From Perna viridis (lineage: Eukaryota): a stretch of DNA of 64,000 nucleotides. Positions 1 to 64,000 of this stretch are shown here, one piece after another. The DNA is taken from assembly GCA_037379345.1 (NCBI GenBank), contig CM074512.1, positions 35,712,001 through 35,776,000 of the forward strand. Direction: 5' to 3'. The position numbers and the translations under genes are program-made. Under the pieces are notes generated by a model. That model did not search any database and was not told the origin of the DNA. It saw nothing but the letters and a program-made list of their open reading frames with translations. Every line of letters starts with the position of its first letter. The stretch's first letter is position 1.

Positions 1-601
1 CTTCTGTCAATACCACATATTACAGACTTAATACATGTTTCCAATGGTAGAGCAATGATAGGGAACAGCTCAGTCATGTAGACAAAGTGCATTATACCGA
101 ATCTAATGCATTTTTCGCGCTGCAGATTGATTAAAAAAAAAAGAGAATCTTTTCAGTAAGCCTGAGACAAATTTCAGATATTCCAACACTAATGCGTGTT
201 TCTAGCGGCATTTCTAATGAAAAGGCACAGTTCAGTCGACTAGAGATGAGATAGGTTTTTCCAAAGCTACACTTACATATAAAGCACATGTTACGTAATT
301 CAGGCAAATTGGTTGCATAATGCCGCAATACTGTTAAATATCTCAATTTGTAATGCTTCCATATTGGACATAAATCATTTTGATAGCTGTTTGCATAGAC
401 AATTGCATCTGCTGAAGGATTAGAGGGCAGCATAAATCAACTTTTCTCTAAGACTGAGCCTAAATGAATGTATCAAACAAGAGCAACAAAACCATATAAA
501 ATTAATCACAGTGTACAGCCATTTGAAGGAAAGTCTAGCGTATCATTTAATACACCAAGGTGGACAGCAGGAGGGGATGGAATAGGTATAGTTAACTGGT
601 A

Positions 602-635
<34 letters not shown>

Positions 636-971
636 ATGAAACCAATAGACTCACTTGTCTTAATTGAGGGGTGTAGTCTATGAGCAGACATGGAATTTAC
701 TTCAAAGAGGTATGGCTTGTGGTAGGACAGACAAAAAATTCTGGTGGAAGCATTTATTGGGTATGCACAGTAAAGGGTTTATTCAAGCCTAATGGGTATT
801 CTAATATTTCATAGCAGTTTTCAAAAGAACAGTTTGTCCCTAGAGTTCATTACAGTTTTGTAACTGTTTAACCTGTACTAAATAAAACATTCTAATGTTT
901 AAGGATTTGTAAACTGCTGACAAATGTAATTTTCGAAATATCTCTCATTCCAACATGTATCATACTACAAA

Positions 972-2194
972 ATAAGAGGCTCCCAGGAGCCTGAATCACT
1001 CACCTTGTTGAATTTTGCCTTTCAAAAGCAATAAATTAAACAAGAAGTTGTCCAACAATTTTGACTCAAGAAGTCTTTGGTAGGACTTATCACAAGATCT
1101 TTTCAACAATTGAAAGTTTCTTTTAATCTATCACAGTTTTCAAGATATTGACTGAAAACTATTAAAAAAAAAAGTCATTTTTCCCCTTTCAAGAGCAATA
1201 ACTCTTACAAAGAGTTTGAAGACATTTGTAGTCTTAATAATATGGATCATTTCAGCTACTGAAAGAATTTGGATAAACCTAACGGTTTTGGAGATATATG
1301 TGCAAAACTACTGTCTGACACCTATGTTCTATTCTTAGTAACGGCGGCCATGTTTTTTGACGAATCAAAAATCCCCACATCAGTTCTATGCAGTATACCC
1401 CAAGGAACGTTCATACCAAGTTTGGTTTCAATTGGCCAAGTAGTGTCAGAGAAGATTTTTGAAAGAAATAACATTAAAAATAGTTAAAATCGTTGAAAAA
1501 GGGCAATATCTCCAATATGGCTTAATGGATTAAAACCAAAATTTGACCAGAGATAGATCTCATCATGCTAAACACTTTTAGCCATGTCCGATTTCAGCTA
1601 AACATAACGGTTTACAAGATATATGTGAAAATCTACTGTCTGACCCCTATGTTCTTTTTTTAGTAATGGCGGCCATGTTTTTCGACGAATCAAAAATCCC
1701 CACATCAGTTCTATGCAGTATACCCCAAGGAACATTCATACCAAGTTTGGTTTCAACTGGCCAAGTAGTGTCAGAGGAGAAGATTTTTGAAAGAAATAAC
1801 ATTAAAAATAGCAAAAATGGTTGAAAAAGGGCAATTACTCCAACATGGCTTACGTATTAAAAACAAAATATGACCAGAGATAGATCTTATCATACTGAAC
1901 ACTTTTACCTGTGTCAGAATACATCTAAACTTGACGGTTTAGGAGATATATGTGAAAAAACTACTGTCTGACCCCTATGTTCTATTTTTAGTAACGGCAG
2001 CCATGTTTCTCGACCAATCAATAATCCCCATACCAGTTCTATGCAGGATACCCCAAGGAACATTCATACCAAGTTTGGTTCTAATTAGTCAAACAGTTTC
2101 AGAGGAAAAGAGTTTTGTATAATTGTTAACAACGATGATGACAGACACCAAGTAATGGCAATAGCTCACATGGCCTTTGGCAAGGTGAGCTAAA
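972..2194 (-). mobile_element. Non-autonomous Helentron/HINE-like element with internal tandem array
   Basis: One end has a subterminal inverted repeat GCTCAC...GTGAGC (~2164-2190) next to an A/T tract and a degenerate (GAC/GAT)n microsatellite. The other end has CTCACCT plus a perfect hairpin AGGCTCC-CA-GGAGCCT (977-992). Central tandem repeats lie between. This layout matches bivalve HINEs. Confidence 0.7.
1280..2125. repeat. ~325-bp tandem repeat, about 2.6 copies, inside the HINE-like element
   Basis: CTACTGTCTGAC recurs at 1308, 1633 and 1961 (periods 325 and 328), each followed by a long near-identical block (...GGCCATGTTTT...CATACCAAGTTTGGTT). Confidence 0.95.
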
Positions 2195-5100
2195 CAAAAC
2201 CCCATATGTTATAATTATTAACCATAATTACAGAAATTTTAAAGATAAAATTCACCAAACATGAATCATGTTTCAATATAACAGTAAGTATTTATAAGTA
2301 AAAACATGTTACATTATAGATTAGCATACCAAAAATATTTGAAACAGCTGTTGATGTTAATGAAATTTGTATTGTACATTCTGAGGTGTTATTCATTCAC
2401 AGACCATACTTGACATTGAGATCCTATGAACAAGCATTTTCCAAGGACATGTTATTAGTAACTGTGACACTAAATTAATTTTGAGAATAGCAGTTTATGT
2501 GTAATATTGACAATTGCAATGATGTATGCAATGTTGCACAGAAATTATGATCGTGACAAGAATTTTAACTTAGCTCACAGGCTTAGGAAAGTCTTTACAT
2601 AGTCTAACTACACATCAGTGACATTTCATTTCGTAAGATTTATGGCAGAAAAACAGTCATAATTAGAATAGGAAAGCATCATTTGGAATGAAACGATATA
2701 ATTTAACAGTTCAAAAACATCTAACAATTTCAAAACAAAAAAGGTATTTAAATTGAAATCAAGGGAAATTAGAATTCTAATAATATCTAAAACTTCAAGG
2801 TAGAAAATATTACAGCAAAGGAAAGTCTTTTAAAGTGAAAGAGCGGCTTAGCCTACATAGATTTGCAGTGATTTTGTGTGAGAATTGCAAATTGCAAAGC
2901 TTGAAAAATAAGGCTTCCAAAATCATTCTGCTAATGGTACGATGATTGTAGAAATTCTGCACAAAATTTACTTCAATAAATAATACTGAAAATCCACATC
3001 CACTGTTCTGCTAACTGACAGCATGGAGGCAAATTACTCACACATGTAAACAACATTCATACACATTTTTAGTTAATTACATATATGATTTTAAAGTACA
3101 CATTCTCAGCTTTATTTTGACTACTTTTAATCATAATACACACAAATAATGCACTTACAATGCATAAGTCTAGGTTCAGTGTGTTTTGGTACTACATAGG
3201 GGGGTGCCATTTGACACGGAATTGGTTAGTGAGACCTAATGAATAACAGAGTTATCTTCCTTTCATCACTAAATTTTTAAATTTCCCAGTGAATAGCTTT
3301 AGAAGGTCATGGCATTTGATAAAGTAAATAGTAAGGAAGTTCATTTTTTGTTAAAAGTGTGATTAAATAATTAAACCAGTATTTTATAAGGCTATCTCAC
3401 TTATGAATCAACAGCAGTAATAGTGATGAACAAAAAATTGTAAAACTTGGGATTATTGAATACCTATAAAAGTTTGATGAAATTCTAAGATTCAAAGAAT
3501 ATCTTTTATTAGATGGCGCCTGGGCCAGACTAATCACACGAATTTACACCAAATCAATACAGGCCAATGCACCCTATTAATAGAAACGATACAATGCAAA
3601 AGACGTGGATGCCCAGATAAGGCAGAATTACGTAACCCAATCAGTTCGCTTCAGTGACAATGAAGCAAGACGATGGGAAATGCATCTACAGATTAGGAGT
3701 TTTATTGAACAGTGAAATCAGGGAGCATTTAGATGACTTTCTCGAGACCATCAATCACAGATATCTTATTTAGTAATCTAAATGCATTTTCAACAAGGAA
3801 GCAAACTCATTTAAATCTGTTCAACAGGGCTGTTTTTCAAATTTACAAGGATTGTGTTTTTTGCTCTTTATTTTTATTTTTTTTTTAAGATCTATGCATA
3901 GCAGCTGGTTTTTCAACAAACCAATGGAAACAGAGAAAGAAACGGAAGAAAACAGATATATTGCAGTTATGTCCTTTATATCTACATGTACTTCCTTGCT
4001 GTTTTTCTTAGGCCATTAAGTTTAGAAGTTTAATAAGTAAAGAACATTGAGGAAAATGAGAGAAAATAATAATGTTGATAGGTCATAAAACTGTCAATGG
4101 AGGAAACAGTTCAATGTAAGTGTAGATCTTCGAGTGACACAAATTAAGTATTAGAACATATATTTTATCATTCCAACAACCAGTAAATAGCTGCTCTAAA
4201 GGCACATGATATACCTATCCCCAAACCATTTCTGAGGTGTTTAAGTCCCACATCCTATAAATTAAAAAAAAAAGAAGAAAAATCCATAAATAACTAAAAT
4301 TAAAAGGGAGCTTTTGTTCATGATGACCATCATTGTAACTTATCATAATTGAAATCTATAAAAGCATTTAAAAAAGCAATATTTTAAGACTAGAAATGAC
4401 CAAGTTCTTACAATACCATAAGTTTATATTTAAATCCACTATGTTCTAAATATCCCTATCAAAATACCATAAAGAAGTCATTCTATTCATGATCCAATCC
4501 CATATTTTACTATGCATAATGCAGTAATGTAATTTGTCAAAGAAGAAAGACTTGGCTGACAAATTACGTAATCTCATTTCCCGCCGCAGATAACTTCATT
4601 TGAGCTCTGTACTTCAATTATTCATTCTATAAACAAGATGACTTATATTGGTTTTGTAAAAAGCCTGTCACTAAGATATGGATAATTTCACTCAACAGGT
4701 TACCCCACACAAACTCTAAAATAAGCCAGTCTACTGTTTTTTAAGACCATCAAATACCCAGCATGTAATTTTAATTATATCTTCTCAATTGGAAAGTGTT
4801 AAAGTCATGAAGCTTTTATTCTTTACTGTAACATGATCTTTCCCATAGATGAAAATTGAACTAGCATCCTTTATGAAATTCATATTTATCTTAGAGTTAT
4901 CTCTCTTTGAACACGTTGCAACTAATAGATATATTAAATAGGTCTGAATCCACGGTAAAAACTTTCCTTTAAAAAATTATCTTGATATAAAGCCTTGTAC
5001 TAAAAAAAACCCTTGCCACTGTTATAAATTTTAATTACACTCCATGCAATACAATAAAGTGCCATTAATTTAGACTAAAACCCATTAAAATACACATCAC

Positions 5101-6603
5101 ACATAATACAAGGCATTTAGTCCATAAAAAAGGCCTAACATGTGATTCATCAATTTCCATAAACCACAAATATAAAAGCAGTTAAAAGTTAACAACATGG
5201 CAGAATTTTTCATAAACATGGCTTCAGTACAATCTTTATATGAAAGGTAAAGTCCAAAAATTGATATATAATATAATTTCTAAGCTTGAAAATATAAGAC
5301 AGGACGAGTTACACAGTGAAACATGTCTAAATCAAGACACTTTATTGAAATATCTTTAAATCAGCTTGAATGTATTTTGAACGTTGACAAACCAAACCAA
5401 GTCTAAAAGTGATTGGGTTTAAACTTTAGGAGACCATACAATATTAAAAAGAATATTTATTATGTCCATCTTACATGAAACACCCACTTATAATGGCCAC
5501 TCCAGTCAATGTTAGGGAATTAATTTCCTAATGATAAAAATAGTAATGTATTTATAATGATTAATAGTGGTCACTTTATATACATTCATAGTCCCATGGA
5601 CAACACCAGTAATTAGTTGTGGATGACAATATTGTGTTTTATTGTAATTTCCCTATAGAATGAATTAGAACTTTTAATTTACTAATGGTAGTGTATGAAG
5701 GTTTCAATGAATGAAGCACTACTATACCAAACCCATTTATGGCTATACTAAGGGCTATTTGAGTAAAACGATAAAGATCTTGTTACAGCATGTTTACCTC
5801 CCCCTTTTTTTTTATGAAAAAATACTTAAGAATAAAAGGATGTAAAAAAAATATATAAATAAAACCCTGATTTTTTTTTTATTTTGGTCTGGCAACATTC
5901 TTTGAAATCCTGGAAGATAAATGACAACAAGCCCAAAAAATGACCAGAACATATGTGTCTTAAAATTATACAGTTCCAATAATTACTTCATTCTAAGAAA
6001 TAAGAAACATAGAGATATCAAGATAAAAAATACCAATAACTTCTTTCATATAAAACTACTGATATCTAACCTGACTCTGTTCAGAAAAATTATCCTCCTT
6101 CATTTCCACCCTATCCATCATATTATCTACAGATCAAAACACAATTATGCTACTTAACCTTGAAATGACCTTGGTGGCAAAACATTAATGAAGGGACAAT
6201 TAATGGACTAACTTTGTAATAATTGTTTCTTGGTAAGATGTACTTGTCTTAAGACGATGTCAAATTCATACAGGAATCTACATGACAGAGAGCATTAGGG
6301 AAAATAGGCATTGATTGGTAATGTTAATAAAAACCAACTGATATTTTATATTTTAGAAACCAATACCACTATGAATGGAAAGAAACAAAATAGCTTGATC
6401 TTTCTCCTAAATCAGTATGGTCTAAAATCTTACTTTTATCCTACAGTTCTGATGCATATTTGACATCATTGCACTTATTGGAGCCAAGTCAGACTGACCC
6501 TCACTAGAATCTTAAAATTTTGTTCCCAGTGGAACCAGTGTTAAGTGATATAAACTGAGAACTATTATGGAAGGTCTAAACTTCTGAAAACATATCTAAT
6601 GAA

Positions 6604-6813
6604 GTACTGAAAATGATTTAATTATTGTGTGAATAAATTGTTGTAATTTTTGCATTTTAGTTATAAATGCAATTTTAGTTTTTGTAGTATTGAGAACAAA
6701 TCCAGTATCAGTGAGTTTTAATTTTACATAATGAAAGTTTTTATCATTGCTCTTCAAGTAAATTGCATATGTTGCATGATTAAAAACATCCAAATAATTT
6801 CTGAATCTACAGT
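6604..6813. mobile_element. Degenerate MITE relic
   Basis: Imperfect terminal inverted repeats TACTGAAAATGATTTAATTATTG ... CAAATAATTTCTGAATCTACAGT. Confidence 0.35.
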
Positions 6814-7555
6814 CAATGCAAAGTGTTGAAATTAAGGAATTATTTTTATCAGTTTATTTAGCCATAAAGTACATGTCAAATGCTACTAAAAAACAAAAAG
6901 TTTAGTAAAGTACCTTCTCCCGTTCATCCATGGCATATGACAGATTATCACTGTAAATAGGCATCAATCTCAATTGAGGAAGAAATATAAGATCTGACAG
7001 TTACCAGTGAGCAGTAGTATCTATCTTATCTTGTCATATCAGCTATACTTACACAATTATATGCAGCATGAAAGTGCACAATGGACTACCAGAGTTGATG
7101 AAGAAAATGGTATTAGAAACCTTTTCACGAAGTTAATGGACTACTTGATTACCTGAACAAGAATATTGGAATGCCAGCCAACAGGTCTTTTAACATAAGA
7201 AAAATTAGTATAAGGAAGTCCTACAGGATTTCTGGGAATGTAAAATGGAATGAAAATTAACTAAACAAAATTATTTTTTTTAAAGTATCACATATAACCA
7301 CTATCAGTAGCAGAATTATGTTACGAAACTGATGACCTATTGGTCCTGCACAACCAAGCATGTAATTACCTGTATAACTAGAGGACTTTGGTGTGGGAGG
7401 GGTATGAACTCATTCATCAATATCCAGATTTAGTTCAGCTACCTTGATAAATGTGGGACTAGTTGACCAGTCAATGACCGCTTTCCACAAAGAAACCAAG
7501 AGTGTTATTGAACAATACACCTACATTGCTTCTAGCACAATTTCACCAATATTTA

Positions 7556-7950
7556 GGCAAAAAAAAAAAAAAAAAAAAAAAAAAAATGTGTGTGTTTACA
7601 GTCACATGACTGACCCTCATTTTATCACTGCAACCTTAACTTTTTTTGTCAGCAATTTTCTGAAATTCCTGAAATTCCCGCCTTTTCTGTCACCGGTACC
7701 GGTATTTATCGTATTAAACAACAATGGTGGCCTCCAGTGCCAGCACTGCAAGCAATTTAAAAAGATAACAAGCTGATAGAAAAAGCATGTGCACCATTGC
7801 AGTGTCTTCTGTTTCTCTCTATATAGCTAATTAGTCAAGAAACTTCAATTAAACTCCCTGCTCCCCCCCTCCCCCAAATAAATTTGACCTACCAACCCTA
7901 TTTTTTTTTTCGACATGTGACAGTAACCACACATACTTTTTTTTTGGGCC
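7556..7950. mobile_element. MITE with long TIRs, Kolobok-like termini
   Basis: Left end GGC(A)nTGTGTGTGTTTACAGTCACATG is the reverse complement of the right end CATGTGACAGTAACCACACATAC(T)nGGGCC. Flanks are TTTA and TTAA, resembling a TTAA TSD. Confidence 0.75.
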
Positions 7951-10900
7951 TTAACAAAATTGATAGGTATTTGTAGAAGATTATACTGTACTGATCATGT
8001 ACTTTGAATAATCACAAATATAGCATTAAATTAAAAGAGAAATGGCTCATTTTCATTTCAGTCAAGTTAGAATACATAGTGCAGTTACCTTTCATTGTGA
8101 ACTTCATTAAGACATAACTAAGATGAAACACACAGACATACAGACTGTGATGCTACCAACAACATTGTCACAATGCATTGGTAGCAATATCATCTAGTCG
8201 ATTCCCAAATGATAGCAACAACTCCCAATTAGCACAATATCATAAATATCATTTCAGGATTTTGACAATTCTTATCACATCAAATCTACAAATTACCGCT
8301 TGATGAACCTCACTGATGAACTTCTAAAAGTGTAAACCAAAATTTCAGCATGTATGTTCATTAGAATAATTGCTTTTAGCAATCTAATCAGAGTGTATGA
8401 CAGACAAGACTCGTGATCAATGCCGATAAGCACATCAACTGTTTGTCAGCTACCAATTCCCTCCCTACATAACAATGCTGTGAACCTGGATACCTGTCAA
8501 AAATTTCTATTTTGCAACTTGGAACCATATAAAATATTTTTATGGTGTACAGGTATGCTTGTTACATGATTTATTTTTTTATACAGAATTCTTTCAGTTT
8601 CTATATTGGTCTGATGTTTCTAATATTAACATAAAGCAGCCATATATAAAACACAATTACTTGAGTACTCTTTGAAATGGCTGTATGTAATTTTCAAGAT
8701 AAAATCAAAATTACTTGGTGGTACAATCTGTTAGTGATTATGTATTTTTTTTCCAATGAAGAGATGTACCTTCATAGAATAACTTTTGAAATGTGAATGG
8801 CATTGATAGTAAAAGATAAACAAAACATTATTGATTTGAGTGAGGATCAGGATATTAGGTGAAAACAACTAGATTGTTTAAAAAAAAATTCATAAAAAAA
8901 AGTATTAAAAAATAAACCTTTAGTTAAGACACAGAAATTAATCATACACTTCACTCAAAATTTGGGAATGGATCAGATGCACCCATAGGGTCCATAAATG
9001 TGAACAAGCATCTGAAACTAAGCTTTCCTCAAAGCACTACCAGTTAGTCTGCACCAGTCAAGCACAATCACCACAATTCAGAAGGGATATGCTGTTGAAG
9101 CCAAATTCAGTATCACACAAGGTGCTGCTTACATCAAGTTTGATTTGACACTGTAGAAACTAAGTCGGTGATTGACTATACAAGTAACTCAAATAGTTTT
9201 ATGTGCGACCAGTATATGACTATGATTTGACTGACTGTACTGCCATACTTAATTACTTATCTTGCATTATAATCATTAGCTTTTAAACTCATTCATTACC
9301 TAATGTATTCCTACTGTATTTAAAAGCTATTAAGATCTCTCCTAATCTAATTAGATCCAATATGCAGTGCAGAAAGGTTGAGATATAAAAACAATGCATT
9401 AGATATGCAGAATGAATTAAGTAATTCTTAAATAACTCCATCAATGAGATGAAAAAGCCTTTGATATGAAGTTTGCACAGGAAGAGAACAGACACCACAA
9501 AAAAGAAATATGCAGGGGAATTAGTCAGAATAGTTTCTTCTCTTTAGTTTTTAATTAAGTAATTTGGCCACTTACCAAACCTTCCCCTTGTCTAACAAGA
9601 CTTTTACAACAGATTTCACTTCTTCAAAATGGAGCTAACATTGTTAGTAAAATAGCTACCAGACAATGACCTTGAGGTCACACTAAGGTCATAACCTTAA
9701 TTGACTAACCATTTCCTAGACATAAACTAATCAAAATAAACATATATCCATTTCTCCTGTGTTTAAGCTGTCAATCATAGCTAAAACAATGGCAATGATT
9801 AAACCATGCCATGAAACATAATGCTGGAGAGTTGGAATGGATACTTCAAAGAGCATGTGCATTCCTAAGTTTTTTTTTGTGAAATAAATCATGCAATATT
9901 ACTGAACACTAAGCAACCTATGATAAACTACTTGCGATTAATCATCAATAAATGAATCTGAGTCTCAGACATGGATACAAGAACTTCTTTAGCTCTGCAG
10001 GAGTACAAAAAATATGAAGTACTATTTTGTGCTTTATCCCAAATTACATAATGAAAACTTATGCACATGGCAAGATTGATCACTGTTGGGCATTTAAAGC
10101 CATCATTAATCACACATAAATTACCTGCACAACTACTTGCACTCAACATTACAGGTGCCTTACATGTTACAGGTGTTCAATATGCAACACACCTGGATGT
10201 GTATTGCATGAGTTATGTAAACAATATGCACCCCAGTTACAACTTAATTAACATTTTGCGATTCCACAAGAATCATTTGGCTTTGCCAAATACCTCAGTA
10301 TCTTTAATAAAAAAGTTGGTGTGAACCCTGAGGACACTTTGCTGACATATGATGGAGACTTGACATTTATTTTACAACTACATTTAGGTAGTGCTTAGTT
10401 CTAAAAGTAGAAAAGATGATGCAGTTTTCAGATATTGTTGCACAGAAAAATAATAGAACTTGTGACCTGAAACCAATGTTGGTTAAAATACCAAAACTTC
10501 ACAACTGATGTGCATGTTTATCCAATAAGCTTCAAGGTTTACTGAATTAAATATTACAGAGGACAACTTGTTATCCAACAAGATTTCTTTTCAAGGTGAA
10601 ATAACTGTTGTGTGTTGTGATCAAAAATATATGCGGTTGAGAGAAGGAAAGCCGTCAATATTTTTAATTCCCCAATAAAGAAAGAAAAAAACAAAAACAA
10701 AAAAAAAAAAGCAAATATGTTTCCCTGTACATTACCATGGTAAACACATTTGACATAGGACCTTAGGTCACACTTGACAAGTGAAATTGATCACTTATTA
10801 CACCTTTAGTTATAGGTTCAGTGACTTTATACCAGAGAAATACACCAATACTTCTATCTAAATGGTATAATATATCAAACAGATGCAAATTATCAGGGTT

Positions 10901-13900
10901 TATATTCGAACTTGATAGAAAAAGTGATCAATTGGTCAGATTCTATTGAAACTTTATACAACAATGAATAATTTGCTGATACTGGAGATGCCCCTATATC
11001 CTGTAATGGTATATTCAGCATTAAAACATGTTAGTTAGGGCTTTTGGGTCAAATTCCAGAAATTTTCTCTTGCACTCTGTTTACAATACGAGTTTATTCT
11101 TAGAAATATGTAATGTTAAGAGTAGTCTTTAAAGTAATTATACATAGAAATACTTTTGTTCTTGAGGAGAGGAGAAAACATGAAAAGAGCTATTGCCCTT
11201 AATATATTGGGTAAGTCATGAAGAGGTCAAGCAAAGCATGGATAAAAAATAAAGGAATTCTGGATAGTAATATATCCAAAAATCAAAATTATTAACAGTA
11301 AGGTTTCATTTAGAATGACAAACAAGATGTAATTGAAGAACAGTTCATCTAATAAAAAGTTCAAATACAGCAGGCAAGGTGAAATGTGTGTAAATCAACA
11401 AATACTGAAAAAAAAAAATGGACCTGCTTCAATGGTTTCACCTATCAAATGACTGGCAATGACATGTTCAGATTGTACTCCATTAGTACTCCCTTAAGTA
11501 CATTTATAACATAAGTGTTTTAGCTGTGCTTAAAATTACTCAAGAGGCAAAATTACCTTAGTGAAAACATAGCCATAACAGAACAGCATAATGATGTACA
11601 TTTTAGGGTGAGGATCACTTCATTCCTAATGTTTCAGGTTTTTTTTATTATTATAAATCCTCAACATGTACCTCATTATTCCTGACCTTCATTTCAGTAG
11701 TAATGACCTTGTAAAAAAATAACTAGGACAACATCCCTGACATTCCGGTTCATGTCAATCTATTTTTTACTGTCATGATCAATAATTTGAAAATGCCAAA
11801 AACATATGTCATCCTGCTTTATTAACTCACATTAACCTTGACTTTCTGTGGATTAGCTAGGTCATCCCAAGATAGGAATACACATACAATCATGCATACT
11901 TCAATGTGTGCAAGAGGCTAAATGACATTCCTCTTTGGCAGGCCCTAATTTTTGGAGTGACTCGTTCATGACTGGAATAGTTAAGGTCCATATTGGTAAA
12001 GAACGTTTCAGAATAATAGCTGTTGGATAAAAATCAAATATTTACGTTATATCCAGAAAATTGATAAAAATGTAAGAGAAAGTCATTTACGTCTAATCCA
12101 AATTGTCCGCAAAAACAGACTAATATTCAATATTATCTCATCATACAGTAATGGTTTCCCCTTTAAAAATCAAAACAAGCTGTCCTGAACTTTTGAAACA
12201 TATATAATCCATAAAAATCATTCCCTGAAGCCATAAACTAAGCTATGATAAGAACGGATCAGGTGTTTCAGATATATCTATCAGCAGATAGGCTTCTAAG
12301 GTGGAAAAAACACACAAGATTTATAGTTGAACTTTTGAATACTGTTACATAACTTAATAGATAGTGGAATATGAGTTATCAGAGCTTGAGTCATAGCTGT
12401 TATCAGAAGAATGGTTAAAAATTAGTATTATATGTCTTGTCAAGCATCAGCTTGGCCAGGAAAAAATAAATGTGTAAAAAAACAGGTATTAAGTTTGTAA
12501 ATTAGATAGCTGAAGATACAAATTTTATTTTGGCAATAAAAATCAATTTTCTTGTAGCTTTTTAATTATGTCGAGTCATCTAGCATCAGTGATTGAAACT
12601 TTAGAGTTGTTTAGGCCTAGTTTCTTTAAAATCTCAAATTGATATTTTTCTTCAATTCCAAATTATCTGAGTGGTTGATTGTTGAGTTCTGGAAGAAATA
12701 AAGTAAAGCCTGAAGTTTATAAAATTAGACCAAAATAATGTAGTCTTAATGCTTAATTCAATTTACCATTTGCTCCTTGATTATGTTCCTATACACACTG
12801 CATTTTCTGCCTTCAAGCATTCACATATTTACTTTATAACACTAAATGCACTGAACTAATTATGAACCAAGAACACGACTTACTTGTTGAGTCCTCAATG
12901 TATGTCAATATCCCCCATACTGGGTGAAGAATGTAGAGAAAAATTATCATGAAACAGTATGAATAAATCAATAAATAATTCTACGATAAAAGACTATACT
13001 CAATATTCAATATGTTTATAATCAAATCATATGGCAAAGAGTCTTACTTTGATAATATTACCAAAGAATTTATGGTTTATCAAAACTCATCAGAATTCTC
13101 TCTAGACAATAAAACCTCACTTAGAACTAAAAATAAAAGAACTTTATCTTTGAAAAGTTAAATTTGTTTGAATTGAGAAGAATGTTCACCTGTAGTAAAA
13201 AATTTCTCATTTTTTTCCATTGAAAGAATGCGAATGTGTAGCCAAACCAACTTTAAGTTTGAAACATTTGCCATGTGCTCTTAATTATTTTGATAAATAT
13301 TTGTACATTACCAAAAGGTCTCCATCAAGAACCAATTATTAGTTTAAAATGCAGCAAGCATAAAATGTACTATTATGTTTTTATCACTGGCTATTATACA
13401 TATTATCTGCAGATATTCTAAAACATGTGATAGGCCAATTGGATGGATGTAGAATAGCTGGATTTGGGTCACAAGGCTAGTCTATGTTTTAGAGTATGCC
13501 TATTACAAGTGATAAATTGAAATGAGACATCAATGTCTACAAGACAATGACTGTAAATACTGATGAAGAAAACAACATCCATTAGACAAGACTGTACATA
13601 AGAATGAAGCAACAAATACCATGATACAATGAATCAGCAATTTCAATGGTTGTTGAAGGTGGTATTACAGTATAATAATTTGGTTATTTTTGGGGCCTTA
13701 TTTTTAGTTCTTACATTTATTGTGTAGAACTCAGATGTGATTGATTGTTGTAAATAGATTTCTAAGCATTTAACACTAGATGCTGAATTATGATTTAATT
13801 GAAAATGTCCCTTTTTGTGACATTACCACAAAAGACACCTTTTTTTAACACCTTTCTTTACCACAAAAACTTGAGGAAGCTAACCATTAAAAAAAAACAC

Positions 13901-14488
13901 TGACAGCACCAAAACTAAACATTAATTACAAATAATATTAATGGCCTTCTAAAAAAGCTCTAATAATAAATAGACTCTAACAACTTTAAGGTCTAAAACA
14001 CAAATTGATATGGCTTCCAAATGCAATTAACATGCAAAACAAGCATTCAATTACGTAATGGTATGAACTTAAAGCTGTGAAGAAAATACTGCCTTGGGGG
14101 AAGTGGAAATCCACATAAATTTTCCTTAAGCAGTCAAGTAGTCTAGCTAATCAAATATTATGTTAGGCAATTCATTTAAGAGATGTCAAGCCCAGTTATA
14201 TTACTCACAAATAGGCTTCAGAAAATGAAGATAGGATAAATTTTCTAATGCATTGTTTTTTGTTTTATAAATGAAGATATTGACCAAATTCCCTAAAGGA
14301 GGAAAAACACCTTACAGATGGAAAAGGAAGAAAAACATGTAGTCATTACATTAGTATGTAGGATAAAAGCATAACTAATATAATAAAAATGTCAACTCAC
14401 AAAGAAAATATCCCCCTGGTTCATATGAGAGTTAAATGATAACCCTAAAGTTGGCTTATCTCCCCTTCCACATAATTATATTCCACGT

Positions 14489-15204
14489 GTATTATCTTTA
14501 AACAATCCTAATTTCGGGGATTTGATACATCGCATCTACCCCAAAGAACTTCAGATAAAGGATACTACAAACACTGTGAAGTCAGCCTCATAACTAGACC
14601 TAAACTTAGAAATTGATGGTAAAGAAAAACTATCGACCAAACTTTACAACAAACGTGACGACTTTTCATCAGTGGCAACATCCCTTCAGCACCTGCGTAT
14701 GGAGTGTTCATATCACAACTCATATGTTATGCCAGAGCTTGCCGAAACTACGCTGACTTTTTGTATCGCGCTAGCAAACTCTAACAAATAGGCTTCTGGA
14801 ACAGGGTTACGTTGCTACCAGATTGAAGTCATCACTACAGAAGTTTTATGGTCGTCATCATGAACTCGTGGATCGTTATGGTGTATCCATCTGCACCATG
14901 GAAACTGATTTATTCAATGGGCCATAGTTTTCCTTTCCTCGTTTGTTTACCCCGGACATGACTTTTTATGAGCAACTCGGTGAGTGTTTCTAAAAAAGCA
15001 GAGGACGCTTACCCTAACGCTGCACCTGGTTCATGCTCCCAGTTTTTAGTGGAGTCTGAGTTGCTCATTTGCTTTTGTTACTTTGTATGTATGATTTTTA
15101 GTTACTTCATGTTCTTTGTTGTGTGTCGGTTTTCCATGACTGGTCTTTGTCCCTGGATAACATTCTTTTGATTACTGCTATAACCTTGGTTCCCTTGATT
15201 ACTC
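14489..15204 (+). mobile_element. 5'-truncated Penelope-like retroelement (probably Naiad-type): decayed RT C-terminus plus 3'UTR
   Basis: Manual translation across a stop and frameshifts gives VLSLNNPNFGDLIHRIYPKELQIKDTTNTVKSAS*LDLNLEIDGKEKLSTKLYNKRDDFS / SGNIPSAPAYGVFISQLICYARACRNYADFLYRA / LTNRLLEQGYVATRLKSSLQKFYGRHHELVDRYGVSICTMETDLFNGP* (TAG 14925-14927). This is typical PLE RT post-YxDD and thumb sequence, with no C-terminal GIY-YIG domain. Confidence 0.85.
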
Positions 15205-16196
15205 CTTCATGCACATCAACATATAATACCAGACCTTTGCATAAAATATCATCAAAATCCCTTCAGTGGTTCAGGAGTTGTGCTTACTAGAAATGTGGAC
15301 AAACCAATAGATGGACAGTCAGGGTAATCCCTATACACCCCCAATTTTTATTAGTGGATGCAAAAAAAGAAGGACGATATCTCTGAAACCATGACAGGAA
15401 AGACTGTAGCATCCACACAATACAAGAGCCCTTATATTTCTCATTATTAGGTAACATTTGTCTGCACTCAACCCCTGACCAAAACAAAACTATCAAACTA
15501 AAACAGCTTAACCCAATGCTTATGAAATAGTTTGTTTTATATCCTAATACCGATTTGATTTCTAAAAATCGAAATGAACCTCTGCCCCTTCATAATGCAA
15601 GTTATGTAAAGCCTGTACCATCTTGAAGTAGATTACAACCATTTACAATGTAAATCTGTTTTTTATTGTGGTGACAGTTGGTCAAGGACAACTTTCTAGA
15701 CAAAAGAAAGAAATAGCTTGAAATTCATATAAATTTATGCAAATATTGTCAAGTATAGTTATAAAAATGATTACTTACATTAAAGTATGCTAGATATTGT
15801 TGAAATGAAAATTCTTGAGGAGAGAGTTAATTTAACAAATGCAGTTTTGGCTACCTCATGAAATTGGAATAACAATGTAAAGAGAAGCAAAATCTGGACA
15901 TTTACACTCTGCCTTTATTAATTCTCATTATATTATATTATTGAAGTCAGTTTGATCCTTCACCAAAGATATAATTCAATTATCATTTTATGTTGGAGAA
16001 CATCAAACTATAAATGTTTAATTCAACATGTTTTTTTTTTAATTTGCTTTAAATTGAATTCAATGCTATTTTTATTTTGAAAACAAGACAAAAAAATAAA
16101 AACCTGCCCAATAACATCATACACAAATTCAGTAAAAGGAATCACATTAATTGTTAGTGAAAAGAGGTAAATAATGACTTCTTTTCTATACATCTT

Positions 16197-16460
16197 CTGA
16201 TGCAAGACTTTTCATGCAAAATTCATACCAAGTGGAATATAAGTGCTGCATTAGTGACAGTGCATCTCCAACAAAGCAATAGATATGAGATCAATAAATA
16301 ATGATTAAGTTTGTGGCTTTTCATTCAGACATAACCCTTATATTTTCTATACATTATCTGAAGCAAGACCCTTCATGCAAAATTTCTTGCTATGGGGATC
16401 TGAAAAGTTGCATTAGTGCTGATGCACCATTGTTGATGCAACAAATCACAAGATCAATAC
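16197..16460. repeat. Old diverged local duplication (~160-bp period)
   Basis: TCTGAwGCAAGACyyTTCATGCAAAATT...TGCATTAGTG...AGATCAATA occurs twice (about 16197 and 16358). Confidence 0.6.
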
Positions 16461-18244
16461 CTCATAATGAAAAATTGTAGTTAACTTTTACAAATTCAAC
16501 TTTGACATTACACATACGTTTTTCATTAGGAAATCCGTAACCTGGAAATAGAGAGCCTTTGTTCACGGCTTACAACTTGTTAACACGGTTAACCACTTAA
16601 TCAACATGTTTCCAGCATCAACTTCCTACAGCATTAGACGAACATCGATTTATTCCATCCATTACAAAAAGAAACAATAAATTTTGCAACCTGATGTGAA
16701 CTGCATCAATCTCCATTTAGTTCTTTTAAGACAGTATTTTCTTTTGTCTTTTATATCAGAGTTCAACCTAGTTCAATCTTCCTATGACAGCATTTCTAAT
16801 GACATTATGTTCCTTTAATTATAAATGAAACCCTGGTAACACAATGGATGTATCCGATTACATCTTCAGCAATATTTGTTTTTAGTCATTTCATTTTTTG
16901 GTACTCTGCTCAAACAAGTATTTGGGTTTAAAAAGAAATCAATTTTGTCTAGTATTAGTACTGTAGTCTAAGGAATCATCTGATGTTGTTCTGGTCAATG
17001 ACCATTCTTCTAGAGAATCAAAGATCCTGTTTGAAGGGGATGGAGTTCAAAGAGTGGCGATCTGAGGTCTGGGACTCTTAGTTTCTTTCCAAGGAAATTT
17101 TATTTACCCAAGTCCTAAATCTTCAATCCTTTTAACTGACAATTTATTATGGATTTGATTTTTTTCCAAATTAGCGCATTAAAACATAGAAAAGTCCAGG
17201 ACCTCTGAATCTTTACTTGAAAGTAAATTTGAACCCCTGAGGGAATTCAGGACCATAGTCCCAATACTTTTACCTATGGTCTTGGCATTTTGTTTAACAA
17301 AAGTCCCAATCACCCTTCAAACTGACCATTTATATAATATGAAATAAATATATTAAAATGAAATAAAAGCCAATAGAATTTAGAAAAGGTCCTCCTTCAT
17401 TTTGATCCAAAACCATCCAGCCACTTTCCAATTCCATCCAGGGAGATCTTCGAGAATAATTTATATATTGAAAATATAAGGAAAATTTTCTCATGGATGA
17501 AACATCAAGGTATACTAAAATAATAACCATGAATGAGTAGCACAAGAAAGTATTTATAAAACATAAGCACTACTATCTAACATTTTAAAACACAATGTAA
17601 GACATCCTTCCTACTGTGTAAGTCAAATTACTGTACTATGTTTGATTCTGTTTTTGATACATGGAAAAATGCTTCGTCTCCCCATTAGAAACAGAAATTG
17701 ACATTAGTGGGTAAATCATATGTTTATTTCTCAAATGGAATCCTAGTGAGATGACATAACAATATGTTATGTTCTGCATCCCCTGGCACTGATATGTAGA
17801 AACCTCATAGAAACCCACGGTTATGTCATTTATTCATCAATTTGACCTGATTGGGTGAGACAGATCACACATCAAAATTCTTGTTACTGCATCATGGCAT
17901 CCTGCCATTTCATGCTTCTCCCACCATTCCTCTCTATGATCTATGGGATATAGATCTGAAATGATGATAGACTGATGGAATAATATAAGTATAAAGTTAT
18001 GCCTTTGACAGTGACTTGTTGAAAATAGGTTTCCTAGACAAAGACCTCTTTTTAGATGACATTTTCATGATATTTTTAGTGCTTTACTTACAGTAAATCG
18101 GCAATTTTGATTTATCAGGAGATTTCATAGCACCAACTCTACTCAAACTTAATTCACATTAGTACTGACTTCCTTATTTCTGAGGGTTGAAGATCACATT
18201 CAATGCATCACTCCCTATAACAATTAAGTTGTCAGGACAAAATC

Positions 18245-18603
18245 ACTAACTGAACACCTGAAGGTAAATGGGCAGTCAAAACAAGAATACTTGTCTAAAA
18301 GTGAATACCTAAAGATAAACAGACAGTCAAGGCAAGGCTACCTGTCTATAACTGAACAAATGAAGGTAAATAGACAGCCAAGGCAATACATCCTGTCTAT
18401 AACTGAACAAATAAAGATTAATAGACAGCCAAGGCAACACATCATGTCTATAGCTGAACTCCTGGAGGTAAATAGGCAGTCAAGGCAACACAACCTTCTA
18501 TAACTGAACAAATAAAGGTAAACAGACAGCCAAGGCAACACATCCTGTCTATAACTGAAAACCTGGAGGTAAGTAGGCAGTCTAGGCAACACATCCATGT
18601 CTG
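18245..18603. repeat. ~51-bp minisatellite, about 7 diverged copies
   Basis: Unit approx CTATAACTGAACAAATGAAGGTAAATAGACAGCCAAGGCAACACATCCTGT. It explains the repetitive ORFs at 18291 and 18338. Confidence 0.92.
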
Positions 18604-21600
18604 TCAAAATTTGTACAATTTAAATGAAAAAAAGACCAAAATGTTATACCTATCTGTACTGAGATTTTACTGCCTTTGCTTACAAACTAAATAACTGTCT
18701 GGGGGTTATAAAATGAAATGTATAAACAAATGTGTCAATAGCTGGAATACAATAGAATAAAAAATTTGAAAAATTATTATTGCCTGAATCAAAATGCAAT
18801 GACTTGAGAGTTAAAATGGTGAAGTTGCAACTTGTCACTCCCTAAGGTGAACTTTATATTTTCAAAAACAATGATATTTTCATGCTAACTAAATATATCA
18901 GTGCCTCCTTGAGCTTGAATTTTGCAAAGGTGTGTTTGAATCATCTTTACCAATAGATATGAAACTGTATCATGGTCTTGTAAGAGATATGTCAATTAAA
19001 GGAAGGTATTTATCAAAATGTTGGAAATTTCTAATCAGTCATCGTGCCACTACTTCTCATTATTATGGGTATACAAGATACGATATCAAACCTTTAAGGA
19101 ATTTTATCAGCAATGTCCTTACAACTTTCTCTCACTGATAACCCTGCCTTTCTAAGAATCAAATTGATGAAGTAATAGGATTATGAAAAATTGATTCCAG
19201 CATTCTTAAAATCTAAAATCAAGTGATAAAATTATGCAACTGCACATGGTTGCTAGGGTAACAGACAAAAAAAAATCCTCGTAATTTAAAACCTTCAGTA
19301 ACAAAATGCAGAAGGAATTCCCATTGTCAAATTACATTTGCAAGACGATGAAAATTAATTCAAAAGGCACGGCAAAACAAATGCTTGATTACAGGAGAAA
19401 CTACAGAATTACATAAGAAACCAGCAGAGGCATAATTTGCAAACAAGAAACTCAGAAAATGAGATTTCCAATGAATTGAAAACCTGAAATTAAACCTTCA
19501 CTGTCTGGTGCATCATTAGAATTGCTTTGATTTGAACCAAGGAAAATTATACATTTCCAATTTTCTTCTGGTGAACAATAATTGCATTATCTGTAGCTAC
19601 TATCCACAGTGTTTGTGACTGAAATATTTGGAGGAGAAATGACAGAAAAGTCGCTAAAGACAATAATTACACATATTGTCTCCTTGATAGCCATCTTTGG
19701 GTATAGATTTCAACAGTCTCATTGTTTTAGAAATCTACAAGTTTTCAAATGAATTGGATTTCTTGATTTCCAACTTCATTGTTAAATAAAAACACCCAAT
19801 ATTTCATGAAGTTCTGTCACAGTAAAACTTTATTTGGGCTAAAGGAACTAACTTAGTCATTAGAAAAATGCCTATAATTTTCAGACATTCCAGTGACAAA
19901 AATAAACCATGTGAAAAAATTCTAAAATTAAATGTCTGAAGTTAACTACATATTTGAAACTAAAAAGAACAAATGTGTCAAAAAGTCAAAAAATCTATTG
20001 AATATACATTGCATTCAGTCTGCTAATCTTTTGAGTTTGGGCACTCAACTGGAGTTATCTGCCCTTGAAACCAGCCAAGTGTGGCCCTCTTATCAGGACA
20101 AGATTGTTATTTTCACACCAGTTGCTCTAAATCTAAGTAGTGTCTTAAGAATAGTACACTGTGCTTTAAAATTTCAAGGATACAAGACTTCTGGAATCAC
20201 ATAATGATATTTTCATGCATGGAATATGATTAACGGGATTTTTTTTTAAAGAAAAATTTCAAGGGAGATAATTAGATTGATGAACAATCAAATCTTAATA
20301 AATTCAAGCCAATATCAAAACAACGAAGACAGTTTTCTAAAGAAAAACACGACAAGTGATTTAAATCTTGGCAGCTTTCAACTGTTAATCTTTAAACTCA
20401 TGATGAAACCAATTTTTAAGTAAATTTGATACTGTGAAGAACAATCATCCTTTATACTCAATGAGAAATCATTATACCATAAGAGGCTACCTGATTGAGT
20501 CAAAAACTTCCTACTACAGATAAAAAGCTTCAGATAACAAAAGATAAACGATACTTGATTTGACCATTTTCCACCTTAAAATTCAACTTGTGAATTCTCA
20601 AAATGTTTTGTGATAACTTGGCCATATATGACAATTCTTACCACTAAATTCAACTTTGTTAACTGTGAAGTTGTTTACAGATAAACTGTTGCAAGTTAGG
20701 GTAGAGAAAAATGATTAAGGTTAAAATTACCAATGTCTTCAATCTGATGTACTTTAAGCATCTATTCATAGGCATAAAGAGAATATCTGAGGGGTGGGTG
20801 GCGATGGTGGTGGGAAAATACAGTTTTGCATTACCCTCTTTAAAAACAAGAAAGGAACCAAGATTTTTTCATTAAAATCATCCACAAAAAATTTGAGTAT
20901 TATTTATCTGATGTTTAAGCCCACAAGTAAATGTATCCCATCCTCTTTCAAAAATGGAGATGCTCTAAATTAAGGCTAACAATAATTTTCAATTTCTCAC
21001 ATTGAACTTAACATAAGTAGTTCTCCATGGAAATATATGTCTTGATGCATACACTAATGAATTTGAATTAATGAAACAACTCTAAAAATGCAAAGTGTGC
21101 AGTTTAATGTCACATCTGTATTCTGAGGCAATATAAAACACAAAGATAATGTATATATTTAGTATTTAAGTGTCATGTGCTCCATTTCGTTGAACCTGCT
21201 GATCACAAACATCAAATACCCTACAGTGGAAAATTGAAATTCTGCATTTAATTTTCTCATGAAATCATGAAATATTGATAAACTGCATTAGTTAATTCTC
21301 TATTTCATGATATAGTGGGTGTGTCTCTCTAAAACCATTGTACAGCAACAAATAAGACATGGATGAAAGGCTTTTCAATCTGAAAAAGCCTTTAGCTTAG
21401 TATTTTTTCCAAAAACAACATGAAGTTGTCATGTTAGGTATACTCCAATATGTAAATCAACCAAAATATTCATTGAAAGCCACATACCACATGTTAAACC
21501 AAACCATAGAGCAGGTTCCAAGATTTTTGTGACAAAATTTTCCCTACCATTCCATATACATGTAGTGAAAATACCCCATCAGAACAGGAAGTTGATTTAG

Positions 21601-21670
21601 GACAACACCAAGGTATTCCCTATATATGTAAAATCACATACCAAATTTTAAATCAATCCATATATCTGGG

Positions 21671-21814
21671 TAGGAAACTCACTCAAATTCTAGCCAGTCG
21701 TGAATACAATTTTTCAATATATTTACTATATGGCTATATAAATTTTTGCTACAATTAGCCAGCCCTGCCAAAAAATAGCCAGTCTCAGGCTGGCGGGCAG
21801 GCTACTATTTCTAA
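21671..21814 (+). repeat. ~144-bp interspersed repeat, copy 1 (probable DNA-transposon end fragment)
   Basis: Near-identical to 32448-32591: TAGGAAACTCACTCAAATTCTAGCCAGTCGTG...GGCTACTATTTCTAA. Confidence 0.9.
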
Positions 21815-24800
21815 TTCTGCATACATTGGAAATTTCAGATGAATGGAATGATGGACAGAATAACAAACAAATGGATGAACAATGCAATTCCAAAATACTT
21901 CCTACTAGTATAATTTTCAGGTTTCAATTGCAGGTGGGTTGGTGGGTGAGAGTATAGATAAATATGCCCCTCCCCAAAGAGACACACCATGTTTCTATTT
22001 TTCAAACTAAGATGCAACAAAAGTATTTATTGTGTGTATTCAGAAAATAAACTTAACTTGGTTTTCATTTACATTGTGTATGATTATCATTTATAAATGT
22101 ACAAAACCTTAAAGTTTGGTAAGGCCACACAAAATTATTCAAAGAAAAACCACCAAAAAAAAACAGTAATTAATCATTAACTGAGAGCAGAAATCAACAT
22201 CTAGTATGTCTAGTTCTTAGAAACACCAAAGCAATGGCTAATAATAATAAACTCTTGCAACAGGCACTCTCTTTTTGAAGCATCCAATATGTTTTAGCGA
22301 GCACTGCATTGATTACTAACAAGGAAGCCAGGATGAAGTACCAATACTTATTAGGAGGAAGCAAGGGCATTCTCATTAAGCCTGCACTTGAAACAGAAAA
22401 TAAAAAATACTTCCTAACGCAACTGTGCTAATACAAAAATATGTCAAGCTTCAGCGGGAACTATTTCCCCCTCGTGTTGTTAATTCAAATAGTCTTCAAT
22501 GTTTCAGTTTCCTTATAGCATTAAAATCCTAATCTTCCATTTCCTAAGAAAAAGCTCTTTCTTTATTAACTTCTATTCAAAATTAAAGAGGAAGGATTTT
22601 GAAAACAGACAATTTTCCTTAGTATTTAAAGAAATACTAACTTCTTTCAGTTTTGATAGACTTGATAAGGAAGTTTTTCGTTTACCTATCAGATATAGGT
22701 CAAAATAGTGATAAATCTGTCCTAGCTAGTTCTTAAAATAAGGAAATAACATTAACAATCTATGCACTTTTGTTTGTGTAAAAAAAATGTCAGGTTCTAT
22801 TAATTGTATAAAACCATGTCTGTATTAAAATAGCATCCATTATCACAAATGTACAAATTTCTTGTTCAAAGCTAAAGCTTTCCAAAGCTACAGTGTAAAG
22901 TCACATAATAATGAAGCACAATGCAAAGAGGAGTTTTGTAATTCTTTGAAGAAACGGGACATAATTCAAAAAGCTTTTCAAGACCAAATATAAGGCTTGT
23001 TAGAGCAATCTTGTTTAATGGCTTGTGAAAAAAACATGACACATACTCAACAGAAAAAAAAACTTTCCAGTCTCAACCAGTTCTAAAATAAATAAAGAAG
23101 ATGGAAAACAAATCATAGTTTTCATTACCATATCTGCAAAGGATGTATATCAAGAAATACTTCAAACTGAAGATGCAACTATTCTTTTTCTTATTGTGTT
23201 TAATGTGTTTGCATTTTTGTTTACAAGTTTTTACTACTGAAAAACACATGGTAATCATTCAGGAGATAGCAAGAGGTATAAGTGAGCACCATTACCCCCC
23301 AAAAAAACTTAAAAATACTGAACGAAAACGCATATACCAGTATATAAATCATACCAAAAAGAGCATTAACCCTCCTAATGTAGATGACCAACTACATTGG
23401 AAATAAGTCTAAAGCCTTGGGACAATAAAACCCTATACAAATCAGTGTCAATATGTAAACATTGAAGAAATTAATATGACAGATATAGAAAAATATTAAT
23501 ATATATCATATAAATATTACATTACTAGTCACAATATTATGTATTCAAATAAAACTAGTGTGTCAATACAGAAAAGGTTTGATTTATGATATTAGTAAAG
23601 GTTAAAATAAACTATTATGTTTGTCTGGTTGTCTAGGTAGTCCTAAGCTTATTTAGACAGATGCTACATTTCCTTTGTTACAAAGTTATGTTTAGCTGTA
23701 GGAAAGAGTAACTTCTTTCTTCTGGAGTAGGTACATGTAGCTCTGATCATGATCCATGGGTGGCCTCCCTTGAGGACATTGTTAATAGGATTTTCAAAAA
23801 TAGGTTAAAACAACAAATGGTTAAATGGTAGATATAGTACTTAGTTTCTGAGACTGATGAGACAAAAGCTCTACTTATTGACAAGAAAATTTGGGAAAAA
23901 GGGGAGACAGATAAAACTTCAACAAATGTGTGTTTTGGTGATCAAGAATTAATTGAAACTGTGATAAGTGCAGACATGGAAATTTTCTAGTAAAACACAA
24001 CTTCTTCCTTGTTCTTTAAAATGGGAATTGGGACTCTTTTAAAAGAAATCAGGGAACATAAAATATGAATGAGGACAAAAGTATCTAGAGTTAACTAAAT
24101 GTTAACAGATATAAAATAATAATTTTTCAATTTGTACAAGTAAAAGGTGACTTAACAGAACTAATAAAAATAGAACGAAGAAAAATCACAGAAAAAGTAC
24201 CCTTCCAGCTCCTCCATACCAGAATATACCTAGTACTAGTGGATACTTTATCAAAATGAATGTTTTTTGTAATGTATCCAAACTTGAAAAGGAAAGCTAT
24301 TTCTGTGAAGATGAATTATGATTAATTACTGGGCTTGTAGGCTTAAAGGGGAGAGTGATACATTTTCCCAAAGCTTCTTGTTAAATTCAACAATTACCAA
24401 GTGATGTGATGCCGCTAAATGGGCTTGAACCTTTCAATACCATGCTTAGCATTTAGAATCATTATAAGGAACTTGTGGATTGTTGTTTATAATCAATCTT
24501 TCAATCTATGGAACAGGCTAAATTCAAACAGACAAACACAGAGAAATACATGGATAGATCTCTATAATGTAAAATCTAATAAGAGTTTTGAAAAGATAAT
24601 AATTTTTGCCATGTGAATCCTCCCATTCACTTTTATGATCAAACAAATGGTATGGCGTCAAAACAAAAGTGCTTTAGTACATGTAAACAAATTTACATAA
24701 ATAGCTGATTAAACAATCCCCAAATAACATGTATGACTCGACATTTTGAATTGCATAAATGCTACCAAGATACACAGTCAAAACATGTAGGCATGTAGTT

Positions 24801-26359
24801 GCTACAGAGCCAGATAATTAAATCATAACAGAATAACTTCTAGGACAGTGAAATTATTTCATTACAGAATGGTTATTATAATGCCTAATACAGATTAATT
24901 TTGTTCATTATGGTACGTCAATAAAGCACAAATAAAGAGAACATGCTGTCAAATAAATCGTAAAACGGTAGGAGACCTTTTTAGTAGCATACAGTTTATG
25001 TCGCCTCCGTTACATCAATTCCGGGAAATTATTAAATTTGTTGGCTGTTTTATTTCTAAAATACATTTATGGAACAAAGTGTCTCAAGTTTTATTCAATA
25101 AAAAGACTAAAATAAAATATTCAGTAAGTTGGGCTCTAAATCCAATTTGTGACGGATATCAGACTTCTCATTACCACAGCAGACGTCTGCAGGGGTGAAA
25201 ATTGTAGAAATGGAAGGACTATTGTAGTTTATTGCACAGACAGGGCTGTATGTATTGACCGAATTAGGTTCATTTCATTAATGCGAATAGAACAATAAAA
25301 ACAATAAGCAGACTTTTTTTTATTGACATGAACAAATTAGATTCAACTTGAGCCTTAAGGTTTCCAGAATTTCTGAAATAAAGGTTTTTTTTATAACAAT
25401 AGCTTCTACGAACTTCTAGAAAAGAGTCATTCTTAACTGTCACTTACACAGAATATCTCTTTTTCACCATTTTAAACAGAGAAGACTTGGAAGTTGCCAG
25501 GAATGAGATAGAATCAATTAAGCTGCACATAATTAATAATGGGTAAAATTTTCATCTTCCGAAATTAGTACCAAAATGACTTCAAGGTGCAGGCAGACAT
25601 GCACACTCTTATAATTAAGCATAAATCCATGTAATGTAGAATGCTATTTGTTAACTGAGACCTTGACAAACAAAAACAAAATTTGTAATTAACCAACTTA
25701 ATCAAGAAACTCATTATAAGTACAGTATGAAAACATGTGACATCGTTTTAGCACTGCATGTATGTGACCTCAACATCTGCTAGTAGGAAGACATTATTAC
25801 CCTCCATATTATGCCAAGTTCCTGCAGTCGAAGCTTAGCAATTTTTTAGCACGATATTTCAGTATGACATAATGAACAAAGTATATTTCTGTCTCACTGT
25901 CACTGACTTAGTAATTGTATAATATTGGAAACACATCTTCATATTTTAAGTTAGGTCCAGTTTACATGTTTCATGAACAATTGCACTAACCATAATACAG
26001 AATCAATAAGTTTGGAAAGTACATACATTAATGGAGCCTAGACTCTTTCTACCTGAAGATTTAGGTCTACCTTTAGACCTTATGAAAGTAAACTAATAGT
26101 AAAGTTATAAACCAGTTATATAAAGAAAGTTCTTTAAAAAAATTACTTGAGAGACTACATAATGAAAGGTCAATGATGAAAATAGCATTAACTTGGAAGA
26201 TAATTGCAAAATTCTGAAGAACCCAAATTTTAACATGGAAGTAATAAAGCATAAAATGATTTTCATATACAAGTCTACAGAGACATCTTCCACAAACAAC
26301 TCAAGTAACGTTCAAAACTAAAACTATAGTTAAAATAGAGCTAAATATTTGGCACTCAC

Positions 26360-26587
26360 CTTAATGGAATCAAAACAGGCTGTAACTCGGCCATTCTGAA
26401 CTTCAACGTGGGGTGGTGGGTGAGCAAACTTGCACTCTGTGTCCGGCCGCGTACATTTGTTTCTCTGAAACTCTCGGCAAACTTCTAACGTCAGCCATCG
26501 AGAGTCTTTAACATTGTTTGGAAGGATAGTTCCAATTGCCGGACTGACGCCAGCTAAATTGACCATTGTATTATTCACCATGGCCAT
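26360..26587 (-). CDS. mbl: Muscleblind-like (MBNL) RNA-binding splicing regulator, first coding exon (76 codons; ZnF1 plus start of ZnF2)
   Basis: Translation MAMVNN...[51 protein letters not shown] has the MBNL signature [10 protein letters not shown], a C-x7-C-x6-C-x3-H finger and NGRVxACFDSxK. It ends at a canonical phase-0 donor AAG|GTGAGT (26360/26359), the intron position known from fly mbl and vertebrate MBNL. Confidence 0.97.
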
Positions 26588-26918
26588 AACACTTTAATAT
26601 GAAATAACGTGGTATGAAAAAAAAAAGTTCTTCTTCTTGGTAGAAAGTAACGTTGAAAGACTTAGGGTAAACTCACACCTACAAATATCATTAAAAAACT
26701 ACTCAACACTTAGTACAAAAAATTCTTAAAATTTGATCACAAGAACTTCCACATGTGTTTAACACAAAAGATCACAGGTCAGGTTTCTATGGTAACGGTT
26801 TATAGCACTATCCAATATGGTTTCTATGGAGATGATTGGTTTTGGTTACTATGGCAATGACTATGGTTTATGGTTTTATGAAATGATGTTGTTCTGTCTC
26901 CAACAGTTACTTGTTTCT
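26588..26918 (-). other. mbl: Predicted 5'UTR part (331 nt) of the mbl start-codon exon; whole exon 26360-26918, 559 nt
   Basis: Strong acceptor on the minus strand, GTCTTTTTTTTTCTATTTTCAG|AGAAAC (AG at 26920-26919). A long UTR and the ATG in the same internal exon match MBNL gene architecture. No transcript evidence is available. Confidence 0.7.
26783..26858. promoter_or_regulatory. Cluster of three RFX X-box-like motifs in the mbl 5'UTR exon
   Basis: GTTTCTATGGTAAC (26783-26796, full match to RTHNYYWTRRNRAC), GTTTCTATGGAGAT (26820-26833) and GTTACTATGGCAAT (26845-26858). Confidence 0.45.
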
Positions 26919-29900
26919 CTGAAAATAGAAAAAAAAAGACACATATGAAATAATCTTTCCTGGCAAAAAAATATAAGTAAAGTATTAAACAAATACAGCC
27001 ATCTATTATATAGATACAAACCAGTTTTCCTAAAATTCAAAATATCTCCAAAACTTGATATATCATACATATCCATAGGATACTGACCTTCTCTCTCAAG
27101 AACAACTTCAGAACAGAGTTCAAATTGCAAACAACCATATTTATAAAGTATGAGGAAAATAAAACCAACGAAAATAGTCTCTGTTCAGGTATTTCCATCC
27201 AACACCCATTAATATTGTAGTATGAATAATGATGACCCAAATAAAACAGTACAATAGCGATCACTGCTACTACCAACAGGACATCATGTTACACAAGGAA
27301 GTTAAGAATGATGTTTAACTTTAAAAGTTACAAAAACACATTGACTTCACTTCCTCTTTCTTCAAGTAGTCATATTCAGACATGAAGTACACAAATAAAA
27401 GAAGATTAATGTGGTCTTTGTTTCAGTTTCTAGGAATTCTATACATGTAAGACCTTGCATATCACCTTAAGATTTTATCATGTCATACAATATCACCAAA
27501 AATATATCTATTTTCTAAGTACAATTTATAACGAAAATATTGAGTAAAAAAGAACCCAAGAAACAATCTAAACTCACCAATAAAGTAAGAAATAAAAAAG
27601 AGATCCTGAACTATGATTCACAAAAAAAAGTAACAACTTTCATTCAATGGAACTGAAGTTTTGAACTGCATCAACACGCAAGCACAATGAGAAACTGTTG
27701 ATAACAATAAAAACGAAACTCTCTTTCTTGGCAAAAGACGCCATATGCAAAGACATCCAGAGAATGCAAGAAGACAATGATATCATCAAACATTTCCTTG
27801 TAGCTCCCAGAACAATGGATAGTTTCTGTCAACTTTCATTAGTGAAAGAAGTTGAGCAACATCTGATAAAAATAGGTAGGAGAAATGTAACTGTCTGTTA
27901 CCAACACCATACATCATTCCAAACCAACCCAAGCTTATTATCTCCCTTGATGGACGAGTTCTTTTGTGGGAGAGATAAACAACTCCTAATTGAAATCAAA
28001 TGGCATATAAATCTGGTGAATATAAGCAAAAGGGATTCAAATCTCAAATCTCAAATGTAATTGAACATCTTCTCAAGTATTTTATTTTATATATATATAT
28101 GTAACTCTTGAAATACTCACATTTTTTGTCTATTTCACATAAATCATTTTGAATAAGATTAAAATCCATACCTGAACTTAAAATCTTGGCGCACCTTGAT
28201 ATGTCATGCTTGATACTCATGTAGCATGTTCCCAATTTGCATATAAATTTTCCTTAAAACAAACATAACAATCTATTTCAACATTACCTTGCGGTTTTAG
28301 AGAAAAGCCTTTTTTACGTACACATTACATAATTTCACCAACTGCAATCATCAATTCCGAAACAACAAACATGTGTCATCCTCATAACAAAGGAACCAGA
28401 GAAAAGAAAAACGAAAAGATGAGTCACGTCTCAAATTATCTTCCCTTGATCCGTCACCACCATTTCCGAGAAACTACCAATATTCAACAAGTGGGCTGCC
28501 TCTTTTTAGACATTGGTTCAATCTGTTTTAAATCAAAATGCACCACTGCTGGACTATACTGAAAGATCGATAAAACATGCATAGCTTGACAAGCTTTGTA
28601 ACTTACTTGCCACTGAGGTAGAAAACCTGTTACGAAAAATTTGCATATTTTATTCATAAAACCACCCTTTTCTTAAATCACTAATATGTGACTTCCCTTA
28701 ACTTCTTGTAATTCTTTTACTGCTATGATCAATGAGAAATTGAGGGATAATCTCTGGATAGATGAAAGTGTCAACAGGTTTTCTCTTAACATCGTATTAA
28801 GGTTTGTATTACCAGTAGGTTTACTGACATATCAACTATAAATAGATATAACACTAAGGTTTTTTTTTCATAAGAAGTTCTGGTATCTTAACTCTTTCAT
28901 ACATGTGATATTTTATAGGTGAAGATTAACAGCTTATTTTAACTTAAAAAATGATCTCCAGTAATTTCTATCTAAATAATACATTTGCAGAGCTCAAATC
29001 AAAATACATTATACTGGTGAAAAAACTGGGGATAACAGATTCTGAAAAGAAATAAATGTCCTTTAATACAAATTTTACAACAAAAATTTGCTGGACGAGA
29101 ATAGCATAATAGTTTAGGTCACCTCACATGGAATTTACACAAAAAAGATTTCATCATGCTGGATTAAGTTCAAAGTTCAGAAATAGGGAACTACTCCTAT
29201 TCCAAAAGAGTTTTTAAGGAATTTTATCTCTATCAAACCTGATAAAAATTCATTATTTGGGTTAATTAATGATGTTTCCAGAGACTACAGGGAAAAAAAA
29301 CATCACACTTAGTACTACTTAAAATGCATTAAAAACTATTAAAGAACAGCTAATGTTAGCAACTTCAATTTCAGAGTAAATAAACATGTCATTATACTGT
29401 TAGGTTTACTTAATTAAATGTTAGGAACTGCCTGCTCTGACAATTAGAATATTGAACTTATATGGCAATACAAAACAGCAGGTTACTTTAGTCTTCAACA
29501 TTAACACAAATTTTACTGAGTAAACCAAAGAACATTTTATATCTGTTTCAACCCATCTCTGTAAATTAAAAAAAAAAAACCCAAGTGAAATAACAAAAAT
29601 TGCCCAAAGAAAGGTCAATTTTGACAGGTTTTACTTTGCATTTCCAGCATCTGTACACACAATGCAAATAACAAAACTTCTGATTCAAGGCCAAGAAAAC
29701 ATCAGACAGTGACAATGTTACCAATAGACAAGATCCTTTGCCTTAAACAAATTGTCTCAGCTATTTACGGTCAAAGATGACATAGTCTGAAGCTAGACCT
29801 CATTATAAGTCAAAGGTTAGGGAGAAAAAACACACACTTTAAGGAACACCAGAAAAACTGGAATTAATTTCTAGAATTTAACACAACATTTTATTGAACC

Positions 29901-29943
29901 AGAAGTGACATATGTTAAAACAGGTGGATTTATTGCATTACGG

Positions 29944-30091
29944 AGGCTGCAAACAGACCAACAGATATACATGGAAATCCTGAAACCCCTCAAGGCTGCA
30001 AACAGACAAATAGATATACATGGAAGTCCTGAAACTCCTCAAGGCTGCAAGCAGACCAATAGATATGCATGGAAGTCCTGAAACCCCTCAA
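29944..30091. repeat. 49-bp tandem repeat, 3 copies
   Basis: AGGCTGCAA at 29944, 29993 and 30042, each followed by ...AGATATACATGGAARTCCTGAAACYCCTCA. Confidence 0.95.
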
Positions 30092-30767
30092 ATATTTTGA
30101 TTGCATGGGTATAATACATTATAACAGTTGACTAGAAAACTGGCCAGCTCCACTAGAAAGCTAAGTTTTAGGGTCATTGAATTTCTACAGCACATTTTGT
30201 AGCAACCCTTAGCCAAAGCCACCATGGGTGCAGACTGGGGAGCTCAGATAAGATCAGTGCCCTCCAACAATTGTCTGAGCCTCAAACAATCATGGGTGAT
30301 ATCATCAAAGGCCTGTCACCTCCAATCACATCTTAATAATTAGACCTTTAAATCAATGCCTCATCAACTCAAGTTAATGAGCTTTGATTTGTTAATCAAG
30401 TACATGTACAGGTATTTGTTACCTAATCTCTTTCGCAGGTGCATGAGCATGTCAAATGCTTCCCATGTGATGCCAGAATCGTGAGGTTTTAAGAAAAGGA
30501 TAAGTATATATTGTCATCACATATTACAGTGAATTTGGAGGATAATATATACTACATCCTTTTCTTGTTTTTTTTTTTTTTTTTACAAAAATAGCTAATT
30601 AGTGATATATGCATTATTATATTTGTTTTGTTTTTGTTTGTTTATTTTTCAGGTTTTTTTTTTTTTTTTTTCAAAGTTTATAAGTGAAGATTAATAATAA
30701 CATAGACAATATATTTAATAACAACAAACCACAACTGTCAACGGAATAAATGAAGAGAAGAGAAACG

Positions 30768-30876
30768 TCCCATTTTCTTAAATCGACGATCTTTACAACA
30801 CTCCCATTGTCTTAAATCGAAGAACTATACAACATTCCATTTTCTTAAATCAAAGATTTTTACAACACTCCCATTT
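30768..30876. repeat. ~33-bp tandem repeat, about 3.3 copies
   Basis: Unit approx CCCATTTTCTTAAATCGAAGATCTTTACAACACT. Confidence 0.85.
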
Positions 30877-32447
30877 TTGTGTTTGAAAGTTTACCAAGGT
30901 TACAAAACTGCCACAAAATAAACTTATAGTTTTAACTTAGCTTTGAGCATCTTAGACAAATTCAATATGGTTTCCAAATACAAGTCCTTTTAGCCATAAT
31001 CTCACATCTTTGACCTTAAACAACTAGAAATAAATGAAGTCTGCCACAGGAAACTTCAATTTGTTTGCTTTTAAGACCAGTCTGTTTATTGTGCATGATG
31101 TGACATCGTAATGCACTCCAATTGAACGAGATAGAAAAGATGTCCTCAATTATATCCGGCTCATTGGTCGTGTCAAGGAACAGTCCTTAGAAAGTGAGAT
31201 CCTATTGCGAGAATGGTATAAAGGCCATTAATTGTAAAATTATTCAGTGCACATCCATTTTCTATTTCTAACTTTTCGATGCAGTAAAATATACAAGACT
31301 GACAGATACAACAAATCTTATTTCATTCTTTACCATTAAGACAGATAAAGTTACAGAATGCTAATATTTAGAGACATGGCATTTTCAAGGATATTATTTT
31401 TTTTATTTCTGTATTCAAACACATGAAATTTTCCTCAACAACATTTATTGAAATTATTTATATTAAATGAATCCACCAGGTTTCATTAAAGTCTGTTCAG
31501 AAACAAATAGTCAAAGCAAAAGCCCTCTTATTAATTAATGAATTTCAACACTGTACAAGACTACCATAGACACTGAAAAAGTCCTTATCGAAACTGACAT
31601 CCCCATGACTCAAACCTCTTCAGCCAGATGTTTAAACTCGAGCTCAGACAATCAGATTTCACATTGGACTGAATCAATATTGAATGTTTGTATGACCATT
31701 AAAGTCAAATGACAAACTTCTACAATATGATGTGACCTTTAACAAGGGGTCATTTTAATGTCATGATATGAGACCATAAATTGGTATCAGCCTAATCATA
31801 AACTGATAAATCAATGGTTGAAGGTAGACATCAGTTGGATTTGGTGAAAAAATAAAACTTATTTTCCACACTGAAAACCAATAAGTTTTGTTTCACACAA
31901 ATAACTTCACCAACTTTCTAAAAAGCGTTCAATGTCAAAACAGACTATTAACAACTTTGTTTAAGTATCTGTCTTCATAAAAATCAGACAGAAAGTGATT
32001 CATGCATGTCAAAGACCCACTGTATTCAGTTTTATTTCTTGTCTAGTCTCAATTTTTGATTTGGGTATTGAGCTTTTGAGATAAAGTTTATATAGATTGT
32101 ACATGCAATTATCACTTTGCAAGAATTATGGTTCTTGATTAAGTTTGATTTGGTTGATTTTAGTAGGTAGTTAAAGTGAAGTTTTCTTAAAAGTACAGAT
32201 CTAAATACAGAAAGGACTACTCTCACATAAAAAAATACCATAAGTAGACCAAAAAAGCATCGTCTGATCCATGGGTTTTCCTATACCATGAATCACCTTA
32301 CCATAGACAGTGTCTGAATTTTATATGGACTGATACTTAAAAGAATGCAGGCTATCCTGAAAAGCTACTATGATGATGAAAGTAGTATAGCTTGTCTTCA
32401 ACATAAGTGAAAAAGACTTAGTTGCATCCTAAAAATGAGCCGCAAGA

Positions 32448-32591
32448 TAGGAAACTCACTCAAATTCTAGCCAGTCGTGAATACAATTTTTCAATACATT
32501 TACTATATGGCTATATAGATTTTTGCTAAAATTAGCCAGCCCTGCCAAAAAATAGCCAGTCTCAGACTGGCAGGCAGGCTACTATTTCTAA
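32448..32591 (+). repeat. ~144-bp interspersed repeat, copy 2
   Basis: Direct repeat of 21671-21814 with only a few substitutions. Confidence 0.9.
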
Positions 32592-35500
32592 CTGTGGTCT
32601 ATGAGGCAGAAAATTGGTCATGATACAAGAGTAATAAATTATATGTATTCTTTAAGTACCTTACTAAATTCATCCACACCACAGAAATTGCGCAACTGTA
32701 TTTAAATCAAAAAGATTAAGACCAAGACATGAATTATGGAAAACCAGTACATATAAGTCAACACAAGTAGACCTAATATACATTCTGGACATTGATGCAT
32801 GTGCAGCATCCTCTAAATCGCTATGTAATGTGACTTTAATGAGAATATCTCATTGTAGAAGCCTCAAATCAAGAGTTGTACTGATGAAGATGTACTTTAA
32901 GACAAGAGCTGCATGCACTGAACACTAATGTCAATACAGGATTGCCAAAATATAGAGAAACAGTGAAGGTCTGCACTCCTTGCATTCCTTCATGTAAACC
33001 AAGCATCATTGTGTCTAAATGTTTGATGGATTTGTTATGAAAATAGCTGCTTTTTTCTTGGCATGGAAAAAAGGGGGAGGGAGTGTTATATTATGTTTCA
33101 ACTCTTTGAGTTGGCGTCAGCCTCCAAGCATTTTACCATCAGCTACTCCTACCATTTACTGATTAATAAGCAATAATTGACTAATTATGTACATAAAAAC
33201 CCAAATACTGACCATTCTTATATTACTATAAAGTTCTTTTGGATGATATTACTGACAACTAAATACCAGTACTTTCTCTTACTTTACTAGAAAAGAAAGA
33301 TTGACTCAATTATTTTTCAAATATGAATCAGTTCGACTTGAAGTGACAGAGAAAGATCAAAATTATGACTGGTTGTTAGACAAGATGTCATTGTACATGG
33401 TACATATCCTCCAAGGGTGTGTTCATTGTCACTGCATTCATATTTACATATGAACTTAAGCTTTAAAACACTTGTATATTAGCCTTAATATGCAGTGCAC
33501 TAGGTCTATATTTAATTACTGATGACATGCCCATGTCACTATTTGTTTAAACTGAAATCATAACCCTAAAGTACAGACTAACCTAAAAACTCCATGTACA
33601 TAAAAGAGAGGTATCCTTGGTAAGGGTCAAGGTAAAAATATCACTGCAACTTGCACTAAAAATATAATCTTTTAGACATCACTATTCCATAATGTCAGTA
33701 TTAAAGAAAAAGAGAAGTTAAATTTACAAATTTATAATTCTTCTTTGTATGCATCTTTAAAATCCTTGCAGAAAACCCAACACCTTAACAACATGATTAA
33801 CTTTTTTGAAGATTTTTACCTTAACGCTCAGCGATATAATCCTAAACAGTTATTCCATACAGATTGGATAATGATTCAAATATCAAATCTTTGAAGACAT
33901 CCATAGATGGTAAACCATGTACAAATGATTGTACAGAATAATCCATTAAAACTAATAGAACAATGTACCATAACTATGAAAAACACAAATAATCCTTCAA
34001 AAAACCACATGCAACTAATATCAACAAAAAAAAACCATGAAAAAAGCAAACATTAAAACAAACCTCTTTTACATCCCATACTAAAAAATTACAGCAAACA
34101 ATGATAAATAACCACAGGTAAATTATCCATAATGCCCCATCTGCCGATCATTCAGAGAACAAGTTCATCAACCTGACCGCAGTCTTGTCACCATATTTAA
34201 AAATCCTATTTTCCCATAAACGCCATAACAATGTCCACAGGCAAAGTCACTGCACATAATCCCTATAATCTATAGAGACACTTCATTGAGGGTCAATGAG
34301 TTAACCTGACAATGGTCAATAAGATAAAACTCAATATACCTGGAAAATTATAACCTAATAATAACAGATGATTTAGTGTTCTCCTGGGTTTAAAAGATAA
34401 AATTGAGAAGATAGCAATTTTTATCAATCATATCTTTTTAATATGGATGTCGACAGATGTTTTTACCATAATTTTTTTTGCCAAGATCAAAGGTTTCAGC
34501 GTACTCACTGTATTAGTTGCTTCCATTTATGGGAAAATTAAGGACATAAAAATATAGAATATAACTCCTTTTTCTCGCTAAAAATTAGAAGCCCTCAAGG
34601 AATGGATGTCTGAAGAATTCAAAAATCAATAATAGTAAACATCTGATACCTCCAGATATAGTGCTTAGAAACATGGGGTCAAGTAACCGCTCAACCTCTT
34701 TGAACTGTAACCTCTGACTTTAAAGACAATCATGACCCTTTTTCAGCTATTTTCCTACAACAATTCTTTAATCTATGATAATGAATAAATCCTTTATATG
34801 CTCAACATTCCCAGAGTAATTTGAAGTATTTTTTGGGCTCTTTTCTTGTTAGTGCTTAGTAGGTTGAAAATTAATAGCAATATGGTTATGCAGCATATCA
34901 TAAAAAAAGACACAATGTCATCATAAAACAACATGTACTGAAGCAATTGCAATCCTATTTTTCTTCAGAAAATTATTTCGAAATTTTTAAGAGATATTGC
35001 TTATCCCTAAAATGCTTTTATAATATGAAGTAACACAATTTTGATGTAAAAAAAAAGTAAAAATTATGCTACTATTTAACAGATTAATAATTCATAGTTA
35101 CTGAATGCCATTACCTTTATTATTATCACAACAGAAATTGTTCAGACAGGATATTTCTTAACATTCATTTCAGCTTGAGAAAAAAATTGTAAAGAAAGTA
35201 TATTTTTCACCGCATATGGGTCTGACCACAAGCAACATTTTCTTTTTTAAACATGAATACTGATAAAAATTGAACTTCCAGGATTACCATAATATTAACA
35301 AAAACCTTGTCAGATTGAGAGTTAGCAGCTAGCACTGCACATCAATCTAAAAACTTTCGTTTGAAATTTAAATTTTAAAAAAATCTTACCTACAAAATAT
35401 ATTCTTCTTCATCCTATCAAATTTTTTATGAAACTTCACTAAGTTATTGACATAGACACACATAAAAATCTTTTAACAGAAATATTTTCAGACAACAAAA

Positions 35501-38500
35501 GAAATAGAACATTAATTTCTTAATTTACATCTTCCTTGATGATCGATTTCTACGTGTCGTCATGTAAATGACTAAGAATTTTACCTTTCGTTTCACCTGT
35601 GACAATGGATACATAAACATATCCTTTCGTAACAAGCAGCCATGTTTTCTGATGTCTTTATGAAAAAATAAATCCAATTCGCTATCAGGATATATCTTCG
35701 ACTAAAGGAAAATCCCTCAGAAACAAAATGGCTTCCGTCACAGATATAAATCACAACCACAAACTTTGAGATTTAAATTAAAAAAAGTCTCGACCCTGAA
35801 ATTTACATTTTGTGTCCCACTCATCTCATCTCGCATAATAAACCACTCCCTCATTCAAAGGTAAACATTTTCAGCGACTAAACAAACACCGTTTACAATT
35901 TTATCTTTATATTTCCTGTTTGAAGAGCTCGTCCACATTTAGTCAAGGAACAGAATCAGGTAAAAATTGTCTACCTGTGCAATTCTATGGACTATTAATA
36001 GACCCTAATGCCAGACAATTTTTTATCCACAGGGAGTTCATTTAAGGTTATGCAGGATTAACTCTCCTAACCCCAAATGACCTTTCCTTTTGAATATTTC
36101 ATGTTGTGCAATTTCAATAATACACACATCAATTATTAATGATAAATATTTGTTTTCCATTGATCAGCTGCATGGTTGGTAGAATGATTTACTGTATTGG
36201 ACAGAATTCCTTTGGATTAAAGTAGATACAGGCTTTCAAGAAGGTAAAAGGAGAATCTGTCTAATCAAACCGACACTTGTATAAACTGGCACTGTTTGTA
36301 GGTCTTCAATTCATTACAATTACTTCTCAACCTATGGATTTATCAAACCAAATTTGGTGGATCCATGATGTTTTAAATCAAACTGGTTCATCTGTTATAA
36401 AATAATGTCAGGGGCGTCCTATACATGTATTTCGAAACTTGAGGTCACAAAGTGTATAACCATAAAAAAAGGGGATGTTTCTGGTACTAATACTTCATAA
36501 CTTTATCATTTAAGTAAAGTAATACATTTAATACCATTCAATAAGACAACACAAATAAAAGAGGGGAAAATATCTTTGTATGATAGCCTTTCTCAGTTTC
36601 TGATGCAACACACTCCCAACCTATGAGAAAATTAAACAAATGAAATTAACTCATCCCATCACGTCAACATTTAACAAACACGCCAAACAGAGCAAGTGCA
36701 TGTTTGGCACAACCTAAAAATTGACTCTGATATTAGTGGATATCACCGGATATTTATCAACGAAATATCGCTTGTGATCGTCCTTGAGAGTTATGACTCA
36801 TGTCTTAAAGTGATTTTTAAAGTTGATAAAAGTGCACAATACTTGTTCATATCCATTTACAGATAACTATGAATAAGGCACATTTAAAGCTAAGTTTATT
36901 CAAATCTAATTTAATTTGATAGGCTTACAAATAATGCGAACAAAATTGTATAAATTAAATGTAATGTAGGAGATATTTATAACACTATATTTTCAGTATC
37001 TATACTTTCAGTTTTCAAAACGATTATCAATTAAAAATCAAACTCCTTACAATCTGATATTAAATAAATTTGAATTATTTTATATTTTCACGCAAACACA
37101 TTTACAATAACTTACTGCAAAAAAGTCCATTAATTTATCCCAAATAAAATCAAAGTGTCCTCATATGAACAATCACTAATGCTGTTAAGCTGCAGCTTGG
37201 AAATCTCCTTATTGCAGTATAACAGTATTATAGCCACAGAAAAAAAAAACATATTTTATTCTTGTGAGTGATTCATGGTCTAAAATTTTCTGCATTTTTT
37301 CCACCATCAGGTGACACGTTCCTTCTTTTAATATGGTTGCAAGCTGTTGAAGAGTTTGTATTGATAGTTTATATCAAAGTATAATTGAACATGGACAGTC
37401 GCTGAATCAACACTATCTTTATAGTCCATCAACAGAAATTGTGAACTGATCTTTTGTCTGGCTGCACATGTGATCAATAACACATATGTATATTGGGGAA
37501 AAAAAACCACGATTTCCTATTAGGGAGCTATATCCCCAGGCTTGTATTCATAACTCTGCACTTTAATAACCCTTTATTGCTTATCAATATAAATATTAAA
37601 AGCAATACTACAGTCTGTCTCCATCCTATACATTAGTCAACTACATTACAAGTCCACAAAAGGCAAAATACATATTTAATGCAGATATAAATGTATAACT
37701 TTTATAATACATTTGTATTTATCTGTAGTCAACATTTATACATTGTCTGCAAACTAAACATGGAACAACATAAATGCACATCATATCTGTTTAAATTTTT
37801 TTTTTTACATTCTACCAACACGAAAGTTGTTTCAACTGCCTTTACAAGGACTGTCCCCCTTTTTTTCAACCAATGCACCTTGCACATGAGTAGTTAAGTA
37901 CACCCTTATATCGTATTAACACAAAATAGGGGGGAGGTCAATTAAATTTGGTGTTACCTTTCGGGAAACATCTGTCTTCAACAAATCAGTTTCCTATTAT
38001 GTTAATGCACATCCCTCTGATCAACACTTATAGATATTGAATATTCAAGTTGGATCTTTTGTTTGGCTGTAGGAGTATTGATAAAAAAAGATCATGTAGG
38101 TGTGAAATGCATCTGCAAAATCAATCTTTTTTTTATATTTCAATTGATGAAATTTTGGGCAAATTCAAATTGTAGTAGATGAGACATTTACTTAACTGGC
38201 ATTTTGTTCTGGTCTTTTAAAGCATCTTTTTAAAAATAAATCTTATCAAAATTTCCATTTAAAACAAATTTCTTTAAAGGACTTTATTGTACTAGATATG
38301 AAGTATCTCAGGAAGGAAAAACATAAATGTCAGCATTTTCCCCAGATTACCTAAAAATTTCTAAAATTACCTACCTGATTGATATACATCAAATAGGTAT
38401 AAAACAGAAATAAAGTTGAACATAACAAATGCACCAAGAGCATTGCCACATTAGCTATTTCCAGCTTTACAAATGAATCAAAAAGGGGACAATTTTTTGC

Positions 38501-41500
38501 ATCTTCATTAAAGTGATGCTTCTTAATTTATCAGTATAATCAATAATCATAACAGCAAAGATAATCATAAAATTTACACTGACAGATCAAGGGATCATCA
38601 CATGTGCAGCTATAAACTCGTACTTTTAAGTATTTAAAAGACATAAAAATCGTACAAAATATAGTTTATATTTTCTCTGTACTAAATTCCAATTTTCTAC
38701 TTCAATAATATCACAGTAAGCACTGAAAGTTTAATGCCAACTTTTGACATAGCTTAATTAATAGTGTTAACTTCAATGCATCATTTTTTTTTAAACTGAA
38801 CCTATTTTTAAATAATTGAAGAACATCCAAATTAATATTACACCAAACTGTAAAGATGATCTAGCACTTGATATGGCTGTGTAAATTTCAACCAAAAATG
38901 GACATGTTTTATTATCAAAATAGTTTAAAAGGTTGTTGTCCCTTTTCAGGTTATTTAATAGGAAAGTTCATCCTTTTATGATCAATTCTTTAACTGGAGA
39001 AAGAATAAAATTGACGCAGGAAAATCATTGTAAAATTCATATTTAAATGAATATTTTCAGACAAAATTTTCTATGGTCCTATCCCTTTTCATTTGGATTT
39101 TTATACTTGATTGTATTTCAAATACAGACAGTGAAGAAAGTGTATATTGCAACCAGAAAACTATTTTCAAAGTTCATTATGAGGTGGTTGCTCCCGAATA
39201 ATCAAGAGGTCATTGAGAGAAAGAAATAAAATACAGTTGATAGGTGGTCAGGCATTGCGATCTCATACTGTTTTCTTTTTTCAATATTTGCATATATTTT
39301 CATGTAAATGTCCTCTTGAAATGGGCATGTCTATTTATAAGTCTAATAAGGATGTCACCCCAATTATTCATTATAAAATATAACATCAGATACTTTTCAG
39401 CAGCTGGCTATTTAGCACAGACATATACAGATCTAAATTTCTTGATTCCTGGTGTATTTACATTTGAGTGACTAACCAGTACCATGCAGTTGACAGTCCC
39501 TCTATGTCAATATAGAACATCTAGCACCACTTTTAACTGCTACTTGAAGATTTTCACATACCGTGGTATATCAAACAATCTTCCTGAAAGGGACAAGTTT
39601 ATCAATTCAGGTTTTCAACAGTGAGAGTTGTGAAGTTTATATATACTCCACCATTCTCCAGTTACTTTTTGACATTAAAAGAGCAATATGAAACTTATCA
39701 AAACCAAGGTCACAGCAAAAGGTCATTCAACTTCAAAGGCAGGTTAGTCATTATGATTTTGACAGCTTCAATGCAATTTAATAAATCACCACAACATCAA
39801 AGTGATTCTTAAGGAGTAAATAAATCATATTTTGTGTATTTCCATCCTATATTATGTCCAGCAAGGCAACAGACTAATTTGCAGTTGGTAAGATAAATTG
39901 CCCAGAAGTATTGGATTTCTCAGTCCTCCCAATGAAACCTACAGTCTAGACAGGGCTAACTACTATGTGATTGATGGAGTCTTACCTGAGGCATACCTGT
40001 AATGAACAGGTGTAAATCTTTGATGAGGCAAATTAACAAACATCAGGTAAAGTGTATTTAACTGATTACCCAAAGGTCAAATAAGATGAATGACCTGACT
40101 TGATAAAAGAAACTCATGCAGAAAATCATACGATTATGCATTTTGTCATCAACTGTCCCGATAACATTTAAAGTTCACGTTCTTTGTTTTACACATGCAT
40201 AACAATACCGCCTATCACCTAGTCATTTCTAACACTGTTTCAATGGTGACCTTTTTTTCCCCTCAGTAGTATTTTACTATAAATTAGAAAAGTAGACAAA
40301 ATGGTATTTTTTAAAAATAGACATTATGTAATTTATCAAGTACATGGCAAAATAGATGGTTATGTCTTAATTACTGGGTTAAAATATCTCCTTGTACATT
40401 TCATGTGACACTGAGTTCACTTACTTGTGAAAATCATGTAATCATGTAAAAATTAGATCTTTTCTCTAATTTTCGAAGAAATTTGTACATGCTTTTCAAA
40501 ATTACTTCAAAAAGAGACATGAACATCATGGTACTGAAGATTCTATCTGATTTTTTTTTCACTCTTAAGTTTGTTGACTTTAATTTTTCTAGCTGTTTAC
40601 ATACAAATCTTCACTGATCTTAAAATAGATTATAACCTATTTCAGGCAGAATTTCAATCTTTTACATCCTTCCATTTTGATGTACTTTTGATTCTTCTGA
40701 TGGGGTTTTTGCAAGAGAACTCACTTTCTCATCAATAAATTGACCTATGAAACTTTAAAGCATGAAGTCTGATTTTCCATGGATAACTGGAGATATGAAT
40801 TCTACAGTCCTGATTTGGTTTAAGAACAACCATCTACAGCTAACCTGGAAAAAAGACCAAGACCTCAAAACTTTCACCCAAGTGAATTCAATCAATTTCT
40901 ACTTCCATTAACTCATAAAGAACAATTAGAAATATGTTGCTGTGTTTAAATCTTAGTACAAAAGTAAAGACATAAGAGCCTAAAGTCATTTTTATATAAG
41001 ATTTCTTAATTTGCATTGGAACCAAACATAAAGAATGGTAAAATTTGAAAGTTCCTAAACCATGCATTTAATGCACAAATTCATTTAATCATCCATGATA
41101 CAAAATATTAGCTTGTACAATGAGATCTGCCAGACAGATAGAGTCCAAGATCACACGACAGCAGTTTACATGTGAACACTTCCTAATCTGGGCCACTGTC
41201 AACAAGCAACTTTATCTTGATTATAAAGTGTTGATATATGAAATTTTAAATGAGCTTTATGAAAAGGATCATTGATCTTAGACTTATTTCTGAATATATC
41301 AAATCAACACTTTAGAGTAGTATAATCTAACACCTCTCTGTTTAATATTTCAGTCCTTTAATATCTTCAGATTTGAAGTGACAAGATGATTTAAATTAAT
41401 GTGCATGTATAGGTTCTCAATCAATAGACAATTTGTTACCCTGTATACCAATATTATTAGGTGTAAGATCCAACTAAGTTTCCATAAAGGTTATAATAAG

Positions 41501-44500
41501 TGAGAGTAAAAGGTTGGGATGATGTTGTAAGATAAGGTTAAGGACTGGTTGATGTGGAAAGTAATTGTCAAATGTTGTAAAATTAAACTATCTGAAATAG
41601 TACAAAAGATCTGTACAATATGAGAGTGAAACTTCTTTTGCAAAAATGTAATACTTTGGGAATACTCAAAACAGAACTAATTCAAACATGCTGATGTTTC
41701 AAGTCCAACAAAACCCTCACAACCCATGCATTACTTGGCACTCTATACAAAACCAGACACATTTATCCTTGAATAATAAAAAAGAAAATAAATCAAGCAT
41801 TAAAAATACACATTAGAAATCTGACTGACATGCAGAAAAACACAGAGAGATTCAACTGGATGACACAGTATAGAACCAATGCTTTATTGAACAATCAAAA
41901 CAGAGCTTTCAGCAAAACTCTCCTTCTAACCACAAACACAAAAGATAACATGCTATTTGTACTTTTATCCCAGACGCAGGATATCGGGATTGATCGAAAA
42001 ATAATGTTTAATTTTGATATAAATCTGTAGCATGCATTTACGCAGCATGAAAGTACATTTTGAAAGGAATGCTAGTCACAACTCAATAGATCCCATAACA
42101 ATAAAGAGGGCCTTCAGGTACAAGCATATGTACTCCAATTCACATGCAAAACCATAGAAAGAGTTATGAGCATTACCACAAATGAGAAGTAGAGAATTAA
42201 AATGAATCACTACGTAATTTTTGGCAACAATCAATTTTCAAACCAGACACGACTCAAATCATTTTTATCTGTTATGCTGTAATTACAATTATAGAAAGAG
42301 TTTTCGACAATCAACCATCTATTTTAGCATGGTATTCATACTATTTCATGCATTTCTGGAATCTATAGTATGCCTATACCTCTTGACAGAGTTTCAGGAA
42401 CTCTTGCATGTGAAGGTATTTTAAGCACCAGGCTGTGAGTCACTAATTTTTTTTCTTGTGCATTGTAATTACAGCTGCAGCAATCAAACAGACTTAAGAA
42501 GTATCCAATTATCATTACCTCATCATCGGTGACACGAACACAATAATCCCATCATAAAGCCATCAGCTATTGTCATAAACATAAAGGTAAGTTCACAGGA
42601 GCAATCTACCTTCATGACATCATCAACCCCTAGCGACCAGACATGATTTATTCCAGACAGTATCAAAGACCTGGATTAGTCCTGTCACCTTACAGCCAAA
42701 TGAATCACGTAACTTACAAGCTCAGTAGACAAATTCACCGATATTTCACCGATATTATAAACCGGCAAAACTTGTTGGGATGCTATTAGAAAAATTAGTT
42801 ATGTCTAGGTTTAAAAATAACCTCGTCTCGTGGAACTCAGTCATTATCTTCTCAGGAACAGTATTGGAATGAGTTCTACATATGTATGAGTAATCAAGCC
42901 TGAATTACTCAATGATGTATTGTAATTAAAGAGTTGTTAGCTTTGTGTTTTGATGTAAGCTAGTCATGAAAATGATTGATTTTTAACCTAACCTAGACAA
43001 ATACATCATAAAAACATCCTGTTTTTCAATTGTTTTGTTACTTTTTTCAAACTTTTTAGTAAAATTCAAGAATAACTTCTGGGGTTTCTAAGGGTTGAAT
43101 ATCAATGACCTGTCTTGGGGTAAAATCAGGATCCCTGAAATTGAGTTGGCCATCTCAAAGTCATTCAATTTGTCATATTAAGATGATTGACTTACTTAGC
43201 TATATGGTTTTTTGACACATGTGGCAGAACCTAAGTCAACTATCTATATGGGACCAAGCTAATACTCATGAAAATGATATGTATCAATATATAACACTGA
43301 TTATTTTTAAAAACAAAAAAAATTAATACCTGCAAATATGTTCAATTGACAGAATCCACAAAAAATAGCAACCATGAAATATAACATGATTACCGTATTT
43401 CACATGCACTTAAATTAACAAATTCTGTTAATTCATCATCAGCTTTTTAAGTTCCATTTTCTTTCATTAGTTGTTCTTTTTCATTTCGTGTTTCAAATTT
43501 TGATATCACTACATTTTCTTTGAATACTTTGAACCTCATAATTCAATGCATATACATGTGGAGAGGAAATTGCTTTCCAATAATGGATTGACCATCATAG
43601 AAAACTTAAAATTGAATAATTGTAAACATTAATATATTAATGTACTTTTTAGAAAATCCAGCAGACTTAAAAATCCTGACAATATGACTTATGTGTAACT
43701 AAATGTACTACACAAGCCAAGGACCTCTTACCATGCCCTATAGTCAAAGGTCATTCCCTAACGAATTTATGGCAAATTCCTTTTCAATAAGTAAAATTTT
43801 ATAGCTAATACATGAGAACGGTATTAAATTTTCCTTGCCATTCAACCTTCTGACCCTTATCCTAGGTAAAGACATTATTATTTCATTATGTCTCCTTAAC
43901 TGAAGCATTTGATATAGATCAAAATTTGCAATCATGAAATTTGTAAAGGAGAGGAGATTGTCACATGGTCTGTTACCCTTACATCTTTTTATATTCAGAA
44001 GTCATACATTGATTCATTGTAAGACCAAAGGTTTATATCAGCTGGTAAAAAATTAAAATATGTTGCAGAGCAGGATACAAAGATCATCATCTATTCTCTG
44101 TCAATACATAACAACAATTTTCACAAATCTGGAAGAGTTGTTCCTCAATCCTTCAATTACAAGTCATCTGATTACTAGAACTTTCTGCTAAGGTAGGATT
44201 TGAAGAAAATTTGAAAAATTGGACCTGGATTAAATCCTTCAACATGCTGCTGAAGGTCTACTGTAGCTACCATTTACTGTCAATATTGTAGTTTCTAAAG
44301 AATATCATCAAACTGAACAATGTTTAAGTAGCAACACATTCAGTTAAATATACTAAACATTTTACAAAACTGATTATTTTGATGCAGGTTATGTTGGTGG
44401 ATATCTAGAGACATACAAAGCTGACCATTAAATCAATTCTTCTCATATTTAAATAGAACCAACACCAAACCAAGAAGAAGAGAATTTTTTTTACAGACTA

Positions 44501-46222
44501 CCAACAGCATACAGTGCTACTAACACAAATACAAGTATAATTAACTAACAGCAAAGTAAGCAGAAATATTCAGTTGCTAGTGTGCTAAACAGAGACTGCC
44601 CAAACATAAAAAAAAGGTAACCAGTTTATCAATAATTGATTGCATGAAGACAGAACAGTGCACTTTGGCCAAGTACTGGTCACTGTCCTATACAGGAATC
44701 CAGTGGCCAGTCAGTCACTGGCAAACTGTAAAATTCAGGACATGAGAGTGGCATGGACAGGTATATGAAAATGTAAAACATGAGCAACAGACTTGCTTGT
44801 GATAGTTTAATTTCAAATGATACTTGCTGATATATCAAACAATGAGAAAGGGATCATTAAGAATACGAATATAAACATTTTAAGTTGAATCACATTTTTT
44901 TTTTAATGAAACCAAATCTTATTGTACAAATGATGTACATGGTTTAGCAAAAGTCAAATACCCAATACCATATCAATATCATGTACCACAACATAACATG
45001 TTTTACAATATGCCTGTCATAGGAGGAATGAGAATAAGTTCCAAAAGAATAAATCCATCTTTCATAACATGTTTGACAGGAAAATCTATTACTGTCAAGT
45101 TCCATCACATCATTTTCAAGGTTTTTGACTATGTACAGAATAAGCAAGTACAGATGAGTGAAAAATGTACTTTAAGTAAATAAAAGAGTTTCCCTTGCAA
45201 CTAAGAAATAAACTTAAGTTTGTGTAGTGATACTTGTTATTGGTTCTTCCTTAAATATTCTAGATACTTTACCATCTTGAAAATCAGTTCAAGACTGGCA
45301 AATAAATATTTGAAATACCAGATCCATTTTTACACCTTTTAAAATTTATATATCATCTCATGATTCTTCCAAAATACTTTTTGAGTAGCTTACAAAGGAA
45401 AAGTGACAAAATCTAAGTATTATGTTGACAAATGATGATACTGTCACCTAAATGTAAATGTAATTGTCATTCTAGTCCCAGGTGGCAAAATATTTCTCAT
45501 TTGAAAGATAAACCTTTTCAAAGTAATGATGTATTTTTTATTTTTCTTTACTCTACTATTGAATCTGAGTAGGGCAAGAATGGATTTCATATGAATAAAA
45601 CCTTGAAGTTTTTATCAAAATCTCACACAATGGCTGCCTGTCAAAACAATAGATCTAGAGTGGTAACACAATAACCTCCTCACATGTTACCCACAAACCA
45701 TGGTTTAATGAAAATGAATTACAAACAAGCCCAGCATTCTGTTTTATAGAAAAAAAACATGAACTCCTTATAATTTTTACAAAATTTGAGTCATTTTCCG
45801 ATTAGTTTAAATAGATTAGTTTAAATCAATTGCACAAAAGCATTAATTATGGTTTGGTAACAATTAGAGTTATTGTATTCATCATATTCCTGGCTATTTT
45901 CTGACAAGTTCAATTAACTGCTACAAAGGCTTTCATTAAACTACAATAAATTGTGTATTAACTGTATCAAGAGAGGTTTTCTAACTACTGAAGACCATTA
46001 CTTCACAATTACAAACTTTCTGTTCTGTATTCATGATCTCAAATTCAAAATACAGATCCAACACCGGGTAAAACTTATCATTTTTAAATGATGCATGTTA
46101 ATGTTCTATAAAATGAAAGATAATTTTTGGAAAAGTGAAAGATGTTGCCCAAAAGATTCCATACCAAAAAACTTAACTTCCATTTAACAAGTTGTTTCAG
46201 AAATTCACATTTTCAAGGAAGA

Positions 46223-46729
46223 TTTGTTTGTTTGTTGGGGTTTAACGTCCGAGCAGCGATATTTCAGCTATATTCAGACAATAAACATGAAATGGATGAT
46301 ATAATGAACATGAAATGAAAAAAAAAGGATGGGTCACAAGGATAATAGGGTCGACAAATTTTTATTGCCACTGGAAAAAGGGGGGATGGGTAAGATAGGG
46401 CAATTTAGCCTCCTGTGGCGGAGCGCAAAGGTTCCTACTCCTATCGAATACCACAGCAGGGTTCTTTAATGTGCGAGGAACGTGGCATCTTTCCCATCAC
46501 GGTGCACCACTATGGTTTGCGGTCAGGTTTTCCGTATTATAGCCTGACAACCCCAGCATGTAACACGCCAGGGGTACCCCATTCCACCATCTGGGGCACA
46601 CATCCCAGTTGCTCTGTGGGCAGAGCGCCTAGCCCCCGGCTAGGTTTCTGAGCACTATTCAGTTGCCTTATACCACAAGCTTAGCGCTGCTGCAGGTCTA
46701 TTCTTTTATCACCCGGACCTGCACGGGGG
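46223..46729 (-). mobile_element. Full-length SINE-like retroposon, copy A (Meta-domain-like core, (AAAC)n tail)
   Basis: 11-bp TSD TTCAAGGAAGA at 46212-46222 and 46730-46740, and a (TTTG)n tail on the plus strand. It is the reverse complement of 59263-59777 over its full length. Confidence 0.92.
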
Positions 46730-47135
46730 TTCAAGGAAGAAGTGCATGACATTGCATAAATGTATCCAGGACATTGTATTGTAAATCTCATGTTCATGAA
46801 AACTACGAAAATATGACACATCTTTTTCACCTCTAAAAGCTAGCTTAATCATCAAGGTTTAAAATTTCTGTTAATTCTCTTTAATTCAGTTTTTAAATTC
46901 AAATATTCCATTTCCTAAACCCAAACTAACATAAATAAGGATTATAACATAAGAACTGTCTTCATTTCGGCAAAATATGGTTTTCTATGCCACTTGAGAA
47001 TACATGAAGTTGTCTCAATTTTCATTTATAGTTTTAAAAAAAATTACTGCGTAACTCTTAAGATTTTATAAGCAGCCTTAATTTTGTTCATGTTTTAGGG
47101 CATGCCTCTGGTAATTACACCATCCCATGTATTAG

Positions 47136-47407
47136 AGAGTAATCAAGGGAACCAAGGTTACAGCGGTTATCAAAAGAATGTAATCCAGGGACAAAGACCA
47201 GACATGGAAAACAGACATTCACAACAAAGAACATAAAGTAACTAAAATCATACATACAAAGTAACAAAAGTAAATGAGCAACTCGGACTCCACTAAAAAC
47301 TGGGAGCATGGACCAGGTGCACCGGTAGGGTAAGCGTCCCCTGCTTTTCTAGAAACATCCGCCAAGTTGTTCATAAAAAGTCAAGTCCGGGGTAGACAAA
47401 CGAGGAA
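47136..47407 (-). mobile_element. 3'UTR fragment of the same Penelope-like element
   Basis: Reverse complement aligns to ~14935-15204 and shares the 3' terminus CCCTTGATTACTC. Confidence 0.92.
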
Positions 47408-48634
47408 CAAAGCCATTATCTAAGGATAATTTGTGTCACTGCAGTAATCAATAGTAAAATCAGAACAGATGCAAAAATGTTAGTAATGGATGAGGAACTA
47501 TCTTTTTTACTAGTCTAGATGTAATTAGGAGCCTAGAAATAAATCTTCTGCAAGTATTATGCTGTCTGAGTAAGGGGAGGTAATTATTTTTTATGGCCTT
47601 ATTTTTCAGAAACTACATACTTAAGGGCAAAATTACAAAGAATGTCAAATATTTCCGATATATGTATATTGTAGTGTGGGCAAACATTATGAAAGGGAAA
47701 CTAATTTTTTTTACACAGAAACAATATTTTTGAATGTGCAATTTTTGTTATTTCATGTGTCTAGTTGTTATCCTTGGATTATATTCTAATGATTACTGTT
47801 CAAATCCAGGTTCCCTTGATTTTCCTTGTACAGAGCTCAACAACAATTCCCAAAATGCATACATCTTAAAACAATTCCATACATCTTAAAATTATGTCTA
47901 TTCTATAAAACATATGGTCTTTGTAGACTCAAAATTTTGAGGAAAAAAAAAAGTTTTATCCATTTCATTGAAACTTTGGCTAAAAGAAAAAAGAAAACAG
48001 AAAATTGGGTATCACGAGAGTATTACTATTACAATGTCACACAAAGGATCTCTTAGATTTCACTTACAGATACAGACAATATTCACAATGGGCATTTTTT
48101 CATTCACTCAGTTATAAATAGTTTATCTATAAAGAAATCTTTGTGTGCGCCATTATCCGGGGAAAAAAACAAAACAGGATGTACATGTACAAAGCTGACC
48201 GATTTACATAACTTGAACATATTGCACTTTTCAATTTGATGACAGATGAAATTCAAATCTGTAGACCTTTTTCTTTGGATGCATAAAAAGATCCAGAGGA
48301 TGATAGGCATAATGTCACTTAATACACACAAGAGGTCATTCAAACCATAAAAAAATAGCAATATCAGCTTTTATTATCATTCTTTAATATATACATATTC
48401 TGAACTAGCTTCCAGTAAATGTGTCTAAATGCTTTATGTTACGGTATTCTATGGAGAGAATTAGATGTATTATATAAATTTTATGGTGTTTCTGTTAGGT
48501 TTTTCTGTTAATTTTTGACCTTACAATAAAGGGGGATTGTTAAGGCCTTATAAAACTAGTTTAACCCCACTGCAGATTCCATGCACCTGTCCACTGGTCA
48601 TTAATGTGTAATTGTGTTGTTAAATTACTTTTTA

Positions 48635-48995
48635 CAGTACTTGAAAAGATCCACGCAACAATTTGACGGATTTATGACCCTTGACTGATTGATCGCTGAC
48701 GGATCGATGACCGGTGATCGCAGTTTTGTCATGTAAAATGACATAAGATGTGTTTGAAATAAAATAAATGTAAAATAAAAGTATAAATTGATGTTTAAAT
48801 CTATTGCATTATGTAAATAAGTGTAAAATTGACAAAGAAAACAATAAAAAACGTAAAATACAGTGACCGCTCCGTGGTCACGTGATGCTATCACCAATTT
48901 AATGGATTGCTTTGGCAGATTGATGACTGACCAGAAACTGATTGGTGATCGATGACCGATCACAATTTTTGTTGCATGGATCGGTTCAGGTACTG
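48635..48995. mobile_element. Tc1/mariner-pogo-type MITE with TA TSD
   Basis: TA|CAGTACTTGAAAAGATCCACGCAACAA ... TTGTTGCATGGATCGGTTCAGGTACTG|TA, with subterminal GATCGATGACCG motifs near both ends. Confidence 0.88.
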
Positions 48996-51900
48996 TAGTT
49001 TGATTTGAAGTATTGTCATCGTTCAGTTTCTGTGGATTTTATAACTTTGTAGTCGGGACCTTCCAGAGCTTACTTAAATGTGTGTTTATACTTATTGAAG
49101 ACCTTTTGGTGATCTCTGAAAGTATTAACTATTTTATATCTATTTTTTATATCTATTTTATAAGTTAGTGCATTTGTTATGTTTCACCATAAACATATCC
49201 ATTTTTTTCTAATATTTCTGACAAAACATCTATAAAAGATATTCAAGCATTTGTGAATCTTTTAAAATTGCAAAATATTTATCTAAACCTAGCACATATT
49301 TCTAAGCTGGCACTATGAACTTTTTCAAAAACTAACCTGCAAAAACTCAAGAAAGATGAAGAAAGTTCTGATGAGTAAATTGGCACTATAAGACAGGAAA
49401 AACTAAGGTAAGCAAGAGAGAAGTGAGTATTTATTATTCAGCTTACTTTCCCTGGTTCTATTAGGTTTGTAATCCTCCAATCAAGTTCTAATTAAGCCAG
49501 CTATTTCAACCCTGCCTAAACATAATGCTTTTAATTTGTTCCTTGTGTAAGATATGTATCTACCAAATGTCCATTAAGAACATATGTTTTTGATCTTTAT
49601 CAATGGTAAGAGAAGGTATGGAAAGATTGTGAATAAACTCCTACTCATCCTTGGAAAAAAAGTCGGGTCAAATCAACATTGAGGTGTGGCTTAATGTAGG
49701 ACAATTTAAAAGATCAAATTTTTGGGCGAATTCCTTTTTTCTCTTAGTGATAAATATTTCCAGAATTTTTCTTTTCTAAAAAAAAATACAGTCTATCCAG
49801 TAAAAATATCATTAAGAATGACCTTTTAAATGCTGTTCACTATTTTTGACCCACTAATTAAGAAATACAGGTTCAAACTTAAATTAACATTCATTACATA
49901 CAGTTAAGAACCAAATTAAGGTCAATTTTCACTACTGTGTTCCCAATAAGAGTTTCCATTAATGTCAAACATTTAAAATTATGTTAGACAGAGCTGATTA
50001 CAACCATAAGCACAATAATCTTTATCATAGTATAGTAAATCATTAAAAAAATAAAAACACAAAATTGTCCAACTACAAAATCCTCCAAATATAGAACCTT
50101 ATTAATTTAGAAAATAAGTCAACTGGGAGCTACTTCCCATCTACTATCATTGACTTACCCCTATGGCAAAACTAAACCACATTTTCATCCAATGAAATGT
50201 ACCATTTACCCCTTCCCATCAATAAAGAGAATTTGATTAACATTAAGTAATCTTTTTTTTTTTTTTAAGAATAAAAGCAATTAACCAAGTTTAACTTGGC
50301 CATGATCGTAATGTTTCAAGGGTCTGCCTGAGTACAGTTTCAAAATAGCCTTAGAAATAAGAGTCCAAAATCTTTATCCATCTAATAGGCAAAGTTTCAA
50401 AGTATAAAAAAAAAATTAAAAATGACTACAACAAAGATAGACCATATCAGTAATTAGAAAAGCCTTTACAACTTTTATTATTCATGTGACTTGTGTAGGA
50501 GAATAGAGGGCACTAGAATTTATTTATAGTAACAAAAAAATTACAATGACCTTAGCCTTGACACAGAGACTAAACACAAAATGAACAAAATGTTGTGTAA
50601 TCTCAATTCATTTTAAATAGCTGTCTTTGTAAGAATCATGCAAAATCTGAAAAATGTGATACACCCCAAAAAAGGCTACATACTTTTATTTTTGTAATTA
50701 AGTTGTTTTATGGGTCTATATTATGAAATGTGTAATTATTCATTCAAATCTGCCTGCTCTTAGGAGATAATCAACATTGAAAATCCAGTAGATTCTATAG
50801 TATTTGAGCGTCATTTACAGAGTTATCTCCCTTAATTTTGAAATCTATAGTGCAGTCTATACAATGTGTATCTCCTAAGAGAACAGGTTATATAAAAAAC
50901 CAAATGTTACTTTCTGTTTACTATGACATTTCAAACAAAATATCAAAAATAAAAATATGTAGGCTTTTAACCCATGAATCACATTTTGCATGATCCTTAG
51001 CTGGAGTGCTACTTAATTACTTTAAACATATCTCAGTAAATGTGAATTTAAGATATTCTGATCATATGAGACAAAACCTAATAAATGCCATTGTTTCATC
51101 ATTTAGTTTTCAGATGCAATATTGTTATCAGTGTATTAAAGGAAAATGTCAACTCTGAATTCACATATATTAAACCAATCTAAATTCTAAATGTCTAAAT
51201 TCTAATTAAAGTTTAATTTAGGTGCATTCTACTTGGCCAACAGAAAAATGTCTAATTATAGACAATTTTAATTGCATTTAAATATTGATTTATGCAACAG
51301 CTGCTTTTCACATTAAAATTTCACTTACCTACCTTGAAATTTACAGAAAATTTTAAAAATCGATATTAGAATATCAGTTAGCAACTCTAAATGAGGATGT
51401 ACTTCCTTTTACAGGAAATTTGGTATCAGTATACAAAACAGGTTTCCTGTAGATTGGCAACCTAAATGGCTTCACTTGTGTCAAAATTTTCATTTCAATA
51501 TTTAAACAAGTACTGATAACATATAAAAAAAACTATCTCAAGGTTGAAATTGAAACTTTGTAATGAAATTTAATATTATAGACAGGTGAATCTAGACAAC
51601 TGAAATAATAAGCAGAGGATAAAAAATATGTCATATAAAAAAAATTGAAACTTCCTTAAATGGATAAAATCAGTACAAAAAATCAGATCAGTATCATATC
51701 TAAATTTCCTTCATATTAAAGAGTTCCATTAGACATTATCAAAAGAAGGCTAGATCCCAGGGCTGGAGACATTCATAGCCCAGATCAGTCTGAGATAAAT
51801 AATATAAACAATAGAAAGAGAGAAAAAGTTCTATTAAAACTATTTTTTTTTTATTGACCTTACTATTTCAGATAGATAAATTCTCACTATCTCATGCTCA

Positions 51901-52768
51901 ACAGTTAAAACATCTGCTAAAGCATAAATCCTTCACCTTGACCTTTGACCTATCACCATAATTGTGGGTGTCATTATAAAATCAGATAAGGAGATCTACT
52001 TTATTGGGCGTCTTCTTTCAACCCACTGTCCAAAAAGAGTAATCATCAAAATACAGCACATTTAAGTATTCTTGTCAGTTGGACTTTCAGGAAGCTATGA
52101 CCTAATTGTGTCAACTGAATGCAAACTATGAACCTGAACAATAATGAGTTACACAGGTAAAGAAAGGAAATATCATTTCAAAGGGCATTCGTTTAGACAG
52201 TTTTTGAATAGCCTACCCCACATTTTTATTTCTCTATGCATTTTAAAAATTGATTTTTCAATGGTCTATCAATTTTCAACTGAAAATGGCGACAGAAAAA
52301 AGGATGCTCATGTGATTTAAATCTCTAGTACTATTTAATCAAAATTTTATAGATTTCATAATGGCATAATTTTGTATAACATTTGAATATATCTTCATAA
52401 ACATGGCTATGTCAAAGCTTGAAGGCAATATGAACTGAATCTAAACAAGTTAGCAAAACTCTACGGATCTGTGTGAAGAACAGTGAGAGACACAATCAGC
52501 CCATATTCCTTTCTCAATAGTAAACATTGCAGAAATATGTACATCTTATAAAATATTAATACTGAGATTCATATTTGTCAAATAGTAAAATATTGTTTAA
52601 AAAAAATTCATAAATGAGATTCCTAAACTTTGTGAATTTAAGTTAACAGTGCTTGCCTGAATAAAATTTTACTTCAATTCAGCAGAATAGAGGAAAAAAT
52701 CCCAGCATGGTCAATCAAGGGCTTCCCAAAATTCTTAATGTTTATGTTTTTGTGGTTTTACTCTAACA

Positions 52769-52954
52769 GTGCACCTGGTCCATGCTCCTAGTTTTTAGTG
52801 GAGTCCTAGTTGCTGATTTGCTTTTGCTACTTTGTATGTTTGATTTTAGTTACTTTATGTTCTTTGTTGTGTATGTCTGTTTTCCATGTCTGTCATTGTC
52901 CCTGGATTACATTCTTTTGATTTCCGCTAGAATCTTTGCTCCCTTGATTACTCT
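52769..52954 (+). mobile_element. Shorter 3' fragment of the same Penelope-like element
   Basis: GTGCACCTGGTCCATGCTCC...CCCTTGATTACTCT aligns to ~15020-15204. Confidence 0.92.
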
Positions 52955-55900
52955 TACATCAAAATAATAACTATCAAAATAACCTCTAGCAAAACTATTT
53001 CCACTTTAAAAAATAAAAACAACAACATTAAATTGTAAATTTTAACCATATATCCTTTGAAGTTGCAAAATAAAAACCTGAAACAAACACTTTTAAGGAA
53101 AAACTACATAAATCTCAATATCATCACATTGTTTACTTTTTAATGAGGGTGTTGTATATTTAATGTCATTTGAAATGAATAGCGTGGGTAGAAAAGTTTG
53201 TCATAAACGGCAGCTACTTACAACCACTTGTGACATTTATAATTCATATTTCATAATATGGAAATTATCCTATAATTTTACTGCACCAAAAATTTTTTTA
53301 AAAACATTAAAATGATGCCTACCAAAATTTAACGAGGATCACCCATTATGTATAGAGGTATAGAGTTTGATAAAATTGATATGCAGACAATGTTTTCATT
53401 TTATAGAAAATATATCTATAAAATTTGTTCTTCACTCTGTCATGCTAGTTTTTCTCTCAGTAAAATTACCATCTACCTGGGAACAAATAATTCAGCTATG
53501 TTTTTTTACTTTTCCACAAAAAAAGAACTTTGCAGGGAACAACATTTGTTATAGTGGTTTTTTTCCCCATTACTTGGAGATTAGTAAACAGGTACAGAAA
53601 CCTTGTACTGAAAATCGTAAGTAAGTCTATGCACTTAGACCTTGATTACAGGTATACATTTAGCTTAGAATAGCTTGAGTAAGTGCTGAAAAAAACATAC
53701 GTCAAAGACAAGATGCCATTGTGGCAGCAAATACCAAACAATTTGTAGAATACTTTTACATACTTGGTCAGGTAACTTGATTCAATTTTAGAACCCTCAT
53801 TCAAAACATTAACTTTATTCTAAATAATCTGAAATTTTTTACTACTTCCACCCCCTTTGATTTATCAACAGCATGCTGATAGAATTCTAACAAGTACTAT
53901 CTTTAAAAAAAAACCAAAAGTAGCCGAACAGTTAATTTGTTCTTTTTACTTATAATTTTCTGCATTACATTCAGGATATACCACATGGCATGCAATTTCA
54001 ATTTCAGATAGAGTTTTGTCGAACCCCACTAATTTACCAGCCAATCAGGAAACAGAATTTCGACCTAGTGACTTGCGTTTCCATGGAAGAGCGTCTTAAA
54101 GGTCAAAGGGTAAAAAGTGAAACTATAACGACTGCGTCAGAAAATATCTCAGGAATAAAGCATATCAACATGAAGCTGTTACAACATCAACAGTCCTTGT
54201 AACATCTTAATCTTTAAATCAAATGTATGGTCACATCTCAGCATTTACCTGGACTGGCAAAGGACAAATGTACCATGATAAAGCTGGCCATGATCATGAA
54301 GAGAGTGCAACACACTGTTGCTTTAGTTCAGACATGTAAGGTCAAATCATCAATTCAAGATGAATTACTTAGGGGCTAAACAAAGATCTCTAAGTCACAA
54401 GACTATGACCAGGGATGAGAAATAAAGAACAACAGTAAAACAAATGTAAATAAGTAAATAAGTAAATAAAATGAAAATCTAAATGGTGAAATCCAGTCTT
54501 GTAACAGCAGGAATTTACAGAAACATCACATCCCTACATAAAGGAGCCAAAAATAATATTATTTTGCTACAATTAGTGCAGAAAATAGTTGAAAAGAATT
54601 TCAAAGATCTATTCACTTCAACCCAAAGATGGAAAGAGCTTGTTTTATTATACCACAAATACTTTTTCTGTCTATGTATGCATGCGACCTTTCCCAATTT
54701 TGGAACCCTATTAGATTAAGCAGTTGTAGTAGCAGATGATGTTCCAATTAAAAAATTATACCATCTATTCAGAAACAATATAAACCAACTGTATACAGCT
54801 TTTACTCAATCATACAGTCAGGCTAATGACCTGAAAGATAGTCCCTTCAATAAAAAAATGTCAAAAATTTATTCTAGTCATGTTTTTCTCTGTATTTGAT
54901 TGAAAAGGACACGAATCAAAGCAGCCATCTGTTGTCACATGTATACAAGTTTAAATTCATACTGTCAAGATATTTTCCGCTTTTGTAGGTACTTTTAAAC
55001 AAATTTTCTTTACATTGTATGCCTAAAGAGGTCTCAATAACATTTAGAATGCAAGATTTTAAAGTGCCGATTTGCATTTCAAATCCTCCTTTCCGTTAAG
55101 CATACAAAGAAATGCAAATAAGTCCCAAAGAATTCATATCACTAACTGTATATTTTAAATCATGGGTTTAGCATGACCAGACAAAGCAGGGACAAAATGA
55201 TGGATCATATAATCAACCTGAACTTGCCTTTACTTATTCAGTTCCTTTGTGTGTGTTTTCCTGCAATGCCTAACTCATTAAAGTGATTGAAAATGTTTTT
55301 GGAATAGAAATCAATCAAAACTAACTACTTGAATAGGCCTTGGTTTATGAAGGCCATACTACCACATAACACTTGTTTTAAGACAGTACAAGTCAATAAA
55401 ATGGAAACTTCAGGGACATTATCCATTAAAAACCATAAAAAAAAATACAATTCCTTCATTTAGATTTTTATATTCATTCCACCATTATACAAATTCCAAA
55501 ATCCATTCCAATATTCTAGCCCATGTACTACTGCTGCAAAATTGATATGTTGTCAGTCACTGTCAACATTTATTGCAATACAAAAATAATATATCTATGA
55601 AAATGCAAACATATGGCTTTTTGTTGTCTACTGCTGGTTATATTTTTTGCAGTTTTATCATCTTTATTTAAAATTTATTAGTCCCAGTTTAGTATTGCAC
55701 AAAAGCTGTCGATTGGTTTTACATTTACAATGATTTATTTGGCAACACCCAAAATATTTGTAGACTGATTCATTTTTTTTTGGTTATTACTTAAGTCATG
55801 TTCTAACCTCATCTATCAGACATAGTTCTATTATTCAAATCTTTACTTTTTTTCTGTTTTAATTGTAGAGGGATGTGGGAGCTATCTTTATTTGTTTCTT

Positions 55901-56188
55901 ATACAAAAAGAATTGTTATTATTACTATTACTTAAAACTGTAATCAAGTGATATTTTGGTGATCTCTATTTTTTCAAACAGGACAGGGTATATGAAATTA
56001 TTATATAGACAGCAGTGTTTCATCGAATGTTCCCAGTGTAATCAATTTTGATATTCACACTGTGAAATAAATTCAGTAATCTTACTCTCCCGCTAAAACA
56101 TAACAAAACGAATATTAATCTGACATTCAAAAAATTCAAAATTTGTGTCGAAAAAAGCAATAAATAATGGATGAAATCTATATAATAA

Positions 56189-56445
56189 ATAGGATCAATT
56201 GGTTATCGTGAATAACCAAAATATGTTCACATGTGCTAAGAACATATAAAGATTTAACTTTATCAAGTGCTGCACGCTCTTTAGATCTAGGTGTTCTTCA
56301 GCACTCATGAATTGTGAATAACCAAAATATGTTCACTCGTGCTAAGAACATATAAAGTTTTAACTTGTGCAAAGAACAATCTAGGCATTCTTTGGCACTC
56401 CTGATAATATTTTTGTTATTCATTCTTTCCAACTAATTATCCTAT
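56189..56445. mobile_element. Fold-back/MITE-like element with internal 106-bp duplication
   Basis: ATAGGATCAATTGG..GAATAACCAAAATAT versus ATATTTTTGTTATTC..CAACTAATTATCCTAT (inverted). GTGAATAACCAAAATATGTTCAC is repeated at 56208 and 56314. Confidence 0.6.
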
Positions 56446-56742
56446 CATTAATCATAATTGTTCATGTTTTCATCAATGGAAAACCACGAGTTCAAATTAG
56501 TGGTAATTAGAGGACAGAAACCTCCAACTGCTGTTCTAGAACCTATCAAATATTATTTAGGTCCAGGACTTCTGATTTACTTTTAGTTTATTTGGTCTGA
56601 AACTTCTGAAAAGTCCAAGACCTTCAACCTTTAAATGATAATTTGGAGGCCTGAAAAGCTAGCATATTAGGATCCTGCTAATCATAACAAGTACCGGTAT
56701 AACTAGATAAAAAAAACCATAACAAACATGCAATATATTAGG

Positions 56743-57086
56743 TTGGTCATAAAGTATATAGACAGCCAGACAGAAAGTCATGAAATATATATGTATAGAG
56801 ACAACAGTTAACAAAATGAACAGACAGACAGACATTAAGAAGAACAAAGGTTGATTGGTCATAAAGTATATAGACAGCCAGACAGAAAGTCATGAAATAT
56901 ATATGTATAGAGACAACAGTTAACAAAATGAACAGACAGACAGGCATTAAAAAGAACAAAGGTTGATTGGTCATAAAGTATACAGACAGCCAGACAGAAA
57001 GTCATGAAATATATATATATATATATATAGAGACAACAGTTAACAAAATGAACAGACAGACAGACATTAAGAAGAACAAAGGTTGA
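56743..57086. repeat. 112-bp tandem repeat, 3 copies
   Basis: TTGGTCATAAAGTATA at 56743, 56855 and 56967. The third copy has an expanded (TA)n. It explains the three similar minus-strand ORFs. Confidence 0.96.
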
Positions 57087-58022
57087 TAAGCCCATCAAAT
57101 GCTTCCCAATTTGTCTACTTTATCTGATAAACACATAAGTTTTATCATAAACATTGAGACCTTCATAACAATTGGTTTCAGATTGATTTTCCAAAGAAAA
57201 TGAAATTTTATGCAACTCAACTTCTCTACTATGAAATTCTTTTCAAAGAATGTTTTTTTCTGCCAGCATTCTCATAAAGGCATTGACCGAAATAAAGAAG
57301 GAAATATACTCAAAATTTATACCCTTTCTCAGTAGGTAAATACATCTGATAATGCCTTAAAAACATAATCTTGTAAGACTTCAATAGAACTCTACAATTA
57401 AAATGCAGACACTTGCGTCCTTACAAAATAAACCTTCATTCTTTATCTATTTTAATACTACTCCACGTCTGGCAAATACATTTTGAAATGGATCCAGTTT
57501 ACTACCAAATACACACACTGATTACTGATATACAAACTTGCACTTTCCATATCCATGGACCAAGATATTTTATCACTGTGCCCATGCTTACAAATGAAGG
57601 ATGTACTTTAAATAAAAGTGGTGAAGGAAAACCATTTTAATGGTTTTCAATTTCTGTTTAAGATTGGTATAAAGGCGGTTTTGTTTACTTTTGACATGTG
57701 CTGCATTAATGTATTGGAAACTTTTATATGAATATAAGTAGAAGTACTTTGGCGTTATATCAATTTTTATTCTTTTTCTACATTTGGCAACATATACTGA
57801 ACTTTTGACATCAACAATATAAAATGTAATCTTCAAAAATGGAAAACAGACAATTTGAAAGATTAAAAGAATATACAGGTAAGACAATAATTTCCACATA
57901 AAGGGAAGTTTAACAATTTGAAAGATCGTGAGATAGAAAATTCTACATCAAAATAAATTAATAATTTGAAAGACCATGACCAAGTACACTTGTAAAGTAG
58001 TAATTTATGTATCCAATCAAAG

Positions 58023-58118
58023 CCTACTTCACATGGTTGTACATGTATAACACACCTACTTCACATGGTTGTACATGTATAACACACCTACTTCACATGG
58101 TTGTACATGTATAACACA
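58023..58118. repeat. Perfect 32-bp tandem repeat, 3 copies
   Basis: CCTACTTCACATGGTTGTACATGTATAACACA three times. Confidence 0.97.
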
Positions 58119-58854
58119 ATCTATTTCTATTATGGATAGAAGATAGGTCCACTAACTTGTACTTGTGAAAATGGCTAAACCAATTTATAGTAAATACAAA
58201 CCTTACCAATAGAAATTACAAGTACTTCATCATGAAGAACTATCATGAAATAAAAACACTTGCTTTCTGTTGGTGGAATGTCTTGTTCTTGAAGACAGAA
58301 ATCATATATATATATATATGTCTCCTAAGCAAATTTGATTTCTAATCAGCGAGAAAAATGTCATTAACAATGTAAAAATCTATTTGGAATTTTTTTAATT
58401 GGGAGTGAGTGTACTTAATATAGAGTAACAAGTATTGATTCAATCAGTGAAAGATTCTGATACAGGAGGGCCTGAATTATTTATCAAGTCCAATGTCATT
58501 ACTTATCCATAATACAGTAATGATTTTCTGTGTTAATGGAATGATTTTAACTTGTCTTAGAAGGAACAACTATAGCAGGAAATCCCAGGTTTTGAAAATG
58601 TAGATCCCTGATCAACCAGGATATTCAAATTAAGAAGTGTCAGTGATTTCCCGTTAAAGGTTTCAGAGCTGGTAACGATTCCTGGTTTACAAGGCATGTG
58701 GGGTTTTGAGATCTATATTTAGAATAGATTTCAAGGAAGTGACATTGTATGAGAATTAACTACCTAATCTAGAATACAATATGCTACAATCAATTTAAAA
58801 AAAAAAAAAAACATAGGATATCTTTGGGGTATTTCGTAAAATAAAATTGCTAAG

Positions 58855-59255
58855 TACTGTAAATGTGAAAATTTGGCAGTAGTTTTATTTTGGTTTACTT
58901 GGCGACTCTCTTGAAAGTGCCAAAATTAAAAACACTAAAGTGTAATGTTTTCAAAGCTTAAGGAGCTAATTAACATTGGTGTACGGGTTGGTGTGGATGA
59001 AAACAAGATTAATATCGTATTATGTGTCTGCATAGCAATTAAATTGACCCTTGGTTTTACAAAGGTAAAATGTACTAATGAATATGTGTAGTTTAGATTC
59101 TTTTTAGGATAAGAAAGGATATTTTGGTTCAATCGTGAAGATTATGCAGAAATAAAACACTTATTCTGAAGACATCAAAATTAAACACTAAAAAATTAAA
59201 CATTTTGACAGAAAACAGCCAAAATAACAAGATGCCAAAATATCGCAACTTACAT
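58855..59255. mobile_element. Old MITE relic whose right end was hit by SINE copy B
   Basis: Imperfect TIRs TACTGTAAATGTGAAAATTTGGC ... GCCAAAATATCGCAACTTACA. Confidence 0.4.
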
Positions 59256-59262
59256 TACAAGA

Positions 59263-59777
59263 GCCCCGTGTAGGTCCGGGTGTTGAAGAATAGGCCTGCA
59301 GCAGCGTTAAGCTTGTTGTAAAAGGCGACTAAATAGTACTCAGAAACCTAGCCGGAGGCTAGGGCGCTCTGCCCACAGAGCAACTGGGATGTGTGCCCCA
59401 GGTGGTGGAATGGGGTACCCCTGGTGTGTTACATGCTGGGGTTGACAGGCTATAATACGGAAAACCTGTCCGCAAACCATAGTGGTGCACCGTGTTGGGA
59501 AAGATGCCACGTTCCTCGCACGTTAAAGAACCCTACTGTGGTATTCTCCCGGAGTAGTAACCATAGGGCTCCGCCACAGGAGGTTAAATTGCCCGGCCCT
59601 ACCCACCTCTCCCTATTTCCAGTGGCAATCAAAATCTATCGACCCCATTGTCCTTGTGTCCCATCCCTTTTTCATTTCACCATCATTTCATGTTCATTTT
59701 ATCATCAATTTCATGTTCATCATCTGAATATAGCTGAAATATTGTTGCTCGGACGTTAAACCCCAACAAACAAACAA
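59263..59777 (+). mobile_element. Full-length SINE-like retroposon, copy B
   Basis: 11-bp TSD ACATTACAAGA at 59252-59262 and 59778-59788. It ends GGACGTTAAACCCC(AACA)n. Internal GCACGTTAAAGAACCC resembles the MetaSINE core (from recollection, unverified). Confidence 0.92.
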
Positions 59778-62700
59778 ACATTACAAGAAGTTTTAAAATC
59801 TTGAATTATTATAAGCTTACTTTTCTCACAATATTAAAATGTTGTACCTAATACATTGTTGTGATATTTAATTCTTCATATACAGAGGAAAATGTCTATT
59901 AGACTTTCCAAGCCATCAAAAAACAAAACTGTTGAAAGATTTTCAAAAAGATTAAAATAAAACTAAGAGCATGATAAGTTTGTTTCATAAAAATAAAAGG
60001 TGAAATTACAACCCTCCCTTGCAAGCTATACCCCCAGCTCCACAAACTCACTTTTCTAATTATAGCTTTCGGTAACTCCTCTGTATTTACATGCATACCA
60101 TGTCTTTATCTGTTTTCTTTCAGCAAAGCTTTCATTTTTGCACTGACACTGACAGAAATAGAAATGGAACTGATAATCTGCACTTATCACTACAGAAAAC
60201 TGCCATTAGGCCGAGAGATCATATCATAAGCTATATATGTTGTTCCATCAGATTTCTGCAATAGCATTCTAAGAATCCTTTCAACAACACACTATGTCTT
60301 TGTACAGGATAGCACCATTCAGTACAAGTTCTTGAACTGAAGGTTTCAAAATACAAGAGGCTCCAAGGAACCTAATATATTCCTTTACATGGACAACAAA
60401 TCAATTATTCTAGTTTAATTTCAGTGTACCCAAATTGATTCCCCAGAAATTTTGTACCCGCTTCAAATTTTAACTAAATCAACATTATAATTACTTTACT
60501 TACTTGGCTAATCAAATAATTGATGAGTTCTTATCACTCTTAAAAGAAGAGTATAAAAAAGTTCAAAGTCATTACTCAAAACTGATTAAATATGAAATCA
60601 ATCTTGTGCACTGTGATTACATAACAGAAATATGCAATATGAAAAGAAGCCAAATTGCCAATCCTCGCATTAGTTGAATAACAGCCCACAGGACAAGTTC
60701 TTAGATTTCCACTTCATTTAAGCCACAAAACACTGCACAAACTGTTACCATTATAACTTCATATTGGTAAAAGCATTTCTTCTTGTTGTCTAGACACCCA
60801 ACTGCTATAGAAACTGTTTCTAAATTATTCCCAAATGTCATCTACAATTACTGATGAATAATTTAACAAGAATCATTGTCACCAGCTAAACTTGAAATGT
60901 GTCTATGCTTTTTTATGTGGAAAAACAATTAAATCCATCAAATCTATTGAAACTTCTCTGATTAACCAAGGGATTAAGTGACTCGGTTTTTGTAACACAC
61001 AATCATCATGTTAAAAGGTCTATATGATCAGTATTATCTTTTAGTGTATTTGTTTCAGAATCGAACGAATTTCGTTGTAATGTTATCTTGCCATCACAAC
61101 ATTGACTTTTTAAATCCGATCCTATTTCATTTCTTTTTTCTCACTTGTTAGTGTAGTTCTGGTAGTTTTTAAAGGTTAATGAACAAAAAATACCAACCAA
61201 GCAATTTTTAGTATTCAACACTTCAAAGGAAATGAGTTTATTATTTCGAACAAGGATATATCACACCGTAAAATATACAGTAATAACAAATCATTTAATT
61301 CTACTAGGTCAACCTTAAACTGTTTCATTTCATAGAACTCCAGATTTATCAGACAAGTTGTCAGCCAATTTAATACATGGCTTACCTGCACCATAGCCAA
61401 TAATACATGTACCAAAAAAATAAGGAGTCCACCAGTAGTAATCTGATCAAATTGACAAAGTTCAAGCCACTATACATCGAAGTATACGAAAGCAGAAAAG
61501 TGTTCAATATAAGACATTTGACTAAATAATCTGACCATTATGACTGTAGACAAATTGAATGATTCTCAATCAAATCAGAGTTTACAGAATTAGTACAAAT
61601 CAAAACAAGATCTTAGCCGTTAGGACTTCATGTAATAGGTCAAATTGAGAGGCGGAAACGTCTGGAACTAGGCCTGACAAGAGCTTGCAATATCATTATA
61701 GATTTATCAAGTAGACACAATAGTAAGTATACAAGTAGAGAAAATTAGACAGTTTTATTTAACAAGAACAAAAGAAACTTCCCACTATTTACTCGTATAA
61801 AAGTGCTTAGTTTGGTCATTAAGGTTTGAAATGTAGACAAAATTATGAAGAACTGTAACAACAACACAAAGGTTCTAAATATTACTAGAACACCTTTAAC
61901 AATTCAAAAACAAGTAATCTGCAAGCCAGTGCCACTAGTGATACCCTTACATCCTAACTTTAGTTTGTGGTTAAAATATAAACCAAGTCATCAAACAGAA
62001 ATTTGCAGAACTTTGCCAAAGTCTGAAACAAATTCCCATGATTGAGCAAGCCCATATAAAGCTTGTTTAAAAATATCAACAGGCTGTGAGAAGAGAAAAC
62101 TGCTATGAGATGGATCAGCATATTATTCTCAAACAGAGCACATAACTTAAAAGTAATGGCTAAAGGTACTAACCCCTTATGACTAGAACTTATAGCACAA
62201 TAATGCAATATCATCCACATAAAGCTTATGGTGCACTTATATATTAACAATCAAGACTTATAGATCAAGGGAAACTGCTAAAGTTAAACCAGCCTTATCA
62301 ACATTCAAAAGAACATATTCATTCATTGATCATAGGAAGAATTACAAAGATGTGGTTAAAACAAAGCTTAAAATAACATCTGACGTATTAAACAATTCTG
62401 TCTCCATTTTCCATAAGAAGATATAACAACAGGATAAACAGGCCAAATAAATTGGCGGAAATGTCTGAAACATTGCCTTTTCGTAGATCTAACAGCTTCC
62501 CAAAACATCTGAATCAATCAGCAGTAGACTCAATAATAGAAATATGCTGATTTTCTAGACAGTTTTTACTTTTATCCCAAATAACAATTTTTATCGGTTT
62601 GTAATTGCTTCACGGAGTGCTGAGAGAGACAACAGACAACTTCAATTACATTTCTGCAGGAGTCACAGTGAGGATTCTCAATTTGTAAGTAGCTTTGTAC

Positions 62701-63751
62701 AAGGGTAATGTTGTCGATTGCTGAATTAAACAGAAGAAAAACATTTGTAGAAGACTTGTATAAGCCTTGATTTTTTCTGATATTAGCATTGTAATATAGT
62801 CATGAAAATAAACATTACAGCTGGAGTTACACAGGATAAAGGAAAGACAACACTCATATGGCTAATTATTCTCAGCTGTGTGTTAATTTACTTCCTGGTG
62901 TAATGGCAGGTCAAGAAAAGAAAAAACAGATCATAGCAAAGTTGTTATGTAGCTAGGTAGTACTTTACCATAACATTATTCTATCTGGTGCAAATAAAAA
63001 AAAGATAGAAGATATACATGATATAGACAAAATGATTATCAAATTCATCTGAAGAAAAGGGTTAAGGACACAGTTTTTAAGTGGCTAAAATTTTGTTATT
63101 AACGTCATACGATGAACTAATGAGCAGGTTTTTTACTCATTTCAAGACAGAAAATGCAATACATTGCAAAAAAAAATCAAAAACTCTAGAAAGACTGGAG
63201 TAATCTTCAGTAATACCTTGCAACAAAGACTAAAAAAAGCCAGCAACTCAAAGCTACCTCAACTCTGGTTCAACACCTGAACAATTGAACTACTTCAGAA
63301 TTAGCACACATCTTATTAAAACCACAGTACCTCAGTAAATGCCAGTGTTAAGGCAATTTTAACAGGGTTTGCCCAACAGAATCAAGTATTTATTTAGACA
63401 AGCATTTTGGCACCTAACAAACAGAATATAAAAGCCCTGTATATTTTTATAAAAGGAGTATGCATACAAACTACAACAGCTTTTCTAATTAAAACAAAAT
63501 ATCAAAGCTCTTGTTTTACAGGGAAGGTGTTGTTTCTTCTCTCTTAGATTAATGTTTTGTCTTTCAAATGAGCAGAAAAACTGCAACTGAAGAATTCAGT
63601 CAAATTTCTTATTTTATGTTTTTTCTAACAGAGCAACATGAAGATTGGTATCACTTTCACAGCAACTGCCAAAAACTAACAAGAAAATTTACATTTTTCT
63701 GGTTACGTGCATAGTTCTCTAAGACCACTAAGGCAAAAAAAAAAGTGATAC

Positions 63752-64000
63752 TGTGTTTGCAAGCAAACACAAAAAGTCACCAAAACCTGAAAATAGTCAA
63801 ATTCTACTAAATTATGAAGTCCCCATTTAATATATAAAGTCATGTTTACCCTAGATATCAATTTTCATCAAAATCGAACTTAGTTTTAAATCGCTGATTT
63901 TGGCAGCCAATTTGGAAAAATGGCGGCTTTCTGACAAAATCTGAAACAACTATTGAATTAAGAAAGTTATGTTTATCCTAGGTATTAACTTTCATCAAAA
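63752..64000. mobile_element. Probable second HINE-like element cut by the window end
   Basis: Hairpin TGTGTTTGC-AA-GCAAACACA (63752-63771), then a repeated ATGTTTAyCCTAGrTATyAAyTTTCATCAAAA (about 63842 and 63969) and AAAATGGCGGC motifs. Confidence 0.45.

What the first reader, a model, noticed from the sequence alone, without database searches (positions are those of the whole stretch)
26360..26918. Candidate molluscan circMbl: a 559-nt start-codon exon that would encode a 79-aa single-finger protein when back-spliced
Seen: an isolated exon with a strong acceptor (26919) and donor (26359), carrying 5'UTR, ATG and ZnF1, between tens of kb of non-coding DNA. Joining the donor to the exon's own acceptor reads ...TCC ATT AAG|AGA AAC AAG TAA, i.e. 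the 76 native residues plus RNK and a stop. Established: the equivalent exon forms circMbl in Drosophila and circMBNL1 in mammals, as part of an MBL autoregulatory loop, and fly circMbl is reported to be translated with a stop just past the junction. Inference: the circuit may extend to lophotrochozoans. Caveat: an early stop is likely by chance in AT-rich UTR.
Basis: partly seen in the sequence, partly recalled or inferred. Interest (0 to 1): 0.8.

Follow-up and report, generated by a model that had tools for sequence, protein, structure and literature searches.

The report
Mussel muscleblind start exon, circle unseen
This is the real, expressed start-codon exon of a mussel muscleblind gene, built like the exon that forms a circular RNA in flies and mammals, but the four RNA data sets I could read show only ordinary linear splicing and no circle.

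Summary
On the minus strand, 26918..26360 is a 559-nt exon (cag|AGAAAC…ATTAAG|gtgagt). It carries a 331-nt 5'UTR, the ATG (26587) and 76 codons: muscleblind zinc finger 1 plus the first Cys of finger 2 (MBNL1 5u6h, E 6.6e-27). Reads confirm both splice sites. The donor joins the finger-2 exon 29.9 kb downstream. The acceptor takes at least four alternative upstream exons, three of them placed 8.7, 42 and 45 kb away, so it is an internal exon. Joining donor to own acceptor does read RNK-stop (79 aa).

The circle itself was not seen:
- One stranded raw RNA run had 86 linear-junction reads and no back-splice joint.
- Three contig sets had none either.
- In one contig set the outflow at the donor (100.3 spliced + 5.3 intron) accounts for the exon depth (103.8).

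Library types are unknown, so this bounds the circle at roughly under 10% of linear in these samples. It does not exclude it.

MBNL (YGCY) motifs are not enriched in the exon or its flanks. The only flanking inverted repeat is a distant pair of a high-copy element.

New hint: an in-frame stop 2–8 codons (mostly codon 4) past the predicted acceptor recurs in seven bivalves. It is suggestive (p≈0.02–0.05) and confounded by a uORF. The candidate remains plausible but unproven.

The parts
26360..26918 (-). 559-nt internal exon of the muscleblind gene: 331-nt 5'UTR, then the ATG and 76 codons
   Evidence: Sequence. RNA depth 33-116 against 0-7 in the flanks, with spliced loose ends at both edges in 4 runs.
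26919..26945 (-). Acceptor AG (26920-26919) with its polypyrimidine tract
   Evidence: Reads join at least four different upstream exons to 26918. It is the top-scoring acceptor in the 5' region and its position is conserved in L003, L004 and L007.
26354..26359 (-). Donor gtgagt, phase 0 after ...DSIK
   Evidence: 23 reads and 3 contigs join it to the ZnF2 exon.
26585..26587 (-). Start codon of muscleblind (MAMVNN...)
   Evidence: The N-terminus MAMVN is shared by mollusc, annelid and arthropod hits.
26420..26479 (-). Zinc finger 1, [20 protein letters not shown]
26907..26909 (-). TAA, fourth codon after a phase-0 entry at the acceptor. It would end a back-spliced ORF, and it also ends a uORF coming from upstream exon c.
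   Evidence: The aligned codon is TAG, TAA, TGA and TGA in L003, L004, L007 and L018.
35585..35616 (-). 3' end of alternative upstream exon c (…GAAACGAAAG|gtaaaa). Its 5' end was not determined.
   Evidence: The X1 contig joins it to 26918. Exact match in the window, sequence.
27722..28024 (-). Conserved block in the upstream intron, 0.8-1.1 kb from the acceptor, weakly transcribed
   Evidence: blastn gives 69-77% identity to L003 and L004 in collinear position. Contigs of depth 5-7 lie here in X1, X3 and X13.
47137..47407 (.). Upstream arm of the only inverted repeat pair that brackets the exon (20.2 kb away)
   Evidence: 272 nt, 91%. It is a copy of a repeat with over 3000 candidate copies in the genome.
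14935..15204 (.). Downstream arm of that inverted pair (11.2 kb from the donor)

Best explanation
The interval is the constitutive 5'UTR/start-codon/ZnF1 exon of a mytilid-type mussel muscleblind (MBNL) gene. It is an internal exon. Several alternative 5' exons, 8.7 to 45 kb upstream, are spliced to its acceptor at 26918. Its phase-0 donor at 26359 is spliced across a 29.9-kb intron to the exon that completes zinc finger 2. In every RNA data set that could be read, the molecules carrying it are linear mRNA or pre-mRNA. If the exon also back-splices, the circle is below about a tenth of the linear form in these libraries. Shown: exon identity, both splice sites, the linear partners and the expression. 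Inferred: that linear splicing is its main fate in the animal, because tissue and library type are unknown.
For: Exon anatomy and homology; in run X21 (stranded raw reads) 34+29 reads join upstream exons at the acceptor, 23 join the next exon at the donor, and table 5 lists no joints; about 82 reads run on unlike and the three linear classes hold 86, so nothing is left over. Also: the X1 contig (941 nt) runs exon c - this exon - ZnF2 exon. In X3 the exon contig has depth 103.8, against 100.3 for the donor-junction contig plus 5.3 for intron read-through, so the exon-to-next-exon ratio is about 1.03, whereas over 70% of the fly exon-2 signal is circular. Partner exons were located in the genome. 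No ...SIKRNK ORF is among 584 relatives or in the cluster of the window's own ORF. YGCY density in the exon and in 0.2-2 kb flanks is at or below the window background, and the strand total equals the Markov expectation (430 observed, 437 expected).
Against: Library type and tissue of all four runs are unknown. X21 has intron cover of only about 1% of exon cover, which suggests poly(A) selection, and that depletes circles. Logan contigs drop rare branches. The architecture (orthologous exon, 559 nt, long flanking introns) is the kind that circularises in flies and mammals. A phase-0 stop right behind the acceptor recurs across bivalves, which a purely linear exon does not obviously need.
Confidence: 0.8

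Rival explanations
1. A true circMbl orthologue: the exon back-splices in some tissues (nerve, muscle), promoted by its long flanking introns, and the runs read here missed it because they are poly(A)-selected or from other tissues.
For: The exon is orthologous to the circularising second exon of fly mbl and mammalian MBNL1/2. It is internal, with flanking introns of 8.7-45 kb and 29.9 kb. One 272-nt, 91% inverted repeat pair brackets it. Its presence in both ecdysozoans and vertebrates makes an ancestral origin parsimonious (inference).
Against: No back-splice joints in 4 runs from 4 studies. Depth flows balance without a circle in X3. There are no YGCY clusters in the exon or flanks. The inverted pair is 20 and 11 kb away and made of young copies of a repeat with over 3000 copies. 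The library searched holds no paper on a lophotrochozoan circMbl.
Confidence: 0.35
2. The circle exists and is translated from the shared ATG into a 79-aa single-finger peptide that ends at the TAA at 26909..26907. The conserved phase-0 stop behind the acceptor is its footprint.
For: With the top-scoring acceptor in each species, the first phase-0 stop is at codon 4, 4, 3, 4, 2, 8, 4 in seven bivalves, against mostly 6-38 in the other two phases. Codon 4 is TAA/TAG/TAA/TGA/TGA in mytilids, an oyster and a clam, while the nine bases before it differ. 5'UTR length modulo 3 varies (1, 2, 0, 2), so the stop is not tied to the main ORF's frame. Fly circMbl shows the same feature (PMC5387669).
Against: The circle itself is unseen. 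Chance gives a stop within 4 codons in 13-42% of pseudo-acceptors. The lineage-level tests reach only p about 0.02-0.05, and the acceptors are predicted, not verified, outside the window. The same TAA ends a uORF from exon c. Pamudurti et al. state that such conservation cannot separate a circRNA ORF from a uORF. Two upstream ATGs lie in the exon's own UTR (read).
Confidence: 0.07
3. The early phase-0 stop is kept because it terminates upstream ORFs that run in from alternative 5' exons (translational control of linear mbl mRNA), with no circle involved.
For: Exon c carries ATG…MFMYPLSQVKRK| open to its 3' end in phase 0, so the uORF ends at this TAA. Pamudurti et al. found higher stop conservation where a uORF is possible.
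Against: The ATGs of exons a and b enter in another phase and stop 14 codons in. The 5' exons are several and alternative, so a phase shared across species is not expected. Conservation of exon c could not be checked because the other species' loci are too short.
Confidence: 0.25

Closest known systems
Drosophila circMbl (second exon of mbl)
   Same: The host exon is orthologous: 5'UTR + ATG + ZnF1, the same ...DSIK| phase-0 donor, an internal position behind alternative 5' exons, very long flanking introns, and a stop a few codons past the would-be junction.
   Different: In flies the circle is the main product of the exon (over 70% of its signal), and MBL sites lie in the flanking introns and in the circle (PMC9352392). 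Here no junction read was found, exon and next-exon depths are equal, and YGCY is not enriched.
Mammalian circMBNL1 / circMBNL2
   Same: Same gene family and the same start-codon exon; finger 1 is near-identical (MBNL1 5u6h, E 6.6e-27).
   Different: Mammalian circularisation is documented. It is unproven here. ZnF2 here has the fly-like C-x6-C spacing (GKCQRKDPPCKYLH).
Ordinary 5'UTR/start-codon exon of a muscleblind gene
   Same: Everything actually shown here: linear splicing to upstream 5' exons and to the ZnF2 exon, and expression in 20 runs from 9 studies.
   Different: Nothing shown departs from it, apart from the recurrent phase-0 stop behind the acceptor, which remains unexplained.

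Membership tests
Muscleblind/MBNL gene | N-terminal CCCH finger C-x7-C-x6-C-x3-H with the WLxLEVCREF context | tested here: met
   [30 protein letters not shown]; MBNL1 5u6h E 6.6e-27.
Muscleblind/MBNL gene | A second finger completes the ZnF1-2 tandem in the next exon | tested here: met
   Reads join the donor to GKCQRKDPPCKYLHPPQHL…, located 29.9 kb downstream behind tactttcag|.
circMbl / circMBNL1-type circRNA | Host exon is the internal exon carrying 5'UTR and start codon, orthologous to fly exon 2 | tested here: met
   (at least four upstream exons joined). (DS[IL]K| donor shared across protostomes).
circMbl / circMBNL1-type circRNA | Back-splice junction (donor 26360 joined to acceptor 26918) present in RNA | tested here: inconclusive
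   No joints in X21 raw reads (86 linear-junction reads) or in X1, X3, X13 contigs. This bounds it at about under 10% of linear there. Library type and tissue are unknown.
circMbl / circMBNL1-type circRNA | Excess of exon signal over the downstream exon | tested here: not met
   X3: exon contig 103.8 against donor-junction contig 100.3.
circMbl / circMBNL1-type circRNA | Clusters of MBL-binding (YGCY) sites in the flanking introns and in the exon | tested here: not met
   4 YGCY in the exon (background 3.7). In flanks of 200-2000 nt every upstream count is below the background mean and downstream counts reach at best the top 15% of background windows (3 YGCY in the first 200 nt). The motif preference of the mollusc protein is assumed, not measured.
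circMbl / circMBNL1-type circRNA | Long flanking introns | tested here: met
   8.7, about 42 and 45.2 kb upstream (exons c, b, a); 29.9 kb downstream.
circMbl / circMBNL1-type circRNA | RNase R resistance; dependence of the circle on MBL level | not testable with these tools
   Needs bench work.
Translated circRNA (ribo-circRNA, Pamudurti 2017) | Shares the host ATG; stop shortly after the junction, conserved | tested here: inconclusive
   The stop at codon 4 is confirmed. It recurs in 7 bivalves, but chance is 13-42% per species, there is a uORF confound, and acceptors outside the window are predicted only.
Translated circRNA (ribo-circRNA, Pamudurti 2017) | Ribosome footprints or peptide across the junction | not testable with these tools
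   No Ribo-seq or MS data within reach.

The most novel reading that the evidence does not exclude
The start-codon exon of muscleblind circularises in molluscs as in flies and mammals, and the phase-0 stop kept 2-8 codons behind the acceptor across bivalves (TAA/TAG/TGA at one aligned codon in mussels, an oyster and a clam) is maintained because the circle is translated into a single-finger MBL peptide of about 80 aa. That would make it a circRNA-encoded protein dating back to the bilaterian ancestor.
Probability: 0.08. Interest if true: 0.7.

Novelty: new member of a known kind. Interest (0 to 1): 0.3.

Why it matters
circMbl is the textbook case of a circular RNA that competes with linear splicing of its own host gene and is reported to be translated. 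It is known from flies and mammals only. A third, lophotrochozoan instance would date the circuit to the bilaterian ancestor. A stop codon conserved relative to the splice junction rather than to the main ORF would be rare comparative support for circRNA translation. What is shown here is only the orthologous exon with the right architecture, spliced linearly. That is expected for a conserved gene, so the value lies in a sharpened, cheap test rather than in a discovery.

Tried and rejected
1. 'This is the first transcribed exon': rejected. At least four different upstream exons are spliced to 26918. Three were located: exon c in the window at 35585, exon b at C2:35781023 and exon a at C2:35784099. 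Exon a is itself internal. A fourth variant (d, from X13) was not found in the window and I did not search the genome for it.
2. 'The real acceptor lies elsewhere': rejected. The two loose-end places, 26918 and 26920, are one acceptor. Exons b, c and d end in AG, which mimics the intronic ag.
3. MBL-site clusters near the exon: none. The excess of YGCY on the minus strand over the plus strand is compositional (observed 430, Markov expectation 437).
4. Flanking inverted repeats: none within 10 kb at 40 nt or more. blastn of the whole introns gives one distant pair made of a high-copy repeat.
5. Short ORFs in the protein collection that end in a back-splice tail: none for mussels or oysters. 97 of 120 are intron read-throughs.
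6. A post hoc motif GTRR-N(2-9)-TKGGA behind the acceptor recurs in mussels, an oyster, Mactra, a snail and L020. It is absent in L018, where only the stop is kept, so I do not claim a motif.
7. Rfam on 24000-30000: nothing.
8. Literature on circMbl in molluscs or other lophotrochozoans: nothing in the library.
9. RNA editing at 26489: rejected. It is 27/54 reads in X21 and fixed in X13, and it is a synonymous third base of a Thr codon, so it is an allele.
Left out by the operators' rule: the joined (back-spliced or spliced) sequence, the 79-aa product and the junction string were never built or sent to any search tool. Exons were handled one by one, by reference.

Full report
**What is there.**
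- On the minus strand the window reads ttttctattttcag|AGAAACAAGTAAC… at 26918 and …GATTCCATTAAG|gtgagt after 26360. This is a 559-nt exon.
- A 331-nt AT-rich leader precedes ATG 26587. Then 76 codons run flush to the donor, so the exon ends in phase 0.
- The peptide MAMVNN…[50 protein letters not shown] contains the only CCCH finger in the 64 kb.
- It hits Pfam zf-CCCH_10 (2.7e-11) and aligns to the ZnF1-2 structures of human MBNL1 and MBNL2 (5u6h 6.6e-27, 3d2n 2.6e-26, 2rpp 1.2e-24). It ends just after the first Cys of finger 2.
- No ORF of 130 aa or more exists anywhere in the window.
- Joining the donor to the exon's own first bases reads AGA AAC AAG TAA.

**The organism.**
- The closest relatives of the peptide are Logan ORFs at 92-93% identity and Mytilus galloprovincialis muscleblind at 92%. 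The oyster is at 78%.
- The genome has 723 Mb in 46 contigs, and the window is C2:35712001-35776000.
- So this is a mytilid-type mussel other than Mytilus.

**Expression and splicing (runs chosen).**
- I laid one raw, stranded RNA-seq run (X21) and the Logan contigs of three older runs from other studies (X1, X3, X13) on 25000-28400.
- Depth is 33-72 (X21), 28 (X1), 87-123 (X3) and 115 (X13) inside the exon, against 0-7 in the flanks. All X21 pairs have the first mate on +, which fits an RNA from the minus strand.
- At the donor, 23 reads and one contig in each contig run continue with the same sequence. It maps once in the genome, at C2:35708459, behind tactttcag|. It reads GKCQRKDPPCKYLHPPQHLREQLLQNGRNN…, the rest of finger 2 with the fly-like C-x6-C spacing. 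The downstream intron is 29.9 kb.
- At the acceptor, reads continue into at least four different upstream exons:
  - a: …CCAACTAACCCAATATAT| (34 reads), at C2:35784099, 45.2 kb upstream. It is itself an internal exon of about 71-73 nt.
  - b: …CAGCCATGGCGAG| (29 reads), at C2:35781023, about 42 kb upstream.
  - c: …GGTGAAACGAAAG| (X1), in the window at 35585, 8.7 kb upstream, followed by gtaaaa.
  - d: a variant seen in X13, not found in the window.

**The test for the circle.**
- Read laying lists reads or contigs that 'go back' as joints. It listed none in any run, at a threshold of 2 reads in 100 and 3 reads.
- In X21 about 82 reads run on for 20 or more unlike letters, and the three linear classes hold 86. 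Nothing is left over.
- Fewer than 3 back-splice reads against 63 acceptor-side linear reads puts the circle below roughly a tenth of linear at 95% confidence (my Poisson estimate).
- In X3 the assembly graph breaks at both exon ends, which gives separate depths. The exon is 103.8, the exon-to-ZnF2 junction contig is 100.3 and the intron read-through contig is 5.3. The outflow at the donor is fully accounted for, and the ratio of exon to next exon is about 1.03. In fly heads more than 70% of the exon-2 signal is circular (PMC9352392).
- The X1 contig runs exon c - this exon - next exon as one linear piece.
- Limits of this test:
  - Library types and tissues are not on record.
  - X21 has very little intron signal (about 1%), which suggests poly(A) selection.
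  - Contigs drop rare branches.
  - Human-like reads are filtered silently.
- The result is therefore 'not seen, and bounded', not 'absent'.

**Indirect searches.**
- A word search with the 76-aa part (by reference) returned 584 relatives. Of the 120 listed, 97 continue after DS[IL]K with V, that is, read into the GT of the intron. Three continue with G[RK]C (spliced), three end there, and 17 continue in other ways in gene models.
- None from a mussel or oyster carries a back-splice tail. The cluster of the window's own read-through ORF holds only read-throughs.
- This is weak negative evidence. It does show that the phase-0 donor after DSIK is shared by molluscs, annelids and arthropods, so the exon is the structural equivalent of fly exon 2.

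**Features tied to circle formation.**
- Long flanking introns are present.
- MBL-binding motifs are not enriched:
  - The exon has 4 YGCY against a background of 3.7 per 559 nt, and its UTR part has 2.
  - For flanks of 200-2000 nt every upstream count is below the background mean, and downstream counts reach at best the top 15% of background windows.
  - UGCU, GCUU and YGCUKY behave the same way.
  - The minus-strand total (430) equals the first-order Markov expectation (437).
- No inverted repeat of 40 nt or more brackets the exon within 10 kb.
- Over the whole window, blastn finds one inverted pair, 47137-47407 against 14935-15204 (272 nt, 91%). Its arms lie 20.2 and 11.2 kb from the exon. 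Both arms are copies of an interspersed repeat with over 3000 candidate copies at 97-98% identity. That makes it a recent accident, and the upstream arm is absent from transcripts that start at exon c.

**Comparison across species.**
- I fetched the orthologous exon from:
  - two other mytilid-type species (L003, L004);
  - an oyster-type species (L007-L010);
  - three heterodont clams (L011, L012 = Mactra, L018);
  - a land snail (L014);
  - two annelid-type loci (L013, L015);
  - an unidentified spiralian (L020).
- The acceptor aligns in mussels and oyster.
- I took in each species the top-scoring acceptor 60-800 nt upstream of the ATG, with the scoring rule fixed beforehand. The first stop after a phase-0 entry then lies at codon 4, 4, 3, 4 (window, L003, L004, L007) and 2, 8, 4 (L011, L012, L018). 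The other two phases give mostly 6-38.
- Codon 4 is TAA, TAG, TAA, TGA, TGA in the three mussels, the oyster and L018, while the nine bases before it differ.
- 5'UTR length modulo 3 varies (1, 2, 0, 2), so the stop is fixed relative to the splice site, not to the main reading frame.
- Phase 0 has the earliest stop in 4 of 5 bivalve lineages (binomial p about 0.045). A stop by codon 4 in 4 of 5 lineages gives p about 0.02.
- Against this:
  - Pseudo-acceptors give a stop within four codons in 13-42% of cases (34% in the window).
  - Acceptors outside the window are predictions.
  - The snail and one annelid do not fit under the same rule.
  - In this mussel, exon c carries an ATG-initiated uORF (MFMYPLSQVKRK|) open in phase 0 that ends at the very same TAA. 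The ATGs of exons a and b enter in another phase.
- Pamudurti et al. met the same ambiguity in insects and could not separate a circle ORF from a uORF (PMC5387669). I rate this a real but modest hint.

**Literature.**
- circMbl arises from the second exon of fly mbl and from MBNL1/2 in mouse and human. It carries MBL sites, as do the mbl introns, and it is reported to be translated, with a stop used only in the circle (PMC9352392, PMC5387669).
- No paper in the library combines circMbl or muscleblind circRNA with molluscs, bivalves or other lophotrochozoans.

**Verdict.**
The exon is the right one, with the right position and architecture. The circle, the autoregulatory loop and the 79-aa product remain hypotheses.
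- The one direct test I could run came out negative within its limits, and the MBL-site signature is missing.
- My estimates: about one in three that an appreciable circle exists in some tissue, and under one in ten that it is translated.

Under the operators' rule I did not build or search any joined sequence: the back-splice junction string, the 79-aa product or a spliced mRNA. Frames across junctions were computed exon by exon.

Noticed in passing
window 27722-28024 (minus strand), upstream intron: A roughly 300-nt block 0.8-1.1 kb upstream of the acceptor is conserved at 69-77% in collinear position in two other mytilid-type species. Smaller blocks lie at 28513-28591 and 29296-29343, while the rest of the intron does not align. 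The block is covered by contigs of depth 5-7 in X1, X3 and X13, and in X1 it is the only intronic piece covered. It could be an intronic regulatory element, an unannotated exon or a small transcript. Rfam finds nothing.
   Followed up: partly
window 47137-47407 and 14935-15204: Two inverted copies (91% to each other) of a 271-nt interspersed repeat. The repeat has over 3000 candidate copies in the genome, many at 97-98% identity, so it is a young SINE- or MITE-like family.
   Followed up: partly
window 26816-26886 (5'UTR part of the exon): An imperfect tandem repeat (period 25, 2.7 copies) rich in CCATAG/ACCATA units. It is partly kept in the other mytilid-type species (…CCATAGCAAC…, …CCATAGAAAC…). 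Meaning unknown.
   Followed up: no
window 46395-46720: A roughly 330-nt island of 54% G+C in a 32% G+C intron, holding the densest YGCY cluster of the window (11 in 300 nt). It looks like a repeat or an RNA-derived element and was not identified.
   Followed up: no
window 26489; 26616-26630: A synonymous C/T polymorphism in a Thr codon of the exon: 27 of 54 reads in X21, fixed in the X13 contig. Length variation also occurs at the T10 run of the 5'UTR. These are alleles, not editing.
   Followed up: yes
L001 1501-1573 and L016 around 1501 (genome C2:35784099 and C2:35781023), beyond the window's end: Alternative 5' exons a and b of the muscleblind gene. Exon a is a 71-73-nt internal cassette (ttttag|…|gtaagt), so the promoter lies still further upstream. 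Exons b and d share the 3' end …CATGGCGAG.
   Followed up: partly
L013, L015 (annelid-type) and L007, L018: A shared heptamer, TGAAGAC or TGAAGTT, sits at or just behind the predicted acceptor in annelid-type loci (YAGAG TGAAGAC), the oyster (CAG TGAAGTT) and a clam (TAT TGAAGAC). Whether the TGA is in phase in annelids depends on which AG of AGAG is used.
   Followed up: no
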